From the IMG/VR virus record IMGVR_UViG_3300034068_001120, positions 38,842 to 102,841 of that record: a stretch of DNA of 64,000 bases; one strand, given 5' to 3'. The notes beneath the pieces are model-generated. The model was not told where the DNA came from, made no database searches, and saw only the letters and a list, made by a program, of their open reading frames with translations. Each line of letters begins with the position of its first letter. The first letter of the stretch is position 1. Position numbers and translations under genes: made by a program. The stretch comes from a virus. Shown one piece after another: positions 1-64,000 of this stretch.

Positions 1-614
1 CCACCAAGAAGCGGTGTAGGTGCTGCAAACTCTGAACGATCATAATTAACATATCCATCAACCTGACGAATCTTTAACTTGAAATCAGCACCAGCCCAAA
101 AATCAAATGGATTGAGTGGCTTCTCATCTTGATATTGCGGATTCATTGCTTCCTGAATCTTTTCAAAAATCTTCTTGCCATACTTAAACAGGAAAACCTT
201 TCCTTCGTTTTCTGGATTCTTTGGATCTGATACAATATAGATGTTTGAAATGTAAGACAATCGACGCTTTCGATCTCGCGCAATATTCTTATCTGCATCA
301 CTACCACTTTGCCAAAGTTGTGAATTCATTTCAGAAACTGGATCTTTCAATCCAATACTTGTAAGAGAATTTTCAATATACCAACCACCTGTACCACGGA
401 ATCCGTGATTGTAAAGACGAGCCCAAGGCAAATCTTCGCCATCTGGTGCAGGCAACAATCTGATAATAGCATAACCATTATTCGTCTTGTCCAATGCAGG
501 TTTCCAAAAACGATCATCTTTATATGAATCGCTTTTCTTCACCATCTTTTCCATTTCATTTGCCAATGTTTGATACGCATTCTTTGAAGTATTCTTCAAA
601 TCTTTAAATCCCAT
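1..614 (-). CDS. gp32: T4 gp32-like single-stranded DNA-binding protein (runs off window start)
   Basis: Manual translation from ATG 614: MGFKDLKN...DDRFWKPALDKTNNGYAIIRLLPAPDGEDLPW...GGWYIENSLTSIG...NEGKVFLFKYGKKIFEKI...NPFDFWAGADFKLKIRQVDGYVNYD. GGAG SD upstream. Confidence 0.96.
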   Translation of the reverse strand, partial: MGFKDLKNTSKNAYQTLANEMEKMVKKSDSYKDDRFWKPALDKTNNGYAIIRLLPAPDGEDLPWARLYNHGFRGTGGWYIENSLTSIGLKDPVSEMNSQLWQSGSDADKNIARDRKRRLSYISNIYIVSDPKNPENEGKVFLFKYGKKIFEKIQEAMNPQYQDEKPLNPFDFWAGADFKLKIRQVDGYVNYDRSEFAAPTPLLG

Positions 615-677
615 AATAATCTCCTTGTTAATGTTACCGATCACTTATATTATATCACGAAAATCCAACAAGTCAAA

Positions 678-893
678 TCAAAGCGGCAATTTTGATGTTT
701 TCGGTAGCAAATTTAATTCTTGCCCCTCAATTTTAATTTTTTGAATTATTGGTTTGCTCAAAAACTTTGCCGCAACTTGCGGTTCAATACCAAATTGTTC
801 ACAAATTGCAATTACCGAATCAATGTACGATGCATTATGCATTTTTGCATATTTTTCTACTTCTTTAGGAAACCTAATATTATTAACTTCCAA
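678..893 (-). CDS. gp33: gp33-like late promoter transcription coactivator
   Basis: 71 aa, F..EVE....SYIDSV...CE..GIEP..AAK..SKPI..KI..E..ELNLL pattern; next to gp32. Confidence 0.82.
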   Translation of the reverse strand: MEVNNIRFPKEVEKYAKMHNASYIDSVIAICEQFGIEPQVAAKFLSKPIIQKIKIEGQELNLLPKTSKLPL

Positions 894-917
894 CTGGTGA
901 TGCTTTCTTGTTTGTAT

Positions 918-1112
918 CTAGACAAGATGCCTGTTGTGTCCTATTCTAGAGTTATTCTTTTTTTCGTACCCGTGAAACATTCCTTGCGTAAATCCTGTAT
1001 GTTTTCCACTTTGATATCCTCGATCATATGCAAATGCATACAGTTTGAGTGCTCCTGCAACGAACAAACAGATTGACGACATAATAATTGAGATGAGTGA
1101 TAGTGTTTCCAT
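918..1112 (-). CDS. small membrane protein
   Basis: N-terminal hydrophobic helix, then GY..G...GF..G repeats. Confidence 0.6.
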   Translation of the reverse strand: METLSLISIIMSSICLFVAGALKLYAFAYDRGYQSGKHTGFTQGMFHGYEKKNNSRIGHNRHLV

Positions 1113-1156
1113 ACCCGTATGTACTTTATCTCATATTCTGAACCATACCTTAACAA

Positions 1157-1231
1157 TGACTCTGTTGGGATTCGAACCCAAGTGTCCTCCTTGAAAGGGA
1201 GGTGTCCTAGACCAGACTAGACGACAGAGCC
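1157..1231 (-). tRNA. trnE: tRNA-Glu(UUC)
   Basis: Acceptor GGCTCTG/CAGAGTC, anticodon loop CT-TTC-AA, T-loop TTCGAAT; CCA not encoded. Confidence 0.93.
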
Positions 1232-1237
1232 GATCCT

Positions 1238-1699
1238 TTAGCGAACTCGGGCTTGACCATATCCATAGACTGGTTGTGGTGCGTAACAAGCAGATCCGAA
1301 TCCACTATATCCTCCTCCACAATCACCCTGATAGCCTGCATAACCACCCTGATAACCATTTCCGTTATAGTATCCTACACCATATCCGACTCCGTATCCT
1401 GCTCCATATCCATATCCAACCCCACCCCCATTAGGATACGAATTGTAGCCGTTCATGGAACCAAATCCCCATGATCCTCCGCCACCTTGTGTACCAATCA
1501 TAACAGCAGGATTGGTGGCACTTACGACTTGTTCGCTTGTGTAATTTGGATTGTATCCGTAACCACTGCTTCGATTGGTATAGGTTGTCGTCGAACCATC
1601 TGCATTTTTTACTTCTTTGACAATATCAGTTTTTTGAATTTGACATCCAACACCAATACTAATTACTGTTGCAAATGAGATAATATTTTGAAGTTTCAT
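1238..1699 (-). CDS. putative lipoprotein with Gly/Tyr-rich tail
   Basis: Signal peptide ending IGVGC; C-terminal GYG repeats. Confidence 0.65.
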   Translation of the reverse strand: MKLQNIISFATVISIGVGCQIQKTDIVKEVKNADGSTTTYTNRSSGYGYNPNYTSEQVVSATNPAVMIGTQGGGGSWGFGSMNGYNSYPNGGGVGYGYGAGYGVGYGVGYYNGNGYQGGYAGYQGDCGGGYSGFGSACYAPQPVYGYGQARVR

Positions 1700-1942
1700 A
1701 TAGTCCTTTTGTTGTTTTACTGTTCAATCCTACACCCTAATAGTATATACCAAATTACTGCGTTGTCAAGTTTTTTTGGATGGTTTCTTTATTTGATTTG
1801 AATCTATGGCAGAATTACTCTTTGCCATGGTTTTCTGGGTTATTTTTGTGATAGCGGCCCGTAGAAGCATATTTTTAAATACGTCTAGTCCTTTGGGTTT
1901 TCCCACATAACTATTTATGATTTTGCATATTTACAAAATGCC

Positions 1943-2779
1943 TTATTCTACCGGCGTATTTGGCTCTTTTACCGATGTTCTCTTGGCAAATTTGTTTGCA
2001 GAATCAATATTATCAAAATATTCAAACTTGCCATTTCTGTCTTTGGCACCCCAAATACCACTACTAGTTTTCCAAACAGACTGCAAGGCATGGTATTTTG
2101 GATCATGATACTCTCCAGCCTGTTTGCCAATTTTTGGTTTTTTGTTTTCTGTACCCTTGGTTGGAGCATATAGTTTAGCATTGCCAGAGTTGGCTGGTAG
2201 ATAGTCTGTTGGCGATGCCTTTGTCTGGGTCTTGGATCGATCTGGAGGCGTTTCTTCTCCTGTTTTGGCTCCAGACCCTCCAGACTCTAAAGCAGAAAAG
2301 AAATCAGTTACTTTATGCTTTGCCAATTCTAAGTTATCTTGTCCTTCACCCTTCTCAAACTTCATTAATACTTTACCTATTCCCTTGGTTTCGTTGGTGG
2401 AAATATAATAAAAATTTATTGAATTCTTAAACATAACCAAAGGTTGATCAAATTGACGACCCAAAGTTATAATTTGTGTTTTTGTGATATTTGGCACCAT
2501 TAAACTCTTTTCAGATACATCATTGCCTTCTTTTTTAGAAGAACTACACAATTCAATATAACCGTATCCCATATCAATTACTTTTGATTTTAATTCATCA
2601 TGAGTTTGTGCATTGATTTCTTCGGTTGCCTTGCTTTGAAAACTAGAAACTATACCAAAATCTCTACTATCATCTGCCACTAAATCAAAAACAGCAGACA
2701 ATCTCTTTTTGGTGGGATTACTGGTTTCCATCGCCTCAGATAGTGTGCACTTATTAAAATATTGCGTGAATTTCTTCAT
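1943..2779 (-). CDS. late protein with capsid-targeting-like N-terminus, DUF3293-like middle domain and small C-terminal WK..G.WG domain
   Basis: Starts MKKFTQYF...LSE; FGIVSSF...ELK....MGYGYI...EKSLMVPN...LGRQFDQ; TATAAATA upstream. Confidence 0.55.
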   Translation of the reverse strand: MKKFTQYFNKCTLSEAMETSNPTKKRLSAVFDLVADDSRDFGIVSSFQSKATEEINAQTHDELKSKVIDMGYGYIELCSSSKKEGNDVSEKSLMVPNITKTQIITLGRQFDQPLVMFKNSINFYYISTNETKGIGKVLMKFEKGEGQDNLELAKHKVTDFFSALESGGSGAKTGEETPPDRSKTQTKASPTDYLPANSGNAKLYAPTKGTENKKPKIGKQAGEYHDPKYHALQSVWKTSSGIWGAKDRNGKFEYFDNIDSANKFAKRTSVKEPNTPVE

Positions 2780-2789
2780 GGGATCCTCT

Positions 2790-2797
2790 TATTTATA
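2790..2797 (-). promoter_or_regulatory. T4-type late promoter TATAAATA
   Basis: Exact match 10 nt upstream of ATG 2779; gp33 is in the window. Confidence 0.7.
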
Positions 2798-2825
2798 TAG
2801 AGGATATATTTTTCAACCATTACAA

Positions 2826-2885
2826 AAGCGATGGAGGGAATCGAACCCTCAGTAATGCGTACAAGACCCACCTTGCAGCATCGCC
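2826..2885 (-). ncRNA. tRNA-like RNA lacking an anticodon arm
   Basis: Acceptor GGCGATG/CATCGCT and T-arm GAGGG-TTCGATT-CCCTC, with only 28 nt (one hairpin) between them. Confidence 0.6.
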
Positions 2886-2895
2886 TCACATCAAA

Positions 2896-3189
2896 TTATC
2901 GAGCAGACATTGCCATATTACTGGCAGTGTTCATCGTACGACTTGATGTATATGCACGATACTCTCGAAGACCCTTCTTGGTAATCTTCATGCTGTATGA
3001 AGTAAAACCCGAACTATTCTTCGTAGTCGTGATAGAATAGAATCCATAAGAATCTCCCATCTTCTTAATTGACGAAATCAATGATCGGAAGTTCTTCACT
3101 CCAAAGCGAGTCTTTGCCTGAGCAGCAGTGAATGATCGTCCTTCAAAAAGACATTCCAAAACTCGAACGGTATTGTTTACCTTTGACAT
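2896..3189 (-). CDS. winged-helix-like DNA-binding protein
   Basis: VLECLFEGRSFTAAQAKTRFGVKNFRSLISSIKKMG resembles phage wHTH; GGAG SD. Confidence 0.55.
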   Translation of the reverse strand: MSKVNNTVRVLECLFEGRSFTAAQAKTRFGVKNFRSLISSIKKMGDSYGFYSITTTKNSSGFTSYSMKITKKGLREYRAYTSSRTMNTASNMAMSAR

Positions 3190-3297
3190 AATAAATCTCC
3201 AACGGCCTCATGTTGTACGCATTAAATCTGGCCAAAATTCAATGCGTTTATGTGATCAATGTGGCAAGAAAATGACACACGTCAAATGTTTTTATTA

Positions 3298-3546
3298 TTA
3301 GTTCAGTCCCCATACAGAAAGACTAGCAGCAGAAAACGAAACTCCTGCTACTTGTATGGGTATTAGTTGAGTTGATATTGCAGGAATATGTATTCGCTGT
3401 GCGCTTGTCTGTCCTGCAAAAGTTGCACCATAAGTATATAAATCTAGATGAGTTGGTCCTGATGGAGTTGTGCATTCCACAAAAATGCCTTTGCATTTAA
3501 CCGTTGCATTAGTTGTAAGCAGTGTTAATTTAGAATAGATGTCCAT
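3298..3546 (-). CDS. small beta-rich protein, paralog of 3559..3813 (possible capsid decoration)
   Basis: Shares YSK, LDLY.Y, RIH.P, PI.VAGVSF...LSVW with its neighbour. Confidence 0.6.
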   Translation of the reverse strand: MDIYSKLTLLTTNATVKCKGIFVECTTPSGPTHLDLYTYGATFAGQTSAQRIHIPAISTQLIPIQVAGVSFSAASLSVWGLN

Positions 3547-3558
3547 GGTATGCTCCTA

Positions 3559-3813
3559 TTAAGACAACGACCATACACTTAAATTTGCACCAGCAAAAGA
3601 AACTCCTGCTACTTTTATTGGAAGTATCTGAAATGATGAGATTGGTACATGAATTCTAACACTTGATGTTACACCAGTAGAAGTATAAGCATAAAGATCT
3701 AATGTAGTTCCACCAGCAGGGGTGTTATTAATATTATCAATCATTAATCCTTTAGATCCACTGACAAATTGATTTGTTACTAACGGACTGACTTTTGAAT
3801 ATTTATCGTACAT
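3559..3813 (-). CDS. small beta-rich protein, paralog of 3298..3546
   Basis: Tandem duplicate; late-promoter-like TAAATA upstream. Confidence 0.6.
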   Translation of the reverse strand: MYDKYSKVSPLVTNQFVSGSKGLMIDNINNTPAGGTTLDLYAYTSTGVTSSVRIHVPISSFQILPIKVAGVSFAGANLSVWSLS

Positions 3814-3860
3814 TATTGGATCTCCTTGCTCTATTTAGACAACGAAGTACATGGCGAATA

Positions 3861-4232
3861 TCAGGTAGTTTTGTACTTTGTTTTCCACGCTTCTAACGAA
3901 ATGCATCTGGGTCTTTGAGACTTATCACACCAATACCACCAAGAATTTGATTTATTAGCCAAAAACCACAATAACGCACCATCTTGTCCGCATCCACCAA
4001 TTGCATCTTCCCACAAAATTACATCCAAACCATCTTCCCATTCTGTGCCATATGTTTGAAGAGATATGCCTGTCATTATTTTAAGCATAATCTGGTTAAG
4101 TGCTTCTTTTTCGCTTATTTTTATTAGGATTGGTTCTTGTGTTTGTGCCTTTGGTTTTTTTAAAAACAGCGTCCCAATTGCGCGACCAAATTTTTGGATC
4201 AACCCACCTGTATGCGTCACCTTTTCCTGCAT
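3861..4232 (-). CDS. hypothetical protein
   Basis: 123-aa ORF with AAAGGA SD. Confidence 0.6.
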   Translation of the reverse strand: MQEKVTHTGGLIQKFGRAIGTLFLKKPKAQTQEPILIKISEKEALNQIMLKIMTGISLQTYGTEWEDGLDVILWEDAIGGCGQDGALLWFLANKSNSWWYWCDKSQRPRCISLEAWKTKYKTT

Positions 4233-4249
4233 TATTCTTTCCTTTCACG

Positions 4250-4507
4250 TCAAACCTGCATGCCACTTTGAACTAACTGCATAATTTCTCTTGCACACGG
4301 AGACAACCACAGATTTCGGGATTCTATTTCCCAATCATTGAATGCTCTATACAATAAGGCTTCTAATACTTCATCGGTATCTATTCGTGATATAATTCTA
4401 TCTTTGGGAGGAAGAGTTGGTTCCATAAGACCCAACAACCAAATGCCATCTACATCATAATCAATGAACGGATATAAACCAGACGATTCAATATACTCTC
4501 TCGACAT
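4250..4507 (-). CDS. hypothetical protein
   Basis: 85-aa ORF with SD. Confidence 0.55.
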   Translation of the reverse strand: MSREYIESSGLYPFIDYDVDGIWLLGLMEPTLPPKDRIISRIDTDEVLEALLYRAFNDWEIESRNLWLSPCAREIMQLVQSGMQV

Positions 4508-4545
4508 ATTATTATTTTCCTTTTAAAAATTAATACAATACAAAA

Positions 4546-4616
4546 TAGGCAGTTCAGGTGTTGATCCTGATTGAACCCGTTATAAGCGGGTCTGCGAAGC
4601 CGTCCGCCCACCGCCC
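4546..4616 (-). tRNA. trnI: atypical tRNA-Ile(UAU)
   Basis: Acceptor GGGCGGT/ACTGCCT, D-arm GCGGA-CGGC-TTCGC, anticodon arm ACCCG-CT TAT AA-CGGGT, T-arm TCAGG-ATCAACA-CCTGA (non-canonical loop). Confidence 0.72.
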
Positions 4617-4620
4617 AATA

Positions 4621-4842
4621 TTATTTACTCAATACGCTTTTCTTATTTCCAACATGACCATTAGTATTTTTCATAAAATAGTTGCTTTGTTGTCTGTCCA
4701 AATCATTGCCAAGTCGATACTGAACCACCAACTCACTATCTATCACAGATGCCAGATCTTTCAATATTTTTGTGGATAAATCTGTTGCAGTTTTTTCATC
4801 TGCACCTACTGGAATATCAATATGTAATCTAAATTGTGACAT
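4621..4842 (-). CDS. hypothetical protein, likely leaderless
   Basis: TTGACA (4870-75)-N16-TATACT (4848-53) ends 5 nt before ATG 4842 (MSQFRLH). Confidence 0.6.
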   Translation of the reverse strand: MSQFRLHIDIPVGADEKTATDLSTKILKDLASVIDSELVVQYRLGNDLDRQQSNYFMKNTNGHVGNKKSVLSK

Positions 4843-4898
4843 GCTAAAGTATACACCATTATCGGACCTTGTCAAGTACAAGGCACCAAAATCAATAT

Positions 4899-5096
4899 TT
4901 AATCTGCGCCTTCATCCACATTATTTATTTTATCCATAAGATCAACTGCACGCGTTGCTTTTCTCAGTCGAACCATTGTAACGGCTAAGTCTTTCCATCC
5001 AATGGTGTCCAACAAATACGCTTCATAAGACGAAATAACCGCAGAGGATGCCTTGGTCAATTCAACATATAAATCTCGTTCTAATTTCTTGGCCAT
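4899..5096 (-). CDS. hypothetical protein
   Basis: 65-aa ORF tightly packed in the operon. Confidence 0.55.
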   Translation of the reverse strand: MAKKLERDLYVELTKASSAVISSYEAYLLDTIGWKDLAVTMVRLRKATRAVDLMDKINNVDEGAD

Positions 5097-5099
5097 TGT

Positions 5100-5414
5100 T
5101 TACGCCTTTTTAAAAAAGTTAACCAAACGATAAAACCATGTATGTGTAGGTTGTGGACTGTTTAATACCTTTCGCTTTTCTTCTTGGTACTCCATGATCA
5201 TTTCCATTTTTAATAATTCATGAATCTGTGCTGGCATTATAACTCGAATATCTTTGGAATACTTAATCTTTGCAAACATGATTAACTCATAAATTTGAAG
5301 GGATTTTAATACTACTTCCCATTGTTCTCCTCCATTAAAAGATTCATATATTCCGTAGTAGGTGCCACGGGAATCTATCTCTATCATATCAATACCTAAG
5401 ATATGTTGTTCCAT
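5100..5414 (-). CDS. hypothetical protein
   Basis: 104-aa ORF with GAGGAG SD. Confidence 0.6.
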   Translation of the reverse strand: MEQHILGIDMIEIDSRGTYYGIYESFNGGEQWEVVLKSLQIYELIMFAKIKYSKDIRVIMPAQIHELLKMEMIMEYQEEKRKVLNSPQPTHTWFYRLVNFFKKA

Positions 5415-5457
5415 ATAGATCTCCTCAAGGATATTTATCTAATAAGTGAGGTTGGAA

Positions 5458-5540
5458 TGCGGAACAAGGGACTCGAACCCTTATGCGCGGGGCGCACAAA
5501 ATTTTAAATTTTGCATGTATACCAATTCCATCAGTTCCGC
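5458..5540 (-). tRNA. trnL: tRNA-Leu(UAA)
   Basis: Acceptor GCGGAAC/GTTCCGC, anticodon arm CAAAA-TT TAA AA-TTTTG, long variable arm, T-loop TTCGAGT. Confidence 0.93.
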
Positions 5541-5546
5541 AAATGA

Positions 5547-5894
5547 TTATATCAAGAATTCGTGATCTACTCGTGGTACTTCGTAGTATCGTCTAATGTT
5601 CCAGAACTTTGCTAGTGCACGTTCCCAACAAGCACCCTTACTGAATTGAAATCCTGCTAACATATAAATTGCATCGCAAGTAGCCAGAACCTGAATATCA
5701 CGTCTGGCGCAATCTTGGTATTCCCATTCTCCTTGATTCTCTGGTTTTAATCCAGCATCTTTATCTAATCTAGCAGGATTAATGACATCCCATCCAGCAG
5801 CCAAAAGTTGCGTTTCTTTTGAAAAAAACGCATCCCAATTGTTGTTTGGAAATCCTGTCATGGGTCCTGCAATATATATTTTTGGCTTTTTCAT
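5547..5894 (-). CDS. DUF4406 / nucleoside 2-deoxyribosyltransferase-like protein
   Basis: KIYIAGPMTG..N...F, VINPA, CDAIYML.G...SKGA..E...A. Confidence 0.85.
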   Translation of the reverse strand: MKKPKIYIAGPMTGFPNNNWDAFFSKETQLLAAGWDVINPARLDKDAGLKPENQGEWEYQDCARRDIQVLATCDAIYMLAGFQFSKGACWERALAKFWNIRRYYEVPRVDHEFLI

Positions 5895-5995
5895 AAAATT
5901 AATCTCAAAGTAGCCGATGTATGTAGATCATTAATTTGGAGAATTTGAATTTAAATACATACTATAGATCAGAATCTATTAAATAGGAATATCAT

Positions 5996-6565
5996 ATGAT
6001 ACCATTCAAATCGTTTAACTCAAAGCAAATTACAGAATCAGAAACCAATTATAGTGAGTTTGTTTCTGTGTTAGCCGAAGAATACGAAATGAGTGTGGAA
6101 GAAGTTGAAACACTTATCGAAGATGTGGTCAAAGAAAAAAATAGATATCGTATTGCTGGATCCAAGAATAGACCACATCGTGTGGACAGAAATTATATAA
6201 AGAAAAAATATAAACGAGCGGGTTTCGTGCGAGCCAAAAAGTATATTCTTGATAAAAAGGGAAGAAGACTACGATTAGATACTCCAAAAGAAGCAAGATA
6301 CAGAACAGCAACGGCTCAGAAAATGAAAAATTTGGATAAGGGTGGTGACTACCATGGTCTCGAACAAGTGACAAGTAGAACGCTAAAGAAGATGAGTCGT
6401 ATGTCTAAATCACCAAAGAAGAAAGACAATTCGGCGATGAGAGCGTTCATTGCTCGATCTGCTGCAATTAAATACAAAAAAACCAAAAGAACAAAGCCAG
6501 TGGTAAAGAAATTAAAGAAGAAAACGTCAAGTCAACCTAGACGACTAGCATCGGCTTCCAGATAA
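5996..6565 (+). CDS. basic putative internal head protein
   Basis: Starts MIPFKSF...ITE; acidic N-terminal quarter, very K/R-rich remainder; TAAATA upstream. Confidence 0.55.
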   Translation: MIPFKSFNSKQITESETNYSEFVSVLAEEYEMSVEEVETLIEDVVKEKNRYRIAGSKNRPHRVDRNYIKKKYKRAGFVRAKKYILDKKGRRLRLDTPKEARYRTATAQKMKNLDKGGDYHGLEQVTSRTLKKMSRMSKSPKKKDNSAMRAFIARSAAIKYKKTKRTKPVVKKLKKKTSSQPRRLASASR

Positions 6566-6573
6566 TTAAAATG

Positions 6574-8022
6574 TTATGAAGGAAACGGAGATCCCGAATT
6601 GGTCTCTATGGTTATACCAGATGCGAATGTGGTATTAGCCAAGGCGGCTTCGGTTATTCTTATTCCGTAGTAACCAGCAGAAGGAACATAGGTAGAGCCT
6701 ATTCCTGCTCCAGGAACCAACTCATCGTTTACGGGACTCAATCGTACTAAACCGCCGAGATCTGCGCCTGCTGAAGATGATATTCTACCGTTAGTACAAA
6801 TAACTCCTTGTTGACCAAATATAGAAGTAGAATCAACTACTAGTCTTCCAGATGCCAAAGAAAAATCTGAAAGCGTAACAGTTCCTCGCAATTTAACCAA
6901 AGGAGCACCTGTCTGTGTACCCGATCCCAAGGTGGCAAATTTAAAATCTGTATTGGCTGCTGGCTCTGCTTCCGTTGGATTAGTTCCTAATATAACGGTA
7001 TATGGCAAAATAGTACCAAGAGATATTCCTTGCGCTCGAAGAGCACTATTCAATGTAAGATCTGCATATGATGCTGCGTTTTGAGGAGAAAGTGCGTTCG
7101 TGTCTCCATTTCTACGAATAGACGAACTAAGTGTATATGTACTGGCTACCGATGCATCAAAACATCTAATATTTGGTGATATTGTTATAAAATTCAATCC
7201 GCTCGATGAGCCATAAGGTATAGTTGTGTTAAATATTTGTCCAAGTAAATTTACTGGACACGACGCAGTAACACCAGAATCTTCTATAATAGTAAATAAT
7301 GGTGATATTTTTAGTTCATTCAATACTATGCCACTTTGAATCAATAGAGATTTAGCAGTACCGCCTTCAATGCGAAGTGCCGTTTGTAATTTCCATGGTC
7401 TATCTGTTATAGAAAATGCAGGTCCATTAAAATACGATTCGCCTGCAGGAGCAACTCGTGTAAATGTTATTGGAGTATTTGCGCCCTTTGGAACTATATT
7501 AATATCGTATGCACCGTCATTTGTATCGTAAATATATGTTGCACTTCCTGCACTGACTCCTAATGGATATCCTACCAAATTAGCAGCGGTATATCCAATT
7601 GTTTCTGTTATTGAAGAGTTTCCCAAAGTTGGTCCACCGACTCTGGCATGTCCAAATAATCCAGTTTCTAATGGCAATCCGTCGGTACTATAATTATTGA
7701 ATGGTCCTATGGTTACAACAGATGCAGAGAGTATGGCATTTGAACTATTCAAACAAGGACTTAGTACATAAGTGTATGCACCCGTTCCAGTTACCCCAGA
7801 TAAAGTACTACCCAAAGTAGGAAATCGGTCTGATATGAATACTGTATCGGCTACTCCAGGAATTCCTGTTGCTCCAGTAACGCCTGAACCAACTGTACCA
7901 ATACTATATGCCCAATTAGCACTCGCTCCTATGCTCGTTGCAGCAATCCATGCAACATATGATTCGCCTGTTGTACCTTTAGGGAATCCTGCAGCCGAAC
8001 CTTTCCAATAATACTTTGCCAT
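6574..8022 (-). CDS. Gly/Ser/Thr-rich putative virion or surface protein
   Basis: MAKYYWKG...ANW...GIPGVADTVFI; beta-helix-like composition; N-terminal layout similar to 8044..9420. Confidence 0.6.
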   Translation of the reverse strand: MAKYYWKGSAAGFPKGTTGESYVAWIAATSIGASANWAYSIGTVGSGVTGATGIPGVADTVFISDRFPTLGSTLSGVTGTGAYTYVLSPCLNSSNAILSASVVTIGPFNNYSTDGLPLETGLFGHARVGGPTLGNSSITETIGYTAANLVGYPLGVSAGSATYIYDTNDGAYDINIVPKGANTPITFTRVAPAGESYFNGPAFSITDRPWKLQTALRIEGGTAKSLLIQSGIVLNELKISPLFTIIEDSGVTASCPVNLLGQIFNTTIPYGSSSGLNFITISPNIRCFDASVASTYTLSSSIRRNGDTNALSPQNAASYADLTLNSALRAQGISLGTILPYTVILGTNPTEAEPAANTDFKFATLGSGTQTGAPLVKLRGTVTLSDFSLASGRLVVDSTSIFGQQGVICTNGRISSSAGADLGGLVRLSPVNDELVPGAGIGSTYVPSAGYYGIRITEAALANTTFASGITIETNSGSPFPS

Positions 8023-8043
8023 TTAATATTCTCCTAGAATTCT

Positions 8044-9420
8044 TTAACCAGATATAGTGCTATTGGGATGAGGAATGAATGTACATGTCGAAGATTCTAT
8101 TTTTAGTCCTGCTGCACCAGTCCAACCGTATGCAAGAGCAGAACCACCCAGTATTAACGGAACGGTTCCAGTGATACCATAAAATCCTGTTGATGGTCGT
8201 CTTAAATCTAAACTGGAGTGTCCGCGCAAAATACCTGATTTAATGTTAATTGTATCTTGAGCATTTGAATTACTCAATATATTCATATGAGAATCTTCCA
8301 GTAACATATCATTAATAAAACAAGCACCCTGTATTACTATATCTGCTTCTCCTCCAGCTACATTTGAGGTATTATCTTCCCATAAATTATAATATAATGG
8401 AGTTGTGCTTAATGAAGATGCAGTAGTTCCAACAGGATTACCAATATAAATCGTATATGCGCCTGCTGTTGTTGATGGTGGCTGAGTTTTATTAAACTTA
8501 ATGCCTTTGAAGTTCTGATAATCATTTGCAGAAGACGCAGAACGATCATTTGTTGTTGATCCCACCGTGCAATTTATAATTATTGCCGTGGTTATTCCTG
8601 TAAAATGGTTTAGCAAATTAATAGACATGTTATCACAGGTAGATCCCAATGGAAAATATACAGATCCAGGCTGTCCTTTGATTTCGAATGTATTAACTGT
8701 AGTAGCAGCAGCAACATTTACATCACCAAACCAATAACCATATCCATTTGGCTGAGTCGCAGTAGAAGTAACAAACTCTGGCGTAGTCCATTTTCCAATT
8801 TTTCCGGAAAGAGTTACATTCCATCTGTGCTTTGAAAAATTTGCTGTGCTGTTGGTATTATATGACACCACCGAAGATATTTGATTGTAACTACTAGCCG
8901 TATATCCACCATTAACAATGCCCTTATATCCAACATTCCAATAATCTGGGTTAGTCAACATCCAAGTATCGTCTATTAATTCTAAAGATGAATACTGCCA
9001 AAATAAAGGCATAGAAACATCAGAATTAAAAGAAAATTTAGAATAGGTGTATCCCTCAGCAGGAGATCCAATTACTCCTACATTTAAATTAAATAGAGGT
9101 CCTGTAGCAGTCAATCCAGAAGTAGATCCTGCACTCACCCAGTAATAAGTAGTGCCAGTTATGCTCATGCCACCAGTCGCACAATTAGCCATAATTGGTG
9201 CCAGATTAACAGTAGAATATCCTTGTACTGGATAGGGTACTACATTATTAATATAAACACTATCACCCGCCCATGGTGATCTTCCACTTGGTATTAGTTG
9301 GGTAAAATGTGGATTTCCACCAGTTCCGCCAATAATTTGTGGGGTAACCCAATTTTGGGCAGTATTCCAATCTCCGCCACTAGTCCCTGCTGTATTTCCT
9401 AACCAATACAATACTGCCAT
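8044..9420 (-). CDS. Gly/Ser/Thr-rich putative virion or surface protein
   Basis: MAVLYWLG...GDWNTAQNW...P.AGDSVYI. Confidence 0.6.
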   Translation of the reverse strand: MAVLYWLGNTAGTSGGDWNTAQNWVTPQIIGGTGGNPHFTQLIPSGRSPWAGDSVYINNVVPYPVQGYSTVNLAPIMANCATGGMSITGTTYYWVSAGSTSGLTATGPLFNLNVGVIGSPAEGYTYSKFSFNSDVSMPLFWQYSSLELIDDTWMLTNPDYWNVGYKGIVNGGYTASSYNQISSVVSYNTNSTANFSKHRWNVTLSGKIGKWTTPEFVTSTATQPNGYGYWFGDVNVAAATTVNTFEIKGQPGSVYFPLGSTCDNMSINLLNHFTGITTAIIINCTVGSTTNDRSASSANDYQNFKGIKFNKTQPPSTTAGAYTIYIGNPVGTTASSLSTTPLYYNLWEDNTSNVAGGEADIVIQGACFINDMLLEDSHMNILSNSNAQDTINIKSGILRGHSSLDLRRPSTGFYGITGTVPLILGGSALAYGWTGAAGLKIESSTCTFIPHPNSTISG

Positions 9421-9548
9421 TTGTGTCCTCTAAAAAGGGAAAGTGAGTGTTACCGCTTCCCTCTATGTAGACACAAATATATTTTGTATATTTACAAAAC
9501 ACCCCAAGTCAGGTAAATAACGCAATAATTGATCAAAAAATACAATAT

Positions 9549-10211
9549 TTAAAGATTCATCAATTCAAGGTATGGTTGTTTTCCATTTAGTACAACTCCA
9601 CACGACACAACTGGTTTCTTGAGATGATATTGTCCATATGAAAAATTGATATGATTTCTGTCTACTCCTGTACCAACATCCATACCAAAGAATCTGGTTG
9701 TTGGTCCAACTAACCAATTAATTCCTGCTATTGAATGATGATGTCCAAGAACACAACTGGTTGCTCTTGCTTTGGCAAGATTAAATGAAGGATATTGAGA
9801 GCCAGTTCCTGTTCCGTGAGTGTAGTAGACCCCATCAATAGTGAATCCATAATCCCAAACCCACTTTGGAGTTTTATATATTTCAGGATATTGTTTAATA
9901 TAGAACGAAGGAATGCCGACATCCGCACTCAATCTAAAAACTCGTTCATCATGGTTACCAATACAAATCTTCATCTTTGGAAATACCTTGTACCATTTTT
10001 TAATACAAGCCAAGGATGCTCTATATTCATCCATTGCAGCAACCGAGTCTGGATGCTTCTTGTGAAAAGAAATGGTATGATGATCTACAACATCTCCAAT
10101 ATGAACCACACCAGTGCATTTATACTTTTTGTATATTTCTTGCACAAATTGCAAGTATTTGGGATGAACAGCAGGAAAATGAGTATCACCAATAACTAAA
10201 ATGTTTGACAT
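9549..10211 (-). CDS. calcineurin-like metallophosphoesterase
   Basis: Motifs GDTH, GDVVD, GNHD, THG, GHHH. Confidence 0.92.
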   Translation of the reverse strand: MSNILVIGDTHFPAVHPKYLQFVQEIYKKYKCTGVVHIGDVVDHHTISFHKKHPDSVAAMDEYRASLACIKKWYKVFPKMKICIGNHDERVFRLSADVGIPSFYIKQYPEIYKTPKWVWDYGFTIDGVYYTHGTGTGSQYPSFNLAKARATSCVLGHHHSIAGINWLVGPTTRFFGMDVGTGVDRNHINFSYGQYHLKKPVVSCGVVLNGKQPYLELMNL

Positions 10212-10235
10212 AATATAAATCCTTTAAATAAGTGG

Positions 10236-10439
10236 TTACACGATATTAGTAGTTTCACACAACTCGTTTAGTTCTTTGCGTATTTTCTTATGCTCCATGA
10301 GTAATGAATCATACTCAGCGGAAATCTTCTCTATATGTAGAGTTAGTTTCTGTATTTCCTTACAAGATACCAGCACATTCTTATGATTTTTCCAAGGAAT
10401 ACCACATACTTCACACAATAAGTCTTTTGATAAATTCAT
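10236..10439 (-). CDS. small Cys/His plus coiled-coil protein
   Basis: CEVCGIPWKNH...C, similar to CHSCGVPWASH...C in 11424..12437. Confidence 0.5.
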   Translation of the reverse strand: MNLSKDLLCEVCGIPWKNHKNVLVSCKEIQKLTLHIEKISAEYDSLLMEHKKIRKELNELCETTNIV

Positions 10440-10632
10440 TTTTATTATTTTCGATCTAAATAAAATAAACAAGTAAGAATAAATGCACATCCTAGTATTA
10501 CTGGAAGGGAATTTCGAGCAATATGTATGAAAAATCCCAATAATCCTTCAGTACAATAAATCAATCCAACACTAAAGATATAAACCAATATAAAGGCGCA
10601 ACAAAAATACGGAATATCTTTTCGTGTTAATT

Positions 10633-10971
10633 TCATTCGTCCTTTCCTGCGCCCCATCCCGACATACGAACACGATCTGTATTTCGATTTAGTTCTTTGA
10701 TAGTCTTCTTGTTCATATCTACCGAAACATAAACACAGGCATCCAGACCATGGTCTTCTGGTTTCTTTTTTGAATCAAGTCCTGCTATTGTTCCAAGACC
10801 GTAGAACTGTTCTCCTACTTCTAGCATTGGTCCGCCTTCAAAGTCAAACATGCCTTCTCCTTGCCTAGCATATTGGCTTTTGCCATATATTCTAAAAACG
10901 CCTTGTTTAGAATCAACACACTCAATTGTGCGTTTGTCTCCGTATCTGGATTGTGTAATTATTGGGTTCAT
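10633..10971 (-). CDS. hypothetical protein
   Basis: 112-aa ORF (SRYGD.R, FDFEGGP). Confidence 0.6.
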   Translation of the reverse strand: MNPIITQSRYGDKRTIECVDSKQGVFRIYGKSQYARQGEGMFDFEGGPMLEVGEQFYGLGTIAGLDSKKKPEDHGLDACVYVSVDMNKKTIKELNRNTDRVRMSGWGAGKDE

Positions 10972-11423
10972 TGTTTGCCTTTCTTTTTCTTGAGTTGCTT
11001 ATAATCCCAAACTGACCATCCTATCATACCAAATAGTGCAGTGAATGCGAGGATAACGAATATGAGTACTTGTGTTCGTTCGTTCATTTCAGTTTGCTTT
11101 CTGTGATCACATCTGTAATCACGAGTGGGTAATGGCGAAGACACGCCGATGCCTTTGCTCTAATCTCTTTAGGCACTTTTGGTGTTATTGTTTTATTAAG
11201 TAGTGCAATTAGAAATTCCTTAGTCATTTCAAGTGATCTGATTTCTTCTTCTCTTGTTGTCATTTTGTTTGCTCTTTGTAAATTTCGTACAGTCCTTCTA
11301 GGTGTCCATTAGAATCCGCACCATGTTCGATTCGACAATTAATTTCCGTCAAGATGCGCCGCACTAAAGAGTTCGCTTCGTCCCGTTCCTTACGAAGTTG
11401 CTCTATTTCTTCTTCTCTTGTTG

Positions 11424-12437
11424 TCATTTTTTCTTCTTTATTGGTTTGATCTTTGGTGGAGTCTTACTGAACTTACCTTCTTTTGCTTCTTTTAATCCTT
11501 TGCAAAGTTTTGCATCTTGCGACACTTCTTGCGACAAAGTGTCACTAGCCACTTCCTCCTTGAAGCAATCCCAACCACGATCAGCGGCAAACCATTGCAA
11601 TTTTAGACGAGTTGGTTCGACAGTTTTTTCTGCCAAAAACCAACAAACCTCACGCCTTGCATAGTCACGCTCTTTCCGTAGTTGTGCATTCTCTGCACAA
11701 GTTCCAGCGATTCCCATATGAGATGCCCACGGCACACCACAGGAATGGCAATGAGATTGAACTGCTGCAGAATCTGTATCCTCTAATTGCGACACTTCTT
11801 GTGACAAAGTGTCACGAGCCACTTCTTGCAGTTGTGCAATCACTATCTTCATCTCTGTCATTTCTGTTCGGCGATCCCACAATTCTTGATTAAGACTGTC
11901 CCACATTTCTTGCGACATTTCTTGTGAAAATTGTTCCGACACTTTGTCGGGATTTGAATCTGTTAGGAATTCTTCGGCACTTCCACTTACCCAACCTTGG
12001 CGTTTTAGATTACAGGCAGTACAAGTGGTGTGCAACCAACCACTATCTGTATTTCTCCGTGCAGGACTTCCACATAGTTCACATATTCGTCCTGACATTG
12101 CTTCTGCCAACTCAATCATTGCTTCTGTGCTAGCATCTCCACCGTCCACATAGAATCGAAGTGTTCCCAATTTCTCTTTGACTTGGGCAGCAACAACCTG
12201 TACATATTCAGGATCACCTTCTTCGACGAACTCGTACTTATCTGTTTCGATTATGTAGCGTGTATTTGCAGCAGTACAATGTTGTTGCATTGTATAACAG
12301 AGTGTATCTAGGAGGTCGTACCACCCATCGTTGCATTCGATACCCCATGCCATACAAGTCACCATCGGATCACCGCCGATATTCTTGAATATCTTTGGAT
12401 AGGTTTTTATTAAATCGTTTTGTAATTTTTCATTCAT
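11424..12437 (-). CDS. mosaic hypothetical protein
   Basis: WGIECNDGWYDLL...QVKEKLGTLRFY...SGRICELCG phage domain, followed by short modules and a duplicated DTLSQEVSQ. Confidence 0.7.
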   Translation of the reverse strand: MNEKLQNDLIKTYPKIFKNIGGDPMVTCMAWGIECNDGWYDLLDTLCYTMQQHCTAANTRYIIETDKYEFVEEGDPEYVQVVAAQVKEKLGTLRFYVDGGDASTEAMIELAEAMSGRICELCGSPARRNTDSGWLHTTCTACNLKRQGWVSGSAEEFLTDSNPDKVSEQFSQEMSQEMWDSLNQELWDRRTEMTEMKIVIAQLQEVARDTLSQEVSQLEDTDSAAVQSHCHSCGVPWASHMGIAGTCAENAQLRKERDYARREVCWFLAEKTVEPTRLKLQWFAADRGWDCFKEEVASDTLSQEVSQDAKLCKGLKEAKEGKFSKTPPKIKPIKKKK

Positions 12438-12702
12438 GTGAGTTTCTTTCTTGTTCTACTCTTTCATCCAAGTCAATTAGAATTACTTTGCGCCATGTTT
12501 CTTGGTCACACCCATTGCTATACATTGCCTCATTTACTTCTTTTACAATCATGTCTTTTGTATTTTTGGATAAGAGTTTCCAATTCGTTACGATGGCATC
12601 GGCACCGTCTGATGAAGCGTATGTCTTCCTAGACAGACAATATCTAAACATCCAAAATAGCTGGTCTTCTGTTACTGTTATTTTATTATTTAACTTTCCC
12701 AA
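12430..12702 (-). CDS. hypothetical protein
   Basis: FRYCLSRKTYA motif; overlaps both neighbours in the operon. Confidence 0.6.
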   Translation of the reverse strand: MGKLNNKITVTEDQLFWMFRYCLSRKTYASSDGADAIVTNWKLLSKNTKDMIVKEVNEAMYSNGCDQETWRKVILIDLDERVEQERNSHE

Positions 12703-13229
12703 TATACTATTTCTCCTCGTTTGTAAAATTTTAAGTTCTTTGAATGCTTTTCATCTGTAAAATGCTTGTCCTTGATAGTGAAATGATTATTAGGAACAAG
12801 AGCAAAATATCCACGATCAAGTGTAATAAGACTTAAGGGTTTATGTTCAGCAGGATAACGAGAATAACCATCTTTCCAATCAATTATGATTCCTGTATGC
12901 CTACCTTGTTTTCCTGCATGAAATACATTGACAGCGAGTCCTTCAAGATAAGTTGCTCCAAAAGTTTCAAGATGATTACCCATTCCACCCCAAGGTTGAA
13001 TGGCATTATTCTTACCATCATCAAACACTTCCGTGGTAGACAAAGCAGATAAGGGAAGACCCGACCAATGAGCACCTGATTGAAGAACAACATGACAGCA
13101 AATCAATTGTCCTATTCTTGAGTATATAGCGTGCCATATAGCAGGAGTGTGCCCAATAGGCATATCATTACCAAGAAATGAATTTTTAACATTCACATAC
13201 AGATGATGTGGTAGGTTAGCATTTTTCAT
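12690..13229 (-). CDS. hypothetical protein
   Basis: GAGGAG SD before MKNANLP. Confidence 0.65.
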   Translation of the reverse strand: MKNANLPHHLYVNVKNSFLGNDMPIGHTPAIWHAIYSRIGQLICCHVVLQSGAHWSGLPLSALSTTEVFDDGKNNAIQPWGGMGNHLETFGATYLEGLAVNVFHAGKQGRHTGIIIDWKDGYSRYPAEHKPLSLITLDRGYFALVPNNHFTIKDKHFTDEKHSKNLKFYKRGEIVYWES

Positions 13230-13398
13230 TTCATATCTCCTCAAGCCCAATCTGGAAGCGAGTCAGGTCCGTCATCATCATGAGAATTGGTTGCCCAACA
13301 AAGTTTATCAATCTGTTTTTGTTGTTGGGCAATCTTATCTTCTGCCACTTTAAGTCTTCTTTGTAGTTCCTTTAACTGAAACTCAAGTTGTAAATTTG

Positions 13399-13917
13399 TC
13401 ATTTCATATATCCTTTTTTGAACTGTTCGTTGTTAAAGTTTGCTTCCTCTTGAAGATTGAGCATCTCTGCTAGTTGATTCTGCTCGTCTTCACGGCAGAT
13501 CTTCATTACATTCTCAATGGAAAGAGTGCAATCTCCTGCAGGGGATGCGCCGTACGGAGGTAATATCCCACGCACAACTGGTGACGGGACATACTCTGAT
13601 ATTCTTATTTTTGCCTCTTCTATCCGCTCATGTAAGACTCCTGCTCCCTCGAGGGTATCCAACAACTCCTCCTTGAGGGCAACAACTTGATCTTGTAGTT
13701 TTACAAGTTCAGCAATCGCTCTACCCATCAAAATCTGCTCTAGGGACGATCCCCTGCCCTCATCCAAATACTTCTGCATCAATAAGATCGTATTAGGTTC
13801 TCCATTCTCTCCTTCAAATAGTTTGCCCACAAACGAACTACTGAGTTCATTCATAAATTTTTCTACCGTCATCGTGTCTGCAATCTTTTGCCCTTGTGTT
13901 TGTGGTTTAATTTTCAT
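13399..13917 (-). CDS. hypothetical coiled-coil protein
   Basis: 172-aa ORF with SD. Confidence 0.6.
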   Translation of the reverse strand: MKIKPQTQGQKIADTMTVEKFMNELSSSFVGKLFEGENGEPNTILLMQKYLDEGRGSSLEQILMGRAIAELVKLQDQVVALKEELLDTLEGAGVLHERIEEAKIRISEYVPSPVVRGILPPYGASPAGDCTLSIENVMKICREDEQNQLAEMLNLQEEANFNNEQFKKGYMK

Positions 13918-14174
13918 TTTTTATTCCTTCTATCCATTAGGATTGAAATTACGATTGCAACAGATACAACTAATACTAGAAACAAAATAATCATTTGCGT
14001 TTCTCGTTTTGTAGTAACAATATAATGTTAAATAATTGAACCACAATTATAATGCACAATAAAGTAATCATCGAAGGTTTATCCTTTTTAAGATTGTATG
14101 AAGAAGTGTACTGACTATAGCACACAGCAACATAAAGCAAACTACAGGTATTGCTACAGAGAGTACGGTTTCAA

Positions 14175-15119
14175 TCATTTTGTTTGGCTCTTTTCAGGCA
14201 TTGAACAATACCTATACATAGGATTTTTGGTTGTGTACCACAAGACTGCAAGATCTTTTGCTTTTGCTTCTACCATTATATCATATGGTAGAGTAAGTGA
14301 TAATTCAGGAATCATACTATTTATGAAATCTGAATGTGCCTGTGGTCTAGCACCTATTTTAGATTCTGAATAATGTACTTTCGGTATCTCACAAAATCCC
14401 GCCCAAGTACTGAACGCCATTGCAGCGGCATCTTGTAAAGATTCTCGATTGCAAAATTGGTGATGATGAATATCCAAAACCAATTTAATTCCAGGACAAC
14501 GAGGCACAATGAGTTCAAACAGATCACTCATACTCCACATACTCGCCTTATCATCATTCTCTATCGTTAGTCTTTCTTGAATAGCAACAGGCAAAAGAGC
14601 ATATTGTTCTGCAAATCGTTTTGCAGTTTCTAGTTTGTTCTCATATACACCACCAATATGGATATTGATTGCAAACTCTGCTCCATATCCTAGCATATCT
14701 GCAATTGTAGAGTGCATTTGCAATCCTAAAATACTTTTCTCTACAGTTTTAGGATTAGGTGAAGCAAGGCAAGTATATGGGCCAGGATGACAACTCAATC
14801 GCATTCTTTTTTGTTTTGCGTAGTAACCTGCTGTTTGTAAATTGGTTTGTATTGCAACTGCATCAGGCAAATCTGTTACCTTGTATTGCAATGTAGAATG
14901 ATCTATAAACGGAAATATGCCACTACCAACTCGAAAAAAGTAAATCTTATTTTGATAATTCCATTCTAGAATCGGCAACAAGTCAGCACTATTTTTAAGT
15001 GCCAACTCGTTTGCACGAGCAATAGAAAACTTATTCATTCGACAAGTTCTATCTGTTAGGACTTCGTTTGATTCATTAAGTGTCATATTTTTACAAGCAT
15101 ATCCAAACCGTTTAATCAT
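14175..15119 (-). CDS. uvsE: UV damage endonuclease UvsE
   Basis: RFGYAC, FFRVGSGIFPF, RLSCHPGPY..L.SP, NIHIGGVY, LTIENDD, LDIHHH, PKVHYSE, AHSDFI, MVEAKAKD. Confidence 0.95.
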   Translation of the reverse strand: MIKRFGYACKNMTLNESNEVLTDRTCRMNKFSIARANELALKNSADLLPILEWNYQNKIYFFRVGSGIFPFIDHSTLQYKVTDLPDAVAIQTNLQTAGYYAKQKRMRLSCHPGPYTCLASPNPKTVEKSILGLQMHSTIADMLGYGAEFAINIHIGGVYENKLETAKRFAEQYALLPVAIQERLTIENDDKASMWSMSDLFELIVPRCPGIKLVLDIHHHQFCNRESLQDAAAMAFSTWAGFCEIPKVHYSESKIGARPQAHSDFINSMIPELSLTLPYDIMVEAKAKDLAVLWYTTKNPMYRYCSMPEKSQTK

Positions 15120-15360
15120 GTCGATTTAATCCTAATTGTTTTTGGTATTCCATTACGATTCTTCCTGCTTCATCACACGATTTTTCGTGTCCATGAGTAT
15201 TTGTGAAGTGGCCTTTATCACAATGAATAATATTTAATAAATCCTCTACATCATTCTTTAACTTTCTATATTCTCTGCATTTAGATAAATCTCCAAGACT
15301 ATTAACTATAGGAAATCCACAGTTCACACATTGTATTAAAGGATTAAAGCCGTTAATCAC
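15112..15360 (-). CDS. hypothetical protein
   Basis: GTG start with SD; coupled to uvsE. Confidence 0.5.
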   Translation of the reverse strand: MINGFNPLIQCVNCGFPIVNSLGDLSKCREYRKLKNDVEDLLNIIHCDKGHFTNTHGHEKSCDEAGRIVMEYQKQLGLNRHD

Positions 15361-15484
15361 TTGTATTCCTTTCTTGAAATAATATAGGATACCGTTTTTA
15401 ATCCAACAAACATACCAAGTGCAAATACAGCAATAATTATACCATTGTACTCAAGGAACGATTGAATGTTCAATACAGTCTGCA

Positions 15485-16627
15485 TCATTCGTAGTCCCTC
15501 ACACTAACACCGATAGGAAACCGTGGCAGATTGCCATTAGTGAGTCCCTGATACCGTACAGTCAACATCTTCCCGATTACACTCCTAGGATTCTTTAAGA
15601 TGTCTTTAAGAACATCAAGTGAGCCTTCCATCTTGCAATCAAACAAATCACCCTTTAATGTTGTACAAGTAAAGATGGCACATTCTGCCATTCGACCACG
15701 ACCTGCCTTTACTCCTGTAATCTTAAACTCGGCATCATCGAACTCCTTGATCTTTTGCAGATTGTAGGATCGTTTGTATTCATAAAGAGAATCGGCATTG
15801 CGTGCCATTGTGCCTTCGTATCCTGATGTGCGATCTTCTTGAAATTGTTCCATTAGTTGATTCGCGTCCAATATAAAAGTAGTATTCACAGAAATCAACG
15901 GTGCTTTGAGTTCGGCATTCTTGATTGCATCTGTGCGTTCCGTGAATGCACAACCATCAATCATATCATACACATGATATTCCACCACTTCGTGTCCTGC
16001 CTTTGGCGTGACTTGCTTCACAAACGATACAATCTCTTCAAACCGATTCTTGTAAGAATGGTTATATAGTTCACCATCCAAAACAGTTCGATCTTCTGCC
16101 GTGTCTCCATCATATTGAGGAAACTGTTCTTCCAATGCACGAATAATGTGAGGAACTCCTGTAATCGGCTTGCGAGTGCGCGACCACAAAGTAGCCACAC
16201 CAAGTTCAATAATAGCAATGCATCGAATACCATCTAGTTTCGGTTGAGCATAACAAGGATACTCAATCTTACTTTCGTGATCTCGGAATTTGTGAGCCAG
16301 CATGGGATCAACGCCACCAACAACGAATTGAGTGTCAACCAATCCTGCCTTGGCTGATTCTTTTGTCTTGGAATATCCACTCTTTAACTTTTTCTCCCAT
16401 TGTGCAGTTGCTTCTGCAATAGCCTGTTCTTCAGGACTTGTTTCATTGGATTTACCCACATTCTTTCCTTTTCGGATTATATCTCTTGTGGTTTGCATTT
16501 TACCATCAATCTGACCATATACTTTGATAATACAATTGCTTTCCACACAAATACTCCATTGTTGAATGCTTCCGTTGGAATTAAGAGAAAATAATGGTGC
16601 AAAGTTTTTCATGATTAAGGTTTTCAT
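15485..16627 (-). CDS. lig: ATP-dependent DNA ligase
   Basis: PMLA, QPKLDGIRC (KxDG), LDGELY, YHVYD, GYEGTM, KRS..LQKIK, OB-fold end TVRYQGLT..LPRFP. Confidence 0.95.
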   Translation of the reverse strand: MKTLIMKNFAPLFSLNSNGSIQQWSICVESNCIIKVYGQIDGKMQTTRDIIRKGKNVGKSNETSPEEQAIAEATAQWEKKLKSGYSKTKESAKAGLVDTQFVVGGVDPMLAHKFRDHESKIEYPCYAQPKLDGIRCIAIIELGVATLWSRTRKPITGVPHIIRALEEQFPQYDGDTAEDRTVLDGELYNHSYKNRFEEIVSFVKQVTPKAGHEVVEYHVYDMIDGCAFTERTDAIKNAELKAPLISVNTTFILDANQLMEQFQEDRTSGYEGTMARNADSLYEYKRSYNLQKIKEFDDAEFKITGVKAGRGRMAECAIFTCTTLKGDLFDCKMEGSLDVLKDILKNPRSVIGKMLTVRYQGLTNGNLPRFPIGVSVRDYE

Positions 16628-16641
16628 TGTCGGCTTTCTGT

Positions 16642-16968
16642 TTATTTGGTTCGAGTTTTACGATTCGAGTGCATGAATTCTGTGGTTTCGTTTTTGTCGT
16701 AGCATTTCCATTTGATTCGTGGCATTTGAGTGACAAAGTACGCAATAAGCGTATTGACACGCGCAATTCCTCTAATAGTGAACGAGTACTCTCTTACATT
16801 AGTAAGAAAACTATATCCTCTACCTCTTTCAGATCTCCTAAAGGTCTTGGGAAGCATATCCGCAAGCATATCAAGTTTCCAATCTTGTTTGCTTGAAAAA
16901 ACCAAGTCAAATACTCGATTCTTGTCCCCTTGTAGTTCTTTTATTTGATTGACAGGTTTCTTTTTCAT
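16642..16968 (-). CDS. hypothetical protein
   Basis: 108-aa ORF in the operon. Confidence 0.5.
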   Translation of the reverse strand: MKKKPVNQIKELQGDKNRVFDLVFSSKQDWKLDMLADMLPKTFRRSERGRGYSFLTNVREYSFTIRGIARVNTLIAYFVTQMPRIKWKCYDKNETTEFMHSNRKTRTK

Positions 16969-16972
16969 TATT

Positions 16973-17173
16973 TTAATTTCCTTGTTTTAAGTTTGAATCC
17001 GATCTATCCATAATAGGTATCCCATCTTCAAGAATGGTTGACAGAATCATTTTGGGAAATTCATCCTCTGTCTTAAAGCATTGAAATGCTTCGGAGGCAA
17101 ACGCCTCGGCTTGCTCTGTATCCTGACAAACAAATTCCAATACCAGTTTAATTTCTTTATTGTGCATCTGCAC
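16973..17173 (-). CDS. hypothetical protein
   Basis: 66-aa ORF with AGGAG SD. Confidence 0.5.
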   Translation of the reverse strand: MQMHNKEIKLVLEFVCQDTEQAEAFASEAFQCFKTEDEFPKMILSTILEDGIPIMDRSDSNLKQGN

Positions 17174-17435
17174 TCCTTTTTAAAATATTAGTAGTTTCCT
17201 TGCTTTCCCGTTCTTCAAAAAACGAATAATCCAACACAGGCAGAGTAATTGCATTTGCATAACGAATCATGTCTTCTTGAAGTCCATCCACCGAGTCGGA
17301 GGACATAGGATAGGATGCTGTGGAACTGCACATAACAGGTTCTCCACCTTCAAAATAGACTTCACGAATATCCCAAATAAAAGCATCTCCTACACTTGAC
17401 ATAATCACTCGATATTCCCAATAATTCTTTTTCAT
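17157..17435 (-). CDS. hypothetical protein
   Basis: Start MKKNYWEYRV after AAAGGA; the longer ORF call overlaps tRNA-Lys. Confidence 0.65.
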   Translation of the reverse strand: MKKNYWEYRVIMSSVGDAFIWDIREVYFEGGEPVMCSSTASYPMSSDSVDGLQEDMIRYANAITLPVLDYSFFEERESKETTNILKRSADAQ

Positions 17436-17452
17436 GCGATTTCCTTTTTGAA

Positions 17453-17525
17453 TGAGGTCGGTGGGACTCGAACCCACGACCAAGAAATTAAAAGTTTCCT
17501 GCGCTTCCAACTGCGCCACGACCTC
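17453..17525 (-). tRNA. trnK: tRNA-Lys(UUU)
   Basis: Acceptor GAGGTCG/CGACCTC, anticodon loop CT-TTT-AA, T-loop TTCGAGT. Confidence 0.95.
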
Positions 17526-17542
17526 AATATATTAAATTTTGC

Positions 17543-18214
17543 TCAAAGTTGCACAGCCTGATAATTTGCTCCTGCTTTCAATATAGGAGCAGGAAGAAAC
17601 ATCTTACGATTACATATAGGATTGCAATACGACTCGGCATAATATCCTGCCATAGAAATCCATTCAGGATTACCATTTCCTGGAGGAACAAGTCGAACAG
17701 GAGCATCAATTGCGTGTTGCAAAGCCAAAAGAAATTGTTCGTCGTTTAGATGATTGCTTTCTGTAATAAAAATATCCCAAGCAGCCAATCCATGAACAAT
17801 CATACAAAGAGTAGTCCATCCTGTATCTGTGGGAGAGATGGTAATACCAATCATGTCCATCATTTTCCTGTTTGTTGACATGGGAGCAATAGTGGTATCA
17901 TATTGAATAGAACAATGTTCTCTACCATTAGAATGTCCAAGTAGATGACTTGCTTCACGCCGTGAACGCTTGTCAAGAATACTTAAATATTCATTAACCT
18001 TATCAGTCATTGCGCTCATTCGTTCTTGAATACCCAACTCTCGTTCTTCACGCAATTTAATAAATATATTCTCACAATGTCGAAAAGGTACATACGCAGG
18101 AATTATCCTGACTCCCACACTACGCGCGGGAAGTGTAGACGGAGAGGTGGCAAGAGCCTGTTTAATGGCCGCAAGATGAGCAGTGATGTTAGCGGAAGGG
18201 TTAGGTGTTTTCAT
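17543..18214 (-). CDS. early hypothetical protein
   Basis: TTGACA-N17-TATACT (18224-18252) ends 9 nt before ATG 18214. Confidence 0.6.
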   Translation of the reverse strand: MKTPNPSANITAHLAAIKQALATSPSTLPARSVGVRIIPAYVPFRHCENIFIKLREERELGIQERMSAMTDKVNEYLSILDKRSRREASHLLGHSNGREHCSIQYDTTIAPMSTNRKMMDMIGITISPTDTGWTTLCMIVHGLAAWDIFITESNHLNDEQFLLALQHAIDAPVRLVPPGNGNPEWISMAGYYAESYCNPICNRKMFLPAPILKAGANYQAVQL

Positions 18215-18443
18215 GTTATACAAAGTATACAACAGGAATCACCTCTTGTCAAATGAGAAGCCTAATAATGAATATTTTAATTTGATACCTGCATTATTAT
18301 TCGTAAAATACATTATCCGAATAAAATATCGGCAGAATATGCTATTCAAGAGAGCATAACAGGAGAGTGGTGCTATGACGAAAGAGGTGGGATAGCGGAT
18401 CACAGCGGTCATTCTAGCCTTATAGATAAACCACTGTGAAGTC

Positions 18444-18489
18444 GGTGTCAGGTGGGGTGAATGGTGTCTGCGGGTGTCTGATGGTGTCA
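18444..18489 (+). repeat. helically phased GGTGTC repeats
   Basis: GGTGTC(A/T) at 18444, 18463, 18473 and 18483 in non-coding DNA. Confidence 0.6.
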
Positions 18490-18549
18490 GGATGATGTTG
18501 GGTTAGTCTGCATACCCAGATGGACTCTATTTTTACCATAAATACTTTT

Positions 18550-18942
18550 ATGATCACCTTTATTCCTTTTCTTCTAGAATCTTCCCCGACACTCTCTGCA
18601 CTTCGTCGAGCCAATGAAAAAGACTTGCAAGAACTTCCAGGGACCCGTGGCAAAGCAGCACATCGCAAATTACATCTTATAATTAAAAGATTAATTCGTA
18701 ACGAATCCACTGATTGGAGATCAAACCTGCACCTGTGGAGAGAGTACCTGCAAGCTACTATGCAAGAAGATAGTACTATTGGTATAGGCTTTCCTGCAGC
18801 AGAACCAGCCCAGAGAGCGGCTCGAGAACCGGGATCTGATCCAACTATGACGGCTAAAAGAATGAGACGGCGTAGACCTGTCGGTGAATGGTCGAGGTCT
18901 GGTACTGGACCAGTTGAGATGGGTAGAAGCACTTGGAGTTAA
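18550..18942 (+). CDS. late protein with capsid-targeting-like N-terminus
   Basis: CATAAATA at 18537-44, then MITFIPFLLE. Confidence 0.55.
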   Translation: MITFIPFLLESSPTLSALRRANEKDLQELPGTRGKAAHRKLHLIIKRLIRNESTDWRSNLHLWREYLQATMQEDSTIGIGFPAAEPAQRAAREPGSDPTMTAKRMRRRRPVGEWSRSGTGPVEMGRSTWS

Positions 18943-18975
18943 AATATAATTCACCCAGCGTTATCCAGCGTTAAA

Positions 18976-19049
18976 CATTCCTGAGTGGACTCGAACCACT
19001 GACCACCAGATTAGAAATCTAGTGCTCTATCCAACTGAGCTACAGGAAT
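18976..19049 (-). tRNA. trnR: tRNA-Arg(UCU)
   Basis: Acceptor ATTCCTG/CAGGAAT, anticodon loop TT-TCT-AA, T-loop TTCGAGT. Confidence 0.95.
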
Positions 19050-19069
19050 AACATATTAGTTGATTAGTT

Positions 19070-19360
19070 TTACTGAGAACCGTATTTACGGGCCCGCAAT
19101 CCAGCGGCTCGTTCTAATCGTTCATGATAACATTTAGGTGTGCCTCTGGCAACCTTTCGCATGACTTCTTTGAAGTCTTGTCCTGGACCCAGCGTGGCAT
19201 CGCAGCCTGTGACTGGAGGAGTAATCCAAGATTTAGCGATAACTCCTTTGGCTTCGCAGTGTGGACAAGGCTGGCTCAGAGGCTGATTTCTATCCGTCAC
19301 ACTTAAGAACTGTTCGAACTTGTAAGCGCACTCGGCACACGAAAAATCATAAGTCGGCAT
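19070..19360 (-). CDS. FmdB-family zinc-ribbon protein
   Basis: MPTYDFSCAECAYKFE...CPHC. Confidence 0.85.
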   Translation of the reverse strand: MPTYDFSCAECAYKFEQFLSVTDRNQPLSQPCPHCEAKGVIAKSWITPPVTGCDATLGPGQDFKEVMRKVARGTPKCYHERLERAAGLRARKYGSQ

Positions 19361-19363
19361 TTG

Positions 19364-19798
19364 TTAAATCTTTCTTGCAACACGAAGTCGGTGCAGTTTT
19401 TTTAAATATCTGGTGCGTTCGTAACTAATGTATTTAGCAGGAATCGGCAGACGAAATTCTCGGCACACTCTGGAAACCTCGGCTTCAGTTGATTCTTCCA
19501 TAAGTAAATAGTCGGCGTGTAAAAAGATCGGATCATCTCTCATCCATTGTTTCATGTGCACATATTCATGGACCAGAGTGAGCAGCCATTGATAGGTTCT
19601 CTTGTTTCCTGTGGCGACTCGGATAGTACCATGAATCCACAAGGCATGTATCGGAGGCTCAAAGTAGCCATCACATCTTTCTCCCTCGGCATTCACTCTT
19701 TTATTCTGGGTGATGAAAAGTCTTACATTGCACTTCTGGCAATGCGTTCGGACTGTGTCCAGAAATCGAATTACTCTAGGATTCTTCATGTAAGCCAT
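19364..19798 (-). CDS. HExxH zinc-peptidase-like protein
   Basis: TLVHEYVHMKQW...E..E. Confidence 0.65.
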   Translation of the reverse strand: MAYMKNPRVIRFLDTVRTHCQKCNVRLFITQNKRVNAEGERCDGYFEPPIHALWIHGTIRVATGNKRTYQWLLTLVHEYVHMKQWMRDDPIFLHADYLLMEESTEAEVSRVCREFRLPIPAKYISYERTRYLKKLHRLRVARKI

Positions 19799-20098
19799 AG
19801 AAAACCTCCCTGAGTATGTATTCTTATTTTATTGATCGGAGGGTAATTCTCGGTTAAAAGGTATTCGAATATACTTCTGAATAACCTTAAAGAATCAATA
19901 GAATCTAACAATTTGAAACTACAGAAGTATGTAGTATGGCGTTTTTATAATAATAAGGCGGTTAATATATTTTTCCAAAATAAATATTCTTTCCGTGTCA
20001 CAATTTCCTCCTGGACCGCGGCAGGGGTTTCTGAGAACTATGACTTTTTAAGATATAACATATTGTTTGATAGTTTAATCCCGTGGAATTCTCCCACT

Positions 20099-20256
20099 GG
20101 GTCCAGGGGAGCGGGTAATTTATATTTTAATCGGATCTCGGATAACATATTATTCAGTCGGACTCTCACCGGCCAAGGGTCCCTGGCAAAGTTCACGGGG
20201 TCCAGGGGAACGCGTAAATAATATTTTAATCGGCTCTGACTTAACATATTAATCGG
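20099..20256 (+). repeat. imperfect direct repeat with 99-bp period in a non-coding region
   Basis: GGGTCCAGGGGA...ATATTTTAATCGG...TAACATATT starting at 20099 and 20198. Confidence 0.75.
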
Positions 20257-20409
20257 ATTAGATTTCGCGTGCGCCGCGCCAGCGGGTCCGGCCCAGTGTG
20301 GCGAACTATGACGCAGAACCAAAATATAAAATAAAAATCCCCCAACGGACGGGGGTTCGTCGGGGGACAGATGTCGGAGCGGTGAAACGCGCGACCTGTT
20401 ATGTAGACT

Positions 20410-20631
20410 TCATCCCAATCTTCTAATGGGATAAGCCGTCGATCCATTGTCGGAGACTTGAAACAATGTACTAGATCCATCTTGAAACTGAACCACTATC
20501 TCATCGCCATACAGCACGGCAGATTGGGCTTTGGAGGTCACCGTACACATAGGAGAGTTCCAACCACCCTTCCACAACAAGACTCGGCCAGACTTAACTG
20601 TAACAAACATTTGATCTGTGTTGTCTTCCAT
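20410..20631 (-). CDS. hypothetical protein
   Basis: 73 aa with AAAGGA SD. Confidence 0.65.
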   Translation of the reverse strand: MEDNTDQMFVTVKSGRVLLWKGGWNSPMCTVTSKAQSAVLYGDEIVVQFQDGSSTLFQVSDNGSTAYPIRRLG

Positions 20632-20657
20632 TTGAGTTCCTTTAATATATTTGTTTG

Positions 20658-20698
20658 AAAAAGAAACCCCGACAACTAGTTTAGTAATTGTCGGGGTC
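20658..20698 (-). terminator. intrinsic terminator
   Basis: ACCCCGACAA...TTGTCGGGGT stem followed by a T-tract on the minus strand. Confidence 0.75.
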
Positions 20699-20813
20699 TG
20701 TGTAAGATCATCATAAACTATCTGCTAGATCTTTCGATGAAACAGATAAGGATTTTTATTCACTACATGGTTTATGGCTGAACTGATGATCTCACTATAG
20801 TGTACACATAAAC

Positions 20814-21140
20814 TTATATAATATTCTGTGCAGATTTCATTCCTTTAACATTAGGTGAACCGGCCTTGCGTCCTCGCTTGTTGTCGTTCACCGTCAAAGT
20901 ACTGACATCCACATTCAGTTCAGGAATCAGGTAGTAGCCTCGTCCTGCTCGTCGATTCTGTGTAATTGCGATCCAAGCAGGAATAGCAACATAGACAGAG
21001 TTCTCCAAGACTTCCACCAAGTCTTTGCGTGACACCTGACACTCGTTGAGTACTGTCAGGCTATTACGATTGACTTGAAGAAAGGTGATGAAGTCCACCT
21101 GACCTTGTGTATAAGTTGAAGACATAATTGAATTAGACAT
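20814..21140 (-). CDS. stand-alone homolog of the N-terminal domain of the MoxR ATPase
   Basis: IPAWI....RRAGRGYYLIPEL here vs VPAWI...RKQGRGIYSVPEL in the ATPase. Confidence 0.65.
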   Translation of the reverse strand: MSNSIMSSTYTQGQVDFITFLQVNRNSLTVLNECQVSRKDLVEVLENSVYVAIPAWIAITQNRRAGRGYYLIPELNVDVSTLTVNDNKRGRKAGSPNVKGMKSAQNII

Positions 21141-21200
21141 TAGATTTCTTTCTGTTGAATTGATTTGAATAATGAAACACGATGAGTCATAGCCCTTGGG

Positions 21201-21674
21201 TTATTTGATTCTATGCACCTCCACAGTTGGTGAGGCAAGAGAGTTCACCCAATTTATAATTTGAATGAGCGCACTCACATCCACCATCTTACAAAATAGT
21301 CCGTCACCAAATGCCACCCAATTCTTTTGAGGATCAAGAATGGATACTTCGGCACGAACTACATCAGGAATAAATTCGAATCGAATGTTGAGAAGTGATT
21401 GAGGAAGTCCTAATGGATTCACATCATCAGATGAACCATCCAACTCCTCTTGTTGAGGAGTGTAAATGTTAAGAACATATCCGTTTGGAAACTTCATTGT
21501 GAACTGTGATCCTGCGGGTTCGTAATGCGGTCCTGGAACTGCTGTAATATTTCGATTGGAGAATCCTGCAAAATCATTAGCCAAGTCTTTGATGTCGGCA
21601 GATGCACGACCTTGAACCGCTAATTCATTCTGATGAAGTCTATTATCCACGGCGTTTGTAATTGGTTGTGTCAT
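21201..21674 (-). CDS. hypothetical protein
   Basis: 157-aa ORF; FTMKFPNGYVL motif. Confidence 0.6.
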   Translation of the reverse strand: MTQPITNAVDNRLHQNELAVQGRASADIKDLANDFAGFSNRNITAVPGPHYEPAGSQFTMKFPNGYVLNIYTPQQEELDGSSDDVNPLGLPQSLLNIRFEFIPDVVRAEVSILDPQKNWVAFGDGLFCKMVDVSALIQIINWVNSLASPTVEVHRIK

Positions 21675-21695
21675 TTTGTTTCTTTCTTTTATATT

Positions 21696-22973
21696 TTAGA
21701 TTGGACAGATTGTTGGAGAAACACTAGACGGAACTACGGCAGGAGCAGGAGATCCTTCGGCAGGACGCATTTGAGTATCGGCATCCACCTTGGTGTAGAA
21801 CTCCATAAAGGATTGCTTTGTATCCTCGTCGAAGCGAGACACACATCGTTCAATGGCAGTCATCTTGTCTCCGAAGATTGAGAAGCCAAACACAATGTCT
21901 CGCAGTCGGCGGGTCGTGATGATGTCAGACACAACATTCTGCTTGAATGACTTGCGAATAATGTCTGCCCAATTCACCAAGTTCACAATGAATGCAGAGT
22001 CATCGACTCCAACCGACTCGGCATACTTGGTGAGAATCTTGTTCTCGGTTGCAATGCCTGCATAATCCTGCTCGTAAGTAAAGCGGAAGCGTTCCAAGAA
22101 GGCTTCGTTCATTTGGTTTGTGCCAATGAATCTGCCGTCAGAACATCCCTTGCCTTTGGTGTTGGCAGTTGCGACAACGGTGAATCCTGCAACAGGTCTG
22201 ACAAACATTCCAATCTTTGGAATAAACTTTCCCTTGCCTTCCAAGATACTTTGAAGACACATAATGAGATGAGTTCCCAAGTCCACTTCGTCGAGAAGAA
22301 GAACAGCACCTCGTTGCATTGCAACAAGAGCAGGTCCAGGACAGAATACAGTTTCGCCATTCTGCAATCTGAATCCACCGATCAATTCATCTTCGTCGGT
22401 CTGTGCAGTAAGATTCACACGAATACATTCTCGATTCAGTTGAGCGCAAACTTGCTCAACCATTGTGGTCTTGCCATTACCTGACAAGCCTGTGATGAAG
22501 ATTGGACAGAACGAACCTGACTTCACAATCTTCTTGATCTCATTGTGATATCCCCACGGAATATAATTATCATCTTCAAGAGGAATAAAAGTATTGCCGA
22601 TATCTGTTTGTGATGCAGTCTTGATAAGACTTGCGGTTGTGGTGGTGGTGCTGTTGGTGGTGGTTGGTTTCATTGGTGTAATGGTTTCTGTTGTTGTGGG
22701 TGTGATGATGGCAGGAGTAGATACTTTGTTGCGGTTGCGAGTGTTTGGAATCACGGTGATGTCTGTGTCTTTGGCAAACAATTCAGGAACAGAATAAATT
22801 CCTCTGCCTTGCTTGCGATCTTCTGACATAATCCAAGCAGGAACGATTGAGTATCCTGCTTTGCAAGCAATGGTGTTGAGCAGACTGAACTCAAACATAT
22901 CGGTTGGTTGGGTGGGAAGGAATGGTCGGGCAGATTTCACGAAGAGGAATTGTGTGGTGGTGAGTGTGTGCAT
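21696..22973 (-). CDS. MoxR/CobS-like AAA+ ATPase
   Basis: Walker A GLSGNGKT, DELIGG, Walker B LLLDEVD, ATANTKG, NEAFLERF, TTRRL; own TTGACA/TATACT promoter and SD before MHTL. Confidence 0.93.
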   Translation of the reverse strand: MHTLTTTQFLFVKSARPFLPTQPTDMFEFSLLNTIACKAGYSIVPAWIMSEDRKQGRGIYSVPELFAKDTDITVIPNTRNRNKVSTPAIITPTTTETITPMKPTTTNSTTTTTASLIKTASQTDIGNTFIPLEDDNYIPWGYHNEIKKIVKSGSFCPIFITGLSGNGKTTMVEQVCAQLNRECIRVNLTAQTDEDELIGGFRLQNGETVFCPGPALVAMQRGAVLLLDEVDLGTHLIMCLQSILEGKGKFIPKIGMFVRPVAGFTVVATANTKGKGCSDGRFIGTNQMNEAFLERFRFTYEQDYAGIATENKILTKYAESVGVDDSAFIVNLVNWADIIRKSFKQNVVSDIITTRRLRDIVFGFSIFGDKMTAIERCVSRFDEDTKQSFMEFYTKVDADTQMRPAEGSPAPAVVPSSVSPTICPI

Positions 22974-23050
22974 TGTGTCCTTTGTTATATAAAGTATATG
23001 TCGTAAATGGGGGTTGTCAAATAATGCGGTCAATTTTTCAAAGATTTATT

Positions 23051-25207
23051 TTATGTTCCAAGAGTCTCGCCGATCAGGGTGGCAACCGATTTGAGTGATC
23101 CAATTGCGGATTGATTGGCAATGAATGCCTTCTGCAATTCTGTTTTGGACTTTGCCGTGTTCATATTCTTTGACACAGTTTCCAACATACCTTGAGCAGA
23201 ATAACCAATCTCTCCGTTCTGTTGACGAGCAATACGATTCTGATCAACAACGATTGCAGTATCAAATCCGTCAACTGCACATCGAACGAATCCATCTCGT
23301 TTCCAATTACAATTCGGAAGTTCTGTTGCGCCTTTGATTTGATGAGCAGGAGATCCTTTCGACCAATGCAACTTAATCCAATGAATTGCTGTTCCTGTTC
23401 GCTTTCGGATAATGTCACAGGCAATCCACACAGAAGTAGATTGAACTGTAAGAGTCTTGTCCAATTCTTCAATGTTATATTTAAGTCCTGTCACAGGATC
23501 AGAAATAATAATGTTGCTGTGTCTGTGTCGATTTGAACCATCGGAATTCTTTCTGTCACTTGGAAGAAAGAATCCATCACAAGAATCTCCGTCAGTCAAG
23601 ACAACCAAGTGAGTGGACTGAAGATTATTCTTTGCCTTGAACTCCTCAATAGTTTCCACAATTTCAATCAATGCCGAAGTGGTTGGAGTTCCACTCAAAT
23701 GATATTGATTATGCTTTGCACAATTATCAATGTCCTGCCAATTCCACAGAATACTCTTTCCCTTTTCATACTCGGCATTTGTCATCTTGGATGACAACCA
23801 ATTCAGAAGATGAATGGGATGCATTTTCACATTGTCCTTGTCGTATTTTCTATCCGTTCGACTCGACAAATCTTCTCCGCTTGAGTTGCTAAAATCATTT
23901 GGAGTCCAAGTATGATCAGAGAATGCAAAGACTTCAAATGGAATTCCACTTCGTCGGCAAAAGTCTGTGAGAATAATAAGTTGTCCAATGGTTGATCGCA
24001 TAATTCCCTGCATTGAACCCGACCAATCCAACAGAATAATAATGCCGTGATTCTTTCCTTTGGCAATCTTTACAGTTCTGCGAAAGACATCATCAGACCA
24101 ACGATAAGAATTCATTCTCAAAGTATCAAGCGCACCTGTCTTTGCAACAGAAGAACGATGAAACAAGTCCGCAGCTTGTTTTCTTGCAAAAGCCTGTGAC
24201 ATTGTTCTGCTTGCATCAGTATAATCTTTCACCTTGATTGGAGTGAGAACTTTCTGCAAATCCAAATTGTTTGGTTTGGATGCAATAATCAAATCAACAT
24301 CTTTCAGAATCATATTGTAAGTCACAATCACATTTGGATGCTTTGGTGGAAGTGTGCAAAGATAATGATTGTCCATTGGACTTGTTTTAGCAGTGCTTGC
24401 CATTTTTTCAATTGCCTGTTCCATCATCTTGTTTGTTGATGGAGTTGGCAATTGTTGCTGTTGGTGTTGCTGTTGTGGTTTCTGCTGTGAAACTTTAGAT
24501 TCTGACGATTCTTTGGAAGAAGATTCACCTTCTTCTCCTTCGCCTTCGCCTTCTCCTGCTTGTTGTTCTGCCGATGGATCATTCTCCATCTCCACAGGAT
24601 GATTCTGTCCCTGTGATTTGCAGAATTTAATAATTTTCACCGCAAGATCAACAACATTCTGAAATGATTGTGTTCGTTCCATCAGCGGAATAAACTGCGA
24701 TTCAGCGGAAGAAAAAGGAATCACAACATTAGAATGAATGCCCAATTTGAAGTGAAGATTCAACCGATCTGCAAAGCAAGCAGTCGGGAATGTGGAAGGC
24801 TTTCCAAAGAATTCCTGTGCAACAAAGTATTCATAAGCCAAGTAGAAATCTCGTTTCAAGCCTTGAAACTTGTTCTTGATAAGTCTTTCAATTCTTGCAT
24901 CTTCCACAATATTCAAATATGATTTGGCTTGTTCTGTGGAACATCCTGTTTGCTTTGCAATAAAATCCATTCCATCCACCCATTCTTTGGCAGGAGTCCA
25001 CAAAGCGTGTCCGACTTCGTGTCCAACCAACATATCATATGTTGATTCTGAAGCAGTCTCCCACAGAGGAAGAAAGAGTGTTCGTGTTTTAAGATTAAAC
25101 ATTGCAGTCGGAATCTTTTCGTGGAGAATTGTAATGTTCTCGGATGCGAGAAGTTTCGCAAGAGTAGACTTGTTTCGGACGATTGGTTGTTGTGGTGTTG
25201 TTGACAT
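23051..25207 (-). CDS. VWA-domain partner protein with N-terminal HExxH (CobT-like)
   Basis: GHEVGHALWT, NIVEDARIE, MIDAS DWSGSM, GTPT, VLTDG; leaderless start after TTGACT-N16-CATACT. Confidence 0.9.
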   Translation of the reverse strand: MSTTPQQPIVRNKSTLAKLLASENITILHEKIPTAMFNLKTRTLFLPLWETASESTYDMLVGHEVGHALWTPAKEWVDGMDFIAKQTGCSTEQAKSYLNIVEDARIERLIKNKFQGLKRDFYLAYEYFVAQEFFGKPSTFPTACFADRLNLHFKLGIHSNVVIPFSSAESQFIPLMERTQSFQNVVDLAVKIIKFCKSQGQNHPVEMENDPSAEQQAGEGEGEGEEGESSSKESSESKVSQQKPQQQHQQQQLPTPSTNKMMEQAIEKMASTAKTSPMDNHYLCTLPPKHPNVIVTYNMILKDVDLIIASKPNNLDLQKVLTPIKVKDYTDASRTMSQAFARKQAADLFHRSSVAKTGALDTLRMNSYRWSDDVFRRTVKIAKGKNHGIIILLDWSGSMQGIMRSTIGQLIILTDFCRRSGIPFEVFAFSDHTWTPNDFSNSSGEDLSSRTDRKYDKDNVKMHPIHLLNWLSSKMTNAEYEKGKSILWNWQDIDNCAKHNQYHLSGTPTTSALIEIVETIEEFKAKNNLQSTHLVVLTDGDSCDGFFLPSDRKNSDGSNRHRHSNIIISDPVTGLKYNIEELDKTLTVQSTSVWIACDIIRKRTGTAIHWIKLHWSKGSPAHQIKGATELPNCNWKRDGFVRCAVDGFDTAIVVDQNRIARQQNGEIGYSAQGMLETVSKNMNTAKSKTELQKAFIANQSAIGSLKSVATLIGETLGT

Positions 25208-25401
25208 ATGCAAAGTATGCCACCAATTCAAGCAAAGTCAAATAATGTGATCAATTTTCTAAAGATTTATTTCAAAGGTTATCGGACGCAGGACCCGATC
25301 AAATCCCGCCCAGTCCGATAACAGGCCGGGCTATGACGAACTATGACGAATTCGAACTATGACGGCAGGCAATAAAAAAACCCCCTTGCGGGGGTCCTGG
25401 A

Positions 25402-25602
25402 TCATGCGGTCTTCTCTATAAAGAAGTCCGTTTCATCATAATCCATTGTGACACCATCCTGCCAAGTAAGACCTGAAGTGTCTCCGTTGAATTGACATTC
25501 AACATCGTAGTGCGCTCCATTCTTCTTGACCAGATACATTGGATTTTTCCAACATACTGTGAGTTTGTTATCAACTGCGGTTTTGATTTCATCAAGTGTC
25601 AT
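25402..25602 (-). CDS. cassette gene, hypothetical (66 aa)
   Basis: MTLDEIKTAVD after AAAAGGA SD; ends at a terminator. Confidence 0.75.
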   Translation of the reverse strand: MTLDEIKTAVDNKLTVCWKNPMYLVKKNGAHYDVECQFNGDTSGLTWQDGVTMDYDETDFFIEKTA

Positions 25603-25768
25603 TGTAGTCCTTTTGTTGTGGTGATCTGTACCCTTGAAGTATACACCAAGAATCAACGAATGCAAATAATCAGCACAATATTTGAAAGATTTTATTATCG
25701 GACACGGCGGATTCAAACTATGACGGCAGAAAACAAAAAAACCCTTTCCCGAAGGAAAGGGTCTCTGA

Positions 25769-26125
25769 TCAAAACTCGTCGCTGTCAGGATAATCGAATC
25801 CGAAATCGCCTTCGCTTTCGGTGATTTCCTCAAGAATGCGAGATTCGCACTCTCGTTCAATCTGATCTGCGAGATGTTCGCAGATTTCCGTGATTGCGGG
25901 ATTGCTTTTGTCGAACGACCATTCGGCAATCACTTCTCCGTCCTCATTGAACTGCATCCACGAGTCGATTTGAACACCTTGAATGGCAAATTCGTGTCCT
26001 TTTTCTGTTCCGAACTCGTGATCGAAACTTGTATCAACCTTTTCATAAAGAATTGTGCAAATTGCTGTGTAAAATGACTCTCCGACTTCAATTTCTTCTG
26101 CTTCAAATGTAATTTCTGATTTCAT
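25769..26125 (-). CDS. highly acidic protein, candidate DNA mimic
   Basis: 118 aa from MKSEITF; hand count 33 D/E vs 6 K/R. Confidence 0.6.
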   Translation of the reverse strand: MKSEITFEAEEIEVGESFYTAICTILYEKVDTSFDHEFGTEKGHEFAIQGVQIDSWMQFNEDGEVIAEWSFDKSNPAITEICEHLADQIERECESRILEEITESEGDFGFDYPDSDEF

Positions 26126-26144
26126 TTTCGTTTTCTTTCTTGGG

Positions 26145-26540
26145 TTAGTTGTTGTTTTTGCCGTCGAGTTCAATATCTTCGAGAATTTGAGCAATCATTG
26201 TGTCTGCCACATCGGAAAGAGGTGCTCGTTCCTCGTTCTGATCGTGAATTCCTGCATTTCTTGCAAGAACAAGACGAAGCATTCGCAAAGCCGAGATGGT
26301 TTGATCAAATTCCACCATTGCAAGTTTGAATTTCGTGATATCCTTGAGCATATCAGGAATTCGCTCTGAATCATCTTCAGTTTGAAACTCTCGAAGTGAT
26401 TCTTCAAGATCTTTCAGCGATTGAGTAACAGGGTTTGAGAGAATGGCATTGAATGATCCGCACAATTGGCTTCCGATCTGGTCGATGATTTCGACAAGAC
26501 GGCGGGGGTTGAGATCGAGATTGTTAGTGTTGTTGGACAT
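26145..26540 (-). CDS. cassette gene, helical hypothetical, leaderless
   Basis: TATACT-CTTATT-ATG. Confidence 0.7.
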   Translation of the reverse strand: MSNNTNNLDLNPRRLVEIIDQIGSQLCGSFNAILSNPVTQSLKDLEESLREFQTEDDSERIPDMLKDITKFKLAMVEFDQTISALRMLRLVLARNAGIHDQNEERAPLSDVADTMIAQILEDIELDGKNNN

Positions 26541-26772
26541 AATAAGAGTATACACCGAGAATTGAACAATGCAAATTATGTGGTCGATTTTCCAAAGATT
26601 TTATTATCGGACTCTGAGGGCTATGACGAACTATGACGGCAGGCAATAAAAAAAGACTGGGTTCGCACCCAGTCCAAAGTCCTGCGGACTTGTTATTTGT
26701 TATTTTCCGAATGTGGAGAGGTAACAGGGTCGGCGGGGAAACGCTCCACCGCCGACCCTCCAACCACAACGG

Positions 26773-27072
26773 TCAGACTGCAATACCTCGCTTGACGAGA
26801 TCTTTCGACATCGCCACAAGAACTGCGTGGTTTTCTGTGAGAGCCAGAATCAACGCATCGTGCGTCTTGCTCTCGTCAATGGCTTCTTGAGCCTGACGAG
26901 TAAATGATTCTGCCTTTGCCACGAACTTGTCTTTGTTGAATTGCGCCTTCGCAATTCCCATCGCCGCATCGTCGATTGATTGTGCGAGAGGAGATCGGCG
27001 TTCTTGACGAACACTTCCGTCTTTGTTGAGTTTGCTTGATTGGGTCGTACCCGATGTTGTGTTGTTGGACAT
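26773..27072 (-). CDS. cassette gene, coiled-coil hypothetical, leaderless
   Basis: TATACT-CTGTAT-ATG. Confidence 0.7.
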   Translation of the reverse strand: MSNNTTSGTTQSSKLNKDGSVRQERRSPLAQSIDDAAMGIAKAQFNKDKFVAKAESFTRQAQEAIDESKTHDALILALTENHAVLVAMSKDLVKRGIAV

Positions 27073-27234
27073 ATACAGAGTATACACCAAGAATTAAACA
27101 ATGCAAATTATAGGATCAATTTTCTAAAGATTATTATTATCGGACTCTACGGGCTATGACGAACTATGACGGCAAGGCAAAAAAAAAACTTCCCCGAAGG
27201 GAAGTTCCGACGCTGTTGCGTCTGCCCCGAAGGG

Positions 27235-27639
27235 TTATGCGATTGCGATATCCAATTCCTTGAAGGTCTGCATTCCTTCACATTGCGTCATCGTCGACTT
27301 TCCGATGATGCCCATAATTCCTTGAACGGAATCGTTCATGGACTTTCGGACTTCCTTGCGTTCTGAATCCGACATTGCCATTGCTTCCTCGGCGATGGCA
27401 ACCAATGCCGAACGCTGAAATCCTGCACGCTGTGCAAGGATGGACAGAAGTGTCCACGGACAGGCTGACTGCGGAACAGACTTCTCGAATGCTTCGCCTC
27501 GACTGTACGAGAAGTCTACGCAGAAGGTGACCGTTCCTGCCAATTCTGATCCTGAAGGAATCGTATACAGTTCCTTGACTGCACTCTTGATTGCTGTTAC
27601 GAACTCTGGGGATTGAACGATGGTGGTTGTTGTTGTCAT
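27235..27639 (-). CDS. cassette gene, hypothetical, leaderless
   Basis: TATACT-CTGTAT-ATG; ends just before a terminator. Confidence 0.72.
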   Translation of the reverse strand: MTTTTTIVQSPEFVTAIKSAVKELYTIPSGSELAGTVTFCVDFSYSRGEAFEKSVPQSACPWTLLSILAQRAGFQRSALVAIAEEAMAMSDSERKEVRKSMNDSVQGIMGIIGKSTMTQCEGMQTFKELDIAIA

Positions 27640-27831
27640 ATACAGAGTATACTTCCAAAATCAACCTTGTCAAATTATATGGCAAAGAATTAAGAATTAT
27701 TATTATCGGACTCTGGGGCTATGACGAACTATGACGGATTCGAACTATGACGGCGAACCGAAAAAAAAATTTCTGGAATAAAAACCCCTCGGCACGATGC
27801 CGAGGGGCTATGCAACCAACTGACGATTGTG

Positions 27832-28695
27832 TTAGACTCGCACTGCGAATCCGTTTGCGGTCGCATATGCCATCGATTCATCGTAGGCTCGATGCGATGT
27901 CGGTCCCTTCCAAGACAATCCGACTACCGAATTCTTCGGATCAAGAAAACGCAGATCGGTAGCCGTTCCATCGATTACGGTATATCCGTTCCAAGTCTTC
28001 GGCAATTCGGTAGCCGATTCAATACCGAACACTACGGCAACATTGTAGCCTGATTCAAGGATACTCAACGCATCGGATTCATTATCCTCGCTTCGTGAGA
28101 ATGTAAGATGATAATTCGATGGAGTTTTTCCGACTCTCGATGCGATTTTCGTATAATCGTAAAACTGAACGGTAGAGTATCGTTCGAACAATTCGCTCCA
28201 TACCTTTTCCCAAAGAATGTCACTGAATGCGTTCATACGAACCGATGGCGTAACTCCACGCTTGGCGCAACGCTTGACGAACGATGCTATCTCTCTATCA
28301 ATCGCTTGTAGTGCCATTAGCGCAGTCGATCCTCCTCCAAACAATTCTCTAGTTCTTGCAATTCTTGCGGAGCGTACCGAATTGAGCACGCTTGGATTAT
28401 TAGCGCATCCAACTCCCAATACTGAATGTCCCGCATTGATACCTACGCATCCCTGCCTACAGAATCCAGCCTTTGGGCATATATCGATACCGCTTGTGTT
28501 AGCAGGGGAAAGACTCAATGAGAGCGTAGCGTGCCCTTGCGCCGAACCTAGGAAAAGTTTCGGATTACTATCTTCCTTCGACATTATCGACCTCTTGCGA
28601 GTACCGATAGGCGCACCTTTGCGCTCGTATTCTGCGATGGATTCTCGCAGATTAGAGTAGGATAGAACAGAGGATGGTAGTTGTGTTAGTTGCAT
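27832..28695 (-). CDS. GP88-family protein, leaderless
   Basis: ICPKAGFCRQGC, RMNAFSDI.W, FYDYTK, NYHLTFSRSE, NVAVVF, VIDG...DLRFLDP...VVGL..KG; TATAAT-ATGAGT-ATG. Confidence 0.82.
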   Translation of the reverse strand: MQLTQLPSSVLSYSNLRESIAEYERKGAPIGTRKRSIMSKEDSNPKLFLGSAQGHATLSLSLSPANTSGIDICPKAGFCRQGCVGINAGHSVLGVGCANNPSVLNSVRSARIARTRELFGGGSTALMALQAIDREIASFVKRCAKRGVTPSVRMNAFSDILWEKVWSELFERYSTVQFYDYTKIASRVGKTPSNYHLTFSRSEDNESDALSILESGYNVAVVFGIESATELPKTWNGYTVIDGTATDLRFLDPKNSVVGLSWKGPTSHRAYDESMAYATANGFAVRV

Positions 28696-28841
28696 ACTCA
28701 TATTATACATCGTAAATCGATGATGTCAAATAAAGGGTACGATTATTTGAATATTTTTTATTATCGGACGCTGGTCATAGTTCGCTAGTCATAGTACCGC
28801 AGATCGACTCCCGCCACCACCACAAAAACTATGACGAATAC

Positions 28842-28919
28842 AAAAAAAGAGGATGCCTCTGCGGTGGCATCCTCCTTGTCGCTCGCGTGTGCGACGGTTT
28901 ATTTGTTTTCCTTCCTGAC
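28842..28919 (-). ncRNA. probable ~75-nt small RNA filling a whole cassette
   Basis: Perfect TTGACA-N16-TATACT promoter and a strong terminator enclose ~75 nt with no meaningful ORF; four AGGA motifs and a GUCGC/GCGAC hairpin. Confidence 0.65.
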
Positions 28920-29045
28920 AACTAGAGTATACAACAGATTCGGACAATGTCAAATAAAAGGTTAAAGAATTATAATATTGTATTATCGGACTCTCGTGAA
29001 CTATGACGAAACCAAAAAGAAAAGACCCCCTTGCGGGGGTCCTGG

Positions 29046-29318
29046 TCAGGAGTCTCTCTTTGCGACTCCTGCTTTGAATCCTTCCCTCCAAGCCTCATCG
29101 AGTGCATCTGCACTCGTTGGGCGATTGTTCACCAACCAATTCCTGCAATCTTGCAGTTCGGCTTCCAAATCCGAGATTTGAAATTGATAATCCTTCAACT
29201 GCTCGAGCGATTCACGAGTTTGAATTTGTTGCGCCAATTGGGATCTCTCCCATCGCAAGACATCCAACCGTTGTTTTTTCGATTGAAATAGTATGGTCAT
29301 TTGTTGTAATACGGTCAT
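29046..29318 (-). CDS. cassette gene, coiled-coil hypothetical
   Basis: ATG after structured leader and AAAGGA SD. Confidence 0.7.
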   Translation of the reverse strand: MTVLQQMTILFQSKKQRLDVLRWERSQLAQQIQTRESLEQLKDYQFQISDLEAELQDCRNWLVNNRPTSADALDEAWREGFKAGVAKRDS

Positions 29319-29389
29319 TCTAGTTCCTTTGTGTCCCGCAGGGACAGATGCAATCGTAAGGGATTGAAACATTCAATCCTCATCGACAC
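29319..29389 (-). promoter_or_regulatory. structured 5' leader, copy A
   Basis: GUCGAUGAGGAUUGAAUGUUUCAAUCCCUUACGAU...UGUCCCUGCGGGACA-SD. Confidence 0.8.
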
Positions 29390-29523
29390 CTACAATATAC
29401 AACGGATTTGGGCAATGTCAAATAAAAGGGTAAAGAATTCTAATATTGTATTATCGGTCAAAGGGGGCTATAACAAACTATGACGAAACCAAAAAGAAAA
29501 GACCCCCTTGCGGGGGTCCTGAA

Positions 29524-29871
29524 TCACTTGGCGTAGATGTCTGCGCCAGATCGAATCCCCCATCCTCTCCTCGCCACTGTTTGGTGGCGAGTGGTGGTTC
29601 TCGAGTACTTGTCATTGGGAATCACGCATCTTGGGCACTCTCCGTCAAGATAGACCCACATAATTGGTGTTCCGTAACTATAAACAACATATTGAATGTT
29701 GTCTGTGGAAAGGAACAATCGAGCCATTTCTGGGGAAAGTCGACCCGTCCCTCTACCCACTCGAACAGTACTCGATCCGTACTCTCCGAATGAGAGTGAT
29801 CCAGTGTGAGTCTTTCCGTTTTCAAATTTGCTGATTGCCACAAACGCATTATGAAGTGAGATATTAGCCAT
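29524..29871 (-). CDS. cassette gene, YSYGTPI...KYSxTTxRHQ phage early protein
   Basis: Motif pattern recalled from phage early hypotheticals; SD AAAGGA. Confidence 0.75.
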   Translation of the reverse strand: MANISLHNAFVAISKFENGKTHTGSLSFGEYGSSTVRVGRGTGRLSPEMARLFLSTDNIQYVVYSYGTPIMWVYLDGECPRCVIPNDKYSRTTTRHQTVARRGWGIRSGADIYAK

Positions 29872-29939
29872 TCTAGTTCCTTTGACCCGCAGGGTCAGGT
29901 GCATCATAAGGGATTGAAACATTCAATCCTCATTGACAA
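29872..29939 (-). promoter_or_regulatory. structured 5' leader, copy B
   Basis: Same fold as copy A, with GUCA/UGAU and UGACCC/GGGUCA compensatory changes. Confidence 0.8.
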
Positions 29940-30075
29940 CCACAATATACTACCGATTTCGCCGATGTCAAATAAAGAGGTCGATTTTTCAAAGAATATT
30001 ATTATCGGTCAAATAGGGCTATGACGAACTATGACGAAACCAAAAAGAAAAGACCCCCTTGCGGGGGTCCTGGGG

Positions 30076-30474
30076 TTAATCGAAGTGTGTCCCGCAGTGA
30101 CCGCAATGCTCACTTTGACGGGTGCACCCGCAGTGGGGGCACTCGTACCAACCGTCGCCGTACTCTCGTCGAGGCTCGACCTCGACCTCGGACTCCTCCA
30201 TCACTAATGATGGAGACTCGATGATGCCCCTTTCTCGAAGCATCCGCTCGAGCACGATGAACTCGTCCATCACCCTCGACTTGATGGCTGCTGAAAAAAC
30301 ACTTTTTTCCCGATCATCCAGTGCCTCCACGAGATTCGTGGGGGCGGTCATTTGAATGACCGCAGAGAGTCTCATCATTTGGATGTGGATCGGCAATTTG
30401 CCGATCCACTCAACTGCGCCGACTGCATTGAGATGCGCCCTCAATGCCATACCTTCAGGGGTTGATTCATTCAT
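30076..30474 (-). CDS. cassette gene with C-terminal Zn ribbon
   Basis: WYECPHCG...HCGHCG. Confidence 0.7.
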   Translation of the reverse strand: MNESTPEGMALRAHLNAVGAVEWIGKLPIHIQMMRLSAVIQMTAPTNLVEALDDREKSVFSAAIKSRVMDEFIVLERMLRERGIIESPSLVMEESEVEVEPRREYGDGWYECPHCGCTRQSEHCGHCGTHFD

Positions 30475-30547
30475 CGTAAGATCCAATCCGACCCGCAGGG
30501 TCAGGTGCATCGTAGGCAACTTGAAACATTCAAGCCCGCCTCGACAC
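30475..30547 (-). promoter_or_regulatory. structured 5' leader, copy C
   Basis: GUCGAGGCGGGCUUGAAUGUUUCAAGUUGCCUACGAU variant. Confidence 0.8.
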
Positions 30548-30707
30548 CAACAATATACACTCAATTTCGCCGATGTCAAATAAAAGGGTAAAGAATTACA
30601 AGATTCTTTGTTATCGGACTCTAGCGTCATAGTTCGCTGCAACGACCCAGCCTCCACCAAACTATGACGAACACAAAAAAGAAAAGACCCCTTTCGGGGT
30701 CCTGATA

Positions 30708-30899
30708 TCAAGCGTACCACTTCTTTACTTTCTTGAACTCTTCGACAAGATCCATCTCGCCGAGATGGATCAATCGAGCCAACAGAATATGATCCGCCAT
30801 TCTGTGTGCTTGCTCGATGTCGCCCTCACAGGAGGAGCGAGAGATTTGGCGCATCTGCGCCAATCCTGTTTCTTTCGTCATTTCTTGAATTTCGTCCAT
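30708..30899 (-). CDS. cassette gene, small hypothetical
   Basis: 63 aa after leader copy D; D.E.AH..AD...KWYA pattern. Confidence 0.72.
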   Translation of the reverse strand: MDEIQEMTKETGLAQMRQISRSSCEGDIEQAHRMADHILLARLIHLGEMDLVEEFKKVKKWYA

Positions 30900-30967
30900 T
30901 CTAATTCCTTTGTCCCGCAGGGACATTTGCATCGTAAGGGATTGAAACATTCAATCCTCATCGACAC
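30900..30967 (-). promoter_or_regulatory. structured 5' leader, copy D
   Basis: Near-identical to copy A. Confidence 0.8.
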
Positions 30968-31103
30968 CCACAATATACACCAAGAATCGCCGATGTCAAA
31001 TAAAAGGGTAAAGAATTCCAAGATTCTTTGTTATCGGTCAAATAGGGCTATGACGAACTATGACGAACACAAAAAAGAAAAGACCCCTTTCGGGGTCCTG
31101 GGA

Positions 31104-31514
31104 TCAGGACTTGACCCCGACTTGCGCCCAATCGGAATTGGGTGGGTATACCCACCCGCAGTGGCGGAAACTCGAGGTCTTCGTTGTTCTTCCGTCAGGA
31201 AGAACCTCCTCCACAGAGACTCGCTCTGTGAAAGAGAAGCAAACTTCCCATCCTTCTGCCTCGAGCAGGGATTGGAGCGGTCCCATCAAATACGGGGCTC
31301 CGCCGATCATGACGAAGTCAAAATCTTCGCAATCCGCATTCATCCGAAGCAGTCGGACGATGCTTTCGCATCGCGTTGCGATTTCGATGCGTGAAGGGGG
31401 GGTGGCGAATGTTAACAATTCGCACAATAACTTGCGCCCCTCGGGGAGAAAATCTACCACTCCATCCTCAATTTGTTCCTTTGTGGCGAGATGTTGGGTG
31501 AGGTTCGGTATCAT
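31104..31514 (-). CDS. Csx20-like CARF-related protein, candidate cyclic oligoadenylate ring nuclease
   Basis: H..T.EQ.ED, LP, PP, VMIGG, TERVSVE...DG...K.S.FRH pattern resembles Csx20 (from memory, not searched). Confidence 0.55.
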   Translation of the reverse strand: MIPNLTQHLATKEQIEDGVVDFLPEGRKLLCELLTFATPPSRIEIATRCESIVRLLRMNADCEDFDFVMIGGAPYLMGPLQSLLEAEGWEVCFSFTERVSVEEVLPDGRTTKTSSFRHCGWVYPPNSDWAQVGVKS

Positions 31515-31585
31515 AAAGACTCCTTTTGACCCGCAGGGTCATTTGCATCGTAGGCAACTTGAAACATTCAAGCCCGCCTCGACAC
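31515..31585 (-). promoter_or_regulatory. structured 5' leader, copy E
   Basis: Copy C-type first hairpin, UGACCC-UGC-GGGUCA, AAGGAG SD. Confidence 0.8.
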
Positions 31586-31689
31586 CAACAATATACATCA
31601 AGAATTGACGATGTCAAATAAAAGGGTAAAGAATTCAAAGATTCTTTGTTATCGGCCAAAATGGGCTATGACGAACTATGACGAATACA

Positions 31690-31905
31690 AAAAGAAACCA
31701 TTCTCTCCGTGATCGTTTCGGAGAGAATGGTTGTCAAGTGTCGGCGGTCCTGAGTCGATGCGAGCGTGCGGGTGGAAGGCAGGGGAGGGGTGTCAAACGC
31801 AGGTGGGGTGCTTCCGTGATCAAACTTGGCACTTCAAGCGTGTTGATTTTCTGCAAATCCAAGCCGAACGAGGCATCAAGCGAGCCAAACCGAATCACTT
31901 GATTC
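31690..31905 (-). other. first cassette transcript: ncRNA or ~55-aa peptide
   Basis: Promoter at 31912-39 and terminator at ~31690-31732; only a GTG ORF (31734..31907) with no SD; C-rich tract. Confidence 0.45.
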
Positions 31906-32211
31906 ACCTACAGTATACACCGAAAAACGCCGATGTCAAGTAAAGAGCCTGATTATTTCAAAGAATATTATTATCGGACCTCACCCGCACCTATCGGAGT
32001 ACAGTGTTATCGGCCCCTTCCCCACCCAGCCCTAGTGGGTCTAGCAGATCGAGCAATCCCGTGGGGAGGAAATTAAAATATTCACCCCCCGTCAATTCTG
32101 TACAACATTTATCGAACCTGCTTTTGAAAATTTTTTTTGCGTAAAAATTTCACGCCAATATCCTTTTCAAATATTCTTCATATACTCTTTTTCCAAGAAA
32201 TAATCAGTTAG

Positions 32212-32219
32212 TATAAATA
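32212..32219 (+). promoter_or_regulatory. T4-type late promoter TATAAATA
   Basis: Exact match 12 nt before ATG 32232. Confidence 0.72.
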
Positions 32220-32231
32220 TTAACGAATTCC

Positions 32232-32678
32232 ATGAAATCATTCATCCAATATCTAAAAGAAGATTTACGTAAGTGGTTTAGTAAAACTGATCCAGACGGC
32301 GATTGGAAACGAATAAACTCAAAGGGGGAAGCCATTGGACCTTGTGCAGCGGCTCCAGGAGAACCTAAGCCTAAATGTATGTCACGAGCGAAACGTGCTG
32401 GATTAACTAAAAAACAAAGAGCTGCAGCAGTTCTTGCCAAAAGACGAAATGATCCAAATCCTAATAGAACAGGATCTCCTATAAATGTTTCAAATTATGG
32501 AATGGGAAAAATAAGTGAAGAAATTCTACAAGAAAAAAATATACCAACCTCACCTGAAAAATGGAGTCGAGCCAAAGCACTGGCAAGATCTAAATTCAAG
32601 GTTTATCCTTCGGCATATGCAAATGGTTGGGCTGCTAAAAAATATAAAGCCATGGGTGGCGGATGGGAAACTGAATGA
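32232..32678 (+). CDS. basic late protein (DUF5872-like C-terminus) with capsid-targeting-like N-terminus
   Basis: MKSFIQYLKE; KFKVYPSAYANGW..KKYK..GGGW. Confidence 0.7.
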   Translation: MKSFIQYLKEDLRKWFSKTDPDGDWKRINSKGEAIGPCAAAPGEPKPKCMSRAKRAGLTKKQRAAAVLAKRRNDPNPNRTGSPINVSNYGMGKISEEILQEKNIPTSPEKWSRAKALARSKFKVYPSAYANGWAAKKYKAMGGGWETE

Positions 32679-32968
32679 AGTCATTTCTAGAACATTTAAC
32701 CGAAACTGCTGCATGGACCAGAAAAGCAGGAAAGAATCCAACAGGAGGCTTAAATGCAGCGGGTGTGGCTTCTTATAGAGCCGCAAATCCTGGCAGCAAA
32801 TTAAAAATGGCCGTGACGACTCCTCCTTCTAAATTGAAGAAGGGATCCAAAGCCGCAAAGCGAAGAAAATCTTTCTGCGCCAGAATGAGTGGTATGCGAG
32901 GTGCAATGAAAGATGCAAAGGGTAGACCAACACGCAAGGCTCTGGCTTTGCGCAAGTGGAACTGCTAG
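32675..32968 (+). CDS. DUF6321-like basic protein with capsid-targeting-like N-terminus
   Basis: MKSFLEHLTE; AAWTRK.GKNP.GGLN...RRKSFCARM...LRKWNC. Confidence 0.75.
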   Translation: MKSFLEHLTETAAWTRKAGKNPTGGLNAAGVASYRAANPGSKLKMAVTTPPSKLKKGSKAAKRRKSFCARMSGMRGAMKDAKGRPTRKALALRKWNC

Positions 32969-33002
32969 AATTAAACAAATCCTGACTATTCTATATACTA
33001 AT

Positions 33003-33593
33003 ATGAATAAAGATAAAACCACCGATTCCGTTAATGAGGGTGAGCGACGATATGCAAGACTTCGTGATGCAGATATAAAGAAGCACGGATACACTGAACT
33101 CCCAGGACGAAGCGATCCCAAGAGAGCAGATGTTTTTAACGCAAATACTCGTAAAATAGCAAGAGAACGCCGACTTGCAGGAATTGTTCCTGGATCTGCT
33201 AATGCACGACCAGAAAATAGATCAGATGTGTTGATTCATTCTGCAAGAAAAAGTGCCGCAAAAAGATTTTACCGAGTTGGTACAGATCATCGTCGCGATG
33301 ACCGCAAAAATAGAAATAGAAAAATTCTCGATTCATTTAATCATGGACTTGATGAAGCAAAGAAGCCTGCTGCTACCAAAATGATTACTCCTCCTAAGGG
33401 ACTTCGTGCTACAATCAGAGACCACAAACCATCTACTCTAGTCGGATCGGCTATCCACGGAGCAACTGTTCGTACAATGGATCATAATCTTGCTCCCGCA
33501 GGACGAGGCCGTATTCGACATGCATTGGGTGGAGCAGTGCGCGGAATAGCACAACACGTTTTAAATAGCTTATTGAGTTCAAAAAGAAAATAA
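33003..33593 (+). CDS. Arg/Lys-rich putative internal protein
   Basis: ATG at 33003; basic composition; VNE and LDE sites. Confidence 0.55.
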   Translation: MNKDKTTDSVNEGERRYARLRDADIKKHGYTELPGRSDPKRADVFNANTRKIARERRLAGIVPGSANARPENRSDVLIHSARKSAAKRFYRVGTDHRRDDRKNRNRKILDSFNHGLDEAKKPAATKMITPPKGLRATIRDHKPSTLVGSAIHGATVRTMDHNLAPAGRGRIRHALGGAVRGIAQHVLNSLLSSKRK

Positions 33594-33597
33594 TAGT

Positions 33598-34317
33598 TTA
33601 AAGACTTAAAGCCTTGTCTTGTTTAGATCTTAAATAATCGTGCAATCTGCCGATATATCCGAGATTTCGTAATTCTTTAAATACCATGTTTTCTATTGAA
33701 AATTCTCCTGCTTGTTTAAGTCCAGCAGATCGCATTTCTCGGAATTTTGTTTTTAATTTATTGCAGGCTTCTTCATCGGCATTTGATCTTATCAAACTAT
33801 TAATCTGACTTGCATAATCTTCTACCTTTTGCATAAGCGCAGGATCATTGAAATTAACTTCTTGTTGCACAGGAAAACGTATCCATTTATTGAACATAAT
33901 ACTATAGACTCCTTGATCACTTGGAGTCGGTTCTGTAATATCCTGAGCATATAATTCCACATCATGTCCATATATGGTTATGTTATGTGTGTTGCCCCAC
34001 AATTGTTTCTTTAATTTAAGATAATCGGCAAGTATGGTTGGACAATTCTCGTATTGTGATTTGTCTATTAAAATATGAAGATCTATATCTGAATAACTGG
34101 TATAATTAAAATTAGCGTTTCCGCCAACAAGCAAAATATCTCGTATGGCATGTTTTGGAATTTTTGAAAATTCAGACCATAGATCGGCTATCTTTAATAG
34201 TTTCTGAGCGACCTCTGTGTCTAGGGTATTGCTCTTCCATAATTTTGGATTTAACTCTTTATGATATTGAAGAGTCAGGGCAATTGCTTCGTCAATATAT
34301 CTGTGAAAATTCTTCAT
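33598..34317 (-). CDS. Pol-beta-superfamily nucleotidyltransferase
   Basis: LVGGNANFNY..YSDIDLH, VELY, FKELRN; start MKNFHRYIDE behind TATAAATA (34329-36). Confidence 0.85.
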   Translation of the reverse strand: MKNFHRYIDEAIALTLQYHKELNPKLWKSNTLDTEVAQKLLKIADLWSEFSKIPKHAIRDILLVGGNANFNYTSYSDIDLHILIDKSQYENCPTILADYLKLKKQLWGNTHNITIYGHDVELYAQDITEPTPSDQGVYSIMFNKWIRFPVQQEVNFNDPALMQKVEDYASQINSLIRSNADEEACNKLKTKFREMRSAGLKQAGEFSIENMVFKELRNLGYIGRLHDYLRSKQDKALSL

Positions 34318-34606
34318 GTATTCAATTGTATTTATACATATTAGTGGACTGGACACACGCGACTACGCGTTGGTGTGTAAAAGGAATTTCGCTACCTCCG
34401 GACCGACATAGTAGACAAACGCCGATTCACGTCGGCGTTTGTTCTTTTAAATATTCAACTATCTGCGATATTCTTCAAAAAGAGCCATTCAATTTATAAA
34501 TACAAAACAAGATATTCATTTGAATATTTTAGTCTCTATATAACTGTCCCCACGGAAAATCCTTTCTGTGGGATTTGATTATACACCTTACAGGAGAAAA
34601 ACATAG

Positions 34607-35353
34607 ATGGTTATTACTAGTCTACTCGCATCAGTATTGTCTCAAGCCGCTCCAGTTGCACCTGCGCAAGCAGAACCTGCTGGATTTCACTTTGTTCCTA
34701 GTGTGGATGCCATGGTCTTTGATTTTGGCGGACAAGGAACTCTTATTGAAATCACGCCAACCATTGTTCTTCCTAATGTTGTGAAGAATGTTTCTCTTAC
34801 GTTTACTCTTCCTATCTGGTCACAGAATGGGAACGATGTAACAACTTCTGGATTGAGTGATATTGGCATTATGGCTAGTGCTTCGGCATGGCAAGGTGCT
34901 GCTCTTGGAGGCAAGGGTAACTGGACATTTGATGCAGGTATTCTTGTTCCTCTCTCGTCTGAGTTTTCAAGCACCAGCATTGTTCCTGTTGTTGGAACCA
35001 AGTTTGATCTTGCTTGGGAAAAGGTTAGTTTTTCCCAGAATATTGACTGGACTATTATTGCAGAAGGAACCTCATGGAATGCACTCTTGAATTCTCAGGT
35101 TGCATCGCAATGGGTTTCTGGAAACACGCATCTTGATTATGCAGTTATGGAATCTCTTACAGTGGGTGCTGCTCTTAAAGAGCAATGGGTCTCCACAGGA
35201 GAATGGAGTGTTATTCTTGGTCCAGAAACAACATGGACACCAATGAATAATGTGAATGTATCAGCAGGAGTAGGATTTCCGATTTATCAAAATACGGGAT
35301 CTTATGATTCGCTCAATACCGTGGTTCATTGTAGTTTGAGTATCAAGTTCTGA
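34607..35353 (+). CDS. outer-membrane beta-barrel protein (Phenol_MetA_deg-like)
   Basis: Signal peptide, alternating amphipathic strands, SGLSDI motif, C-terminal Phe. Confidence 0.65.
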   Translation: MVITSLLASVLSQAAPVAPAQAEPAGFHFVPSVDAMVFDFGGQGTLIEITPTIVLPNVVKNVSLTFTLPIWSQNGNDVTTSGLSDIGIMASASAWQGAALGGKGNWTFDAGILVPLSSEFSSTSIVPVVGTKFDLAWEKVSFSQNIDWTIIAEGTSWNALLNSQVASQWVSGNTHLDYAVMESLTVGAALKEQWVSTGEWSVILGPETTWTPMNNVNVSAGVGFPIYQNTGSYDSLNTVVHCSLSIKF

Positions 35354-35378
35354 GTTTATTTAACAAAGGAGTTTCAAT

Positions 35379-35540
35379 ATGGCACAAGTTAAGACAAGTC
35401 CGTTTAGTGGTTTTTGTTGGAAGAATGTTTGGCACTGGGCTCTCGGTCTCGCACTTCTTCCGTTTGCAGTTGCTGGAGTGCAGGTTGTTATGAATGCAGT
35501 ACACAGCGTACTCGCAATCTTTGCGGTTGCTGCCAAGTAA
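35379..35540 (+). CDS. 53-aa membrane peptide (not in the ORF track)
   Basis: AAAGGAG SD; MAQVKTSPFSGFCWKNVWHWALGLALLPFAVAGVQVVMNAVHSVLAIFAVAAK. Confidence 0.7.
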   Translation: MAQVKTSPFSGFCWKNVWHWALGLALLPFAVAGVQVVMNAVHSVLAIFAVAAK

Positions 35541-35567
35541 AATATTAGGTAGCGAACCCTAAAATAG

Positions 35568-35610
35568 ACTCTCCTGATGCAATCACCTCTGCATCAGGAG
35601 AGTTTTCCTT
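35568..35610 (+). terminator. intrinsic terminator
   Basis: ACTCTCCTGATGC/GCATCAGGAGAGT 13-bp stem followed by T-rich sequence. Confidence 0.8.
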
Positions 35611-35631
35611 TAATAGATACATAAGAATAAT

Positions 35632-35907
35632 ATGAAAACATTTTTTCAATTTATAACAGAACGCGCAAAAGTCCGTAATTATAAAAAGGAATATGCAGAA
35701 TTTCAAGGAACTCCAAAACAATTAAAATATCAATCTAATTGTCATAAAGCCAGAAGAACCATGGGATTGGGAAATAACGGCGAAAACCCTGGAGTAGAAG
35801 TAGATCATAAACGTCCTGTTTCTAAGGGTGGGTCAAATAAAAAGAGTAATTTTCGGGTTGTCTCAAGAAAGACAAATCGTAAAAAAGGAAATAAATTAAA
35901 ATCATAA
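35632..35907 (+). CDS. small HNH endonuclease with capsid-targeting-like N-terminus
   Basis: MKTFFQFITE; VDHKRPVSKGGSN..SN.R.....NRKKG. Confidence 0.8.
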   Translation: MKTFFQFITERAKVRNYKKEYAEFQGTPKQLKYQSNCHKARRTMGLGNNGENPGVEVDHKRPVSKGGSNKKSNFRVVSRKTNRKKGNKLKS

Positions 35908-35953
35908 ATAGAAGTACAGGCTGTAGACTCAAAAAAATAACGAAAGGCAACTC

Positions 35954-36349
35954 ATGGCATTTACATTCGGATCAGTAGAATTGGCTAAGGCTACTCAGTT
36001 GGGCAATAAATTGGTTAATTATTCGCTTCAATTCGGTGGATTGACTCAAGGTCGTGACAAAGATCTAATGGAGAAATTAGCCAGAAAAGCACGATTCAGT
36101 GTAACTGGATTCACCACGGGAGCTGGCTTTCCACTATTCGGAACCAACAACACCACTGGTCTGACACAGACGACATATGATGGACTCACAACCACACTTG
36201 GAGCAAATGTGGGATTCACTATGGGTGTTGTCTATAAAACAGCAAACCCAGTAACAGGAGTTAATCTTACTGCTGGAACAACCGCAGCCACTATTTTCGG
36301 AATAACTGGCGCAATTTACTTTAACGGATCAACTGCATCTATCTCGTAA
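35954..36349 (+). CDS. Gly/Thr-rich putative structural protein
   Basis: CATAAATA upstream; composition. Confidence 0.55.
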   Translation: MAFTFGSVELAKATQLGNKLVNYSLQFGGLTQGRDKDLMEKLARKARFSVTGFTTGAGFPLFGTNNTTGLTQTTYDGLTTTLGANVGFTMGVVYKTANPVTGVNLTAGTTAATIFGITGAIYFNGSTASIS

Positions 36350-36364
36350 TATTTGTGATTCGTC

Positions 36365-36631
36365 ATGAAACCCTATATTAGTTTTCTTGCAGCAATCGAA
36401 GAGGTATATAAAAAACCTCAAGATATATGGAAAACGGCTAGTGGGTGGGGTGGCAAGAATCTAAAGGGAGAAGTAGAATACTTCGACAAAGAAGATCACG
36501 CCAAGGCTTGGGTGAATGGTACGGCAAAGATGCGAGCACACGGCAGTGTAGACCCAGGAAAGGGTCTTGATATATCTCGTACAATGAATATAGATCAATA
36601 TGGAAATGATGCCGATGCAGTAGCCTTGTGA
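36365..36631 (+). CDS. small late protein sharing a domain with the C-terminus of 1943..2779
   Basis: IWKTASGWGGKNLKGEVEYFD vs VWKTSSGIWGAKDRNGKFEYFD. Confidence 0.65.
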   Translation: MKPYISFLAAIEEVYKKPQDIWKTASGWGGKNLKGEVEYFDKEDHAKAWVNGTAKMRAHGSVDPGKGLDISRTMNIDQYGNDADAVAL

Positions 36632-36646
36632 TATAATTTTTACATT

Positions 36647-37465
36647 ATGATTAAGACAACAACAAAACTGAATGGTGGATCAATTATTTTGGAAGATGAT
36701 TCCAATAATGCATTGGTTGATTTTACCTTATCTAATAAATCTTCTCCTATCATGTCTCTTAACTGTGTGATATCTGGGAATGATTCCAAATCCGCTACCA
36801 TAGTAACTGCCTCATTATTAGAAAAATACAATCCAGTCTGTCTTGTAATTGAAACAAAAATGCGAGATTTGCTTTATTGCAGAAAAATAGAGAACGTATT
36901 TCGTTGCTCCACCATTAGAGATAAATCATTATTCACTATTTTAAATGATAACAAGGATGTGTGGTCTAGATTATTTTCAATGACAGAAGAAATTGATTGT
37001 GGAAATCTGGCAAAAAAATCACAAACAGGTATTGATTTTTTTTCAAATTCTTCTATATTTGCATTTGTGCGAAAGAATACAAGTCCATTTGAATTTCTTT
37101 CCATTAAAGAAGAATACGAATATAATAACAAAGAATTGTGTAACGCCAAGATAAGAGAATTTTTTGATATATTCGATACTAATCTGGTACATCTATCTGG
37201 TGGAGAAATTAAAAATTCGTTAACGACTTTGGTGGAATCCTTTAAAAAAAATATTCGAGATGAACGAGGAGTCTATTATAATTCATCCAGTTCATTTCAA
37301 AAAATATTCACAGATTTGGTTCTGCCATATATTCTGACCATTGGCGAATCTCATAATTCTTCTACCAATATGATTGAATTGTTTTCAAAAACCTTTGTGG
37401 ATTATATTACAATGACAGAGGAATTTTTGCTTAGATTTGGGCCAATACTTGATTCCAAACAATGA
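36647..37465 (+). CDS. hypothetical protein
   Basis: 272-aa ORF. Confidence 0.6.
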   Translation: MIKTTTKLNGGSIILEDDSNNALVDFTLSNKSSPIMSLNCVISGNDSKSATIVTASLLEKYNPVCLVIETKMRDLLYCRKIENVFRCSTIRDKSLFTILNDNKDVWSRLFSMTEEIDCGNLAKKSQTGIDFFSNSSIFAFVRKNTSPFEFLSIKEEYEYNNKELCNAKIREFFDIFDTNLVHLSGGEIKNSLTTLVESFKKNIRDERGVYYNSSSSFQKIFTDLVLPYILTIGESHNSSTNMIELFSKTFVDYITMTEEFLLRFGPILDSKQ

Positions 37466-37540
37466 ATTAGTCTTGCTGGAATCTGATGATTTTCAGCATA
37501 CATAATCTACCAAGCCGAACAATACTCAGGAGAATTTTTT

Positions 37541-39475
37541 ATGTCCCAATCCCGTGATCTACTTCCTACTCAATTTCAAACATTCATTCACTTATCAAGA
37601 TATTCCAGATGGTTGCACGAAGAAAATCGTAGAGAATCATGGACTGAAACTGTTAGTCGATATTTTGATTTCTTTGAAGCGCATTTAAAAGAAAACACAA
37701 AGTTCTCTTTGACCAAGGCTCTTCGAGCCGAATTGGAATCGGCTATTTTAAATCTTGAAGTTATGCCATCCATGCGCTGTTTGATGACAGCAGGAGAAGC
37801 ACTCACCAAATCAAATATTGCAGGATACAATTGTGCATACACTACAGTGAATCGTGTGCGAGCATTTGATGAGATTCTTTATGTTTTGCTGAATGGTACA
37901 GGAGTTGGATTTAGTATAGAACGCCAATATGTGGAACGACTTCCGACAATTGCAGAAGAGTTTTCTCAAAGCAATACTACTATCATTGTTGAAGATTCAA
38001 AAGGTGGATGGGCAAAGTCTTACAAAGAATTGATTTCACTGCTCATTGGTGGACAAATTCCAAAGTGGGATTTGAGTAAACTTCGTCCAGCGGGTGCAAG
38101 ACTAAAAACATTTGGTGGTCGTGCAAGTGGTCCTGCTCCACTTGATGAACTATTTCGTTTCACAATGGATTCTTTTAAACGAGCAGCAGGACGAAAATTA
38201 ACTTCAATTGAGTGTCATGATATTGTTTGCAAAATTGCAGAAGTAGTTGTGGTTGGTGGAGTTCGACGATCTGCACTGATTTCGCTGTCCAATCTCACAG
38301 ACGAAAAGATGCGAGATGCCAAGACAGGTGCATGGTGGAATGAGCATCCACAACGAGCACTTTCAAATAATTCTATTGCATATAAAGAAAAACCAGAGAT
38401 GGGCGTATTCATGGAAGAATGGATTTCTCTTTATAAATCCAAAAGCGGAGAACGAGGTATCTTCAATCGTGAGGCTGCAAAGAAAACGGTTGAAAAACTT
38501 GGAGATCGTCGTGATCCAAATTATGATTGGGGATGCAATCCATGTTCGGAAATTTTACTGAGAGATCGTGAGTTTTGCAATCTTTCTGAAGTAGTTGTTC
38601 GTGCAGAAGATACTGAAGAAACTCTAATGAGAAAGATTCGTATTGCTACAATTCTTGGAACATTCCAAGCATCTCTTACAAATTTTCCATATCTTTCAAG
38701 TGAATGGAAAAAGAATTGTGAAGAAGAAGCCTTGCTTGGAGTTTCTCTTACAGGAATTCTTGACAATAAGATATTGAGTAAAGTTTCTGTTGATACAAAG
38801 GCTCTTCTTACTCGTCTTCGTGAATCTGCAATTCTAGTAAACAAAGAGTTTGCAAAGCGGTTAGGCATCAATCCAGCAGCAGCAATTACTTGCACAAAAC
38901 CCAGCGGAACAGTTTCTACATTGGTAGATTCGGCAAGTGGTATTCATCCCCGACATGCCGAATATTATATTCGTACTGTTCGTGCAGATCGCAAAGATCC
39001 GTTGTGTCAACTAATGATTGATAAAGGATTTCCACACGAACAGTGTGTCACAAAGCCAGATTCTGTTACAGTATTTTCTTTTCCGATGCGAGCAATTGGA
39101 TCGGTTACTAGAAAAGATGTAAGTGCAATTGAGCATTTAGAATTGTGGTTAATGTATCAGCAATATTGGACAGAACACAAACCATCCATTACTGTGAGTG
39201 TTCGAGAACACGAATGGCTTGAGGTAGGTGCTTGGGTCTATAAAAACTTTGATGAAATTTCCGGAATTAGTTTTCTTCCATTTTCGGATCACACCTATCG
39301 TCAGGCTCCATTTCAGGATTGCACAAAGGAAGAATATGAAGCATTGGTCTCTCGCATTCCTGTGAATGTGGATTGGAGTGAACTTCAAAAGTACGAGAAA
39401 ACAGACAATACCACGGGTTCTCAAGAATTTGCTTGTAGTGGTGGATCATGCGAAATTGTGGATATTGTAAAATAA
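37541..39475 (+). CDS. nrdJ: class II (adenosylcobalamin) ribonucleotide reductase
   Basis: MPSMR, YNCAY, GGVRRSA, CNPCSEI, FCNLSE, KPSGT, C-terminal ACSGGSCE. Confidence 0.95.
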   Translation: MSQSRDLLPTQFQTFIHLSRYSRWLHEENRRESWTETVSRYFDFFEAHLKENTKFSLTKALRAELESAILNLEVMPSMRCLMTAGEALTKSNIAGYNCAYTTVNRVRAFDEILYVLLNGTGVGFSIERQYVERLPTIAEEFSQSNTTIIVEDSKGGWAKSYKELISLLIGGQIPKWDLSKLRPAGARLKTFGGRASGPAPLDELFRFTMDSFKRAAGRKLTSIECHDIVCKIAEVVVVGGVRRSALISLSNLTDEKMRDAKTGAWWNEHPQRALSNNSIAYKEKPEMGVFMEEWISLYKSKSGERGIFNREAAKKTVEKLGDRRDPNYDWGCNPCSEILLRDREFCNLSEVVVRAEDTEETLMRKIRIATILGTFQASLTNFPYLSSEWKKNCEEEALLGVSLTGILDNKILSKVSVDTKALLTRLRESAILVNKEFAKRLGINPAAAITCTKPSGTVSTLVDSASGIHPRHAEYYIRTVRADRKDPLCQLMIDKGFPHEQCVTKPDSVTVFSFPMRAIGSVTRKDVSAIEHLELWLMYQQYWTEHKPSITVSVREHEWLEVGAWVYKNFDEISGISFLPFSDHTYRQAPFQDCTKEEYEALVSRIPVNVDWSELQKYEKTDNTTGSQEFACSGGSCEIVDIVK

Positions 39476-39522
39476 TTTACCGAATATTTCATTTGGCACA
39501 TTAAATTGTGCTAAATAATAGC

Positions 39523-40263
39523 ATGAAGAGATATGTTCTCGCTCTTCTGTTAGTGGTTGCACTCGTCTGCATTCCAGCCTGTGTCGGGGGGACTCCCGCT
39601 TCACTTGTTGCACCACCCCCAGTATCTCATACAAAGCCCGCAGAGCCGTTCCTACGAGGTTTCACACCAATACCAGACTCCGAGGAGACTGGAGTTGGTT
39701 GTTTGATGACAGAACAGCACGAATTAATAGGAAGTGCTGTTCTTATCGGAAAAAAGCATATTCTCACTGCAGGACATTGTTTTGACGATACTCAAGCATA
39801 TTGGTTTGTCACCAACTGCAAAGAATATAAAATTTCCAAGCAAATAATACATCCAATTTTTAAATTGGCGGGTATGTTATTTAATGATTTGGCTATTGGT
39901 GTACTAGAAACGGAATGTGACGAAATTCCCATTGCAATACCCACCAAACCAATATTATTTTATCAAGGAATGGGATTAACTGCAATCGGACATGGCGGAG
40001 GAATACGCAAAAAAAGCAATCCAGGAACTATTTGGTATTACGGAACATTAGAAGAAGAACCAATAAGTTTTAAAATGATACCAATAAGTGGAACTATTTG
40101 GTTTGGAGATTCTGGTGGTGCAATTATAGATTCCTCGGGAACTCTTGTTGGTATTATATCTTCAATGAAAAGTCATCGTGGAACATTATTTGAAAATTCT
40201 GCAATTAGAGTTGATAGATTTTTACCTTGGATTACACAAATCATTTCGGAGACATCACAATGA
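39523..40263 (+). CDS. trypsin-like (S1) serine protease with lipoprotein-like signal
   Basis: Triad LTAGHC / NDLAI / GDSGG; signal peptide ending IPAC. Confidence 0.88.
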   Translation: MKRYVLALLLVVALVCIPACVGGTPASLVAPPPVSHTKPAEPFLRGFTPIPDSEETGVGCLMTEQHELIGSAVLIGKKHILTAGHCFDDTQAYWFVTNCKEYKISKQIIHPIFKLAGMLFNDLAIGVLETECDEIPIAIPTKPILFYQGMGLTAIGHGGGIRKKSNPGTIWYYGTLEEEPISFKMIPISGTIWFGDSGGAIIDSSGTLVGIISSMKSHRGTLFENSAIRVDRFLPWITQIISETSQ

Positions 40264-40359
40264 AACTCAATAAAATACAACAAATATTAGTTGCCACAAT
40301 TGGTTTTTGTATTGGAATGTTGTTGGCTCGCTCATTTGGCTACTAACATAAATAATTAC

Positions 40360-40941
40360 ATGATAATCGCTGGCATTGATTACTCGCTTCGAGGACCCGC
40401 CGTATGTCTTTATAAATCAGAAGACGGCAAGAAATTTTCATATGATGCTTGTTCCTTTTATTTTTTAACAGATAACAAAAAACAATCTGAAATTTGTAAT
40501 ACTCATATATTTGGCGAGCGATTATCAGATTGGACAAGCGAAGAACAAAGATATGAATCTATAGCAGATTGGGCCATTGATATAGTAATGGGTGCAACAC
40601 ATGTTGCTTTGGAAGGCTATGCATTTGGTGCGCAAGGAAGAGTGTTTCAGATAGCCGAGAATACAGGAATACTTAAATATAAATTATATCAGTTGGGTAT
40701 TCCTGTTACAATTATTCCTCCATCAGAAGTAAAGAAATACGCAACAACCAAAGGAAATGCCGATAAAAATTTAATGTATTCGGCATGGATTGCAGATACA
40801 GGAATAGATCTTAAAGGATTGCTTACACCTAAAAAACAGGATTCTGGTTCTCCTGTTTCTGATATAGTAGATTCTTTTTATATTTGTAAACGATTATATA
40901 GCACTATCGCCAACGATAATAAAATTACAACAGAGGATTAG
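40360..40941 (+). CDS. RuvC-like Holliday junction resolvase
   Basis: IAGIDYS, ALEGYAF, AENTG.LK, PSEVKK.AT.KGNADK, DIVDS. Confidence 0.85.
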   Translation: MIIAGIDYSLRGPAVCLYKSEDGKKFSYDACSFYFLTDNKKQSEICNTHIFGERLSDWTSEEQRYESIADWAIDIVMGATHVALEGYAFGAQGRVFQIAENTGILKYKLYQLGIPVTIIPPSEVKKYATTKGNADKNLMYSAWIADTGIDLKGLLTPKKQDSGSPVSDIVDSFYICKRLYSTIANDNKITTED

Positions 40942-41317
40942 CGCGTCTCTCTGCTAGTGCCGCAAAGTTCTTTGCCTTTGTTCTACCATCATAAGCCCAA
41001 GCATAACCTTGATCTACTAGTAATTTATTAAGAGTCTTTCCATCCAATCCTGTAAAGACACCAAGAATTCTTCCGTACTTATCGTCTTTGGTGGTTTGTA
41101 ATTTAAATGGAGTATTCTTTGCAAACCAATTTGAGATATATTCTTTTGCTTCGAGTCCTAGTTTCTTTTCTACAAGATCTTTGGTTGCAGATTCTGGAGT
41201 GTCGATTCCAAGAAGACGCACTCGTTCTTTTTTTGTGGTATTAAAGCCAAGATCGATAAGAACATCAACTGTATCTCCATCAACAATCTTTATAAGACTG
41301 GATGAGTATTCATACAT
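40925..41317 (-). CDS. thermonuclease (SNase-like)
   Basis: IVDGDTVD, RVRLLGIDTPE, DKYGRILG, N..LV..GYA..YDG. Confidence 0.93.
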   Translation of the reverse strand: MYEYSSSLIKIVDGDTVDVLIDLGFNTTKKERVRLLGIDTPESATKDLVEKKLGLEAKEYISNWFAKNTPFKLQTTKDDKYGRILGVFTGLDGKTLNKLLVDQGYAWAYDGRTKAKNFAALAERRANPLL

Positions 41318-41825
41318 TTTTTCGTTTTCTTTTTGGTTGATCTACAAATCCGTCGTTGTTTGCATCTTTGTCTTGATTTCTAATAAAGAAGAAATAATAT
41401 ACCAATCCACCAATTGCTATTATATAAAATAGAATAGCATACCAGTTAATTTTGGACATGGTAACAATAGTACCTTTCTTCAATGTAATATCAGAAGATT
41501 CTTCCAATCGAATGGTTGCTGAATCTTTAATAATAAGAAACGTGTTTGGAGGAAGAATTATCTTTGTATTTTTTGGAAGATCTACTTCTTTGCCACCAAC
41601 AGTAGTTTTAGTTGATTGTGCAAGTGTTGCTTCTACAGAAGGTTTATCTTCTGTTTCGGTTTGTACGTGGGTACCTCTATCAAGAGTAGCCACGACTCCT
41701 GGAGATACTACTACTTGTGTATCTTTTGTCAGTACATTTGGGGTTGGATTAGTAAGACTCGGCATGCTAATCGAAGGAGAGCATCCAACACACAACATTA
41801 CAAATAACAAGGCAATCACTTTCAT
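41310..41825 (-). CDS. lipoprotein with C-terminal TM helix (u-spanin-like topology)
   Basis: Lipobox-like CVGC-S, beta-rich middle, TM WYAILFYIIAIGGLVYYFFFI, basic tail. Confidence 0.5.
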   Translation of the reverse strand: MKVIALLFVMLCVGCSPSISMPSLTNPTPNVLTKDTQVVVSPGVVATLDRGTHVQTETEDKPSVEATLAQSTKTTVGGKEVDLPKNTKIILPPNTFLIIKDSATIRLEESSDITLKKGTIVTMSKINWYAILFYIIAIGGLVYYFFFIRNQDKDANNDGFVDQPKRKRKNV

Positions 41826-42048
41826 AATATTCTTTCTTTATTTTGTTTTTCTTTTTACTCGTGGTGCACGTAATTTAATCTTTGTTTTATGAGACTGAAG
41901 GGTTTTTATAATTCTCTTATTTTTGTTTTGCTTTGTTTCTGTAAGAGATGCCTTTGCCATAATCTTAGACCATTGAGCGCAACACCATGTCCAGCAAACT
42001 TCCCAAACTTCGATTATTTTATTCTTAATAGTAGTGTACATATATTCC

Positions 42049-42492
42049 TTATGATTTGTTAGCGGCTGCTGCTGATCCAAAATAAAATCCAACGATTGAA
42101 ACTAAAATTTGACGATTCTCTGTTGTAAACAAATATCCATTAATGGTTTGAAATAACTTGGTACTGTTTGATGGTACTAATCCAAACAACCATTCTGGTG
42201 ATGTGTATTCAATTTCTACTATAGTTGGAATGCCAAAGAATGGTAGAATGAATGGAGCAAGAATGGTTCCGAATAGAATCGCTATGACGATTATTTGCCG
42301 AACACCTTTACCAACATCAATCGGAACTCTCTTGATTGCTGCATCTTGAGATTGAGTTGCTTGTTTCTTGAAGGCCATTGCTCTCTGAAAGTTTTCTTGT
42401 GCGTTTTTTCTATTTTCTGCCATGTGACGAAAAATGAATCCTGTTGCAGATCCAGCAATTAAAGTAATTAGTTCCGTGGGTATCATATCCAT
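42049..42492 (-). CDS. holin-like membrane protein
   Basis: Three hydrophobic segments; C-terminal IVGFYFGS. Confidence 0.6.
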   Translation of the reverse strand: MDMIPTELITLIAGSATGFIFRHMAENRKNAQENFQRAMAFKKQATQSQDAAIKRVPIDVGKGVRQIIVIAILFGTILAPFILPFFGIPTIVEIEYTSPEWLFGLVPSNSTKLFQTINGYLFTTENRQILVSIVGFYFGSAAAANKS

Positions 42493-42496
42493 ATAT

Positions 42497-42688
42497 TTAT
42501 CTTTTTGGAAGTTTTCTTCTGCTCATTGGAAGAACAATAGGATTCGCTGGTTTCCTGTTTCTGTGTTTTCTCTGGCTTGGAGTCAATCCAGCAGGAAGAC
42601 TATCTGGAGTTAATCCTGCTATTTGACCACTACCAACAGAATTTGTAGGCACGAAATCTTCTCTCATAAACGCTATAAATGTTTTCAT
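42497..42688 (-). CDS. small protein with capsid-targeting-like N-terminus
   Basis: MKTFIAFMREDF.PTNSVG.G.IAG. Confidence 0.65.
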   Translation of the reverse strand: MKTFIAFMREDFVPTNSVGSGQIAGLTPDSLPAGLTPSQRKHRNRKPANPIVLPMSRRKLPKR

Positions 42689-43083
42689 TTGGATATTTCG
42701 GTAGTTTTTAGTAAGAGAGTGGCAAGTGGTTGATCTATTGGAATGGTATTGACTGATATAGTATCCAGTATTGTATTTTCTTCAATGAAATTAAGATATA
42801 ATAGTACTGTTTTTAATGGCGAGTGTATCTGTGATTCTAACTTAAAAAAAAGCATTCGAGAAGTAGCCTGAGGACCAAAGATATTTCCTAATATCATTAA
42901 ATGATTTAATAAGAGAATTGGTCGTATATTTCCTGTTCTGGTATACTTTTTAAGTAACCGTTTAATATATTTAATCTTTGATAAATCTTCTGTGAATTCT
43001 TCTATTCCACTACAATCACAATTCGAATAATTGCCTATTGCGTATAGCAGAAAATTTTCCTTGGTTAATATCCTCATATCCAT
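42685..43083 (-). CDS. conserved T4-like hypothetical protein
   Basis: LTKENFLLYA...Y....C...EEF.EDL...KYIKRL...LLLNHL..L.N.FG. Confidence 0.75.
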   Translation of the reverse strand: MDMRILTKENFLLYAIGNYSNCDCSGIEEFTEDLSKIKYIKRLLKKYTRTGNIRPILLLNHLMILGNIFGPQATSRMLFFKLESQIHSPLKTVLLYLNFIEENTILDTISVNTIPIDQPLATLLLKTTEISK

Positions 43084-43103
43084 AACGAAAAGATTTCTGT
43101 TTA

Positions 43104-44360
43104 TTATCCCGTTGTACGAGCTTTGCGAGCGTTGCGGATTGCATCTCTTTTTGAAGATGCCGCTAATGATCCGCGAAACTTCTTTGCTGTTTCAGGTGAT
43201 TTTTCTTTATTCTGCTGACCCATCCTCTTGAGAGCAAGTCCACTCATTCTACCAGCCCGACCCGTTGAAGCAAATCCGTCTGGTTTAATGGCTTCTAATA
43301 CTTCGGAATTCTCGGATGTGGTATCTTCATTGGTCTTGGTCATATTTAATTTTCTTAATTTCTTTTTTCCCGTACTGATTGTTGTTGCTGCTTTATCAGC
43401 GGCTCGTGCTGCTGCATTTGGATTTTTACTAGGATCTGTTCTGGTAGTTTCTCCTGCTTTCTTAGCCTTTTCTATTTTTGTTTTCAGTGTTGCTGCAGCA
43501 TCAGAGGTTGCTACATCATCATTGGTGTAGGCTTCATTGGTTTTAAAATTTGCTCCCCTGTGTGTTGCCGCTGCACCTTTCCCGTATCTGTCCTTAAGAA
43601 GCTTTGCAAATGCCGATACCCTTTTCGCCTTTGGTGTTGTTGGTTTGCTCTTGACTGGTCTAGTTGACACGTCAGTTAAGACCTCATCAACTTGTTCCAC
43701 TGATTCATTTCTTTTTAGTGTTGCCGCTGCAGGAGATATTGTGGATCTAGGTGGAGCCGCGCCTTGTGGTCGAAGATAAGCATGCACGGTATAAAGATAA
43801 TCAGGTGTAAGTTCAATATTAACATGTAGGTTTACAGCAGGTAATCCTTCTGCATCTCTTGCTTTTCCGTCAAATCGAAGTTCTCCACTGTTTCCATCAT
43901 ATCCATCCACTCTACCAAATCTATTAATAGGAAGAACAAAAGAGCCTACGTCTTTGTTCTTCAAATCAATGAATGTTCTCAAGTCAAGATCAAGAAGAAA
44001 TACATTTAATCGAACACGAATCTTGTTGAATGCTTCCATTGGATCTGTGTATGTTGCATGTCCAATAGCGGCAAGCATGGCATTAATACTATTAAGCATC
44101 TTTGGATTTTGAATACGATAAGTTCCATCATCGTTATATGCAGAACGATGAGAATTTCCAGTAACATATTCACCATATTCTGCTTCTGAAAGAGTTGTCC
44201 GAAATGATTTAAATGATTTGTCTTCGCTCATATGTTTTGCCTTTGAAATTTCTACTGCCGCTAATTGGGCAAGTGCTGCCTTTTTTGTTGAATGTGTTCC
44301 TAGAGTCTCGTCTCCACTACTAGTGGTTACCTTATATTTATCGCCTATTTTTTTAATCAT
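43104..44360 (-). CDS. multi-segment putative head/core protein
   Basis: Internal KSFKSFRTTLSE; repeated xNE/xDE/xLE sites; basic tail. Confidence 0.6.
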   Translation of the reverse strand: MIKKIGDKYKVTTSSGDETLGTHSTKKAALAQLAAVEISKAKHMSEDKSFKSFRTTLSEAEYGEYVTGNSHRSAYNDDGTYRIQNPKMLNSINAMLAAIGHATYTDPMEAFNKIRVRLNVFLLDLDLRTFIDLKNKDVGSFVLPINRFGRVDGYDGNSGELRFDGKARDAEGLPAVNLHVNIELTPDYLYTVHAYLRPQGAAPPRSTISPAAATLKRNESVEQVDEVLTDVSTRPVKSKPTTPKAKRVSAFAKLLKDRYGKGAAATHRGANFKTNEAYTNDDVATSDAAATLKTKIEKAKKAGETTRTDPSKNPNAAARAADKAATTISTGKKKLRKLNMTKTNEDTTSENSEVLEAIKPDGFASTGRAGRMSGLALKRMGQQNKEKSPETAKKFRGSLAASSKRDAIRNARKARTTG

Positions 44361-45529
44361 TGTCGATTCTTGTCATTTATCGTCTTGGTTGCCTTACGAT
44401 TAAATCCTTGTAATCCGGCTGTGAATGCACCCTTTCCTGGACTAGTCAGGAACCTTGATGGTCGAATTGCTGCTCGCCCACCTTTCCCAGCCTCTCCTCC
44501 GCCCCCACGAACTGCTCTCTGCATCTCGTTCTTATTTACTGCATTCCTAACCTTAGCGTTTCCTTGCGGAGTAGTTTTTAATTTCTTTGAACGAATCATT
44601 CTTAGGGTTTTGGCTTTAAGATTGCGTACAACAGGCTTTGGTTCGTTATCTGATACTGGTTCTGGATTATCAGCCAGGGTTTTGATTTTTCTTTTTTTGT
44701 CTATCTTGGCACGTACAGCTTCAAGAGACTTCTTGGGTTTTTTTGTTGTAGAAGGATTCTCGGCTCGCTTTTTTGCTTGTAATCTAGCAGCATCTCCTGC
44801 GGACATTACACCAATTTCTTCCATTAATTGAAAGAAAGTTTTTCCTGCAGAAACAGGACCCCATTCCCCGCGACTTTCGTTGTATAATTTAACTGCCCAA
44901 GCATTAATACATTCCTTGGAATCATATTTTTCTTTTGCAGAATCCTTTGCTTCTAGCCACAAAGAAAGTTCAAGAGGAACATAATCTTCTAACAATTCTG
45001 CGGCCATGATATCCAGCTCTAGTTCAGTTACCAAATCTGGGGAAGATTGTGTAACAGATTCGTTCATACGACCTGCAGTCTTTTTGAATGCATTAAATAA
45101 AACAGGACTGCCTGTTATTCGTTTGGCAAGAGTATCCAACACATGAACCATTAAATCTCGATATGCATGTGCCGACTTAATAGATTTTAGATTTTCTCTG
45201 TTTGATGCAAGTTTCTTTGCATTACCAAGATGCTTCTTTTCTACCAATCCAGTTCGCAATAGGTTGTCTATTTTTCCTGCATCTTCCCATAGTGGCTTTG
45301 TTGGAGGAAGAGTCTTTATAACTGTTTCATAAAGAGCATCATTGCTTGCAATATACTCTAAGGAGTCCGCAATTACTTCATGAATCAATGCGTGTGATCC
45401 TGGCTCACTCATCATTTCTTCTGGACTTTCAAATACTAATGCAACGCGGCTCACATTATTTTCTGAAATTAGTCCAAGACGATGTAAAATTCCAAGTTTC
45501 GATGATATGCCATTAAATGATGAATCCAT
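44357..45529 (-). CDS. putative head/core protein with basic C-terminal segment
   Basis: TATAAATA upstream; internal KTFFQLMEE precedes a K/R-rich region. Confidence 0.6.
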   Translation of the reverse strand: MDSSFNGISSKLGILHRLGLISENNVSRVALVFESPEEMMSEPGSHALIHEVIADSLEYIASNDALYETVIKTLPPTKPLWEDAGKIDNLLRTGLVEKKHLGNAKKLASNRENLKSIKSAHAYRDLMVHVLDTLAKRITGSPVLFNAFKKTAGRMNESVTQSSPDLVTELELDIMAAELLEDYVPLELSLWLEAKDSAKEKYDSKECINAWAVKLYNESRGEWGPVSAGKTFFQLMEEIGVMSAGDAARLQAKKRAENPSTTKKPKKSLEAVRAKIDKKRKIKTLADNPEPVSDNEPKPVVRNLKAKTLRMIRSKKLKTTPQGNAKVRNAVNKNEMQRAVRGGGGEAGKGGRAAIRPSRFLTSPGKGAFTAGLQGFNRKATKTINDKNRQ

Positions 45530-46019
45530 ATAGTCTCCCTTTTATCTATTTATAAATTTTTTAGAGCCTACTATTAGTAGGGAATTGAGTTTAAGATTAA
45601 CTCCGCCTCTTTTAGGAGTTAATAATATTTTTATTTCGGCTTCTGGGTTTTCCACTACGCCATCTTTCACTATAAGTATGTCTGTATATCCCAGACTAGT
45701 AAGATACTTTATGGCATCTAGGGGTATTTTTATTTCTTTTTCGTGGAAAAACAATATTTGTGGGTATTTTTTACGTAATTCTTGTAATTTTAATGGAGAA
45801 ATGCGGTTATTTTTTAGAAAAACAGCATTTTCAAAGCCATTCTGTTTACAAATATTTAAAACCGAGACAATCAGTGGCTGGTGTTCCAAAGATGGTGGCG
45901 AAAAAACACAAAACGCAACAACAATGCATCTGCGTTTTGGTTTAATTAAACTTGTCTTTGCCACTTCGATCACCTCCTCGATAGTATTTGGAACACCAAC
46001 CATCCGATTGTGATTCCTA

Positions 46020-46685
46020 TTATTTAGTATTCCACTGATCTCTTTTCCACGCAGAAATATAATCAAAGAGATTTTCTACATGTTCTCTTGGAGTGGATTC
46101 AAACACCTGACAGCCTCCACTTTCGACTCCGATAATTATAGTAATGTTCGGAATTGCTTGACCAGTTCTATCCTGCCACATTAACGCATATGCTGTTGCT
46201 TGTGTAAAATAATCCAGAATACCATCTTCGGATTTTGGGTTTGTTGAGGATTTAAAATCAATAACGGATAGCTTTCCATCAAATTCGCCTATACAATCTG
46301 TTCGTCCTGCTAGTCCTATTTTCTTGGACCATAGCGCAACTTCAATGGCTCGTATGGCTCCAATACGATCAATGTCTTCTCGCATGGAATGAAACAAATC
46401 CGTTGCCGAAGTTCCTTCAGATTCTGATAATAGCTGTGGTGTCAGGGTATTGAGTAGATACGACTCTATGGTGGAATGCATTGCCGTTCCGCGAGACAGC
46501 ACTCGGCGTGATTCATCTGGATTTTTTTTTCTCCAGTGAGCAAAAAATGCTCGTTTCTTCCATCCTGTTACCGTTGTCACGGACGGAAAAACTCCATCAG
46601 GAGTTTGATATCTTCTTCCTTTGTCGTCTTCTATAGAGGAGATAGAACCATCAAAAGTAATAAATTCATGACAAAAAGATTTCAT
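46020..46685 (-). CDS. PD-(D/E)XK exonuclease
   Basis: PSVTTV, RGTAMH, E..LWS, AGRTD, IDFKSS, Q..AYA. Confidence 0.9.
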   Translation of the reverse strand: MKSFCHEFITFDGSISSIEDDKGRRYQTPDGVFPSVTTVTGWKKRAFFAHWRKKNPDESRRVLSRGTAMHSTIESYLLNTLTPQLLSESEGTSATDLFHSMREDIDRIGAIRAIEVALWSKKIGLAGRTDCIGEFDGKLSVIDFKSSTNPKSEDGILDYFTQATAYALMWQDRTGQAIPNITIIIGVESGGCQVFESTPREHVENLFDYISAWKRDQWNTK

Positions 46686-46859
46686 TTATTCTTCTGGTTT
46701 TGGAGTCTCGTCAATCACTGTTTCGTCATTGGATCTCGGTGGTGATGGTTCGTTTATTTTACTTTGGTTTCTGTTTTGAAACTTAGAAGCACTTTTCCAA
46801 TCAGGATTGTTTTCCTGATTCTGTTTTAACCATAACATATAATCTTTAATGTTTGTCAT
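46686..46859 (-). CDS. 57-aa hypothetical protein (not in the ORF track)
   Basis: AAGGAG SD; MTNIKDYMLWLKQ...PKPEE; stop abuts the exonuclease start. Confidence 0.55.
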   Translation of the reverse strand: MTNIKDYMLWLKQNQENNPDWKSASKFQNRNQSKINEPSPPRSNDETVIDETPKPEE

Positions 46860-46949
46860 AATAATCTCCTTATTGTAAGTATCCGATCAGTCTCATAATT
46901 CGTAGCATCCTAATTTCATGGTGTGAGTATATCATGAATAGTTATAGTG

Positions 46950-47273
46950 TCAAGCAGTTATCTCAAGCACCGACACTACCATTTCTAATATAGATGCCGT
47001 TGCAGCAGTGGCGGTAATTGTATTTCCTGATTCACATATGATAGGAGCATCTAGCACCTGCAAAGATGATCCAGAAGGAATAACAACATTTGAAATAAGA
47101 CTAAATGATGTTCCACTTTTTACTAGAAACACACTAACAGCACAAGAATTATAAGAGTCAACATTAGAAATATTAATACCATTTGCCACACCTGTTCCTA
47201 CTACACCATCGTAAATAGTGGTGTTTGAGGATGTGGTGAGTTTTGTTCCTTGACTTTTATATGCTTCTGCCAT
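46950..47273 (-). CDS. small tail/structural protein
   Basis: Beta-rich; INISNVD...IPSGSSL...VSVLEIT. Confidence 0.65.
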   Translation of the reverse strand: MAEAYKSQGTKLTTSSNTTIYDGVVGTGVANGINISNVDSYNSCAVSVFLVKSGTSFSLISNVVIPSGSSLQVLDAPIICESGNTITATAATASILEMVVSVLEITA

Positions 47274-47274
47274 G

Positions 47275-47481
47275 TTATTCTCCTGTTGGTTCTTGTATTG
47301 GTAATTCTAATCCAAAAAACAAATATGCTTCTTCTACAGAATCAAACCAATACCATCCATCTACTGGATATGTATAAGTGTCCTTTAGATCGTCATTCAA
47401 GACATAGTTGGCATTGCTGACCATTGTTGGTCCGTGTAACACCATTCCGTCATCATTTTTGTAAAATCCTTGTGTCGTCAT
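47275..47481 (-). CDS. tail-fibre-associated small protein
   Basis: GFYK...YTYPVDGWYWFDS; directly downstream of the fibre gene. Confidence 0.65.
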   Translation of the reverse strand: MTTQGFYKNDDGMVLHGPTMVSNANYVLNDDLKDTYTYPVDGWYWFDSVEEAYLFFGLELPIQEPTGE

Positions 47482-47489
47482 ATTGTTCC

Positions 47490-50400
47490 TTATGCTGTAA
47501 CTGTCCAACCTTTATCTGTTGCTACTTTAGAGTACGGAGGAGTTGCTGTAATTCCGATAGAGCCAACAGTTTGTGATACCGACACCGTGTAGGTTCCTGC
47601 TCCACCGTAAGTTCTGAAAGAGTAAGTTCCTGTTGAGTTAGAAGTCAAATTATTAGAAAGAGTTACATTTGATCCGTTAAGATGTGTAACATAAGTTCCA
47701 TTAGGAATTCCTGTGCCAGAAACAAGATGACCAACGATAATGGATGTGGGAGAACTGACTACCAGAATGGGTTGACCACTAAGACTGCCGCTTGAAGTCG
47801 GAGTAGCAGCAGCGGCATTTGTTCCTGTAAGTTGGTTAGTTATAATAGTTCCAACTGTAACACCTACTCCGCTGATGCGTTGATTAGGATAAAGAGTTCC
47901 TGATGAAACTGCGGTAACTGTAAGAGTGGTGCTAGCAATAGATCCTGAAACAGTTGCCTTTATTGCTCCTAATTGATTAGTAATTGTGATAGTCTTTGAT
48001 ACAACCGTGGCAAGATTAGTGTAAAGGGTATTAAGCGCATCTACTCCCATTTTTGATCCACTAATGGTTATGTTTTGATTTATTCCTGTTGCTGCTATAG
48101 AACTCAAATTAGTACAATTATTAAATATAGTACTGTATATTGTAGTGTTTGCTCCTCCTGCTAAATTCAATGCTGGAATTTCTGTTAGATTGGTGCAATT
48201 ACCGAAGACTAAATTATATGCTGTAGAAGACAAAGTTCCTACTACAGGTTGGGTAACAAATAATGGAACAGAGGTGAGAGAAAAGCAATTATTAAACATC
48301 TGTGTAAAATCTGTTACTTTTGCTGTATTGAATAATGGAACAGTAGTAAGAGTATAGCAATTACTAAACATACTGTTAAGGGTGGTTGCATTTGCCGTAT
48401 TAAATAATGGAACAGAAGTGAGAGAATAGCAAGTATTAAACATACTTGTAAAATTAGTTCCTTTTGCTGTATTGAATAATGGAACAGAAGTGAGAGAATA
48501 GCAATTTTGAAACATACTTGTAAAAGTAGTTGTATTTGCAGTGTTGAATAATGGAACAGTAGTAAGAGCATGGCAACTATTAAACATAGTATCAAGGGTG
48601 GTTGCCTTTACAGTGTTGAATAATGGAACAGAAGTGAGTGAGCTGCATTGCCGAAACATACTTGTAAAAGTAGTTGCATTTGCAGTGTTGAATAATGGAA
48701 CAGAGGTGAGAGAAAAACAACCATTAAACATATTACTAAAAGTAGTTGCATTTGTAGTGTTGAATAAAGGAACAGAAACTAAAGAGGGGGATTGATAAAA
48801 CATCTGTGTAAAATCTGTTACTTTTGCGGTATTAAATAATGGAACAGAAGTGAGAGAATAGCAAACAGAAAACATACTGTTAAGGGTGGTTGCATTTGTA
48901 GTGTCGAATAATGGAACAGAAGTGAGAGAATAGCAACTAGCAAACATATTTGAAAAATCAGTTCCTTTTGCGGTGTTAAATAATGGAACAGAGGTGAGAG
49001 AATGGCAACTACTAAACATAATGCTAAAACTAACCGATAAATTTGTGTATAGACTTACTATTTTTTTCAAACTCGCACTATTATAGAACAGATAACTACA
49101 AGATCCCCATACATTTGGACCCACCCATTCAAATTGCTCTAATGCTCTAAACGGTTTTGATGCAGTTCCAAGAGCGAATGAGTTAGTCGCTGCCATTCCT
49201 GCTTTAATATCTAACCAACGAGTACTAGCAGTACTGCTCTCTGTTATTTTTCCATCTGTCCAATTAGACAAAAGAGTGACCGCTGTAATATTTTGTCCAC
49301 TTTGGGGAGTAATAGTAATCAGTACAGTTTTATAGCCATTGTATGCATTTTGACCTGTAAGAGCAGAAAAAGTCGCAGTAGTGTAGGTGTGATTTGCTTG
49401 CACATTAGAAGCAATATCCGAAGTAGTTTCGTCTCCCCAATCTACGGTATACGCTCCTGTGCAGGAAAACGCTACAAAATTTGTATTATTATTGTACACA
49501 GCATACGCACCGACAAGTTTCTGCTCAGTACTACTCATTGCGGTAGAAGCAACAGTCTGTGATGCCGATACCGTGTATGTGCCTGTGCCTCCTGTTCCTG
49601 TGCCTAGTGCTGTAATTCTAGTTCCTGTGGTAATGACTCCTGTTTGATCTCCTGCTGTAGGCAGAGTAACAAGTTGTCCTACTGCAAGTGTGCCAGATGC
49701 CACTGCTGTTACTGTGAGAGTTGTTCCAGAAATACTTCCAGTAATCTCACAGGTCATTACAGTAGGTAATGGAATCCATCCACCAATAATGACTGTTGGT
49801 GGTGTTGAGAATCTAGCATTACCTGTGTTTACGATGAATGCTGTAATTGCTCCACCAGATACTGTTGCCGTTGCACTGGTAGTTGTTCCTGCTGTTCCAT
49901 CAATGAAAACAGTTGGTGCCGAGGTATAACCACTACCACCAGAATTGACTGCTAGTGCTACTTGTGCGGAAATCGTAGCAGTTGCGGCGGCATTACTACC
50001 AGCACCTCCAGTAAAACTAATAGTAGGAGCAGAAGTATAGCCCGTACCGCAAATTATGTTTGGTACTGCTACGGCTAACACGCCTCTAGGAGTAATTGTC
50101 GTGGATGCTACTGTTTGTGGTATGCTGACTGTATAGGTTCCTGCTCCACCTGTACCAGTGCCAAGAGCAATAATCGTAGTTTGACCTGCAACATAATTTC
50201 CTGTTAGAATTTGACCAACATGTAATACTGCTGTTCCTGCTGCACTTACTGTGAGTGTTGTTCCCGAAATACTGCCTGTACAAGTTCCTGTTCCGTTAGT
50301 ATTGCTTAGAGTAATTGTTGGTTGTGTGAGATAGCGTGATCCTGCAAGTACTATGGCAATACTAACAACTCTGCCCCCGACTACGGTAGCAGTTCCTGTT

Positions 50401-50834
50401 GCCGTAGTTCCGCCAGAAGAGGGTGCAGAGAAAGTAACTGTGGGTGCAGAACTATATCCACTACCTCCATCAAGAACCATAACATCTGTTACCGTGTGCC
50501 ACAGGTTTACTGCGGTAATGGTGTTAGTAGTTCTTGTTACTCCTGCTTCTGCACCGCTGCCTCCACCACCAGTAAATACAACTGTTGGATCTGATGTGTA
50601 TCCTGATCCGACGGCAGTTACAACAACAGATGCTAAAGTGCCGTTTGTAAGAGTAACTGTGGCAGTTCCATCTTTTCCGTTACCATTCGTCGGACGGATA
50701 TAGGTAGATGAGTTTCTAGCCTGTTTCAGACCTTTTTTGTTTGCCAATACAGAGGTGGATAAAGTGCCTGAAACAGAACTTTGTGATGCACTGTCAACAC
50801 CAATAAATCCACCTGTGCTTCTATTCTTCCTCAT
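47490..50834 (-). CDS. tail fibre / receptor-binding protein with DUF285 (BspA-like LRR) repeats
   Basis: GSGYT..PTV repeats, [10 protein letters not shown] modules and ~11 x [16 protein letters not shown] repeats; ATGA-coupled start at 50834. Confidence 0.85.
48255..49030 (-). repeat. tandem LRR-coding repeats (~11 units, 60-nt / 20-aa period)
   Basis: AATAATGGAACAGAAGTGAGAGAATAGCA core recurs at a 60-nt spacing. Confidence 0.85.
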
Positions 50835-51001
50835 CCTATAAACCACTTTCTTGCTGTTGTATCTGATACAGCAGAATCAAATCTGTCTACTATGACTTCT
50901 CGATTCCAGAATATTCCGAACACGAAATTTGCACTTTTTACCACTCCTACTACGACAGATGCAAAACCTACTCTACTAGCATGGAAAGAAGGAATTCTCA
51001 T
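50831..51001 (-). CDS. 56-aa hypothetical protein (not in the ORF track)
   Basis: ATGA overlaps at both ends: [12 protein letters not shown]...RKWFIG. Confidence 0.65.
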
Positions 51002-52344
51002 GCGCTTAGACTTCCTGCAACATTATAGACATTAGAAACATAACTGATTATACTTGCCGATCCATGTTGCCCACTTATTTTCAAATAACCTTGATATGAG
51101 TTCAGGGTAGTACCAGATGCGGCAATAGTTGTCTGTCCTGCACCAAGTTGAATAACGGTGCAGTTGAATCCTACCGCCAATGATGCAGGAACTGTGAGCG
51201 TGTTTCCTGTCCCCACATTCATGGTTACAATTTTTCCGTTGTCTCCTGCAACTAGACTATAACTAGCGGTCTGTGCATTTATTGCTCCAGAAGATATTTG
51301 ATATCCTGTGCTGATTATTGGACCAGTGAAGGTTGCACCAGTTGAACTCAATCCACTTGGTAGATTTAATAGGCCGTAAATAGTTGCAGCACTTTGTAGT
51401 GTAGCACCAATGACGGCAGTATTTGATCCAAGTCCTAGAGCATCAGCACCAATCACTATTTCATTTGTTAATGCATTCGCACTTGCTCTTGCTTGATGAC
51501 CAATATAGATTCCATTAGTTCCTGATGCTAAGCCAGTTGTTCCAGTTCCTCTATATCGCCCTGCATTATTTCCAAGGGCAGTCAGTTGGGATCCCGTAGT
51601 AATTTGTCTTAATACATTACTACCCACACCAGTATTATTTGAACCACTAGTATTTAACGTTAAAGATTGATATCCTACGCCGACATTTTGGGATCCTGTA
51701 TTGCCCACTGCACCTAGAGCGTCAGAACCAATTCCTATATTAAAATCTCCTACAGTCAATGAATCTAAAGAATTGATTCCGATTGCAAGATTATTACCTG
51801 CGGTTGAACTATTTGTAAGTGCACCATATCCTATTGCAATATTATTCTCACCACTAGAATTTGTAGAGAGTGTGCCTGCACCGATTGCAGTATTAAATTG
51901 TCCTGTCGTATTTGAAGTCAACGCAGAACCACCTACTGCAGTATTATATGACCCGAGAGAGGAATTTGGTTGATCACTCGTATTTGATGCTAGTGCACCA
52001 TTACCAATTGCTACATTGTTTGTGTCAGAACTTTTTCCCAGACCAACCGTCATAGAATTTACCGTGATATCTTTAGAGAAAGTTGCTGTTGCTCCACTAA
52101 TCAATCCTGTAAATGTTGCACCCGATGCAGAAATACCCGCAGAGAATGTGTTAAGTTGAGTAAAGGTATTTGCAGTACCCAATCCCACAGAAGAAGTGGA
52201 ATCTAAAAATATAACATTTGTGCCAGCAGTTCCACCAACATACAATTTTTTATCAACTAGATTAATTGCCATTTCACCAGCAGTCAAACCAGTCGGTGCC
52301 GTTGCGTCTGCCGTTCTTCTTTTAATTTTTACTTGTGTTGCCAT
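50998..52344 (-). CDS. tail fibre protein with trimeric beta-roll repeats
   Basis: MATQVKIKR...GEMAIN..DKKLYVG N-terminus; N.AIG..AL..NT.G repeats. Confidence 0.85.
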   Translation of the reverse strand: MATQVKIKRRTADATAPTGLTAGEMAINLVDKKLYVGGTAGTNVIFLDSTSSVGLGTANTFTQLNTFSAGISASGATFTGLISGATATFSKDITVNSMTVGLGKSSDTNNVAIGNGALASNTSDQPNSSLGSYNTAVGGSALTSNTTGQFNTAIGAGTLSTNSSGENNIAIGYGALTNSSTAGNNLAIGINSLDSLTVGDFNIGIGSDALGAVGNTGSQNVGVGYQSLTLNTSGSNNTGVGSNVLRQITTGSQLTALGNNAGRYRGTGTTGLASGTNGIYIGHQARASANALTNEIVIGADALGLGSNTAVIGATLQSAATIYGLLNLPSGLSSTGATFTGPIISTGYQISSGAINAQTASYSLVAGDNGKIVTMNVGTGNTLTVPASLAVGFNCTVIQLGAGQTTIAASGTTLNSYQGYLKISGQHGSASIISYVSNVYNVAGSLSA

Positions 52345-52362
52345 AATATAACTCTACACTAT

Positions 52363-52569
52363 TTAGAAGGTTTCTCCATCCAATTTTTCACCCTTTTTCT
52401 TCTTTTCGTGTTTATTAAATAGTGTAGTATATTTTTCTGTCAGATCTGCAAATTTTGCTCTTTCAATTAATAAATTTGCTTCTAATATTAGATTAGAATT
52501 AGTTAATTCTCTGAACTTACCTTGAAGTAACGGTATAACAATAGACTCATTATAATTAGGTTCACTCAT
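52363..52569 (-). CDS. small coiled-coil protein ending DGETF
   Basis: 68 aa with SD. Confidence 0.6.
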   Translation of the reverse strand: MSEPNYNESIVIPLLQGKFRELTNSNLILEANLLIERAKFADLTEKYTTLFNKHEKKKKGEKLDGETF

Positions 52570-52583
52570 ATATTAAATTCCTT

Positions 52584-54956
52584 TTAGAAAGTTCCACCGT
52601 CAATTAACGTTGCAGAGAGTTCTCCAGATGCAGCATTGTATGTCAATGTTGAATTTATCTTTGCTGGTAAATTTCCAGGGGTACTATCGGTAACGAATGT
52701 AATAAAACATGTTGTATCTGATGAGTCTGCAAGAACTGCTATATTGGTCGCATTTGTTGCGGTTCCTGTAAGAGTGGCGGTAATGGTTCCTGCGGTAAAT
52801 CCACCACTAGCATCTCTTGCAACTATAGCACTGGCAGTATTCGCACTTGTTGCAGTTGTTGCAGAATTTGAAACTTTACCCGCAGTTGCTATAGTTGCTA
52901 ACTTGGTATCGACGATACCTGCAGCTGCATTGATATCATTATTTGATATAATACCTGCGGCAAAGGAAGAATTCCATGTACCACTTGTAATAGTACCGAC
53001 TTGTGTCAGCGAAGATCCAGTTATACCAGCACCCAGTGCGGAAGAATTAAGAACTGTTGTTCCACCAATTTTATAGGATTTACCCGAAAGAACATTAAGA
53101 TCCACAGTAGACAACCACGAAGTACTAGAATGTTCGTATGCGAAAGAAATTCCTGTTCCTACACCAATTGCAATACCAGCACCAGTAGAAAGAGAAGCAC
53201 TATTTAATGTAAGACCCATTGTTATGTTAAAGTCTTCAACATTAAGGGTTGTGGTATTAAGGGTTGTGGTACTTCCTTGAACTGTGAAATCGCCGTTTAC
53301 TATAACAGAACCTGCAAATGTTGCAGTGCCACCTATAACTCCAACATTTAATGCGGTTGCTGCGCCTGCAAAGTTAACAGTGGTTGCAGTTGCATTAATA
53401 AGACTAAAAGTTGTACTTGGAGTAGTCAGACTTGTAGTGATGGCAGGATCTGTTCCAAATACAGCCACACCAGTACCAGTTTCATCAGTAAGTGCAGTAC
53501 GCAGATGTGAAGAAGTAAATGAACCTAATGTTGTTCCGTTTCCAATGGATGTAATAGCACCTGTTAGATTTGCATTAGTGGTAACGGTACCCGCTACAAG
53601 TCCTGAAGCAGTACCTGTTATATTAGTACCAACCAACTGTGTTGGTGTGCCAAAAGTTCCACCACTAGTAGAGATACCCGCAGAGAATGTGTTGACTGCA
53701 GTAAAGGTATTGGCAACAGAAGTAGTTACACCACCAACTGCACCTGTGAGTCCGTTGAAACTAGAAACTCCTGTAACAGCACCTGTTGCACCGTTGAAAG
53801 TTCGAACGCCGATATTTGTAATAGTAACTGCGCCAGTTGCACCAGATACGGAAATTCCAGTTCCTGCTACTGCCGAAGAAACAACTGTTGTAGTCAATGC
53901 AACAGTTCCTGTTGCATCTGGCAGAGTGATTAAATTATTTGTTGTTGGAAAGCCCGCGTGAAAGTTTGTATATGTATTTCCAGGTTTGAAGCTAATATAA
54001 TTTGGGTCTACATTCGACTCGGAATCTGTCTTTGTTTGAAGAACCAGAGCACCGCCATAAACGGATACAGTACCCAGACCTGATGGAAGATTTGTTACTG
54101 TTAAAACTGTTGGACTACCTATACCGCTAGTTTCGGATGTTGGAGCAATAACAACGCTACCAAATGGAGATACAGTCAGGGTATTTCCAGTTCCAGAAGC
54201 AGTGGTAATAGTTGCAACAGTATTTCCAACTTGAATTGTTGGATTTCTAAGATTAAGAGTACCAGTAGCAGCACCCATAGTAATTGCAGTTGCTGCACCA
54301 CCGATACCTAAACTAGTTGCAACACTATTAAATACAGTTGCATTTCCTGCTGTTGTAGTTGTAAGAGTTGCTGGAGTATTATTAATACTAACAGAACCCG
54401 TTGTGTTTATATTTACAGCATTTAAATTGCCACCACTTACGGTGATACCAGCAGAGAATGTTTGGGCTGCGGTAAAGGTATTGGCAACCGAAGTAGTCAC
54501 ACCACCCACTGCTCCTGTGAGTCCGTTGAAACTAGAAACTCCTGTAACGGCTCCTGTTGCACCGTTGAAGGTCTGAACACCGATATTTGTAATTGTGACT
54601 GCACCAGTTGCACCAGATACCGAAATTCCAGTTCCTGCTACTGCTGATCCTACTCCTGTAACAGCACCTGTTGCGCCGTTGAAACTAGAAACACCAGTTG
54701 CACTTGCTATTATTTTCGCACCAATTCGTTGCTCAATTGCATATTGTGTTGCAAGAGAGGTTTGTGCAGAGGTATCTGTCCATGTTCCAGTAGTGCCAAT
54801 TTGTGCACCAACCCAGACTGGATTTCCACCAGAAATACCAACATAGAGTTGGTTTGCGGTTAATCCAGATCCTTGAACAAGTGCCATTTCACCATAGGAA
54901 AGGCCGGCGGGTGCAGCTGCAGTTTGTGATCGTTTAATTGTAATTTTAGATGCCAT
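52584..54956 (-). CDS. long tail fibre protein
   Basis: MASKITIKRS...GEMA; VSSFNGxTGAV repeats; ends IDGGTF; TATAAATA upstream. Confidence 0.85.
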   Translation of the reverse strand: MASKITIKRSQTAAAPAGLSYGEMALVQGSGLTANQLYVGISGGNPVWVGAQIGTTGTWTDTSAQTSLATQYAIEQRIGAKIIASATGVSSFNGATGAVTGVGSAVAGTGISVSGATGAVTITNIGVQTFNGATGAVTGVSSFNGLTGAVGGVTTSVANTFTAAQTFSAGITVSGGNLNAVNINTTGSVSINNTPATLTTTTAGNATVFNSVATSLGIGGAATAITMGAATGTLNLRNPTIQVGNTVATITTASGTGNTLTVSPFGSVVIAPTSETSGIGSPTVLTVTNLPSGLGTVSVYGGALVLQTKTDSESNVDPNYISFKPGNTYTNFHAGFPTTNNLITLPDATGTVALTTTVVSSAVAGTGISVSGATGAVTITNIGVRTFNGATGAVTGVSSFNGLTGAVGGVTTSVANTFTAVNTFSAGISTSGGTFGTPTQLVGTNITGTASGLVAGTVTTNANLTGAITSIGNGTTLGSFTSSHLRTALTDETGTGVAVFGTDPAITTSLTTPSTTFSLINATATTVNFAGAATALNVGVIGGTATFAGSVIVNGDFTVQGSTTTLNTTTLNVEDFNITMGLTLNSASLSTGAGIAIGVGTGISFAYEHSSTSWLSTVDLNVLSGKSYKIGGTTVLNSSALGAGITGSSLTQVGTITSGTWNSSFAAGIISNNDINAAAGIVDTKLATIATAGKVSNSATTATSANTASAIVARDASGGFTAGTITATLTGTATNATNIAVLADSSDTTCFITFVTDSTPGNLPAKINSTLTYNAASGELSATLIDGGTF

Positions 54957-54986
54957 AGTTGATTCCTTTATTTCTATTTATAATGG

Positions 54987-55505
54987 CTAAAACTCTCCAC
55001 CATCCATAGTCATATTATCCACAGGTTCTATTAAAGAATTTGCAGTAGCACCAAAAATACCCGTAGAAGTCACTATTTGACCAGTAACAATTAAATCCTC
55101 AGTTAAATAGAGACTAGATCCTCTAATAGGACCAGTAAAAGTCACACCATCCAGAACGTTTAAAGTAGATGCGGAGCCTTGTGTTGTACCATCGGGAAAT
55201 ATAATATAACTAGGATTATATATTGTTCCAAATTGAAATGATCCAGGAGTAGTTAATAGTCCATCCTCTTCTATAAATTTAAATGTACTAACTACTTGTG
55301 TATCTGTTGAATCCGCATTAGTAAACTGTATTGCTCCTGCGCCTCCTTTAATTGATGGTATGACTACCACACCAGAGGTTGCACCGATTATGGAGAATTT
55401 ACCGTCTATGGATACTATGGATAATACTGTAGGAACAACAGCATTCTGCCTATCAAGAGCAATTTTTTCTCTGATTTTTTGTAATTTGGCATTAACATAT
55501 TCCAT
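54987..55505 (-). CDS. short fibre-associated protein ending DGGEF
   Basis: 3' ~100 nt nearly identical to 55606..55968; TATAAATA upstream. Confidence 0.7.
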   Translation of the reverse strand: MEYVNAKLQKIREKIALDRQNAVVPTVLSIVSIDGKFSIIGATSGVVVIPSIKGGAGAIQFTNADSTDTQVVSTFKFIEEDGLLTTPGSFQFGTIYNPSYIIFPDGTTQGSASTLNVLDGVTFTGPIRGSSLYLTEDLIVTGQIVTSTGIFGATANSLIEPVDNMTMDGGEF

Positions 55506-55605
55506 ACGTGTTTATTTATATGAATCTTCTATATTTGTAAATATAGCAATGTTATGAGTCTTTCTACTTTATCAGTATTTTAGAATTTTTTTTCTGTGTA
55601 TATCA

Positions 55606-55968
55606 TTAAAACTCTCCACCATCCATATTCATATTATCCACAGGTTCTATTAAAGAATTTGCCGTTGCACCAAAAACTCCTGTAGAAGTCACTATTCGAC
55701 CTGTAACCACCAAATCTCCTGTCATATAAACCGTTGAACCAAATGTTGCACCGTTTGAGGAAATGCCCGTATTAAATGTATTGAGTGCCGTAAAGGTATT
55801 TGCTACAGAAGTAGTAACACCATGTACCGCACCTGTGAGTCCATTAAAAGAAGAAACATAATTTGTAGTACCTAATGCTTTCCAATACGATCCACTCCAT
55901 ATCCACGATTTGGCATCATATGAATACGTGTCGTTTGTGGCAGGACCATTTGGAAAATTAATTGGCAT
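55606..55968 (-). CDS. short fibre-associated protein ending DGGEF
   Basis: MPINFP..P...W.W.G..W start; [11 protein letters not shown]. Confidence 0.75.
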   Translation of the reverse strand: MPINFPNGPATNDTYSYDAKSWIWSGSYWKALGTTNYVSSFNGLTGAVHGVTTSVANTFTALNTFNTGISSNGATFGSTVYMTGDLVVTGRIVTSTGVFGATANSLIEPVDNMNMDGGEF

Positions 55969-55970
55969 AC

Positions 55971-58847
55971 TTACCAGAACCTAAGAGTGCGCCACATTTC
56001 TTGACCCGTATGTCGCATAATATAAAGATATTTCAAACCATCAGCAGTTGTTACAATTTCCATACGATTACCAAGAACTGCGGCACCGTGTGCATAAGGA
56101 GTTGTAGTTTCTCCATTCATTTGGAATGTCTGCAAGTCTATTGAATACACTCTTCCTGTTGCGTCTTTAGTAAAGAAGTAAGTGTCTTCGCCATCATAAA
56201 CAAACATCGTGCCAGTTGTAAGAGTAACTGTTTGTGGTGTAAATACAGGACTCACATCCCATGTGTTTGAAGGAATATCATACAGATCAAATCCGTTACT
56301 TGCACCACCACGATTTGAGATCAACCATCTTCCTGCCTTAGCAGTATCAGCAATACCAAACAACCATGTTATATTTGTTCCTGTTGAACGAGCAGCAATC
56401 TCATAGATTACATACACCGAGGTTGTATCCGTAGTTACAGCAGATGCAATAGTAATTACTGTGGCAGTATTAGATGTAATAGCAATTTCGTTTCCTATAC
56501 CTGTACCTGCAACAATTCTTACACGCTTACCTGCAAGAATATTTACTGTCCAGTTCTTATTAGCATCAGTAATAGTTGTAGATACACCACCAGTAGTCAC
56601 AACACCAAACGCATCTAAAATCTCATACTTTGTAGTTGCATCAGGTGTTGCAACACCCCATGATGCTACAGTAAGAGTAGTGGCTGTATTTGATGTAATT
56701 GTAGATTCGTTCCCAATTCCAGTTCCAGAAACAACTCGTACTTTACAGTTTAACCATTGATTGATATTCCAATTTTTAGTGGAGTCAACAAGAGTTGTAG
56801 CAGTTCCAGATGTTGCCCAACCGTTTCTTTGTTTGGTCAATACTTTATTTGTTTGCATAGAACCAAAACAATTAATTTCTTGAATTACATAACGGCTTGT
56901 TCCGTTTACTGCTGCTGTAATAGTAGGAACTGTAATTGTTGTAGCAGTATTCGAAGTAATTCTTCTACTCTGTATTGTTGGAGTAATACCAGCAGTCTGA
57001 ATGTGAACAATCTTTCCTGTATGTTCATTGGTATCCCATGTAGCAGTAGCATCTACAAGTACAGTCACAGATTGTGAACTTGCAGCAGTTGGTGATGCAG
57101 TTGCCGAAGCATTTGCAGCAATAGAGAAAGTAGTCTGTGAGCCTATACCGATAGTTGCAAACACCGCATTAAAGGTAGTTTCTGTAGCACAACCCGCAAT
57201 AGTTACCGATTCACCATGACGGAAATCGTGATTCGTAGCAGTTGTAACAACTGCACTTTTTCCAGTAGTTACAGTTAAAGTTAATGATGTACCACTACCA
57301 CCTGTAGTAGCACTACTGGTAATAGCAGCATAGTTGATGCCACTATTTGCAAGTTGAACAGAAGTAACTGCACCACCTGTTGTTACCTCTGTCACATAAG
57401 CAGTAGCAAGAGTTCCTGTTGTCGAAAGAGTAACAAGATCACCAACAACATAATTTGTTCCTGCTGCATTCACTGCAACTGTCAAAATACCAGTGGCATT
57501 ATATACAATACCACTCACACCATATCCTTCATGTGGTGCGCCATATGTTGCACCAGCATATGGAGTTGCCGAAATATTTCTAGCAATTCCCGTATCACTT
57601 ACATGACCAGTAGACCAAATATCTGCTTCTACTCCATATTGGAACATTGCAGCACTTGCATTTCCCGATAACCATAATTTATCAGTATCTCCATATATTG
57701 CATATTGTGAAGTTGCATCAGGTGTAATATCCCATTTTCTAGCAATCCACATGGTTGTGTCATTGTGTCCAACGATTCTTCTTCGTTGTCCAATACCAGT
57801 GCCACTTGTAATACGAACTTGATAATTCGCATAACGATCATAATCCATCGTTGCACCACTATTTACTAGTGTTCTTGAGGTTGCAGAAGATGCAGTAAGT
57901 CCACTTACATATGCACCTGCTGCTTCACCTGTTCGATCTATAGAAAAATCAGTTCCCAGTGCAGCGGTTAGGTGACCACCAATAGGTGTCTTGGTCATCC
58001 ATGTATCGGTTAAAATATCATAAAATTGCATAGAAGAAAAAGGAGTTGCTGCTGCGGATGAAATTAACCACAAACCACCAGCAAGAATCATATAAACAGA
58101 ACTTTCGTCAGGTGTTACAGTCCATGCAGTATCAACAGTTAATACTGATGATTCAATCACATAGTGTGCCTGTGATCCTGCTGTTGTTACAGGAACCGCA
58201 TATGGAGTAACAGCAGAAAATCCAGTATTGTTAAAAGAATCAATTGCTTGAAAATTGGTATCAAAAAAGGTTAATGATGTCGTATCATTGTATGAAATTC
58301 TACGAATTTGTGTTTGACCTGTACCATACACTAAACGACATTGATAACCATCCCATTGGTTGACTCTCCACTTCTTTGTAGAGTCTGCAATAGATACGAG
58401 TGCTGTAGTATTTGTAAATGCAGTGATAACACCAAAGTCTGCTATTTCTGCATCTGCTAGTTCAGTAATGGTTCGTTCTTGTCCTGCACCTTTACCTGCA
58501 ATAATACGAATTTTAATATTATCAGGAAGATGCGAATGGCGACTAAATCCTGCTACAGTAATAGTAGTAGACGATGCTGCAATAGCATGACCACGATATC
58601 CAGAGTATGCTGAATATTTCATACTCACTGCTGTAAGTGGTGCGATATTGGGAGCAGCACACTCTTGCCATGTATCAGCATAGGTATCATATCTCCACAT
58701 TGCTTGAGCAACAAGATAGTACATATATCGTGCAGCAAGATCACTTGAAGCAAGGGTAGAAGTTGCAGAAGTTGCTGTTGGAGCAAAGCGCATCCATTCA
58801 AATACTGGTAGATCTACTTGTGTTTTTAATAAATTTGTTACTGCCAT
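55971..58847 (-). CDS. large virion structural protein with repeated VRIxxGTG modules
   Basis: Repeats of K.W..N...VRI..GTG.G....ITSNTAT; Thr-rich. Confidence 0.75.
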   Translation of the reverse strand: MAVTNLLKTQVDLPVFEWMRFAPTATSATSTLASSDLAARYMYYLVAQAMWRYDTYADTWQECAAPNIAPLTAVSMKYSAYSGYRGHAIAASSTTITVAGFSRHSHLPDNIKIRIIAGKGAGQERTITELADAEIADFGVITAFTNTTALVSIADSTKKWRVNQWDGYQCRLVYGTGQTQIRRISYNDTTSLTFFDTNFQAIDSFNNTGFSAVTPYAVPVTTAGSQAHYVIESSVLTVDTAWTVTPDESSVYMILAGGLWLISSAAATPFSSMQFYDILTDTWMTKTPIGGHLTAALGTDFSIDRTGEAAGAYVSGLTASSATSRTLVNSGATMDYDRYANYQVRITSGTGIGQRRRIVGHNDTTMWIARKWDITPDATSQYAIYGDTDKLWLSGNASAAMFQYGVEADIWSTGHVSDTGIARNISATPYAGATYGAPHEGYGVSGIVYNATGILTVAVNAAGTNYVVGDLVTLSTTGTLATAYVTEVTTGGAVTSVQLANSGINYAAITSSATTGGSGTSLTLTVTTGKSAVVTTATNHDFRHGESVTIAGCATETTFNAVFATIGIGSQTTFSIAANASATASPTAASSQSVTVLVDATATWDTNEHTGKIVHIQTAGITPTIQSRRITSNTATTITVPTITAAVNGTSRYVIQEINCFGSMQTNKVLTKQRNGWATSGTATTLVDSTKNWNINQWLNCKVRVVSGTGIGNESTITSNTATTLTVASWGVATPDATTKYEILDAFGVVTTGGVSTTITDANKNWTVNILAGKRVRIVAGTGIGNEIAITSNTATVITIASAVTTDTTSVYVIYEIAARSTGTNITWLFGIADTAKAGRWLISNRGGASNGFDLYDIPSNTWDVSPVFTPQTVTLTTGTMFVYDGEDTYFFTKDATGRVYSIDLQTFQMNGETTTPYAHGAAVLGNRMEIVTTADGLKYLYIMRHTGQEMWRTLRFW

Positions 58848-58859
58848 ATATTTCCTTAA

Positions 58860-59489
58860 TTATGTAAATGAAAGTTTAGATCGAATTGCGGATGCATAAC
58901 ATGCTTGAGCGTCATTGGCTACACGCCACAACTGATGAACTGGTGCTTCTACAACAATTCCCACAAATGGAGTGGAAGCCACGGTATACGGATTTGATGT
59001 ATTATTTGGCGCAAATTGCGACGTAATAAAATTTCCACCAGACATTGATGCGGTAACCGTTCCCGAAACAGGAATAGTTGCATTAAGTTCAGTTGGGTTG
59101 GATGAATTGTTTGCGCCAATTGCTTCAATGGTTACTCGTTGTCGCAACTTGCTGTCTACAACAGCATTGCTTTCAAGCAATTTATTCATTCTTCGCAATA
59201 GATTATGGAGAGTCTCCTCGTAGGAGGGAAGATCCACATAAATTTGCAAGCGATCAGTTGATGCCATTGCAGAAGTATTATAATCCAATGTGAGAATATT
59301 ATTATTAAAACTTACAGCACCAGTTGTTGAATCTGCAAAATTGTAAATAATGGTGTTGGCAGTAGTATTAGTTATCAGAAGAAAGTTTTCAAGTGCCATA
59401 GTCTGAGCAAGACCACTCAATGTAATGGTATTTGCTGCTGGAGTGAAAGTGTAACTTCCTACTGCGTCTGTTCCTAATAATTTCTTCAT
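58860..59489 (-). CDS. tail/baseplate-associated protein
   Basis: YTFTP...LLITNTT.NTIIYNFAD...TLDYNT..M..TD.LQIYVD; TATAAATA upstream. Confidence 0.7.
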   Translation of the reverse strand: MKKLLGTDAVGSYTFTPAANTITLSGLAQTMALENFLLITNTTANTIIYNFADSTTGAVSFNNNILTLDYNTSAMASTDRLQIYVDLPSYEETLHNLLRRMNKLLESNAVVDSKLRQRVTIEAIGANNSSNPTELNATIPVSGTVTASMSGGNFITSQFAPNNTSNPYTVASTPFVGIVVEAPVHQLWRVANDAQACYASAIRSKLSFT

Positions 59490-59504
59490 ATTTCTCCTTT
59501 GTAT

Positions 59505-64000
<4,496 letters not shown>

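Follow-up and report, generated by a model that had tools for sequence, protein, structure and literature searches.

A composite junction repeated 13 times between small, predicted early genes of an uncultured T4-type lake phage

Why would the small genes of a phage be strung together by many copies of one elaborate non-coding element? The question is raised by the minus strand of positions 25214–32013 of a 64-kb window (the whole stretch of DNA analysed, to which all positions refer), part of a 102.8-kb phage record that is 57% complete. The source is an uncultured lake phage which, judging from matches to the T4 baseplate hub family PF12322 (E 2.2e-59) and to a gp19-like tail tube, and from homologues of its peptidase/vWA gene detected by tblastn in T4-like cyanophages, is a T4-type myovirus. 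The preliminary description counted about 12 cassettes joined by one conserved junction element. The cassettes indeed number 12 (nine with a single gene, one with two genes and two with RNA only), but the junctions delimiting them number 13 and not about 12, and the last, J12, drives a conserved peptidase/vWA gene and no cassette. The cargo consists of small, predicted early genes or RNAs, most of them unknown. The array is very probably a hyperplastic early-gene region made of PeSL-type (promoter-early stem-loop) composite units. Its features are as follows, from the upstream end.

31912–32013, minus: J0, the array's upstream end; three CCGATA(A/G) boxes, AT-rich tract, TTGACA-N16-TATACT promoter
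31690–31905, minus: cassette 1, a GC-rich RNA of ~210 nt (fold dG −71.6 kcal/mol)
31698–31730, minus: cassette 1 terminator hairpin, 14 bp, ending the RNA
31590–31730, minus: J1; terminator, 2 repeats, box, promoter; type B structured leader next
31104–31514, minus: C2 gene (cassette 2), 136 aa, Csx20-like
30972–31099, minus: J2; terminator, 2 repeats, box, promoter; type A leader
30708–30899, minus: C3 gene (cassette 3), 63 aa, ORFan
30552–30703, minus: J3; terminator, 1 direct and 1 inverted repeat 25 nt apart, box, promoter; type B leader
30076–30474, minus: C4 gene (cassette 4), 132 aa, ORFan with a C-terminal CxxC...CxxC cluster
29944–30071, minus: J4; terminator, 2 repeats, box, promoter; type A leader
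29524–29871, minus: C5 gene (cassette 5), 115 aa; homologue in relative L155 (65% identity)
29394–29520, minus: J5; terminator, 2 repeats (second degenerate), box, promoter; type A leader
29046–29318, minus: C6 gene (cassette 6), 90 aa; an unrelated 98-aa gene fills this slot in L155
28926–29043, minus: J6; terminator, 1 repeat, box, promoter
28846–28919, minus: cassette 7, a GGA-rich RNA of ~75 nt without ORF, ending in a 12-bp terminator (dG −28.8 kcal/mol)
28702–28877, minus: J7; cassette 7 RNA terminator, 1 direct and 2 inverted repeats, box, perfect TTGACA-N16-TATAAT promoter
27832–28695, minus: C8 gene (cassette 8), Pfam GP88 (3.6e-33), PHROG phrog_1617 (3.8e-52); predicted leaderless ATG at 28695
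27646–27809, minus: J8; terminator, 3 repeats, box, promoter; predicted leaderless
27235–27639, minus: C9 gene (cassette 9), 134 aa, ORFan, predicted leaderless start
27079–27208, minus: J9; terminator, 2 repeats, box, TTGCAT promoter; predicted leaderless
26773–27072, minus: C10 gene (cassette 10), 99 aa, predicted leaderless
~26700–26720, minus: stub of a deleted 70-aa ORF within cassette 10
26547–26675, minus: J10; terminator, 2 repeats (3 in relatives), box, TTGCAT promoter; predicted leaderless
25769–26540, minus: cassette 11, two genes (C11a and C11b)
26145–26540, minus: C11a, 131 aa
25769–26125, minus: C11b, 118 aa, acidic
25638–25766, minus: J11; terminator, 1 repeat (3 in L131), box, TTGCAT promoter; 35-nt leader with Shine-Dalgarno (SD)
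25402–25602, minus: C12 gene (cassette 12), 66 aa; preceded in L131 by a 173-aa gene, between J11 and C12
25214–25398, minus: J12; terminator, 3 repeats, extra inverted box, box, TTGACT-N16-CATACT promoter; predicted leaderless
23051–25207, minus: J12-driven peptidase/vWA (CobT-like) gene, the first non-cassette gene downstream; tblastn matches in 464 cyanophage/pelagiphage records, 5430 homologues

Alignment of the junctions confirmed the order first proposed for them. An intrinsic terminator is followed by one to three 10-bp repeats, CGTCATAG(TT/CC), by the CCGATAA box, an AT-rich tract and a TTGACA/TTGCAT-N16-TATAyT promoter, and beyond the −10 box the element continues, either as a conserved leader or with a leaderless start. 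In J0 (31977), terminator and 10-bp repeat are absent, and the boxes and promoter are present. The GC-rich hairpin and T-tract of the 12 other junctions have a dG of −16 to −28 kcal/mol, and the direct repeats lie 3–12 nt past the T-tract; the box precedes the −35 element by 29–31 nt in 12 of the 13 junctions, and the −35/−10 spacer is 16 nt in all of them. Junctions are 110–200 nt long, reach 91% identity in pairwise comparison, and are mosaic, in that terminator, upstream-tract and leader types each group them differently. This arrangement is not random: CGTCATAGTT, allowing at most one mismatch, has 19 occurrences where 3.5 are expected, and none of 100 shuffles reached that number, while CCGATAAYAA has 23 where 7.8 are expected; positions 25000–32200 hold 38 promoter-like sites (10.5 expected) and 19 terminator-like sites (7.3 expected). 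The composite "CCGATAA, 25–40 nt, TTGnnn" has 13 minus-strand occurrences in the whole record, all 13 at window positions 25285–31977.

Matches to consensus suggest how such a junction may work, and these matches underlie the early timing, the termination efficiency and the start sites predicted here. The intrinsic terminator would end the upstream transcript, and a near-consensus host sigma-70 promoter with its AT-rich upstream tract would restart transcription ~110 nt further on, so that each gene or small RNA would form its own insulated, monocistronic message right after infection. In the upstream half of the array, translation would use the ribosome site of a 70-nt two-hairpin leader, which is present in five copies downstream of the promoter and shows, from just these five copies, compensatory changes at 3 of 23 pairs. 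In the downstream half, the ATG would itself be the transcription start. The start codon lies exactly 6 nt past the −10 box in 5 of the 13 junctions, pointing to five leaderless mRNAs, and is followed by CA-rich codons, as in ATG-ACAACAACAACC and ATG-TCCAACAACAC. The predicted leaderless reading frames are under purifying selection: compared with relative L098, C9 shows 26 synonymous versus 2 non-synonymous codon changes, and C8 53 versus 14. Leaderless mRNAs with downstream CA-rich enhancers are exemplified by lambda cI transcribed from PRM, and an effect of CA repeats has been reported from E. coli. The array shares with them a start codon at the predicted transcription start and the CA-rich stretch behind it, but in this T4-type phage the arrangement, with its predicted start, recurs in five early genes that lie side by side.

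The repeats and the CCGATAA box are most likely protein-binding sites, as far as can be predicted from their sequence. A phage or host protein bound there would act on all 13 units together, either as a common switch of the early promoters or as a roadblock reinforcing termination. The repeats are under purifying selection, since orthologous junctions differ at 2 of 166 repeat nucleotides, as against ~9 of 47 (~19%) in the adjacent 7–8-nt spacer and 8–11% in coding DNA. This constraint and the fixed distance between box and −35 element argue against the alternative that both motifs lack a DNA-binding role and are hitch-hiking remnants of an ancestral unit, or act only through DNA shape, within an extended UP element or in the context of the terminator. 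So do the repeat copies that follow T-tracts at 20313 (the copy outside the array that was checked for a terminator hairpin) and 18852, with neither junction promoter nor box adjoining. This alternative nevertheless keeps some plausibility, although we consider it doubtful. The number of repeats varies even between orthologous junctions (1 versus 3, 2 versus 3), which speaks against a binding site of strict stoichiometry; five further promoters of sigma-70-like type in this phage (window 23020, 18252, 4875, 1769 and 676) lack both motifs; and a search of the record gave no candidate protein binding either of them.

The cargo is of foreign origin by its composition and, as had been noticed at the outset, comparatively GC-rich: its GC is 0.40–0.54 and its GC3 0.40–0.64, versus record means of 0.39 and 0.27 (67 ORFs of at least 150 aa across the record). 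GC3 declines along the array. Cassettes 1 and 7, which the preliminary description had taken for RNA-only units, indeed lack a convincing ORF, and their folds have z of −3.5 and −3.7. An anti-defence role had also been suggested for the cargo, and here the Csx20-like gene found support and the Ocr-like one did not. C2 aligns full-length to NCBIfam CAS_Csx20, with a sub-threshold score (E 7.5e-7; 29.6 bits versus a curated cut-off of 70 bits), and its AF2 model (pLDDT 90.6) resembles CARF/SAVED domains, SAVED/CARF chains being among the top VIA matches (Z 5–6.4). This makes C2 a candidate ring nuclease, whose substrate would be cyclic tetra-adenylate (cA4). Csx20 is a ring nuclease of type III CRISPR loci that degrades cA4 and was reported in 5 of 28,114 phage genomes (Hoikkala et al., bioRxiv 10.1101/2024.09.24.614671); C2, whose activity is only predicted, differs from it in its score and in having numerous relatives in viral contigs (173 IMG/VR loci). 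For C11b, acidity (pI 4.1) was the one feature behind the Ocr-like label, which found no support. Apart from C2, no cargo gene had anti-defence support, C8 belonging to GP88/phrog_1617 and the remainder being ORFans.

Do the junctions also serve the exchange of cargo? The preliminary description called for a comparison of relatives, and six JGI metagenome contigs (1–3.4 kb, 90–96% nucleotide identity, too short for long-distance reordering) carry the same junctions and differ by four cargo genes within <10 kb of compared sequence; cassette content is thus not identical among relatives. Three parts of the junction contain breakpoints, namely the terminator/T-tract, the 10-bp repeat (internally) and the ribosome site/ATG. 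L131 has an additional 173-aa gene flanked by a ~25-nt repeat of the ribosome site plus ATGACA, while in L155 the gene between SD and terminator is a different one, of 98 aa, and the next junction is a hybrid joined inside the 10-bp repeat. In L165, homology begins at the T-tract, upstream of which stands another gene. The fourth difference, a 215-bp loss of the 70-aa ORF, involves a 5-bp microhomology outside any junction, so that not all flux is junction-mediated. None of the relatives' alternative genes has a homologue anywhere in the phage record.

These observations might be explained if a strong promoter–terminator unit had merely been duplicated and kept for expression, the cargo differences being due to ordinary illegitimate recombination in non-coding DNA. 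The microhomology fits this explanation, as do the gene order maintained in several relatives (C8–C9 in L098; C10–C11 in L131 and L165) and purifying selection on promoter, terminator, repeats and box, which a regulatory function predicts. We find it improbable nonetheless, because three of the four events end in sequence common to several junctions, because four differences accumulated over so short a distance at such high identity, and because the mosaic sub-modules of the genome and the L155 hybrid require exchange between junctions. Given their length and mutual identity, the PeSL-type junctions would be a substrate for phage homologous recombination, which may delete, insert or swap cargo and leave regulation intact. 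Since no RecA/UvsX recombination protein was found in the incomplete record, this pathway is an assumption based on T4 biology.

An integron-like array had been proposed. Under such a mechanism, repeats and/or box would be attC/attI-like sites for site-specific capture and excision by a dedicated phage recombinase or nuclease. Like integrons (intI, attI, attC), the array lines up single-gene units of foreign composition in one direction, with a repeated boundary element and with content that varies among close relatives. The exact conservation of repeats and box, far above that of neighbouring DNA, the direct and inverted repeats around GC-rich spacers of 25–31 nt in J3 and J7, the joining of the L155 hybrid within a repeat and the fall of GC3 along the array can be read in the same sense. 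However, a search of the 102.8 kb (57% complete) gave no tyrosine integrase, serine resolvase or GIY-YIG nuclease, each cassette has its own promoter and terminator where integron cassettes are promoterless and share one Pc, and the hairpin of imperfect palindromes by which attC is defined is missing from the repeats. The crossovers, scattered over three junction places and one outside, fit homologous recombination and not one site-specific crossover point. The integron reading is accordingly very improbable.

PeSLs are known from RB49/phi1, T4/PST and KVP40/nt-1 (Arbiol et al. 2010, PMC2839356; Comeau et al. 2014, PMC4122927). In a PeSL, a stem-loop immediately precedes an AT-rich tract, which is followed by a sigma-70-like early promoter and then by SD and ATG. 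PeSLs cluster in hyperplastic regions beside ORFans and indels, and crossovers of PeSL mini-circles were mapped between the −10 box and SD/ATG (PMC4122927; PMC2839356). The present units have the same make-up, from the stem-loop/terminator and AT-rich tract through the sigma-70-type early promoter to ribosome site and ATG. They too separate successive small ORFans, in many copies and within a hyperplastic part of a T4-type genome, and ORFs are inserted, deleted or replaced at them in close relatives, with crossovers near −10/SD/ATG. Since the relatives swapped genes at the control units bracketing each cargo, the array is a richly decorated example of these cassettes, and the earlier view that its junctions are richer than a promoter plus stem-loop is upheld. 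It differs from the published PeSLs in that host and phage are uncultured and known here from sequence, that 13 copies follow one another uninterrupted, and that a small RNA is the sole content of two cassettes. What is novel, beyond this, are the strongly conserved ten-bp direct repeats (1–3) and fixed-distance CCGATAA box between hairpin and promoter, the covarying, structured leader of five units and the predicted leaderless starts of five others.

The minus strand carries the genes of the stretch between 25214 and 32013, and here thirteen copies of one junction element (J0 to J12) delimit twelve cassettes: two folded RNAs without an ORF, nine single genes and one gene pair. In the alignment, each junction opens with a GC-rich hairpin and T-tract, followed by CGTCATAG(TT/CC), present one to three times with a 10-bp period, the first repeat beginning 3–12 nt past the T-tract. 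After the repeats come a spacer of 7–9 nt, the box CCGATAA, an AT-rich tract and the −35 hexamer. The AT-rich tract measures 29–31 nt in 12 of the 13 junctions and 37 nt in J12. All thirteen promoters consist of TTGACA or TTGCAT, a spacer of exactly 16 nt and TATAyT, the −10 hexamer of J12 being CATACT. The hairpin and T-tract lie 60–110 nt upstream of the −35 hexamer in 12/13 junctions, with folding energies between −16 and −28 kcal/mol for these 12 hairpins. The first junction has a reduced form:

31912-32013, minus strand: J0, three CCGATA boxes and a promoter, without terminator and without repeat

The window has 19 copies of the 10-mer CGTCATAGTT with at most one mismatch, where 3.5 are expected (0 of 100 shuffles reach 19), and 23 copies of CCGATAAYAA, where 7.8 are expected. 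An independent consensus scan of 25000-32200 returned 38 promoter-like sites (10.5 expected) and 19 terminator-like sites (7.3 expected). Thirteen sigma-70-like promoters lie inside the array and only a handful elsewhere in the window; 12 array promoters pass the strict consensus, none of them on the plus strand, J12 with its CATACT hexamer being the thirteenth. The preliminary description had proposed an array of self-contained cassettes joined by one conserved junction element. This array is real: the composite CCGATAA, 25–40 nt, TTGnnn is found 13 times on the minus strand of the whole 102,841-bp record, every time within window positions 25285-31977. The cassettes would act as insulated early expression units. 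The last junction, J12, would drive a conserved peptidase/vWA gene, the first gene beyond the cassettes.

The record is an IMG/VR virus fragment, 57% complete by CheckV, whose genes include those for a T4 baseplate hub (PF12322, E 2.2e-59) and a tail tube of gp19-like type. Homologues of the peptidase were found in 464 records at <32% identity, mostly in T4-like cyanophages and some in pelagiphages. Among 50,697 phage records, megablast with the array had no match; IMG/VR yielded no close relative with the double repeat, the peptidase protein, C8 or the leader motif as query, and the 20-mer double repeat is absent from 185,579 species genomes. ENA contigs do carry a peptidase 85–93% identical (P0001–P0004) and relatives of the cargo gene C2 (P0122, P0123). 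A profile search of IMG/VR gave, as closest kin of the peptidase, six sequences at 35–39% identity, and in none of them does such an array lie upstream of the peptidase gene. A divergent promoter shared with distant relatives was first considered as the array's insertion site; this idea was withdrawn, because in those relatives the homologue of the upstream neighbour (32675-32968) sits 5–8 kb downstream of the peptidase. On the minus strand of the window, the N-terminal part of an AAA_5 ATPase (21696-22973) and a separate 108-aa ORF (20814-21140) share a short motif (PAWI..., GRG-Y, PEL), which suggests a duplicated small domain.

The units differ at their 3′ ends: six lead to a Shine–Dalgarno (SD) sequence and ATG, five lack an SD and have the ATG 6 nt past the −10 box, and two drive RNA only. 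J1–J5 run on past the −10 box into a leader of ~70 nt with two hairpins and a ribosome site. Compensatory double changes affect 3 of the 23 predicted leader pairs (five copies), and an Rfam search of 25000-32300, which includes the leader, gave nothing at E ≤ 1. In J7–J10 and J12, the ATG stands exactly 6 nt past the −10 hexamer, that is, at the expected transcription start, and is followed by CA-rich codons:

28695, 27639, 27072, 26540 and 25207, minus strand: predicted leaderless starts, ATG 6 nt after the −10

By a rough hand estimate (1/64 per promoter), the chance of five such ATGs among 13 promoters is ~1e-6. The ORFs behind these starts are real genes, since changes relative to the relatives' orthologues are mainly synonymous:

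C9: 26 synonymous, 2 non-synonymous
C10: 14 synonymous, 3 non-synonymous
C8: 53 synonymous, 14 non-synonymous

This arrangement predicts leaderless mRNAs for five neighbouring early genes of a T4-type phage. Given the two types of start, the units therefore fall into a leaderless sub-family and a second sub-family that has the structured leader. At 4875, a promoter with an ATG 5 nt past its −10 box represents a sixth similar case.

A metagenome scan with the double repeat yielded 101 loci, six of which (L098, L131, L134, L151, L155 and L165) hold a full junction; five of these six are on contigs Ga0114969, Ga0114970, Ga0114974 and Ga0164292. The contigs of these relatives are short. Over the alignable parts, identity to the window is 90–99.8% for five loci and about 73% for L155. 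Gene order is kept for C8–C9 in L098 and for C10–C11a–C11b in L131 and L165. Four differences in content were found:

(a) L131: a 173-aa gene between J11 and C12, with an imperfect repeat of ~25 nt (ribosome site and ATGACA) on both sides; the window keeps one hybrid copy
(b) L131 and L165: a hydrophobic ORF of 70 aa follows C10; in the window, 215 bp between two CTCTC pentamers are deleted
(c) L165: an unrelated 61-aa gene, not C9, upstream of J9; homology runs from the T-tract on, and the terminator is a copy of the one preceding J10
(d) L155: a 98-aa gene instead of C6; homology stops right after the SD (AAAGGA) and restarts at the terminator

For the second difference, the last codons of the 70-aa ORF, intact in L131 and L165, remain as a stub at 26700-26720 on the minus strand. 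In L155, the next junction joins a J6-type terminator to a J3-type repeat region inside the 10-mer. No homologue of the four alternative genes was found in the record. The expectation that relatives would gain and lose cassettes with breakpoints in the junctions is borne out to the extent that contents differ and that, for three of the four differences (in L131, L155 and L165), the end points fall within a junction. When the junctions of the window are sorted by type of terminator, of upstream tract or of leader, the groupings disagree, and this discordance is the signature of exchange between junctions. The mutual homology of the units would allow general recombination to add, drop and swap cargo.

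About 20 contigs from samples Ga0056131/2, Ga0209788 and Ga0209681 that share CGTCATAGTT were rejected as kin, having a different context, no coding similarity to the phage and largely non-coding sequence. A conserved repeat element of three to four tandem CGTCATAGTT-like units and an ACGAACTATAGTTCG palindrome recurs in loci from these samples (L081, L083, L087, L099, L107 and ~15 more). L109 and L111 are satellites of the 10-mer.

Orthologous junctions show 2 changes in 166 nt of repeat sequence, as compared with about 9 in 47 nt of the adjacent spacer and 8–11% in coding DNA. The distance from the CCGATAA box to the −35 hexamer is kept at 29–31 nt (12/13 junctions). As judged from this comparison, the repeats and box are under strong constraint; the number of repeats varies between orthologous junctions. 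Repeat copies also follow T-tracts at 20313 (where the hairpin was folded) and 18852, with no junction promoter or CCGATAA box adjoining, and J0 has boxes without repeats; therefore, terminators are where the repeats occur, and promoters are where the box occurs. Just downstream of the terminator and single CGTCATAGTT copy at 20313, in the minus-strand context 20320-20040, two direct repeats of 61 nt (20095-20155 and 20194-20254; 82% identical, 99 nt apart) may represent a pair of small RNAs or else regulatory sites.

The most likely role of the repeats and box would be protein binding, as a common switch or roadblock, and the module may serve in this way as operator for the whole early-gene set. 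No candidate for the binding protein was found in the record. The repeats resemble a Pho-box/OmpR-type site only loosely (GTCATA core; 10-bp, not 11-bp, period), and the record contains no OmpR-type winged-helix gene. CCGATAA does not fit as upstream element of a second promoter, since the closest −10-like hexamer does not lie at a constant distance from it. A full-text literature search for CGTCATAGTT returned only primers, not the motif; the repeats and box are outside the published description of promoter-early stem-loops (PeSLs) and are new here. It is tempting, if rather improbable, to regard them as a boundary-only ‘address’ at which a putative phage protein would pause replication or transcription, or nick, creating recombination hot spots for integrase-free targeted capture of anti-defence cargo.

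The preliminary description had also called the cargo GC-rich and anti-immune. The former holds: GC3 of the cargo is 0.40–0.64, whereas the record's 67 long ORFs average 0.27, which fits acquisition from elsewhere. Along the array (25402-31514), GC3 declines from 0.58–0.64 in C2–C4 through 0.43–0.53 in C5–C10 to 0.40–0.42 in C11–C12, the peptidase having 0.35. The most foreign-looking part of the array is its promoter-distal end. Of the 11 cargo proteins, ten match no family above the curated cut-off (Pfam, PHROGs, NCBIfam), the exception being C8 (Pfam GP88/phrog_1617).

The anti-immunity reading stands in part, for one gene:

31104-31514, minus strand: C2, Csx20-like

C2 matches NCBIfam CAS_Csx20 (NF040559) over nearly its full length (residues 5–120 of 136; model positions 4–120 of 124) with E 7.5e-7, but its 29.6 bits are below the curated cut-off of 70. 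A wide structural search (VIA) with the predicted model (pLDDT 90.6) retrieved SAVED/CARF chains (8tl0, 7rwk, 9eyi, 8bao, 7bdv) at Z 5–6.4; however, Asp/Glu racemases score equally (Z up to 6.9), and Foldseek returned nothing at E ≤ 0.001. Csx20 is a proven cA4 ring nuclease, found in 5 of 28,114 phage genomes (bioRxiv 10.1101/2024.09.24.614671). C2 is a candidate viral ring nuclease against cyclic-oligoadenylate signalling, and its family, with relatives at 173 IMG/VR loci (38–50% identity; precomputed Pfam PF27247), may be a widespread one. For C11b, taken earlier as Ocr-like, acidity alone fits (pI 4.1; 33 D+E of 118): no similarity to Ocr was seen, no Pfam or PHROG matches, the atlas neighbours are unnamed viral clusters, and the AF2 model (pLDDT 42) is too poor for structure search. 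Accordingly, the anti-defence reading amounts to one moderately supported example. The cargo provides a ready list of candidate genes for host takeover and anti-defence. A phage with a C2 homologue (IMGVR_UViG_3300028820_000059, L227:1000-4900) carries a strong promoter repeated five times, each time preceded by a conserved module of its own type (ATTAAGGAATTTTAATCAAAAAAAC); two of the copies also have a GTTCCACGTGGAAC palindrome. This is apparently an independent PeSL-like set.

Shuffling of host-adaptation genes in T4-type phages is proposed to proceed through PeSLs, of which detailed descriptions exist for no more than three cultured phage pairs. With the array, PeSLs are seen in an uncultured T4-type phage too, and three features are added: the conserved repeat-plus-box module, a structured leader and the run of predicted leaderless early mRNAs. 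Its main value lies in that module, in the leaderless genes and in the direct view of cargo flux given by the metagenome variants.

Two known systems invite comparison. In integrons, the cassettes are promoterless and share Pc, and the crossover point lies in attC sites, imperfect inverted repeats forming hairpins as single strands. Here, by contrast, a near-consensus promoter and a terminator come with every cassette, and the boundaries consist of 10-bp direct repeats and a 7-bp box, with breakpoints at three different positions. No tyrosine integrase (PF00589), serine resolvase or GIY-YIG nuclease was found in the 102.8 kb of this 57% complete record. The integron-like interpretation put forward earlier is not supported, there being none of these enzymes in the available sequence, no shared promoter, no attC-type boundary and crossovers spread over the junction. 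By definition, a PeSL begins with a stem-loop, directly followed by an AT-rich tract, a sigma-70-like promoter, SD and ATG; PeSLs cluster in hyperplastic regions, where they separate ORFans and coincide with indels that distinguish close phage pairs, and their mini-circle crossovers map between the −10 box and the SD/ATG (PMC2839356; PMC4122927). Such dense PeSLs were not seen in cyanophage S-PM2 (PMC4503421). The array shares the hairpin and T-tract, the AT-rich upstream tract and the sigma-70-like promoter, and likewise clusters in a T4-type genome between small ORFans, with indels and replacements at the elements. The canonical SD and ATG end 6/13 units, whereas five are leaderless and two RNA only. 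On this anatomy, together with the spread crossovers and the absence of the three enzymes from the available sequence, we therefore file it as a PeSL array, a real, clean and unusually elaborate one, in which, as the preliminary description had it, the junctions are richer than in the known elements, the repeats and box being additional.

Follow-up and report, generated by a model that had tools for sequence, protein, structure and literature searches.

The Locus and Its Cassette

The window analyzed here, i.e., the whole stretch of DNA under study, comprises 64,000 nt and corresponds to positions 38,842 to 102,841 of the IMG/VR record IMGVR_UViG_3300034068_001120. On its minus strand, an open reading frame of 136 codons starts with ATG and ends with a stop codon (31104–31514, stop included). 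Its translation, P0001, is a protein of 136 aa assigned to the Csx20/MJ1673 family. Two long plus-strand ORFs overlap the gene and were dismissed as antisense shadows, because the conserved product is the one encoded by the minus strand. With a GC content of 53.5% and a GC3 of 60%, as compared with a GC3 of about 24% in the core genes, the P0001 gene is foreign in base composition and is therefore regarded as an acquired cargo gene.

The parent record measures 102.8 kb and is estimated to be 57% complete. It is a virus record that carries tail-fibre, baseplate, and virion genes, which agrees with the original prediction that the protein is encoded by a phage. In addition, it contains a B12-type ribonucleotide reductase, whose nearest relatives are scattered, a CobS-like ATPase, and four tRNAs. 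A megablast search of the phage collection with this DNA gave no match. As for Cas10, no Csm1 or Cmr2 match was found in the record. At 21696–25231 on the minus strand, the CobS-like AAA ATPase, which has 445 aa and matches the PHROG 'porphyrin biosynthesis' at E 1.4e-99, adjoins a protein of 726 aa that matches VWA/CoxE weakly, and the two neighbours look like the CobS/CobT-like pair of large phages.

The P0001 gene is embedded in a minus-strand cassette in which an inverted repeat, a promoter, a leader, an AAGGAG with the ATG, and a terminator follow one another. The perfect inverted repeat AAAGAAT-N6-ATTCTTT (31628–31647; repeat family D1) is found a short distance upstream of the −35 box in a sigma-70-type promoter, TTGACA-16 nt-TATATT (31590–31617, minus strand), which matches the consensus at 11 of 12 positions. 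The 5′ leader of about 70 nt (31515–31585, minus strand), delimited from the sequence, forms two hairpins and then presents AAGGAG about 7 nt ahead of the ATG; its minimum free energy is −29.1 kcal/mol (z −4.06 vs shuffles). At the other end, the terminator scan placed an intrinsic terminator 5 nt past the stop codon (31070–31099, minus strand), composed of the GC hairpin AGGACCCCGAAAGGGGTCTT and a T-run. The proposal that the gene is strongly promoted is supported by the near-consensus promoter, together with the Shine–Dalgarno sequence and the gene's own terminator. As the promoter is of the host type, the gene is probably expressed soon after infection.

This cassette is one of at least seven monocistronic cassettes that form a minus-strand array at 25200–32000. 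Each of them has a near-consensus promoter (TTGACA-16-TATA(T/C)T) as well as a terminator with a GC hairpin, and direct repeats of the CTATGACGAA type are found where the cassettes adjoin. Eight near-consensus promoters, including that of P0001, fall within 28.5–32.3 kb, and promoter sites number 23 where 6.0 were expected. Several parts of the cassette are reused. The two-hairpin leader of about 70 nt recurs ahead of unrelated genes near 29319, 29872, 30475, and 30900 (repeat families D6 and D7), and the terminator element also closes neighbouring cassettes (repeat family D5). The inverted repeat AAAGAAT-N6-ATTCTTT has exactly three copies in the window (30590–30609, 31010–31029, and 31628–31647), each just upstream of the −35 box in one of three consecutive cassettes, which encode a 133-aa zinc-ribbon protein, a 62-aa protein, and the Csx20-like protein. 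It may possibly serve these cassettes as a common operator or activator site.

The cargo genes of the array are mostly orphans with a GC content higher than that of the core genes. The cassette neighbours of P0001 gave no informative family match, and no HTH or RHH match of the kind expected for an Aca-type regulator was found in the neighbouring cargo proteins with Pfam, PHROGs, or PADLOC. Another cassette of the array (27832–28710, minus strand) encodes a 292-aa protein of the GP88 family (PF17338, E 3.7e-33; phrog_1617), to which no function is assigned.

Family Membership

The likeness of P0001 to Csx20 was put forward in the original prediction and has now been computed with NF040559, two PADLOC Csx20 models, and PF27247. 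The NCBIfam model NF040559 (CAS_Csx20, equivalog; 124 positions) matches with E 7.5e-7 and 29.6 bits, and the match is colinear from end to end, with residues 5–120 of P0001 aligned on profile positions 4–120. The PADLOC Csx20 models PDLC01384 and PDLC01659 match weakly (E 6e-4 and 1e-3, respectively). All 30 closest database homologues also match NF040559, each at a score below the curated cut-off; the best E among them is 1.4e-8. P0001 and its 29 relatives carry a precomputed assignment to Pfam PF27247.1, a family which the ESM Atlas names 'MJ1673', and the nearest Atlas clusters are 97–100% PF27247.

Since its 29.6 bits fall short of the curated cut-off of 70 bits, P0001 is no NF040559 equivalog. 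Judged by these profile matches, it belongs to the MJ1673/Csx20 family in the broad sense, and the same shortfall places it in a divergent, mostly viral clade instead of among the equivalogs of the CRISPR-linked Csx20. In the control genomes, NF040559 scored above its cut-off only in Methanocaldococcus jannaschii, where we take MJ1673 to lie within the type III cas cluster. No match above the cut-off was found in the 401 genomes from the phylum of carrier G001 or in the 301 genomes from the phylum of carrier G404.

The Csx20 models are the sole family matches found for P0001, and they cover its full length. A Pfam scan at E ≤ 10 gave no match, since the Pfam copy that was scanned did not contain PF27247. 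The PHROGs scan returned no family, and a sequence-profile search of the PDB gave a chance match alone (E 1.2). The absence of any Pfam match at E ≤ 10 extends to DUF1874, in line with the claim that P0001 belongs to a family different from AcrIII-1.

The motifs on which the likeness was initially based, namely NLTQHLATKEQIED, LPE, TPP, VMIGG, and SFTERVSVEEVLPDGRTTKTSSFRH, are all found in the translation. In alignments of 30 and of 90 homologues they coincide with invariant or near-invariant columns, and for this reason they are not regarded as chance resemblances. Over 90 divergent members, N4, T6, F36, G72, M77, L80, R98, G108, and K112 are invariant, while Q7, H8, Q14, D107, F116, and H118 reach a conservation of at least 90%. 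P0001 keeps every one of these residues.

Distribution

When 1.84 billion cluster representatives were searched with a profile of the family, 2883 clusters (at 50% identity) were retrieved with E ≤ 1e-3. With 1061 of these clusters at E ≤ 1e-30 and at least 173 IMG/VR contigs carrying relatives of P0001, viral family members are far more numerous in metagenomes than the four to five published cases from cultured phages would indicate. Among 185,579 prokaryote species represented by one genome each, 33 relatives were found. The nearest ESM Atlas clusters are 79–82% viral, and the P0001 clade is mostly viral or mobile. Named phages in which relatives occur are the Rhodothermus phage RM378 (43% identity, E 2e-17) and the Pasteurella phage Pm86, whose relative is partial. 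Closer homologues, with 92% and 85% identity, have intact reading frames.

On plasmids, tblastn identified relatives in Aromatoleum, Azotobacter, and Caminibacter, all annotated as 'hypothetical protein'; the surroundings of the Caminibacter copy are not a cas locus. Large enterobacterial plasmids (Citrobacter, Klebsiella, Enterobacter) carry a weak relative, likewise 'hypothetical', with about 30% identity over residues 4–100 and E 0.01.

Some family members from other metagenomes (P0031–P0048) are longer, with 260–670 aa, and consist of two tandem Csx20-like domains or contain additional unannotated regions. P0048 is a fusion with DUF4116 repeats, and apart from DUF4116 no Pfam match was found in the fusion partners of the long members.

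Predicted Structure

An AlphaFold2 model of P0001 built from a 30-row alignment (pLDDT 90, pTM 0.80) shows an alpha/beta fold with a long C-terminal beta hairpin. Foldseek found no PDB entry at E ≤ 1e-3. With VIA-align the best Z was 6.8, with none at Z ≥ 8, and half-domains of aspartate racemase tied for the top scores with cyclic-oligonucleotide sensors. The latter include SAVED-CHAT (8tl0; Z 6.4, rmsd 4.1, 110 aligned residues), CalpL (9eyi; Z 6.3, rmsd 3.6, 110 aligned), Cap5 (7rwk; Z 6.2, rmsd 3.2, 103 aligned), and VC1899 (1xmx; Z 5.8, rmsd 3.5, 104 aligned), followed by Cdn1 (Z 5.7), Cam1 (5.5), Can2 (5.3), and Card1 (4.5). The ring nucleases scored 5.5 (viral SAVED 9r8s) and 4.1 (Crn1-type Sis0455, 7z55). 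Altogether, CARF/SAVED cyclic-oligonucleotide sensors or ring nucleases account for about one third of the top 50 structural neighbours (Z 4.1–6.4). The neighbours of the model are suggestive of a CARF/SAVED-like fold without being decisive.

P0001 is also predicted to form a homodimer, with a score of 0.84 as against 0.01 for the best control; among proteins of solved structure, 20 of 30 that were solved as pairs attain the mark used for this prediction, as does 1 of 23 that were solved as single chains. Contact agreement between the dimer runs was at least 81% and the pLDDT of the partner at least 85. The contacts of the predicted interface involve the C-terminal strand together with GGAPYLMGPL, a conserved segment. 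The existence of relatives with two copies in tandem fits a dimeric unit for this family.

Genomic Context and Co-occurrence with Cas10

No conserved neighbour of the P0001 homologues was found in 112 loci. Their surroundings are ordinary phage or mobile-element genes, and no neighbour cluster is present in more than 10 of the 112 loci; those that recur have common phage functions, e.g., terminase, SNF2 helicase, and primase.

Matches to Csm1 or Cmr2 above the curated cut-off occur in 9 of the 29 cellular carrier genomes. In the four of these nine in which linkage was compared (G001, G002, G003, and G404), cas10 is unlinked to the Csx20-like copy, being located on a different contig or at a distance of about 1 Mb. 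Among the Pseudomonadota carriers, Cas10 occurs in 5 of 8, compared with 34 of 300 genomes drawn evenly from the phylum (Fisher one-sided p 0.001), and in 4 of 6 (p 0.003) when three Cardiobacteriaceae genomes are counted once; these are few, partly related genomes, many of them incomplete. The direction of the enrichment fits a mobile gene whose product would act in trans against type III systems. Small genomes (0.6–1.6 Mb) are seen in about a dozen carriers, mostly Patescibacteria, and Cas10 was above the cut-off in none of them, which leaves room for a broader range of targets.

Two of the cellular copies, in Cardiobacterium valvarum (L108) and Rhodoferax antarcticus (L088), have a mobile-element-like setting, with cas10 elsewhere in the same genomes. 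Their neighbours comprise an IS605 OrfB/TnpB gene, an AbiEii-like AAA ATPase, a DUF6094 methyltransferase, and an Api92-like domain.

Relation to Known Ring Nucleases

The assignment of Csx20 to the cA4 ring nucleases, which the original prediction took as given, agrees with experiment: Hoikkala et al. reported in 2025 that Csx20 degrades cA4 in vitro (PMC12409355). According to the same study, type III loci encode Csx20 more often than any other stand-alone ring nuclease (78 loci), and csx20 was found in four phage genomes, or five in the preprint. P0001 resembles this family in its profile matches (three HMMs and Pfam), in the colinear full-length alignment, in its size (136 aa vs a model of 124 positions), and in a predicted, possibly CARF-like fold and a predicted homodimer. 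It differs from the Csx20 of type III loci in its score (29.6 vs 70 bits), its location in a phage cassette, and a record with no cas10.

In a 2026 paper, csx20-aca14 operons were described in mobile elements and proposed to be a counter-defence co-option (PMC13551039). The idea of a phage Csx20 is thus less new than was implied at the outset, as it is already in print (PMC12409355, PMC13551039). The csx20 homologues reported from phages and prophages represent the same concept as P0001, i.e., a cas-derived ring nuclease in mobile elements as a candidate anti-CRISPR. Unlike the csx20-aca14 operons, which have an RHH/Aca14 partner, the P0001 gene is monocistronic, lies instead in an array of promoter–leader–terminator cassettes, and has a different inverted repeat by its promoter. 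A literature search found no bench test of any viral copy of Csx20.

The role proposed for P0001 is like that of the established viral ring nuclease AcrIII-1/Crn2 (DUF1874), namely that of a virus-encoded dimeric enzyme that destroys cA4. The P0001 model may have a Rossmann-like CARF/SAVED core in common with Crn1 (Sso2081, Sis0455) and with 9r8s, the SAVED ring nuclease of a virus (PMC12751052); there is no detectable sequence similarity to either, and the Z scores lie in a range where perhaps only the arrangement is common.

Proposed Function and Alternative Explanations

The computed basis for an interpretation of P0001 consists of its family membership, the conservation of N4, T6, Q7, H8, R98, D107, K112, and H118 as polar residues, a fold modelled with confidence, the prediction of a dimer, the anatomy of the cassette, and the foreign base composition. 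With moderate confidence, we propose that it is a homodimeric cA4 ring nuclease turned against type III CRISPR. The gene would be transcribed alone from its host-type (sigma-70) promoter, probably soon after infection, and its product would be a small homodimer that belongs to the Csx20/MJ1673 family and folds in a CARF-like manner. This dimer would bind the cA4 made by the Cas10 of the host's type III CRISPR system and cut it to linear products. Upon the loss of cA4, effectors that depend on it, e.g., Csx1 or Can2, would not be activated, and the phage would escape. On the sequence evidence, the role of an anti-type III ring nuclease is supported as a candidate.

The fold, the dimer, and the conserved pocket residues would equally serve binding alone, and P0001 might act as a sponge that holds cA4 or another cyclic oligoadenylate (cOA) tightly with no turnover. 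The strong promoter suits a protein needed in stoichiometric amounts, and a sister candidate, Csx15, initially displayed no cleavage and has been discussed as a possible sponge (PMC12409355). However, Csx20 is a true enzyme as tested in that work, and invariant T, H, R, and K residues, of a type that other ring nucleases employ, are kept across 90 diverse members, so that we regard a sponge as quite unlikely. We give the same low probability to a protein that degrades other defence signals, e.g., the cA3 of CBASS or type III, and is thus broadly anti-signalling instead of specifically directed at cA4. At 10 µM, a high enzyme concentration, Csx20 degraded cA3 fully (PMC12409355), and the SAVED domains of CBASS, such as those of Cap5 and Cap14, are among the best structural neighbours of P0001. 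The small Patescibacteria-dominated carriers with no Cas10 above the cut-off and the relatives on enterobacterial plasmids point in the same direction, but the plasmid matches are weak (E 0.01). Moreover, Cas10 is enriched among carrier genomes, and the characterized members and co-occurring effectors in the literature are all cA4-specific.

A reuse of the CARF-like fold outside defence signalling, for instance in a protein that binds nucleotides and regulates the metabolism of the phage or its host, appears very unlikely. It would be in keeping with a score under the NF040559 cut-off, with the tie in Z between the sensors and racemase-type Rossmann-like domains, and with adjoining cargo genes that have no known function. 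Nevertheless, no family models other than those of Csx20 were found to match P0001, and these do so over its full length; the conserved polar residues suit a small-ligand site, and a mobile, single-gene, neighbour-free spread is typical of counter-defence genes. The foreign base composition suggests a recent acquisition, and the gene might then be a silent or decaying passenger with no current role. An intact frame with all family-invariant residues in place, the equally intact homologues at 92% and 85% identity, and a complete set of promoter, Shine–Dalgarno sequence, and terminator make this extremely improbable.

If P0001 is active as a cA4 ring nuclease, it would join the natural inhibitors of signalling by type III CRISPR. 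Given the number of its viral relatives in metagenomes, Csx20-type enzymes would then constitute, beside AcrIII-1, a major phage route to the silencing of cOA signalling. Both the enzyme family and the hypothesis of its co-option by phages are published, and P0001 opens no new question in this respect. It is of value as a clean and well-conserved subject for a bench test, and so is the architecture of its cassette. A wider proposal, which we consider unlikely, is that the viral clade is the main body of the Csx20/MJ1673 family and not a few borrowed cas genes, that its substrates go beyond cA4 (e.g., to the cA3 of CBASS or type III), and that the P0001 gene is a unit of a co-regulated counter-defence array. 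The last part of this proposal comes from the three consecutive cassettes, which share the operator-like inverted repeat and a structured leader.
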